Positions 1-16,106 are shown, counted from the stretch's first letter. The stretch: 16,106 bases of DNA from Candidatus Hodarchaeum mangrovi (GCA_016839515.1 JAEOUE010000186.1:1-16106); one strand, 5' to 3'. Made by a program: numbers and translations. Notes: generated from the sequence alone by a model not told the origin.

Positions 1-208
1 ATTGTTTAATTGGGAAGAGTATAATTCCAAAAATTAACTATCAATTTGAAATACTCTCCTAATTTCCATGCTAAAAACAATCCATTTCTGTCATTGATCT
101 TTATAAACCAATGTATAAACTAAGTTTTTTTGCAGAACAAAAAAATTGGCTTTAATTAATCTCTATACTCATTGCTATAGAAATCTCCAATTGGTAGAGT
201 GAATATAA

Positions 209-1630
209 TTGAAACCTAAAATACCAATAAGTGCTGCTATCATTGGCGCTGGAAATCGTGGGAAGGATGTTTATGGAAATTATGCTTTAAAAAATCCTGA
301 AGAGATTAAAATTGTTGCAGTTGCAGAACCAGATCCTATAAGATTAAAAATAATTTCTCAAGATCATAATATACCCTTAGCGTACCAATTTAAGACGTGG
401 GAAGATTTTTTTAAAAAACCAAAACTGGCAGAAACTGTGATCATCTGCACGCAAGATCAAATGCATACACAACCAGCTTTGAAAGCAATCGAACAAGGTT
501 ATGATGTATTGTTAGAAAAACCTATGGCTGTAACTCCAACAGATTGTGTTTTATTAGTTGAAAGTGTTAAAAAGAACAAAAGTCAACTTAGAATTGCTCA
601 TGTATTAAGATATAATAATTTTTTTCAAACAATTTATTCTTTTATTAAATCAGGAAAATTAGGGGATATTATAACCATCGATCATCGTGAAAACGTTAGT
701 TACTATCACTATGCTCATTCATTTGTTCGTGGAAATTGGTCTCAAGAAAAAACATCAAGTCCAATGATATTAGCTAAATCATGTCATGATTTAGATATTT
801 TGTATTGGCTTGTGGCAATTCAAGGGGGGCATCCTCAAAAAATCAGTTCTTTCGGTTCACTACGTCATTTTCATAAGGGAAATGCTCCACCTGGAGCACC
901 AGAGCGTTGTACTGATGGATGCCCAGTGATGGATTCGTGTAAATATTATGCTCCTCGAATCTATATCTCAATTATTCCTTTACTTCATGTAGTTCAAAAA
1001 GGTGGATCAGGAGTTCCTAAATTAATGGTAAATTTAGCTGTGAATTACCCTTCATTGTTTAAACGCCTTAAAAATATTATTCCCTTATTTAAGAAAGTTG
1101 AAGAGTATGAAGGATGGCCAGTGAATACGATTACAGAAAATTTTTCTTTCCAAGGACGTTGGGATGCATTATGTTCTGGACCCTATGGTAAGTGTGTGTA
1201 TCAAACCTCAAATGATGTAGTTGATCACCAAGTAACAATTATTGAGTTCAATAATCAAACTACTGCAACATTTACTATGCATGGGTTCAGTTATACAGAA
1301 GGTCGAACTATTCGGATCGATGGTACAAAAGCTACTCTTCTGGGACAAGCTTTAGATTATGGAAATACCATTAAAATATACGATCATTTAACTGGTAAAG
1401 AAGAATTTATTCTTCGAACTAAAATGGACTTTGAACCTGAAAGTGGCCATGGAGGTGGAGATAGGTTATTAATAAAATCATTTATAGAATCCATCAGGGA
1501 AAAGTCTCCAGTAGAACCACTTACTAGTGCTCAAGAATCACTCGAAAGCCATATGATGGCTTTTGCTGCTGAGGAAAGTAGAAAAAAGAATTTAGTCATT
1601 AACCTAGATGAATTTAAATCACGATTTTAA
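209..1630 (+). CDS. Gfo/Idh/MocA family NAD(P)-dependent oxidoreductase (Cys-motif subfamily)
   Basis: N-terminal Rossmann motif IIGAGNRG, ICTQDQMH, hallmark LLEKPMA, catalytic-region KSCHDLD, C-terminal HGGGD. TTG start with GAGTGA 6 nt upstream. Confidence 0.93.
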   Translation: MKPKIPISAAIIGAGNRGKDVYGNYALKNPEEIKIVAVAEPDPIRLKIISQDHNIPLAYQFKTWEDFFKKPKLAETVIICTQDQMHTQPALKAIEQGYDVLLEKPMAVTPTDCVLLVESVKKNKSQLRIAHVLRYNNFFQTIYSFIKSGKLGDIITIDHRENVSYYHYAHSFVRGNWSQEKTSSPMILAKSCHDLDILYWLVAIQGGHPQKISSFGSLRHFHKGNAPPGAPERCTDGCPVMDSCKYYAPRIYISIIPLLHVVQKGGSGVPKLMVNLAVNYPSLFKRLKNIIPLFKKVEEYEGWPVNTITENFSFQGRWDALCSGPYGKCVYQTSNDVVDHQVTIIEFNNQTTATFTMHGFSYTEGRTIRIDGTKATLLGQALDYGNTIKIYDHLTGKEEFILRTKMDFEPESGHGGGDRLLIKSFIESIREKSPVEPLTSAQESLESHMMAFAAEESRKKNLVINLDEFKSRF

Positions 1631-1657
1631 AACTAATTGCAGGCTAGGTGTAAATAC

Positions 1658-2296
1658 TTGATAATATATGAAGAAATGGCTAATTCTGTTGTTGATTTAG
1701 ATATGGAAAAAGCTCTGAATTTAGCACAAAAAGCATTAGATGATAATTTACCTTTACTCGAAGTGATTGAAAAAGGTTTTGGTGAAGGTATTAAGCGTGT
1801 GGGTGATTTATGGGATGAAGGAGAATTTTTCTTGCCTGAATTAATGAGAGGAGCTCAGATAATGCAATCTGCAGTCGATTTACTTCAACCACATCTAGAA
1901 TCACAACAATCAGTCCGTGAAACAAGAGGGAAAGTTCTAATGGCTACTATCGAAGGAGATATCCATAGTATTGGAAAAACAATAGTTTCTACAATGTTGA
2001 GAGCCAATGGATTTGAAGTTCTTGATTTAGGGGCTGATGTAAAGATAGAAACAATTATTTCAGAAGCTAAAAAGCATAAAGTTAATGTAATAGGGATATC
2101 AGCACTCCTTACTACAACAATGATCGGACAAAAGAAAGTCATTGATGCATTAGAAAAACATGGCATCCGCAATAATTTCAAAGTAATGCTAGGAGGAGCT
2201 CCTGTAACTCAATCATGGGTTGATGAATGTAAAGCAGATGGTTATGCAGAAAATGCTGTATCTGCTGTAAAATTAGCAAAAAAACTCTGTTCTTGA
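1658..2296 (+). CDS. Methyltransferase cognate corrinoid (cobalamin-binding) protein, MttC/MtbC-like
   Basis: N-terminal cap helices (GIKRVGDLWDEGEFFLPEL), B12-binding DxHxxG motif (EGDIHSIG), SALLTTT and GGAP motifs. The start is placed at in-frame TTG 1658 because AGGTG (1646-1650) precedes it; the ORF track start is 1637. Confidence 0.93.
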   Translation: MIIYEEMANSVVDLDMEKALNLAQKALDDNLPLLEVIEKGFGEGIKRVGDLWDEGEFFLPELMRGAQIMQSAVDLLQPHLESQQSVRETRGKVLMATIEGDIHSIGKTIVSTMLRANGFEVLDLGADVKIETIISEAKKHKVNVIGISALLTTTMIGQKKVIDALEKHGIRNNFKVMLGGAPVTQSWVDECKADGYAENAVSAVKLAKKLCS

Positions 2297-2297
2297 C

Positions 2298-3206
2298 TTG
2301 GTTATTTCAATGGATGTTCTATTTGATTATCTAGAAAAAAAAGGGACTCTTCTATTTGATGGATCAATGGGTACTCAACTTATGTTACGAGGTCTTAATC
2401 AAGGTGAGATTCCCGACATTTGGAATATTAAGAAACCAGAAGTAGTCCAAGCTATATTTAAGAATTATTTTACAGCTGGAAGTGACCTAGTCCAAACAGC
2501 TACTTTTCGTGCTAATCCTATTGCTCTCAAAACACAAAATTTAGAAAATCTAGTCAAAAAGATTAATGAATCCTCTGCTTCTCTCCTGAAGGATATTCGT
2601 CCAGAAGGAAAATTAATTGTAGGAGATATCGGTCCTAGTGGTCTTTTCTTCCCACCTGTTGGAAACGCTGACTTCAATGAGCTTGTTTCTAGTTTTAAAC
2701 AACAAGCAAAAGTTTTAGCTCCCTTTATTGATGCTTTCCATCTAGAAACCTTCTCAGATATCCAAGAGATGAAAACAGCCATTGAAGGAGTTAAGAAAAT
2801 AACAAATAAACCAATTATTGCTAGTATGACCTATAAAAGAACTCCTAAAGGATTTTTTACGATCATGGGAAATTCACTTAGTCAAAATATTATTGAATTA
2901 CTAGAATTAAAAGTTTCTGTAATTGGGGCTAATTGTACTTTAGGAAGTGCAGATTTCATTGAACTCTTTAAAGATATGAGAACTGATAGTGAAACAGTGC
3001 CATTGTCTGTAAAACCCAATGCTGGACAGCCTAGCCTTCAGAATGGCAAATTAATTTATAAACAGTCACCAGAAGAATTTTCAAAAGACATAAATTCAAT
3101 ATTAAACTTAAATAATGGTCCATTAATAATAGGGGGATGTTGCGGGACTAAACCAGACCATATCAAGCTTTTACGACAATTAATAAACCAAAAAATGTCA
3201 GGATGA
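2298..3206 (+). CDS. Stand-alone homocysteine S-methyltransferase family protein (MetH Hcy-binding domain-like)
   Basis: LFDGSMGTQL, TATFRAN, GDIGPSG, ETFSD, zinc ligands GANC and GGCCGT, PNAGQP. The ORF is only about 300 aa with no fused pterin or B12 domain. The start may be ATG 2310. Confidence 0.92.
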   Translation: MVISMDVLFDYLEKKGTLLFDGSMGTQLMLRGLNQGEIPDIWNIKKPEVVQAIFKNYFTAGSDLVQTATFRANPIALKTQNLENLVKKINESSASLLKDIRPEGKLIVGDIGPSGLFFPPVGNADFNELVSSFKQQAKVLAPFIDAFHLETFSDIQEMKTAIEGVKKITNKPIIASMTYKRTPKGFFTIMGNSLSQNIIELLELKVSVIGANCTLGSADFIELFKDMRTDSETVPLSVKPNAGQPSLQNGKLIYKQSPEEFSKDINSILNLNNGPLIIGGCCGTKPDHIKLLRQLINQKMSG

Positions 3207-3213
3207 GAATTTA

Positions 3214-4662
3214 ATGACTATATTACGACCAAAAATTAATTTATTAACTAATCAATATATTGAAACAATATTAAATGAAGCAAAAAATATTTTAAACAAT
3301 TTAGGGGTTTTAATCGAAAATAAAGATGCTCAAGAGCTTTTAAATAATGAAGGACTAGACCATAATGGACAGAGATACTACATTCCTATTGATTTAATCG
3401 AAAAATGCTGTGAAATGGCACCACGATCTATATCATTGTATGACAGAGAAGGAAATGAAAGTCTGGAATTAAGCAATGATAAAATTCATTATGATCCAGG
3501 TTCTGCAGCAATTTTTATTCAAGATTATGATACAGGTGAAATTCGTAAAGCTTTATCTTCTGATTATATTAAATTTACAAAAATTGTCTCTCAGTTAGAT
3601 CATTTTGATGCTCAAAGTACATCATTGGTCTACTCAGATATACCAACAGATGCACAAGATTGGCATAGATTATACTTAGCATTAATTTATTGCAATAAAC
3701 CGATAATAACTGGTACTTTTAGAGTAGAAAGCTTTTCAATTATGCGACAATTATTGGAAGTAACAAGAAACTCACCCAAACAACTTGCTGCCAAGCCCTT
3801 AGCTATTTTTGACGCTTGTCCATCTCCCCCCCTAATGTGGTCTAATCTCACCACTCAATCTGTTATTGATGCAGCGAAAGCTGGAATTCCATCAGAGTTT
3901 GTTAGCATGCCTTTATCTGGATCAACAGCACCAATTACACTTATTGGAAGTATTACACAACATGCTGCTGAAAGCTTAGCTGGGGTGGTCATATCCCAAT
4001 TAGCAAGACGTGGTGCACCGATAATTTGGGGTGGATCTCCTGCAATATTTGATATGAAACAAGGAACAACGCCAATGGGAGCTATAGAAACAATGATGAT
4101 TAATATTGGAGATGCAGAAATTGGTAAATCACTCGATCTGCCTACTCATGCTTATATGACTCTTTCAGATTCAAAAGTCCCAGATGCTCAAGCAGGATTA
4201 GAAGCAGCAATGGGAGGATTATTAGGAGCTTTAGCGGGAATTAATATGATCTCAGGCCCAGGTATGCTTGATTTTGAATCAACACAAAGTTTTGAAAAAT
4301 TAATTATTGATCATGAAGTAGTTGGAATGTCGAAAAGGCTAATTAAAGGTATTATTGATTACGGAAAACCATTTGCAGAAAAGATCCTTTCAGATTATGA
4401 TGCAAATTATTCTCTTCTTTCTCATCCAATCACTTTATCTTTGTTCCGAAAAGAATTATTTTTCCCAACAAGGATTGAGGGCATCGAAATTATTAATCGT
4501 GAAACACGTGAAAAATGGAAATCAGAAGGTGAAACTTCTGCACGACAGAGAGCTAAAAAAATGGCTAAAAATTTATCTGAAAGACCACCAAAGATTCCTA
4601 TTGATTCATTAACCCAGAAGGAATTAAACAAGATAGCTTCGGAATTTTTGAACAAAAAGTGA
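3214..4662 (+). CDS. Trimethylamine methyltransferase (MttB) superfamily protein, non-pyrrolysine type
   Basis: SPPLMW, MPLSGSTAPITLIGSITQHAAESLAG, GAPIIWGG, DMKQG, SDSKVPDAQAGLE and GMLDFESTQSFEKLIIDHE motifs. No in-frame TAG. Confidence 0.93.
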   Translation: MTILRPKINLLTNQYIETILNEAKNILNNLGVLIENKDAQELLNNEGLDHNGQRYYIPIDLIEKCCEMAPRSISLYDREGNESLELSNDKIHYDPGSAAIFIQDYDTGEIRKALSSDYIKFTKIVSQLDHFDAQSTSLVYSDIPTDAQDWHRLYLALIYCNKPIITGTFRVESFSIMRQLLEVTRNSPKQLAAKPLAIFDACPSPPLMWSNLTTQSVIDAAKAGIPSEFVSMPLSGSTAPITLIGSITQHAAESLAGVVISQLARRGAPIIWGGSPAIFDMKQGTTPMGAIETMMINIGDAEIGKSLDLPTHAYMTLSDSKVPDAQAGLEAAMGGLLGALAGINMISGPGMLDFESTQSFEKLIIDHEVVGMSKRLIKGIIDYGKPFAEKILSDYDANYSLLSHPITLSLFRKELFFPTRIEGIEIINRETREKWKSEGETSARQRAKKMAKNLSERPPKIPIDSLTQKELNKIASEFLNKK

Positions 4663-4760
4663 TTGCAACAATCCAACTCTTTTTTAATCCTTATGAATAT
4701 TCTTCGATTGGCATTGTTAATCTTTATTAACAATATGCATTTTCTAGTAAGGAAGAATAA

Positions 4761-6491
4761 ATGACTTTCAATCCGTATCAACTCTCAAGAGCAATATATG
4801 ATCGTTCTATTCAAAAAAACTTACCTATAATATGTTTTTTTTATGATAGTCTTTGTGATAGCTGTAAAAGTTTTTCTAAGGCAGTTCTCTCTCACCCCAT
4901 ATTACAGGAATTGCTAGAAAATGATTTTATCCCAGTATTTTTAGAAGTAAACTGTTTTCCAGAATTATGGTTACGATTAATTGGTGATTCGGATTCTTAT
5001 TATCATCAAGTATGTAGCATTGATGGAATAATTTTTGGGAATTGCAAGGATAGTAACACAGAACTTATTTTACGTAATATTGTTTATTATCATGAAAATA
5101 TTGCTTCCATTCAAATTGAGGATAAATATGGGAAAAAACAGTATAAACCACTGATAATGGATAGTCAAAATAAATTTCATCAGAAAATCGAACGTATATC
5201 AGAAATTACTCTTTCCTCACTCCTAAAAAACTATGATCGGATGTATGGTGGATGGTATAATGGTCATAATCCGATAAAAAAGCATTTTCCCTCCTCCTTA
5301 GAATACTTATTACTTCTCTATCAGAGAACTAGAGACAACCCACTTCTACAGATGATAGTTCAAACATTAGATTCTTCATATAGTGGATTGTATGATCCAG
5401 ATGCTGGGGGTTTTTATGAATATTCCGTTAGTCGTGATTGGACAACTATTGGGAGCTATCAAAAAGTCCTTCAAACAAATGTTTCTGTTGCCAAAATATA
5501 TTTGCATATGTTTCAAATTTCTAAAGACTATAGATTCAGGGATATTTTAAAAGAATCTTTAGAGTTCATTAATGATCAATTTTGGGACGAATCAGAGTGT
5601 TTATTCACACATTCAATTCTTACTAATGATTCAGAATTTATTAAAAATGACTATTTCATTACTGATTCTAATTGTCAGGTCCTTTTACTATTTTTAGATT
5701 CAAATTTATCTTTAGAAGAACAACGATATATTCCGAAAGTTCAAAAAGTGATAAAACGTATTGAGGAAGGGAAAACTAAATACGGAATACCGCATACACT
5801 TAATGAACCAAAACCTGATCAATTTTTGTTAAGGGATCAAGCAGCATTTCTTCAATTACTTTTAAATGTCTATTCATTATCAGGAGATATTTCTTATCTT
5901 CATAAAGCAGAAAAGATGCTAGAAATAATAATGAGTTTTTACTTTGATCGTCAAATGAACCTTTTTCAAGATCGACTTATTAGGGAGAATGATTTTGGAC
6001 CCTTTAAACAAAATATCTATTCAATTCAAGATAATGCAGTAATGATTAATAATTTAGTAACACATTCACATTTTCTCAATAATCCAACTTATAAAGAGAT
6101 TGCGATGAGATGTGTCACTAGCTACTATCAAAATTTTGGTATTTCCCGTGATTCTCCATTCCCCTCTGAATTTGTAATAGCTGCACAACGAATAATTGAA
6201 AGTCCTATAGAACTACTAATCATTGGACATCTGGAAGAAGAAACGGATCTTATTGATCGAATGCTACTGGAAATGAAAAGGATTTATGACCCTTTTAAAA
6301 TAATTCAAATATTAGATCCAATTAGAGACAAAGCACTTATTGAGAAAAAGTTATCCTCAATTCGTATATTTAAAAAACCAACATGCTATGTAAAAGTAGG
6401 AGATACAATATCTCCTCCTACATTTTTTCCAAAAGAAATAGCATTACTGCTAGATACACTACTTGAGGCGATCAAATACACTTTTGAATGA
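4761..6491 (+). CDS. Divergent YyaL/SSP411-like protein (DUF255 thioredoxin-like domain + six-hairpin alpha-barrel)
   Basis: N-terminal CxxC (CDSC) followed by LLENDFIPV; YDRMYGGW...KHFP; GLYDPDAGGFYEYSVSRDW; FLLRDQA; C-terminal PTCYVKVGDTISPP. These match the YyaL motif order recalled from memory. Confidence 0.8.
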   Translation: MTFNPYQLSRAIYDRSIQKNLPIICFFYDSLCDSCKSFSKAVLSHPILQELLENDFIPVFLEVNCFPELWLRLIGDSDSYYHQVCSIDGIIFGNCKDSNTELILRNIVYYHENIASIQIEDKYGKKQYKPLIMDSQNKFHQKIERISEITLSSLLKNYDRMYGGWYNGHNPIKKHFPSSLEYLLLLYQRTRDNPLLQMIVQTLDSSYSGLYDPDAGGFYEYSVSRDWTTIGSYQKVLQTNVSVAKIYLHMFQISKDYRFRDILKESLEFINDQFWDESECLFTHSILTNDSEFIKNDYFITDSNCQVLLLFLDSNLSLEEQRYIPKVQKVIKRIEEGKTKYGIPHTLNEPKPDQFLLRDQAAFLQLLLNVYSLSGDISYLHKAEKMLEIIMSFYFDRQMNLFQDRLIRENDFGPFKQNIYSIQDNAVMINNLVTHSHFLNNPTYKEIAMRCVTSYYQNFGISRDSPFPSEFVIAAQRIIESPIELLIIGHLEEETDLIDRMLLEMKRIYDPFKIIQILDPIRDKALIEKKLSSIRIFKKPTCYVKVGDTISPPTFFPKEIALLLDTLLEAIKYTFE

Positions 6492-6527
6492 TAAATTTAC
6501 TTTTGCACTTAAATAATTTAAAAAGGA

Positions 6528-6914
6528 TTAGATATTCCTGTTCTTTTGGTAGATTACAATGAATCTAAACCTATTTATTATTATAATTCCTGCTATGGTA
6601 TTAGAAGGAGCGGAAGTTTCAGTAACTGTTAATTCCTGAGTATCACTTTTTAATTTGTACTCATTTATACTATGATCTACTTATCTTGATCTTACGAAGA
6701 GAATGGTTGCTTCTGATTGAATTTTATATACGAGATAAACTTCAAACCTTTCTGATGGTTGAAAATCACTGAAATTTTTCTCCTTGGTATTATTATTATT
6801 ATAATTCTCACAAATCCATCTTTCAGCAAAACATGGCAGTTTATTTGGAAATTCTTTATGATTTACTACTCCTCCAAAGAGGACAACACGATCCAAGGCT
6901 GAATCATAGGTACG
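6528..6914 (-). pseudogene. Decayed Kelch-repeat surface protein remnant with Ser/Thr linker and degenerate C-terminal anchor
   Basis: The frame reads RTYDSALDRVVLFGG...ERWICENYNNNNT...QPSERF (Kelch-like) and is interrupted by an in-frame TAA at 6683-6681. It then continues in the same frame for 50 codons (..ELTVTETSAPSNTIAGIIIINRFRFIVIYQKNRNI*) to TAA 6530-6528. Confidence 0.6.
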
Positions 6915-7075
6915 TTAATAATTACTTTATTAACACCACAAATCGATGTGAGAAAGAAATTTAGGTGAAAATGAGAGAAAATAAGTTGAATGGTTTATTC
7001 ATCTAATGAAGGGGGAGGGGGGGCCTTATTTTCTTTATATTCTATTTTTAGAGGTAAGAATTAATATAAAACAAA

Positions 7076-8083
7076 TTATTCCTCTCTTGAATTTTCATCT
7101 TCTTTTAACCGATTCTCGATACGTCGAGTTGATAAACAAATTCGACAAACTTTAAATTGCGGTCTTGCAAATGGAGCAAAACGGCTACAAACAAGACATT
7201 TACGATATTCTACAAATGGGTAACGTTTGGAACCTTCTTGGTAGTATGATACAATCATTGATGTCTTTTCTAGTTTCCTCTTGGAATTAATGGCAATTTC
7301 AAAAGCAGATTGACCAAATAATATATTATGACTTACTGCTAAGCCATAAGAACTTACATTTAAACACTGAGTTCTACCAACATAGTTATGATAGCCACCA
7401 CAATAATGGACATGCCCAAAAATTGAAAGGAGAGGTTGATAATCATCAATAATCTTCCGAAGATGATAGGAACCGATATGATGATCTGCAAAACTAGAAA
7501 AATCTAAGATACCTCTAGGTGGAGTATGGGTAAGTAAAATTGCTTTTCTTCTTTCTGTGGAAGAAAGTTCATCTATTTTCGGAGTGAGATCACGTTCAAG
7601 ATCAGGATCATCCCAACACTTTCCACTTGGGTTTCCAAGTGTTTTATTTGCATCATTATAACCGATTATTGGAATATCTTCTAGATATTTGATAGTAGCA
7701 TGACAATTAATGAAATTAGCGAAATTTTCATCAAACCATCGCCTTAACTCATCTGTTAAAGGTGTGTTATCCTCATTTTCCTTTTCAGAATCCATTATGT
7801 CAGAATTCCCCCAAATATAATATACAGGTATGTCGGTATTGGTATTAAGTAAATTAAAAACTGAATCATCTTGAATTAATTTTTTAATCTGCACCAAGGC
7901 GCTTTGATCAGTCCCTAAAATCCAAGAATAATCTTGGAGATCTCCTGAGAGTAAAATTGCTTTTGGATTTCGTTTCAACAAATTATCTATTAGTTTCTCT
8001 TGTTTTATTACTTCTATACCTGATGGAAGTGAAACTGGATTTCCTTGATGAAGATCGGATATCGCTATTAACTTTAATTCCAT
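7076..8083 (-). CDS. Calcineurin-like metallophosphoesterase (Icc-related) with C-terminal Cys4 zinc finger
   Basis: Motifs ISDLH, SGDL, WGNSD, THTPP, FGHVH; C-terminal CLVC-x13-CRIC; perfect GAGGTGA SD upstream. Confidence 0.9.
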   Translation of the reverse strand: MELKLIAISDLHQGNPVSLPSGIEVIKQEKLIDNLLKRNPKAILLSGDLQDYSWILGTDQSALVQIKKLIQDDSVFNLLNTNTDIPVYYIWGNSDIMDSEKENEDNTPLTDELRRWFDENFANFINCHATIKYLEDIPIIGYNDANKTLGNPSGKCWDDPDLERDLTPKIDELSSTERRKAILLTHTPPRGILDFSSFADHHIGSYHLRKIIDDYQPLLSIFGHVHYCGGYHNYVGRTQCLNVSSYGLAVSHNILFGQSAFEIAINSKRKLEKTSMIVSYYQEGSKRYPFVEYRKCLVCSRFAPFARPQFKVCRICLSTRRIENRLKEDENSREE

Positions 8084-8087
8084 GGTT

Positions 8088-8094
8088 TCACCTC
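8088..8094 (-). promoter_or_regulatory. Shine-Dalgarno site GAGGTGA for the metallophosphoesterase
   Basis: The minus strand reads GAGAGGTGAAACCATG. Confidence 0.8.
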
Positions 8095-8322
8095 TCTTGA
8101 CACCCTACGGAATATTTATTCATTAACAACCCAAAAATTGCTAATTTCTTACTAATATGTATTTATTACATATCAAATTAAGGAGTTCATAAATGAATTT
8201 CGTTACTTTTCGTGATATGCTTATCTAGGTCTTAAAATGATTTTTAAATTCATCATAGGACGAAATATTTAGCAATTCTAGGTAAGTAAAATCAATTAAT
8301 ATATTGAATAGTTGGGGATACA

Positions 8323-10239
8323 ATGACAAAATACACTTCTTATCAAGAGGCACATAAATTATCGCTTAAAAACCCAAAAGAATTTTGGGAACAAGAAGCT
8401 GAGAAATTACATTGGTATAAAAAATGGGATAAAGTTCTAGATGATTCAAAGTCTCCGTTCTTTCGATGGTTTGTAGGGGGAAAAACAAATCTGTGCTATA
8501 ATGCCCTCGATCGTCATGCACTAGGAGAAAAACGGGGAACAGCAGCGTTAATCTGGGAAAGTCCTGAAACAAATCAAACCAAAGTATATACTTTTTATTC
8601 CTTATATAAAGAGGTAAATAAATTTGCAGGAGTATTGAAAAATCTCGGAATAAAGAAAGGAGATCGTATTATAATTTATATGCCTATGATTCCCGAAGCG
8701 ATTATTTCGATGCTAGCCTGTGTGAGAATTGGAGCTATTCATGGCGTTGTTTTTGCTGGTTTTAGTCGAGAATCGTTAGCAGGAAGGATCGATGATGCAA
8801 AACCAAAATTATTAATCACAGCAGATTGCGGAAGTCGTGGTGGAAAGCTCGTTAAATTAAAAGAAATTGTCGATGCTGCAATTAATAGCTCAGAGGAGGA
8901 CGTAAAAAGTGTTATTATATATAATCGAAAGTTTGATTCTGAATTGAGAATAACTAAAGGGAGAGATTTAGACTGGGAAGAGCTAATGAAAAAAAAATCC
9001 ATGAAATATGTTCAACCCGAAGAAATGGATTCGAGTGACCCAACTTATATTTTATACACAAGTGGTACAACAGGTAAACCTCGAGGGGTGGTAAGAGATA
9101 CTGGTGGATATATGGTTGCTCTCCACGCATCGATGAATCAAATCTATGATTGCCACCCAACAAATGGCGACATTTATTTCAGTACAAGTGACATTGGATG
9201 GGTGGTAGGACATAGCTACATTGTTTATGCCCCGTTGTTGGCAGGTATCCCAACTATCTTATATGAAGGAACCCCCATTTATCCTGATCCTGGTATTTGG
9301 TGGCGAGTTATGGAAAAATGGGGTGTGACACATGTCTTTTCTGCACCAACTGCTTTTCGAATATTGAAAAAATTTCCGGAATCATGGATTACAGATAGAG
9401 ATCTTTCCTCAATAAAATACTTCTTCATGGCAGGAGAACCATTGGATGAACCAACATATCATTGGGCAAAAGAAGTGTTAAAAACTAAGGTTATTGACCA
9501 TTATTGGCAGACAGAATCAGGTTGGCCGATGTTAACTAATATGCCAGGAATTGAATTAATGGAAATAAAACCTGGATCACCAACAAAACCTGCTATGGGT
9601 TGGGATCTGTTAATTGTAAATGAGAATGGAAATGAGATGCCTCGAGGAGAAAAAGGAACATTGGTTTGCAGACCACCTCTTCCTCCTGGAACCCTTATGA
9701 CTGTTTACAACGATGATATACGGTATAAAACCTCCTATTGGGAAATATTTCCCAAGAAACAGCTTTATTATACTGGAGATTATGCAATCCAGGATGGCGA
9801 TGGATACTTCTGGATTCTTGGCAGAGCAGATGAAGTTATCAAAATTGCAGGCCATAGATTGGGAACTCGTGAAATTGAAGAAGCGATTTCCTCTCATAAA
9901 GCTGTAGCAGAAACTTCATGTATAGGGGTTGAGGATAAATTAAAAGGGACTGTAGTTATTGCATTTGTTGTACTAAGAGAAGGATTTACAGTATCAGATA
10001 CTTTAAAGCAAGAAGTTGTTGATGTAGTTCGAGAACAAATAGGTCCTATAGCTGCTCCAAAGGCAGTGGAAGTAGTAAAAATTCTTCCAAAAACAAGATC
10101 AGGGAAAATTATGAGACGGGTTTTAAAAGGAGTATATGAGGAAAAACAATTAGGTGATCTTTCAACAATCGAAGATGGTGCTTCTATTGATGAAGTTTCT
10201 AACGCTATTAATGAAATGAAAAAGGAGCTAGGAAAATAA
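8323..10239 (+). CDS. prpE: Propionate--CoA ligase / acetate--CoA ligase family (AMP-forming acyl-CoA synthetase)
   Basis: WFVGGKTNLCYNALDRH, AMP-binding YILYTSGTTGKPRG, SDIGWVVGHSYIVYAPL, DHYWQTESGWP (PrpE-type), PKTRSGKIMRR with the catalytic Lys. The PrpE versus Acs assignment is moderately certain. Confidence 0.85.
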   Translation: MTKYTSYQEAHKLSLKNPKEFWEQEAEKLHWYKKWDKVLDDSKSPFFRWFVGGKTNLCYNALDRHALGEKRGTAALIWESPETNQTKVYTFYSLYKEVNKFAGVLKNLGIKKGDRIIIYMPMIPEAIISMLACVRIGAIHGVVFAGFSRESLAGRIDDAKPKLLITADCGSRGGKLVKLKEIVDAAINSSEEDVKSVIIYNRKFDSELRITKGRDLDWEELMKKKSMKYVQPEEMDSSDPTYILYTSGTTGKPRGVVRDTGGYMVALHASMNQIYDCHPTNGDIYFSTSDIGWVVGHSYIVYAPLLAGIPTILYEGTPIYPDPGIWWRVMEKWGVTHVFSAPTAFRILKKFPESWITDRDLSSIKYFFMAGEPLDEPTYHWAKEVLKTKVIDHYWQTESGWPMLTNMPGIELMEIKPGSPTKPAMGWDLLIVNENGNEMPRGEKGTLVCRPPLPPGTLMTVYNDDIRYKTSYWEIFPKKQLYYTGDYAIQDGDGYFWILGRADEVIKIAGHRLGTREIEEAISSHKAVAETSCIGVEDKLKGTVVIAFVVLREGFTVSDTLKQEVVDVVREQIGPIAAPKAVEVVKILPKTRSGKIMRRVLKGVYEEKQLGDLSTIEDGASIDEVSNAINEMKKELGK

Positions 10240-10244
10240 ACCTT

Positions 10245-10390
10245 AATTTTTTCACTTCATCTATTAAACTGATTAAAAATGGATTAGATTCTAAATTTTA
10301 AAGGAAAATCTAAACATTAATAGCTTAATAATATTAATGTAAGAATTCTCATTAGTTCAAATAGAATAAAAAATAGAAAAAAAGGAAAAA
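10245..10390. terminator. Convergent intergenic region with T-tracts on both strands (archaeal-type terminators)
   Basis: A TTTTTT run directly follows the prpE stop. A-rich AAAAAATAGAAAAAAAGGAAAAA (T-tracts on the minus strand) follows the HAAS gene stop. Confidence 0.45.
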
Positions 10391-10408
10391 ATCGCCCTCC
10401 TTATGCTT

Positions 10409-11500
10409 TTAAATTAAGGATTTTCGATCGCTTGTCTTCCAAGCCCCAAATTTAAAGATATCATAGAGAGCTTGGATGAAAGATATGATTCCACCAATAC
10501 CTATCATAAATTGAACGATTACATCCAAATTTTGAAATAAAGTAGTAAAATCAGGATCAGCTATTAAATCTGCAGGGAGTGCAGCATTTGCTGCAAGTTG
10601 GACAGTAAAAGGGTAGAAGAGAAGAAGGACCACTGCGCTCCCTGCTCCAATAAGATTTTTTACAGCAGAGAGAAGGCGGGAAATTCGTATTTTTCCAAAA
10701 AGTACTAAAAATCCTGAATAGAATAAACTAGCACCTAGTGAGATATAAACAGCCAAAGCTCCAACGAAATACCAATTTTCGTTAAATAATGGAAATCCAG
10801 TTATGTCCAAGTAAAAAAGAAATGCAATAAATATTACAATGAATACTCCACCAATAAAACCACCCAGATGTTCTCCAAAAGCACTCCAAAATCCAACTTC
10901 TTTTGGTGCTTCTGCCTCTGCTTCTTTATAGAACACAACTTTTTGAGTTTTAGGAGGAGGGGTGGTATAACGTTTCAGCTCTTCTTTCATCTCTTCATAC
11001 GATCGTTGAAAAGACCAGCGTAATTTGTGTAATTGCTCTTTGAATAGGCGTTCATCACTAATATAGAGAGCCAGAATAAAAACCCCCATTACCATTAAAC
11101 CTAATAAGAACGAAGTCAGTGCAATGAATGGATTATTAGAAATTAATTGAAGAATCCAAGAAAATAAAATGACTGCAGCAACACCAACTACTGCTAATAC
11201 AATAAATTGTTCATTTTGAACCTTAGTCTCTGGAGTTCGTAATGGAGTCTTCCATTCGGTACCTTCTGCATCTTCCTCTAAAAATTTAGAAGCTAATGCT
11301 TTTGGATCTTCCATCATCATTAAAGCTTGTTCAAAACACTCTTGAATGGATAAACCTTTGCCTTTATCACTTATTCGGTTAGATAAATCCCAAATATGAG
11401 CACGAAGCTCCTTTAGTATTTGTTCTTTGTCAGGAAGAGGTTCTAGATATTCTGCAACCTTAGCAAGATATTCTTCGACATTTTCATATGATTGAGTCAC
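10409..11500 (-). CDS. Membrane protein with N-terminal HAAS (DUF1700-like) signalling domain
   Basis: N-terminal VEEYLAKVAEYL..DKEQILKELRAHI...EQALMMMEDPKALA pattern, then about 6 hydrophobic segments; directly downstream of PadR. The start is placed at GTG 11500 behind an AGGTGA SD (11511-11506); the ORF track start is 11509. Confidence 0.8.
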   Translation of the reverse strand: MTQSYENVEEYLAKVAEYLEPLPDKEQILKELRAHIWDLSNRISDKGKGLSIQECFEQALMMMEDPKALASKFLEEDAEGTEWKTPLRTPETKVQNEQFIVLAVVGVAAVILFSWILQLISNNPFIALTSFLLGLMVMGVFILALYISDERLFKEQLHKLRWSFQRSYEEMKEELKRYTTPPPKTQKVVFYKEAEAEAPKEVGFWSAFGEHLGGFIGGVFIVIFIAFLFYLDITGFPLFNENWYFVGALAVYISLGASLFYSGFLVLFGKIRISRLLSAVKNLIGAGSAVVLLLFYPFTVQLAANAALPADLIADPDFTTLFQNLDVIVQFMIGIGGIISFIQALYDIFKFGAWKTSDRKSLI

Positions 11501-11511
11501 AAAATTCACCT

Positions 11512-11883
11512 TTAAATTCGTTTAACCAGTCGTTCTAATAATTTATAATAATATTCCCAATTTTCCCATAGAGCATAATAAGCACGTTCTCCTTTGGGTG
11601 TTAAAAAATAATATTTTCTAGCTGGACCTGAAGAGGATTCCCCAAGATTGGAATCAATGAGTCCATCTCTTTGTAATCGACGCAAAATTGCATAAAATAT
11701 GGCTTTTGTACCATCCATTTCACCATCTGTGGCATTAAATAATGTTTCACCAATAAGATAACCATAAATTCCTTCATCTTGGTGTTGTTTAATGATTGCC
11801 AATAAAGCGAGCCTTAAGCTGCTATTAGCTAGTTGTTCCTGTTCTTTCGTTACCCATCTAGAAACATCATCGGTTTCTGACAT
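11512..11883 (-). CDS. PadR family transcriptional regulator
   Basis: LRLALLAII...IYGYLI...IFYAILRRLQRDGLI...SSGPARKYYFLTPKG...W motif series typical of the PadR winged helix. Confidence 0.93.
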   Translation of the reverse strand: MSETDDVSRWVTKEQEQLANSSLRLALLAIIKQHQDEGIYGYLIGETLFNATDGEMDGTKAIFYAILRRLQRDGLIDSNLGESSSGPARKYYFLTPKGERAYYALWENWEYYYKLLERLVKRI

Positions 11884-11921
11884 TTTTTTTCTCTCATAGT
11901 ATTATTGGTTATATTATTAAA

Positions 11922-11964
11922 ATTATTATCGTCACTAATATCGGTACTAATATCTATTTTTAAA
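11922..11964 (-). promoter_or_regulatory. Candidate PadR-operon promoter (TATA TTTAAAAA) with 12-bp-period repeats as possible operator
   Basis: Minus-strand AAAGTTTAAAAA is followed by GATATTAGT x2 (ACTAATATC at 11934-11942 and 11946-11954) plus a degenerate third copy at 11922-11930. Confidence 0.45.
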
Positions 11965-12221
11965 CTTTAGCATCAGGGTAAAAAAGACTATCATCTTTTA
12001 TATTAAAACAGATTATCATCCACCTCTTGGTTGTTTTATAATTGATTCTATCTCATCTGAATAAAATTTACCTCTCCTGATGAAAATAGATTAGTTATTT
12101 TTCATTTATTGATAGGTCTAGGTGAATATGTGATTAAGCATTTTTAAAGTACATAAGAGTTACAAAAAGATACATATGAAACAGATTCCCTTTCGTAACT
12201 AAATTCTCAAGACATCCTTCA

Positions 12222-12235
12222 CGAAAAATTTAAGT
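12222..12235 (+). promoter_or_regulatory. Candidate archaeal BRE/TATA (CGAAAA-ATTTAAG) for a leaderless transcript
   Basis: It lies about 25-30 nt upstream of ATG 12260, which has no SD. Confidence 0.45.
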
Positions 12236-12259
12236 GTTCTTATTAAAAAAATAATTCCT

Positions 12260-12544
12260 ATGCCTCTCAAAAAGATTAAACTTGAAATTACCAATATTCT
12301 TGGGGATGGAAACTGTCCTGCTGGACATAAAATTGGAGACAAATTTGATTATCCCACAGACAGTGGAAAAATATGTCAAAGTGCAATGAATTCAATCTAC
12401 CCCTCAATTCAAGTTATTGCTTCAGGTGGTAGATTTCCATGGTTTAATCCCGAAAAACCAAACGAATGGGAACGATGTTGTCCTGATCCAAAACGTCCAG
12501 TAGTCTTTAAAATTATAGGCTACGACCCTGAACAAGGGATATAA
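12260..12544 (+). CDS. TIGR04076-like small Cys-rich protein
   Basis: CPAGHKIGDKF...ICQSAMNSIYP...GGRFPW...CCPDPKRPVVFKI pattern. Confidence 0.8.
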   Translation: MPLKKIKLEITNILGDGNCPAGHKIGDKFDYPTDSGKICQSAMNSIYPSIQVIASGGRFPWFNPEKPNEWERCCPDPKRPVVFKIIGYDPEQGI

Positions 12545-12724
12545 AAATGTAGGTTAAATTATTTCAAGTCACAATAAATTTCAATTGAATCAAGATTATC
12601 TTTTCTATTATCTTTTTAGACGATTTAAACATATTCAAGAAGCTAATAATTTGCTCTACTTAAACATCAATTATCATCTAATGCAGGAACTCTATCTAGA
12701 AATTTAAATTACAATTTTTAGCGA

Positions 12725-12741
12725 TTCTAGATAATCTAGAA
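12725..12741. repeat. Perfect inverted repeat TTCTAGAT-A-ATCTAGAA
   Basis: 8-bp arms with a 1-nt spacer, seen directly; an extra half-site ATCTAGAA lies at 12694-12701. Confidence 0.7.
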
Positions 12742-12878
12742 GGAGAATCTATTTCATCTAAAAAGAACTATTTTATTAGTTGAGTTACATATCGTGTGAA
12801 AAATTACCCTCATTCTTTTTATGTATTCCTTGGTTCACATCTGTGATAAGTATTTAGAAACTCTGTTATTCCGAATGT

Positions 12879-12898
12879 GTCTATTGAGGTCTATTGAG
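12879..12898 (+). repeat. Tandem 10-bp duplication (GTCTATTGAG)x2
   Basis: Seen directly, immediately upstream of ribokinase ATG 12900; the junction contains the SD-like GAGGT. Confidence 0.8.
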
Positions 12899-12899
12899 C

Positions 12900-13865
12900 A
12901 TGTCGAGCAAAGATAAAGTATTGGTAATCGGTTCTAGTAATGTTGATTTAAATATTTATTCTAAAAAATTTCCTATTCCAGGAGAAACAGTTACAGGAGG
13001 AAGATTTATACAATCCTTTGGAGGTAAAGGAGCTAATCAGGCTGTAGCCTCTGTTCGTTCTGGTTCGAAGACAGTATTTATAGGAAAACTTGGTCAAGAT
13101 TCTTTTGGGAACCAAATGATAGAGAATTTAAATCGAGAAGGCATAGACGTTCACAAAGTGTTTAGAGATCCTAAACACGCAAGTGGAGTTGCTTTTATCC
13201 TAATTGATTCCTCAGGTCAAAATATGATTAGTGTTGCTCCTGGAGCAAATAAAAAATTAACCCCTCAAGACATAATTTCATGTAAGGATTTGATTAAAAG
13301 TGCGAAAACTATTATTATGCAAATGGAAATTTCTCTTGAAGTCATTCAAGCAGTAATAGACTGTACCCAACAAAAGAAAATAATAAAAATCCTTAATCCA
13401 GCACCTTTTAAACCAATGACACTAGATTTTGTCCGACAGTTTGATATTATCACTCCAAATGAACATGAAATCGCTCAGCTTCACTCTTCCCTAGCTTTAC
13501 CTCCCCCAAAGGAGGATAATTTTTTTAAAAAATTAAGTACAATTAATACAGATCTCCTGGAAATAGGTATTCAAAGTATTGTTATCACTTTAGGAAACAA
13601 AGGGTGTGTGGTTTCTACTCCAAATAATAATTTTTCTCATATTGAAGCTATTAAGGTGAAAGCAGTAGATACTGTTGGAGCTGGAGATTGTTTTAATGGT
13701 GTTTTAGCTAGTTATTTAACAAAAAGGAAGGAAATATTTGAAGCAGCTCAGATAGCCAATATTGCAGCATCAATTGCTGTAACTAGAAAAGGTGCTCAAT
13801 TATCCATGCCCTTTGAAGCTGAGATTCAAAAAGAGTTTGAATCACTTTATAATAAGACTATATAA
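12900..13865 (+). CDS. rbsK: Ribokinase (PfkB family)
   Basis: IGSSNVDL, PGETV, GGKGANQAVA, APGAN, LNPAP, TPNEHE, DTVGAGDCFNG, GAQLSMP. ATG 12900 is preferred over TTG 12894. Confidence 0.93.
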   Translation: MSSKDKVLVIGSSNVDLNIYSKKFPIPGETVTGGRFIQSFGGKGANQAVASVRSGSKTVFIGKLGQDSFGNQMIENLNREGIDVHKVFRDPKHASGVAFILIDSSGQNMISVAPGANKKLTPQDIISCKDLIKSAKTIIMQMEISLEVIQAVIDCTQQKKIIKILNPAPFKPMTLDFVRQFDIITPNEHEIAQLHSSLALPPPKEDNFFKKLSTINTDLLEIGIQSIVITLGNKGCVVSTPNNNFSHIEAIKVKAVDTVGAGDCFNGVLASYLTKRKEIFEAAQIANIAASIAVTRKGAQLSMPFEAEIQKEFESLYNKTI

Positions 13866-13908
13866 TCAAATTGGAAAAATGAAGACGAGTAGATAAGGTG
13901 TAATTATC

Positions 13909-13923
13909 AAAAAGGTTATAATA
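13909..13923 (+). promoter_or_regulatory. Candidate archaeal promoter (purine-rich BRE AAAAAGG + TTATAATA)
   Basis: It lies about 46 nt upstream of ATG 13970, with GGGAG SD at 13957-13961. Confidence 0.5.
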
Positions 13924-13969
13924 CAAAAAGATCTGAAAGAATTTTATTCGATTTATGGGAGCGTTTTAA

Positions 13970-14782
13970 ATGATTAAATTTTGTACTAATTGTGGAAAAG
14001 AACTAACAAGTGAACGGTTCTGTGTTAATTGTGGACATGATTCTTGGAGTGATTTCACTTCAAAAGAGCCAATATCACGACCAGTTGTGGAAAACTTACA
14101 ACCTGTGATTAATTCTCCTGGAACAAGAACATTTAGTTATACAAGTCTTATTTTCGGATTAATACCTTTAATAATACTCATTATGGTTTTTGTACCAATT
14201 CCAGGAGTGGAATTTATAGCAGATTTGATTAGTTATTCAGCTATTCCATTATTTGCTTTTGGATTATTTCAATTTGTAAAGGAATTACCTATTCAAATGC
14301 AATCTGAAGGTAAATTTGTTATAAATATTTTAGTATTTTATAGCATAATTAGTATTATTTACGACTTTGTAATGGTAAATTTCATTCCTGAAATACCTGA
14401 AAATGCATCTCTAGAGACATTACAAAGTATAATAATAATTTTAATTGTCATGATTGCTTTAGGGATTGCTATTGAAACCATTATGCTATTGGGATCTTTA
14501 AAATTTACCACTTGGTTTAATAATTTGCTGATTCAACTTAGAATCCCAGGATCTACAACTAGATTGAAATGGTTTGCTCTCATTGGCCTTATTTCCATGG
14601 GATTCATGTTTATAGCAATGTTAATAATATTATATTCCTTATCAATCCACTCTCAAGATATTTTTGAATCATCATATCTCTTCTTGGGGATAAGTTCTCT
14701 ATTAGTTCTAGTGCAAATCATAATGCAATTTCTAGCAGGATATAAGATTTATAAATTAGTCACTAGTCCAACTATATGGTAA
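13970..14782 (+). CDS. Zinc-ribbon domain multi-pass membrane protein
   Basis: N-terminal FCTNCG-x6-RFCVNCG ribbon, Pro/Ser linker, about 6 hydrophobic helices. Confidence 0.85.
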   Translation: MIKFCTNCGKELTSERFCVNCGHDSWSDFTSKEPISRPVVENLQPVINSPGTRTFSYTSLIFGLIPLIILIMVFVPIPGVEFIADLISYSAIPLFAFGLFQFVKELPIQMQSEGKFVINILVFYSIISIIYDFVMVNFIPEIPENASLETLQSIIIILIVMIALGIAIETIMLLGSLKFTTWFNNLLIQLRIPGSTTRLKWFALIGLISMGFMFIAMLIILYSLSIHSQDIFESSYLFLGISSLLVLVQIIMQFLAGYKIYKLVTSPTIW

Positions 14783-14829
14783 TATTAGCTCTGTAAATAT
14801 GAAATTCATTATCAGTCAATAAATATATG

Positions 14830-15045
14830 TTATCTTCTTCGTCGATTCAAGTAATAGATTACTATAACCAAAACTAGGAGATTTGACATAGGACTAATAA
14901 TTGACAATGGTTTACTAGTATTTGAAGGAGAAACTGTACTTATTGTTGAGTCATATTTCGACATTACTTCTAATTGGAGCGAATAAGAAAGGGTTTCTCC
15001 AGCTTTAATGCTTTTTAGATTAATTGAATATCCAAATCTAAACAT
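14830..15045 (-). pseudogene. Orphan C-terminal fragment of a surface protein (Ser/Thr linker + TM + RRRR)
   Basis: Ends STISTVSPSNTSKPLSIISPMSNLLVLVIVIYYLNRRRR*. There is no signal peptide, and an in-frame stop lies 13 codons upstream of the ATG. Confidence 0.5.
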
Positions 15046-15249
15046 AGGATCATGTTCTAGGATAGCTATAGAACCAAATTATATTGGAAAACTTAATTTA
15101 ATTAATGAATTTAGATCTCATAAATCTAATTTCTGATGGTAAAATTTTCGGAATCTGTGAAGATATTGCAAATTTTTTGGAAGATTATTCTCTTCTTGGG
15201 GTATATGAATCGTAAATATCATATCAAGGAATAAAATACCTGTCTCTGA

Positions 15250-16106
15250 TTATACGTCAAATTCTATTCGTTTAGCTTCCTTTAGGACAAAGAATGCATC
15301 TAGACTTACCCATGGATTCATTTTAGTAGAATTTACTCCCCCCCAATTATAAGGAGACAAATTACTTTTTTCCGTGTAAACTGTAGTATTTATTTTCAGC
15401 TGGAAATCCTCCATCTGGTAAGATTTTTGATTCTAATAAATCTAATGCTGAGTTACAGCGTTTATCTAATATTTTTCCGCATTCAGCTAGAATTTTTAAG
15501 GCACTGAGTAAATCATAATGCCAATAAGAAGGATAAGATAATTTTAACCAATTAGAATCAATAATTTTTTCTGAATTAAACTTTTTATAGAGTTCGCGAA
15601 GAAGAAACAACTCTGAGCTTTGTTTTATAGTTTTTTCAACTACTTTCTGATATACCCCTTTTTTTTGACTCAAATAAGTATTGAGAGCCCGTAAAGGAAT
15701 TAAGCTTTCATGATAAGAGGATTTTGAGGTAGAAGGTTTTTTATCACAATTCCAACCTCCATCTGGCCATTGAAATTCAATTAACCTTTCGATAAGTATT
15801 TTATAGTCATCTATTTCGGCTAGATTTAATTTTAAAAAAATAAACAATCCATTTGCTTCTTGAGGAGCACAAAAACGTTTTAATCCATTAATAGTCTTCT
15901 TACGTGCCCATCGGCTTGCTGATAATAACCATTTTAATTCAAAATATGTACTAGGGAGGAGTAAAGAATCGTTAGGAGGGTACTCTAAGTCAGCTAATAC
16001 TGAAAGTAGCCAGTGAACTCCCTGCCATTTTTTGTAAACATGAAAAGGATTTCTCATTCTATCTTTAGGAAGATATTTAAAAAAGGATTTAACCAATTCT
16101 GAGGAA
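15250..16106 (-). CDS. Prenyltransferase/squalene-cyclase-repeat-like alpha-barrel hypothetical protein, 5'-partial and frameshifted near the C-terminus
   Basis: QWPDGGWNC, WHYDLLSAL and LPDGGFPAE motifs. The frame is open to the window edge. It stops at 15364-15362 after an A6 run, while the +1 frame continues SNLSPYNWGGVNSTKMNPWVSLDAFFVLKEAKRIEFDV* to 15250. Confidence 0.7.

Follow-up and report, generated by a model that had tools for sequence, protein, structure and literature searches.

A corrinoid protein, a MetH-type homocysteine module and an MttB-family enzyme as a candidate pterin-free methionine synthase in an Asgard archaeon

Based on the analysis of a 16,106-nt stretch of DNA from Candidatus Hodarchaeum mangrovi (GCA_016839515.1 JAEOUE010000186.1:1-16106; hereafter the window), we propose that the three genes at positions 1637-4662 probably specify a cobalamin-dependent methionine synthase made of three proteins, which works without a methyl-pterin step. 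In the best reading of the locus, the functional core consists of the corrinoid protein, the homocysteine (Hcy) module and the MttB-family enzyme, with the Gfo/Idh/MocA gene upstream standing outside it.

Results

Layout of the locus

Four plus-strand open reading frames were read between positions 209 and 4662, and the source labels of their homologues agree with an Asgard origin. The features are as follows:

209..1630, plus strand, 473 aa: Gfo/Idh/MocA gene, of the NAD(P) oxidoreductase family, the upstream neighbour
1637..2296, plus strand, 219 aa: corrinoid carrier gene, MttC/MtgC-like
2298..3206, plus strand, 302 aa: stand-alone, zinc-dependent Hcy module gene of the MetH type
3214..4662, plus strand, 482 aa: pyrrolysine-free gene of the MttB superfamily
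4677..4690, plus strand: T-rich tract ctcttttttaatcc, beginning 15 nt past the MttB stop codon

With the listed TTG/ATG starts, the intergenic gaps are 6, 1 and 7 nt. The first in-frame ATGs of the corrinoid and Hcy genes lie at 1676 and 2310, respectively, with which the gaps before these genes become at most 45 and at most 13 nt, and the ATG at 1676 is probably the true start of the corrinoid gene. The initial annotation had described four co-oriented, tightly packed genes with intact motifs, and the ORF calls, Pfam scores and alignments confirm this description. The gene that follows starts 98 nt beyond the MttB stop codon. Oligo-T tracts terminate transcription in archaea, and the T-rich tract at 4677..4690, by its composition and place, is possibly the end of the transcription unit.

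The corrinoid carrier protein

The corrinoid protein carries the B12-binding and B12-binding_2 domains of Pfam with scores of 101.2 and 68.4 bits, both far over the cut-offs, and its match to TIGR02370 (228.3 bits, cut-off 215.3) identifies it as a cognate corrinoid protein. Its best solved relative is Methanosarcina barkeri MttC (7xcn_M, 172.8 bits), and it scores 167-173 bits with MttC/MtmC proteins versus about 105-110 bits with the Cob domains of MetH. The DxHxxG motif noted earlier is present as D108, H110 and G113, and does not vary in any of the 50 aligned orthologues.

Linkage of the three core genes in Asgard archaea

Linkage was assessed in the best 80 loci of 566 relatives found among genome contigs. 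In the Cor-Hcy-MttB order and strand, the Hcy gene stands directly upstream of the MttB orthologue at 77 of these best 80 loci of 566, with a median gap of 25 nt, and the corrinoid gene stands upstream of the Hcy gene at 73, five of the seven misses being contig ends. The four-gene synteny put forward by the initial annotation holds for Cor-Hcy-MttB, with the Gfo/Idh/MocA gene joined to it in only part of one genus. At two of the best 80 loci (L016 and L090), MttB orthologues of 70% and 61% identity stand among unrelated genes, and the 8 kb upstream contain neither Cor nor Hcy. No pterin-binding family was found among 39 neighbour proteins scanned with Pfam, a small part of the neighbours at the fetched loci.

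Additionally, co-occurrence was followed in 201 sampled Asgard genomes, of which 61 contain PF02574 and 73 an MttB orthologue (E<=1e-120). According to the per-genome rows, read by hand, an MttB orthologue accompanies the stand-alone Hcy module in 54 of the 57 sampled genomes that have this module, and 19 of the 73 genomes with an MttB orthologue lack the stand-alone module.

Sister lineages carry variants of the cluster. A locus of family f6 (L104) has the order Cor-Hcy-Act-MttB on one strand, its Act protein matching PF02965 with 32.2 bits, and three f2 loci (L102, L103 and L105) hold the same Cor, Hcy, Act and MttB set with 1-3 genes inserted, where the Act gene was assigned by Pfam in L102 (38 bits) and by 54-62% identity to that of L102 in the other two. 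In 5 of 6 f22 genomes, Cor-MttB lies beside a convergent core methionine synthase (PF01717, 119.9 bits; PRK00957, 244 bits against a cut-off of 258), which replaces the MetH-type Hcy module. Weak PF01717-like genes also occur in 6 of 10 genomes of the host's own genus and in 18 of 40 f13 genomes, and could be other synthases.

Methionine synthases, pterin enzymes and activators in the host genome

The initial annotation had suggested looking elsewhere in the genome for MetE/MetH, pterin-binding methyltransferases and a RamA/RACE activator. The 91%-complete Hodarchaeum genome yielded no MetE, no MtrH, no MTHFR, no candidate MtgD-type gene and no methyl-pterin methyltransferase, the sole PF00809 match being DHPS; and a search with TIGR02082 returned only model positions 5-313 and about 616-879, on separate genes, with no pterin module of MetH. 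At 91% completeness and 6% contamination of the assembly, these absences are provisional. A canonical fused MetH (TIGR02082) was rejected, as its modules lie on separate genes and the pterin module is unmatched, and so was an MtgBCDE-type system, as the MtgD-type pterin-binding gene was not found in the 91%-complete Hodarchaeum genome. The activator is present: a RamA/RACo-type protein is encoded on contig C54, away from the cluster. No activation gene lies within the window cluster. An Act-like protein on contig C236, beside a different corrinoid system, scores 22.9 bits, under the Pfam cut-off of 25, and shares 32-37% identity (E about 1e-31 to 1e-40) with the cluster-borne Act proteins of relatives.

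This inventory bears on an alternative that we regard as unlikely, in which the cluster would be a catabolic methylotrophy module that delivers amine methyl groups to THF/H4MPT through a methyltransferase encoded elsewhere, with the Hcy module as a minor side outlet, as proposed for Ruegeria MtgBCDE. In Ruegeria, MtgB/C are described as feeding THF via MtgD, with MtgE as a constitutive side module, and Valentin-Alvarado et al. (2024) proposed THF/H4MPT transfer for the Atabey- and Freyarchaeial homologues; furthermore, the f18 MttB orthologue adjoins MtrH (322.6 bits), and therefore the methyl group may go to H4MPT in some lineages. However, neither MtrH nor MTHFR nor any pterin methyltransferase beyond DHPS was found in the 91%-complete genome, and the neighbour that is fixed at 77 of the best 80 of 566 loci is the Hcy module, not a pterin module.

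The MttB-family enzyme and its putative donor pocket

The MttB-family protein belongs to the superfamily defined by PF06253 (240.8 bits, cut-off 25, residues 6-472), is the only match to this family in the Hodarchaeum genome, and is about equidistant from its solved relatives MttB (7xcl, 162.8 bits) and MtgB (2qne/9yce, 153 bits). As the initial annotation had held, it is a non-pyrrolysine member: the frame is open with no in-frame stop, and where M. barkeri MttB (7xcl) has its pyrrolysine the alignment places Leu317. The open frame, Leu317 and the score against TIGR02369 (334 bits, under the cut-off of 525) rule out a pyrrolysine-dependent trimethylamine MttB. Family membership suggests that the protein could act as a methyl-donor:corrinoid methyltransferase.

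The residues by which MtgB binds betaine were given as Y97, R312, H348 and F356 (Picking et al., 2026), and S97, H312, S347 and E355 stand at these places in the MttB-family protein, in a sequence-only alignment of roughly 30% identity wherein the H348 column adjoins a one-residue indel. They are kept in 98, 96, 91 and 98, respectively, of 98 Asgard homologues, and the putative pocket residues are identical across all Asgard variant clusters (98 sequences). The replacement of all four residues argues against an identity as an MtgB-type glycine betaine:corrinoid methyltransferase, which was rejected as a candidate, and makes glycine betaine, one of several donors that the initial annotation listed for trial, probably not the donor. 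Judged from the aligned residues, the donor may be a methylated amine without an acidic group, which could be trimethylamine-, choline- or tetramethylammonium-like.

It is improbable, in our view, that the same relay runs on a donor other than a methylamine, with the MttB-family protein functionally replacing the folate barrel of MetH and the methyl group coming, endogenously or otherwise, from a methyl-pterin-like cofactor, a methylated thiol or sulfonium, or methanol. The 59-71% identity of MttB orthologues between Asgard classes does look like that of a housekeeping gene, and the pocket has changed in keeping with such a donor: the Arg common to all characterised quaternary-amine members (Picking et al., 2026) is His here, both cation-pi aromatics of MtgB are replaced, and pyrrolysine is absent. 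Against it, the characterised members of the MttB superfamily, as they have been described, all use a methylamine or a quaternary amine, and no MTHFR that would make methyl-THF was found in the Hodarchaeum genome; the separate MtrH beside the f18 orthologue speaks against pterin handling by the MttB protein itself, and the import of donors is suggested by a few Loki-type loci, where genes for an MFS transporter and a second paralogue of MttB lie upstream.

The homocysteine module and its predicted complex

The Hcy module matches PF02574 (S-methyl_trans) with 195.7 bits, far over the cut-off, and is the only protein of this family in the Hodarchaeum genome. Among solved structures it is closest to the Hcy module of Thermotoga maritima MetH (1q7m, 163.6 bits), and it is far weaker against BHMT (54 bits) and SMM-type HMT (41 bits). 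Cys213 in GANC and Cys281/Cys282 in GGCC, the motifs recognised in the initial annotation, are invariant in 50 of 50 orthologues and align with the cysteine motifs of T. maritima MetH, which marks the protein as a MetH-type module; we take the three cysteines to be zinc ligands, as in MetH and BHMT. On these likenesses, the module is proposed to serve as a methyl-corrinoid:homocysteine methyltransferase. The Hcy module and the corrinoid protein were predicted as a complex with an ipSAE of 0.57 (best control 0.00), at least 87% of contacts agreeing between runs and a partner pLDDT of at least 83. This clears a pass mark that 58 of 80 solved complexes and 2 of 110 mismatched pairs also cleared, and passing scores of 0.60 or less came from 7 of the 80 solved complexes and from both passing mismatches; moreover, the score may reflect memory because MetH structures are solved. 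The model thus weakly suggests that the two proteins associate.

We consider it quite improbable that the Hcy protein works alone, either as a betaine- or S-methylmethionine/SAM-dependent enzyme or by methylating another thiol, its position then reflecting co-regulation. Corrinoid-independent enzymes do fall within PF02574 as well, and among NCBIfam models the protein scores 187 bits with BHMT PRK07534 and 231 bits with the YitJ-type PRK08645, both below cut-off; but its preference for the MetH module over BHMT and SMM-HMT, the position between the corrinoid and MttB genes, fixed at 73-77 of the best 80 of 566 loci, and the addition in sister clusters of a MetH activation-domain protein, meaningful only with a corrinoid, all speak for a corrinoid partner, to which the predicted complex adds a weak hint.

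The Gfo/Idh/MocA neighbour

The upstream protein is a family member by PF01408 (66.2 bits, far over the cut-off), PF02894 (47.8 bits) and PF22725 (38 bits), but its Pfam and NCBIfam matches are confined to the N-terminal half, all NCBIfam scores are far under cut-off, and the best PDB match reaches 46.9 bits. Its orthologue adjoins the cluster at 6 of the best 80 of 566 loci and is absent from the other 74 fetched loci; it is next to the cluster in genomes G062, G136 and G139, too. Orthologue and cluster lie on separate contigs in G184 and G193, and the orthologue is off the cluster contig in eight of eight same-class f2 genomes in which the cluster was placed (G045, G068, G097, G115, G133, G145, G157 and G166); at E<=1e-40 it was not found in G102, G107 and G119, all of which bear the cluster. 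The Gfo-Cor gaps of relatives are roughly 80-190 nt, versus 6-45 nt in the window. The linkage is restricted to part of one genus, so that the coupling to a Gfo/Idh/MocA enzyme that the initial annotation had stressed is not upheld, and the gene is probably an unrelated neighbour and no component of methyl transfer. Despite its co-orientation and short gap in the window and its adjacency in those few relatives, the wider gaps, separate contigs and absences elsewhere make it very unlikely that all four genes form one pathway in which a methylated sugar, an inositol, an amino alcohol or the like would be the donor or the product left after demethylation and the oxidoreductase would make or consume it.

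Discussion

The three-protein methionine synthase that we favour could work as follows. First, the MttB-family TIM-barrel enzyme would demethylate a small donor molecule, and the Co(I) corrinoid bound to the MttC-like carrier would accept the methyl group. Once methylated, the carrier would bind to the MetH-type zinc module, and methionine would form as this module moves the methyl group onto homocysteine; homocysteine should be available because an S-adenosylhomocysteine hydrolase gene was found in the Hodarchaeum genome. Carrier oxidised to Co(II) would be repaired by the RamA/RACo-type activase, and the MetH-activation-domain-like protein on C236 possibly shares this task. What the analysis shows directly is the protein families, the catalytic motifs, the linkage, the co-occurrence and the missing alternative genes in the 91%-complete genome. 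From the linkage, the variant clusters and the pterin genes not found in this genome, we infer which way the methyl group flows, that homocysteine accepts it and that both enzymes use one carrier; this is the part of the initial annotation that stands, whereas its Gfo/Idh/MocA coupling, a betaine donor and its view of the system as a likely undescribed one do not. Points against the favoured explanation are the two unlinked loci, the 19 genomes with an MttB orthologue but no stand-alone Hcy module, the MtrH of f18, the activation gene missing from the window cluster and the weak PF01717-like genes; moreover, a methionine synthase dependent on an outside donor is odd as the sole housekeeping enzyme.

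More tentatively, most Asgard archaea of the Loki, Hod and Heimdall types may rely on the cassette, working without pterin, as their main and often their only methionine synthase, a joint reading in which the invariant Glu355/His312 pocket would bind a non-acidic methylamine, replacing pyrrolysine or the Arg of the betaine enzyme, and one donor enzyme would serve three lineage-specific acceptors, namely the MetH-type Hcy module, core-MetE and MtrH. If this is true, vitamin B12 and methylated amines from outside would be required for the SAM cycle in the archaea most closely related to eukaryotes, and published Asgard reconstructions that count the cassette 'MetH' as folate-dependent would need correcting.

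Comparison with known systems

The window system shares with MetH a Hcy module nearest that of T. maritima and a DxHxxG corrinoid domain, but it lacks the folate module, its modules are separate proteins, and its corrinoid protein is nearer MttC/MtmC. The Thermotoga/clostridial form of MetH, which has a separate activation protein, has counterparts in the Asgard clusters of f2 and f6; in the annotation of Peptoclostridium acidaminophilum, a stand-alone activation-domain protein lies beside a MetH without such a domain. The MttB/MttC pair of M. barkeri (7xcl, 7xcn; Li et al., 2023) comprises the best solved relatives (162.8 and 172.8 bits), although its acceptor is described as a CoM methyltransferase, instead of the Hcy module of the window, and pyrrolysine stands in its MttB where the window protein has Leu317.

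According to Price et al. (2021, PLoS Genet, PMC7857596), corrinoid proteins are the source of the methyl groups that core methionine synthases use, and these enzymes, MesA, MesB and MesC, resemble the proposed system in converting homocysteine to methionine from a methyl-corrinoid protein with no methyl-pterin. However, their acceptor family is PF01717, versus PF02574 in the window, and their predicted donors are MtrA or CoFeSP; the main text of that paper has no mention of MttB, trimethylamine, Asgard or Lokiarch.

The MtgBCDE system of Ruegeria pomeroyi, Phaeobacter inhibens and S. meliloti was demonstrated genetically (Mausz et al., 2025, PNAS, PMC12478193). It is likewise split, MtgC serving both the MttB-family MtgB and the stand-alone Hcy module MtgE, and its reactivation is ascribed to RamA-type proteins, a RamA/RACo also being present in the Hodarchaeum genome. 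Nevertheless, methionine synthesis by MtgBCDE needs the pterin-binding MtgD and methyl-THF, mtgD mutants being methionine auxotrophs; its donor is glycine betaine, whose binding residues are not conserved in the window MttB; and mtgE usually lies apart from mtgBCD, whereas the window Hcy gene lies between the corrinoid and MttB genes.

The suggestion that the system was undescribed has to be withdrawn, since in addition to the related MtgBCDE, Williams et al. (2022, Environ Microbiol, PMC9324843) hypothesised as a bacterial methionine synthase, with the donor unknown, a cluster of an MttB/MtgB homologue, a Hcy S-methyltransferase, a corrinoid protein and an activation-domain protein. The same three core families and the same hypothesis of corrinoid-dependent methionine synthesis apply here, and their MttB homologue also falls in an uncharacterised clade nearer MttB than MtgB. 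Their hosts are given as 'diverse bacteria' (Ca. Electryoneota and others; their Table S4 may list archaea), as opposed to the Asgard archaeon here, and their MAGs are reported to encode a full MetH also, whereas none was found in the 91%-complete Hodarchaeum genome. The activation gene of their cluster is missing from the window cluster and present in the f2 and f6 relatives: the window cluster contains three of the four genes, the Act-like protein encoded on C236 is sub-cut-off, and all four occur together in L102-L105. The window cluster is a new archaeal member of the kind hypothesised for bacteria.

The gene cluster and its relatives

The four co-oriented genes with intact motifs described in the initial annotation were confirmed by open reading frames and by Pfam/NCBIfam searches. 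They lie on a window that is the entire 16,106-bp contig C122 of a 4.0-Mb assembly (genome G000; 348 contigs, 91% complete, 6% contaminated). A search for matching sequencing runs listed 20 of DNA, from 7 studies, and none of RNA.

209–1630, + strand: Gfo/Idh/MocA oxidoreductase; only the N-terminal half matched in Pfam/NCBIfam, and all NCBIfam equivalogs scored far under their cut-offs
1637–2296, + strand: methyltransferase-cognate corrinoid protein (Cor); TIGR02370, 228.3 bits versus a cut-off of 215.3
2298–3206, + strand: homocysteine S-methyltransferase domain protein (Hcy module); PF02574, 195.7 bits
3214–4662, + strand: MttB-family protein; PF06253, 240.8 bits; TIGR02369, 334 bits, under the cut-off of 525

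With the listed starts, 6, 1 and 7 nt separate the genes; with first ATGs, two of the gaps would be 45 and 13 nt. The MttB stop codon is followed by a T-rich tract and, after 98 nt, by the next gene. The corrinoid protein has the DxHxxG motif and the Hcy module its three cysteines, and both features are unchanged across 50 of 50 orthologues. The Hcy module is nearest to that of Thermotoga maritima MetH (163.6 bits, versus 54 for BHMT and 41 for the S-methylmethionine-type enzyme), the corrinoid protein is nearest to carriers of methylamine systems (MttC, 172.8 bits; MtmC, 166.6 bits), with MetH Cob domains at about 105–110 bits, and the MttB-family protein is about as far from MttB of M. barkeri (162.8 bits) as from MtgB of D. 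hafniense (153 bits), its Leu317 aligning with the pyrrolysine position of MttB. Because the nearest relatives are MetH for the Hcy module and methylamine-methyltransferase types for the other two, the system is, by its sequence relationships, a hybrid of a methylamine-methyltransferase-type donor enzyme and carrier with a MetH-type acceptor module.

The best-supported reading, which we regard as fairly probable, is that methyl groups flow through three of these proteins from a donor to the corrinoid carrier and on to homocysteine, as the initial annotation had proposed; the evidence for it is the linkage of the genes, the variants of the cluster in other lineages, and a genome, 91% complete, in which no methyl-pterin route was found. 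The pairing of Hcy module and corrinoid protein also receives weak support from a predicted complex (50-row alignments), whose ipSAE of 0.57, versus 0.00 for the best control, passes a mark that 58 of 80 solved complexes reach, as do 2 of 110 mismatched pairs; of those passing, 7 of the 80 solved complexes and both mismatches score 0.60 or less. At least 87% of contacts were common to the runs, and the partner pLDDT was at least 83; as solved MetH structures exist, the predictor may have passed the pair because it had seen them.

Linkage and co-occurrence in Asgard archaea

Of 8,000 candidates scored against the MttB protein, 7,885 are relatives at E ≤ 0.001; the 120 matches listed are all 63–100% identical to the window protein, and the named ones are labelled Hod-, Heimdall-, Thor-, Loki-, Hermod- or Kari-archaeal, Promethearchaeota, or marine sediment metagenome. 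Linkage was counted in the best 80 of 566 loci with MttB relatives, obtained from a scan of genome contigs. Of the four-gene synteny expected at the outset, the order of three genes stood and the Gfo gene did not: the Hcy-module gene is directly upstream of MttB on the same strand in 77 of the 80 loci (median gap 25 nt) and the corrinoid gene upstream of the Hcy gene in 73, whereas the Gfo gene adjoins the cluster in 6. Of the seven loci that lack the corrinoid gene, five are cut by contig ends, as is one of the three that lack the Hcy gene; the true exceptions are two loci (L016 and L090) in which the MttB neighbours are unrelated. These best 80 of 566 loci are all Asgard-labelled. A tblastn search with the Hcy module gave 135 plasmid records, and in the two examined the Hcy homologue has no MttB neighbour, one being a clostridial MetH accompanied by metF and a separate activation protein, the other a lone Paracoccus bmt gene. 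One locus (L059, DATKTW010000084.1) is titled 'Candidatus Nanopelagicaceae bacterium' and carries a typical Asgard Cor-Hcy-MttB cluster with the usual Loki-type neighbours; its label or binning is probably wrong.

Co-occurrence was assessed in 201 sampled genomes of the phylum, with MttB orthologues called at E ≤ 1e-120. PF02574 was found in 61 of them and an MttB orthologue in 73, PF02574 being confined to six families (f1, 8/10 genomes; f2, 16/21; f3, 3/7; f6, 3/3; f13, 28/40; f26, 2/3). Four of the 61 PF02574 genomes (G148, G169, G089 and G094) have fused MetH-like genes, and by the per-genome rows 54 of the remaining 57 have an MttB orthologue; it is missing from G187, G077 and G189, in the last of which the Hcy gene sits about 800 bp or less from a contig end.

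A comparison of this Hodarchaeales cluster (1637–4662) with loci L024–L094 and L102–L105 gave higher identities to the Loki-type family f13 than to the same-class families f2 and f6, namely 62–66% versus about 50% for MttB, 56–67% versus 49–54% for Cor, and 44–52% versus 39–43% for Hcy. That all three proteins are nearer to f13 hints at a transfer of the whole cassette within Asgard.

The Gfo/Idh/MocA gene and other flanking genes

Gfo orthologues 57–65% identical to the window protein adjoin the cluster in the six loci (L015, L017–L021) and in three genomes (G062, G136, G139), lie on other contigs in G184 and G193, and were not found at E ≤ 1e-40 in G102, G107 and G119, though these keep the cluster. 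Similarly, in eight f2 genomes with a placed cluster (G045, G068, G097, G115, G133, G145, G157, G166), the Gfo orthologue (50–55% identical) is on a different contig. Because its adjacency is so patchy, the Gfo gene is taken to be a neighbour rather than part of the system, and the coupling of this oxidoreductase to methyl transfer, which the initial annotation had put forward, is not supported.

Other flanking genes recur in relatives. A 576-aa protein encoded at 4761–6491, with a weak N-terminal thioredoxin-like match (24.3 bits, under cut-off), also occurs 3′ of MttB in L015, L017 and L019 at 42–46% identity. A divergent pair, consisting of a metallophosphoesterase with a Cys-rich C-terminal tail (7076–8083, − strand) and an AMP-forming acetyl-CoA synthetase (8323–10239, + strand), is kept beside the cassette in the genus (L015, L018, L019 and L021); relatives have an Ldh_2-family dehydrogenase at this pair that the window lacks.

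Candidate acceptor modules exchanged between lineages

To survey variants of the cluster, 18 regions from other families were fetched and annotated. In the f6 locus (L104), one strand carries Cor-Hcy-Act-MttB, Act being a 219-aa protein with a match to the activation domain of MetH (PF02965, 32.2 bits). Three f2 loci (L102, L103, L105) have these four genes too, with 1–3 other genes interposed; the MttB proteins of both families are about 50% identical to that of the window. In f22, a Cor-MttB pair without a MetH-type Hcy module is followed by a convergent gene for a 301-aa core methionine synthase (PF01717, 119.9 bits; PRK00957, 244 bits versus a cut-off of 258), an arrangement seen by coordinates in five of six genomes (G038, G028, G070, G047, G064) and checked at the level of open reading frames in L099, L100 and L116. 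It looks as if the acceptor module had been replaced here by a non-homologous one. The MttB orthologue adjoins a more distant relative of the f22 core synthase in f26 (L101), and MtrH (322.6 bits) in f18 (L107).

One clade of donor enzymes is therefore linked, depending on lineage, to a MetH-type Hcy module, a core-MetE or MtrH. These swaps form the strongest argument that the MttB clade would load a corrinoid carrier with methyl groups, with homocysteine as the usual final acceptor. Core synthases have been considered probable recipients of methyl groups from corrinoid proteins (Price et al., 2021, PMC7857596); by term search, 'MttB' and 'Asgard' do not occur in the main text of that paper.

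The f16 loci differ in their neighbours. A CysK/cystathionine-beta-synthase-like PLP enzyme (TIGR01136, 339 bits) lies directly 5′ of Cor-MttB (L110:5010–6065 and L111:5508–6563), and neither PF02574 nor PF01717 was found in the 19 sampled f16 genomes. An Arf/Roc-like small GTPase is encoded downstream of Cor-MttB in both loci.

Methyl-transfer genes in the rest of the genome

PF06253 and PF02574 each have one match in G000, both inside the window. In this 91% complete assembly no MetE (PF01717), complete MetH or pterin methyltransferase was found, TIGR02082 matching only Hcy-type and corrinoid-type pieces and no pterin module, and neither MtrH nor MTHFR was detected. The sole PF00809 gene was considered as a MeTr/MtgD-type methyltransferase and ruled out, being a dihydropteroate synthase by TIGR01496 (194 bits versus a cut-off of 162.6). 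G000 encodes an SAH hydrolase, found likewise in 10 of 10 genus members, and hence makes homocysteine; a RamA/RACo activase is encoded on contig C54. Contig C236 encodes a 222-aa protein that is 32–37% identical (E about 1e-31 to 1e-40) to the Act-like proteins encoded in the f2 and f6 clusters and matches PF02965 at 22.9 bits only.

Two further corrinoid systems were observed. That at C236:6108–8868 (L007, L117) comprises a 221-aa MtgC/MtbC-like corrinoid protein directly followed by a pyrrolysine-free MtmB homologue of 464 aa (PF05369, 326.5 bits), and the gene for the 222-aa activation-domain-like protein adjoins this pair convergently. As no acceptor methyltransferase was found near the pair, it might feed the same Hcy module as the window cluster. 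The other, at C118:2240–4247, comprises a 140-aa B12-binding protein and a 527-aa URO-D-like protein (MtaA/CmuA-type) with an SCP2-like tail.

The pocket and the methyl donor

MtgB binds glycine betaine through cation-pi contacts of Y97 and F356 and through R312 and H348 at the carboxylate, and R312 is reported to be shared by every characterised member, all of them acting on acidic quaternary amines (Picking et al., 2026). After correction of a two-residue numbering offset in chain 9yce, these four residues align with S97, H312, S347 and E355 of the window protein. A betaine donor is not supported, as all four betaine-binding residues differ. Ser97 and Glu355 are shared by all 98 Asgard homologues compared, the core-MetE- and MtrH-linked ones included, His312 by 96 of them and Ser347 by 91. 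By alignment, the clade thus has its own fixed pocket, without pyrrolysine, without the betaine-type Arg and with an invariant Glu at the Phe site of MtgB, from which, at roughly 30% identity in the alignment, we infer a non-acidic cationic donor.

Genes recurring near the cluster in the best 80 of 566 loci gave no clear hint of the donor; they are an EamA-type transporter (31 loci), HisRS (27), an MFS_2 transporter (13, mostly about 6 kb off), a GDSL lipase and POR. Four loci (L028, L034, L039, L045) have a second, distant MttB paralogue (MttB2; 25–30% identical, pocket G/Y/L/G/D) directly 5′ of the corrinoid gene; L034 and L039 have an MFS_2 transporter gene ahead of it, in the order transporter-MttB2-Cor-Hcy-MttB.

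Comparison with known systems

In the Asgard literature these genes have been read in other ways. Non-pyrrolysine MttB homologues beside MtrH were described as quaternary-amine methyltransferases feeding THF or H4MPT (Valentin-Alvarado et al., 2024), a paper whose main text does not contain the word 'homocysteine'; Asgard metH was counted as a folate-dependent enzyme (Filée et al., 2023); and a 2024 study of Heimdallarchaeia proposed that the Hcy-module protein, as 'MetH-N', replaces MetF and AcsE in the Wood-Ljungdahl pathway. The gene neighbourhoods argue for a simpler role of the Hcy module than the latter two readings. We found no publication in which the Asgard cassette is interpreted as a methionine synthase; archaea may be listed in Table S4 of Williams et al. 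(2022). If the reading is true, many Asgard archaea regenerate methionine without folate or methanopterin and need cobalamin and a methyl donor for it, which bears on metabolic reconstructions, the design of cultivation media, and views of methylated-amine turnover in sediments.

The description of the system as undescribed is not borne out, since a novel corrinoid-dependent methionine synthesis, its donor unspecified, has been hypothesised in print for bacteria since 2022 (Williams et al., 2022, PMC9324843), and the cassette is an archaeal member of that hypothesised kind. To it are added here the finding of no methyl-pterin route in G000 (91% complete), a Gfo neighbour that is not conserved, the exchange of the acceptor module between lineages, and the clade-wide pocket residues. 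In Ruegeria, one corrinoid protein is shown by genetics to be shared between an MttB-family betaine demethylase and a split methionine synthase, but methionine synthesis there still requires the pterin module MtgD (Mausz et al., 2025, PMC12478193), whereas the three-gene archaeal cassette would carry methyl groups to homocysteine without a methyl-pterin step.
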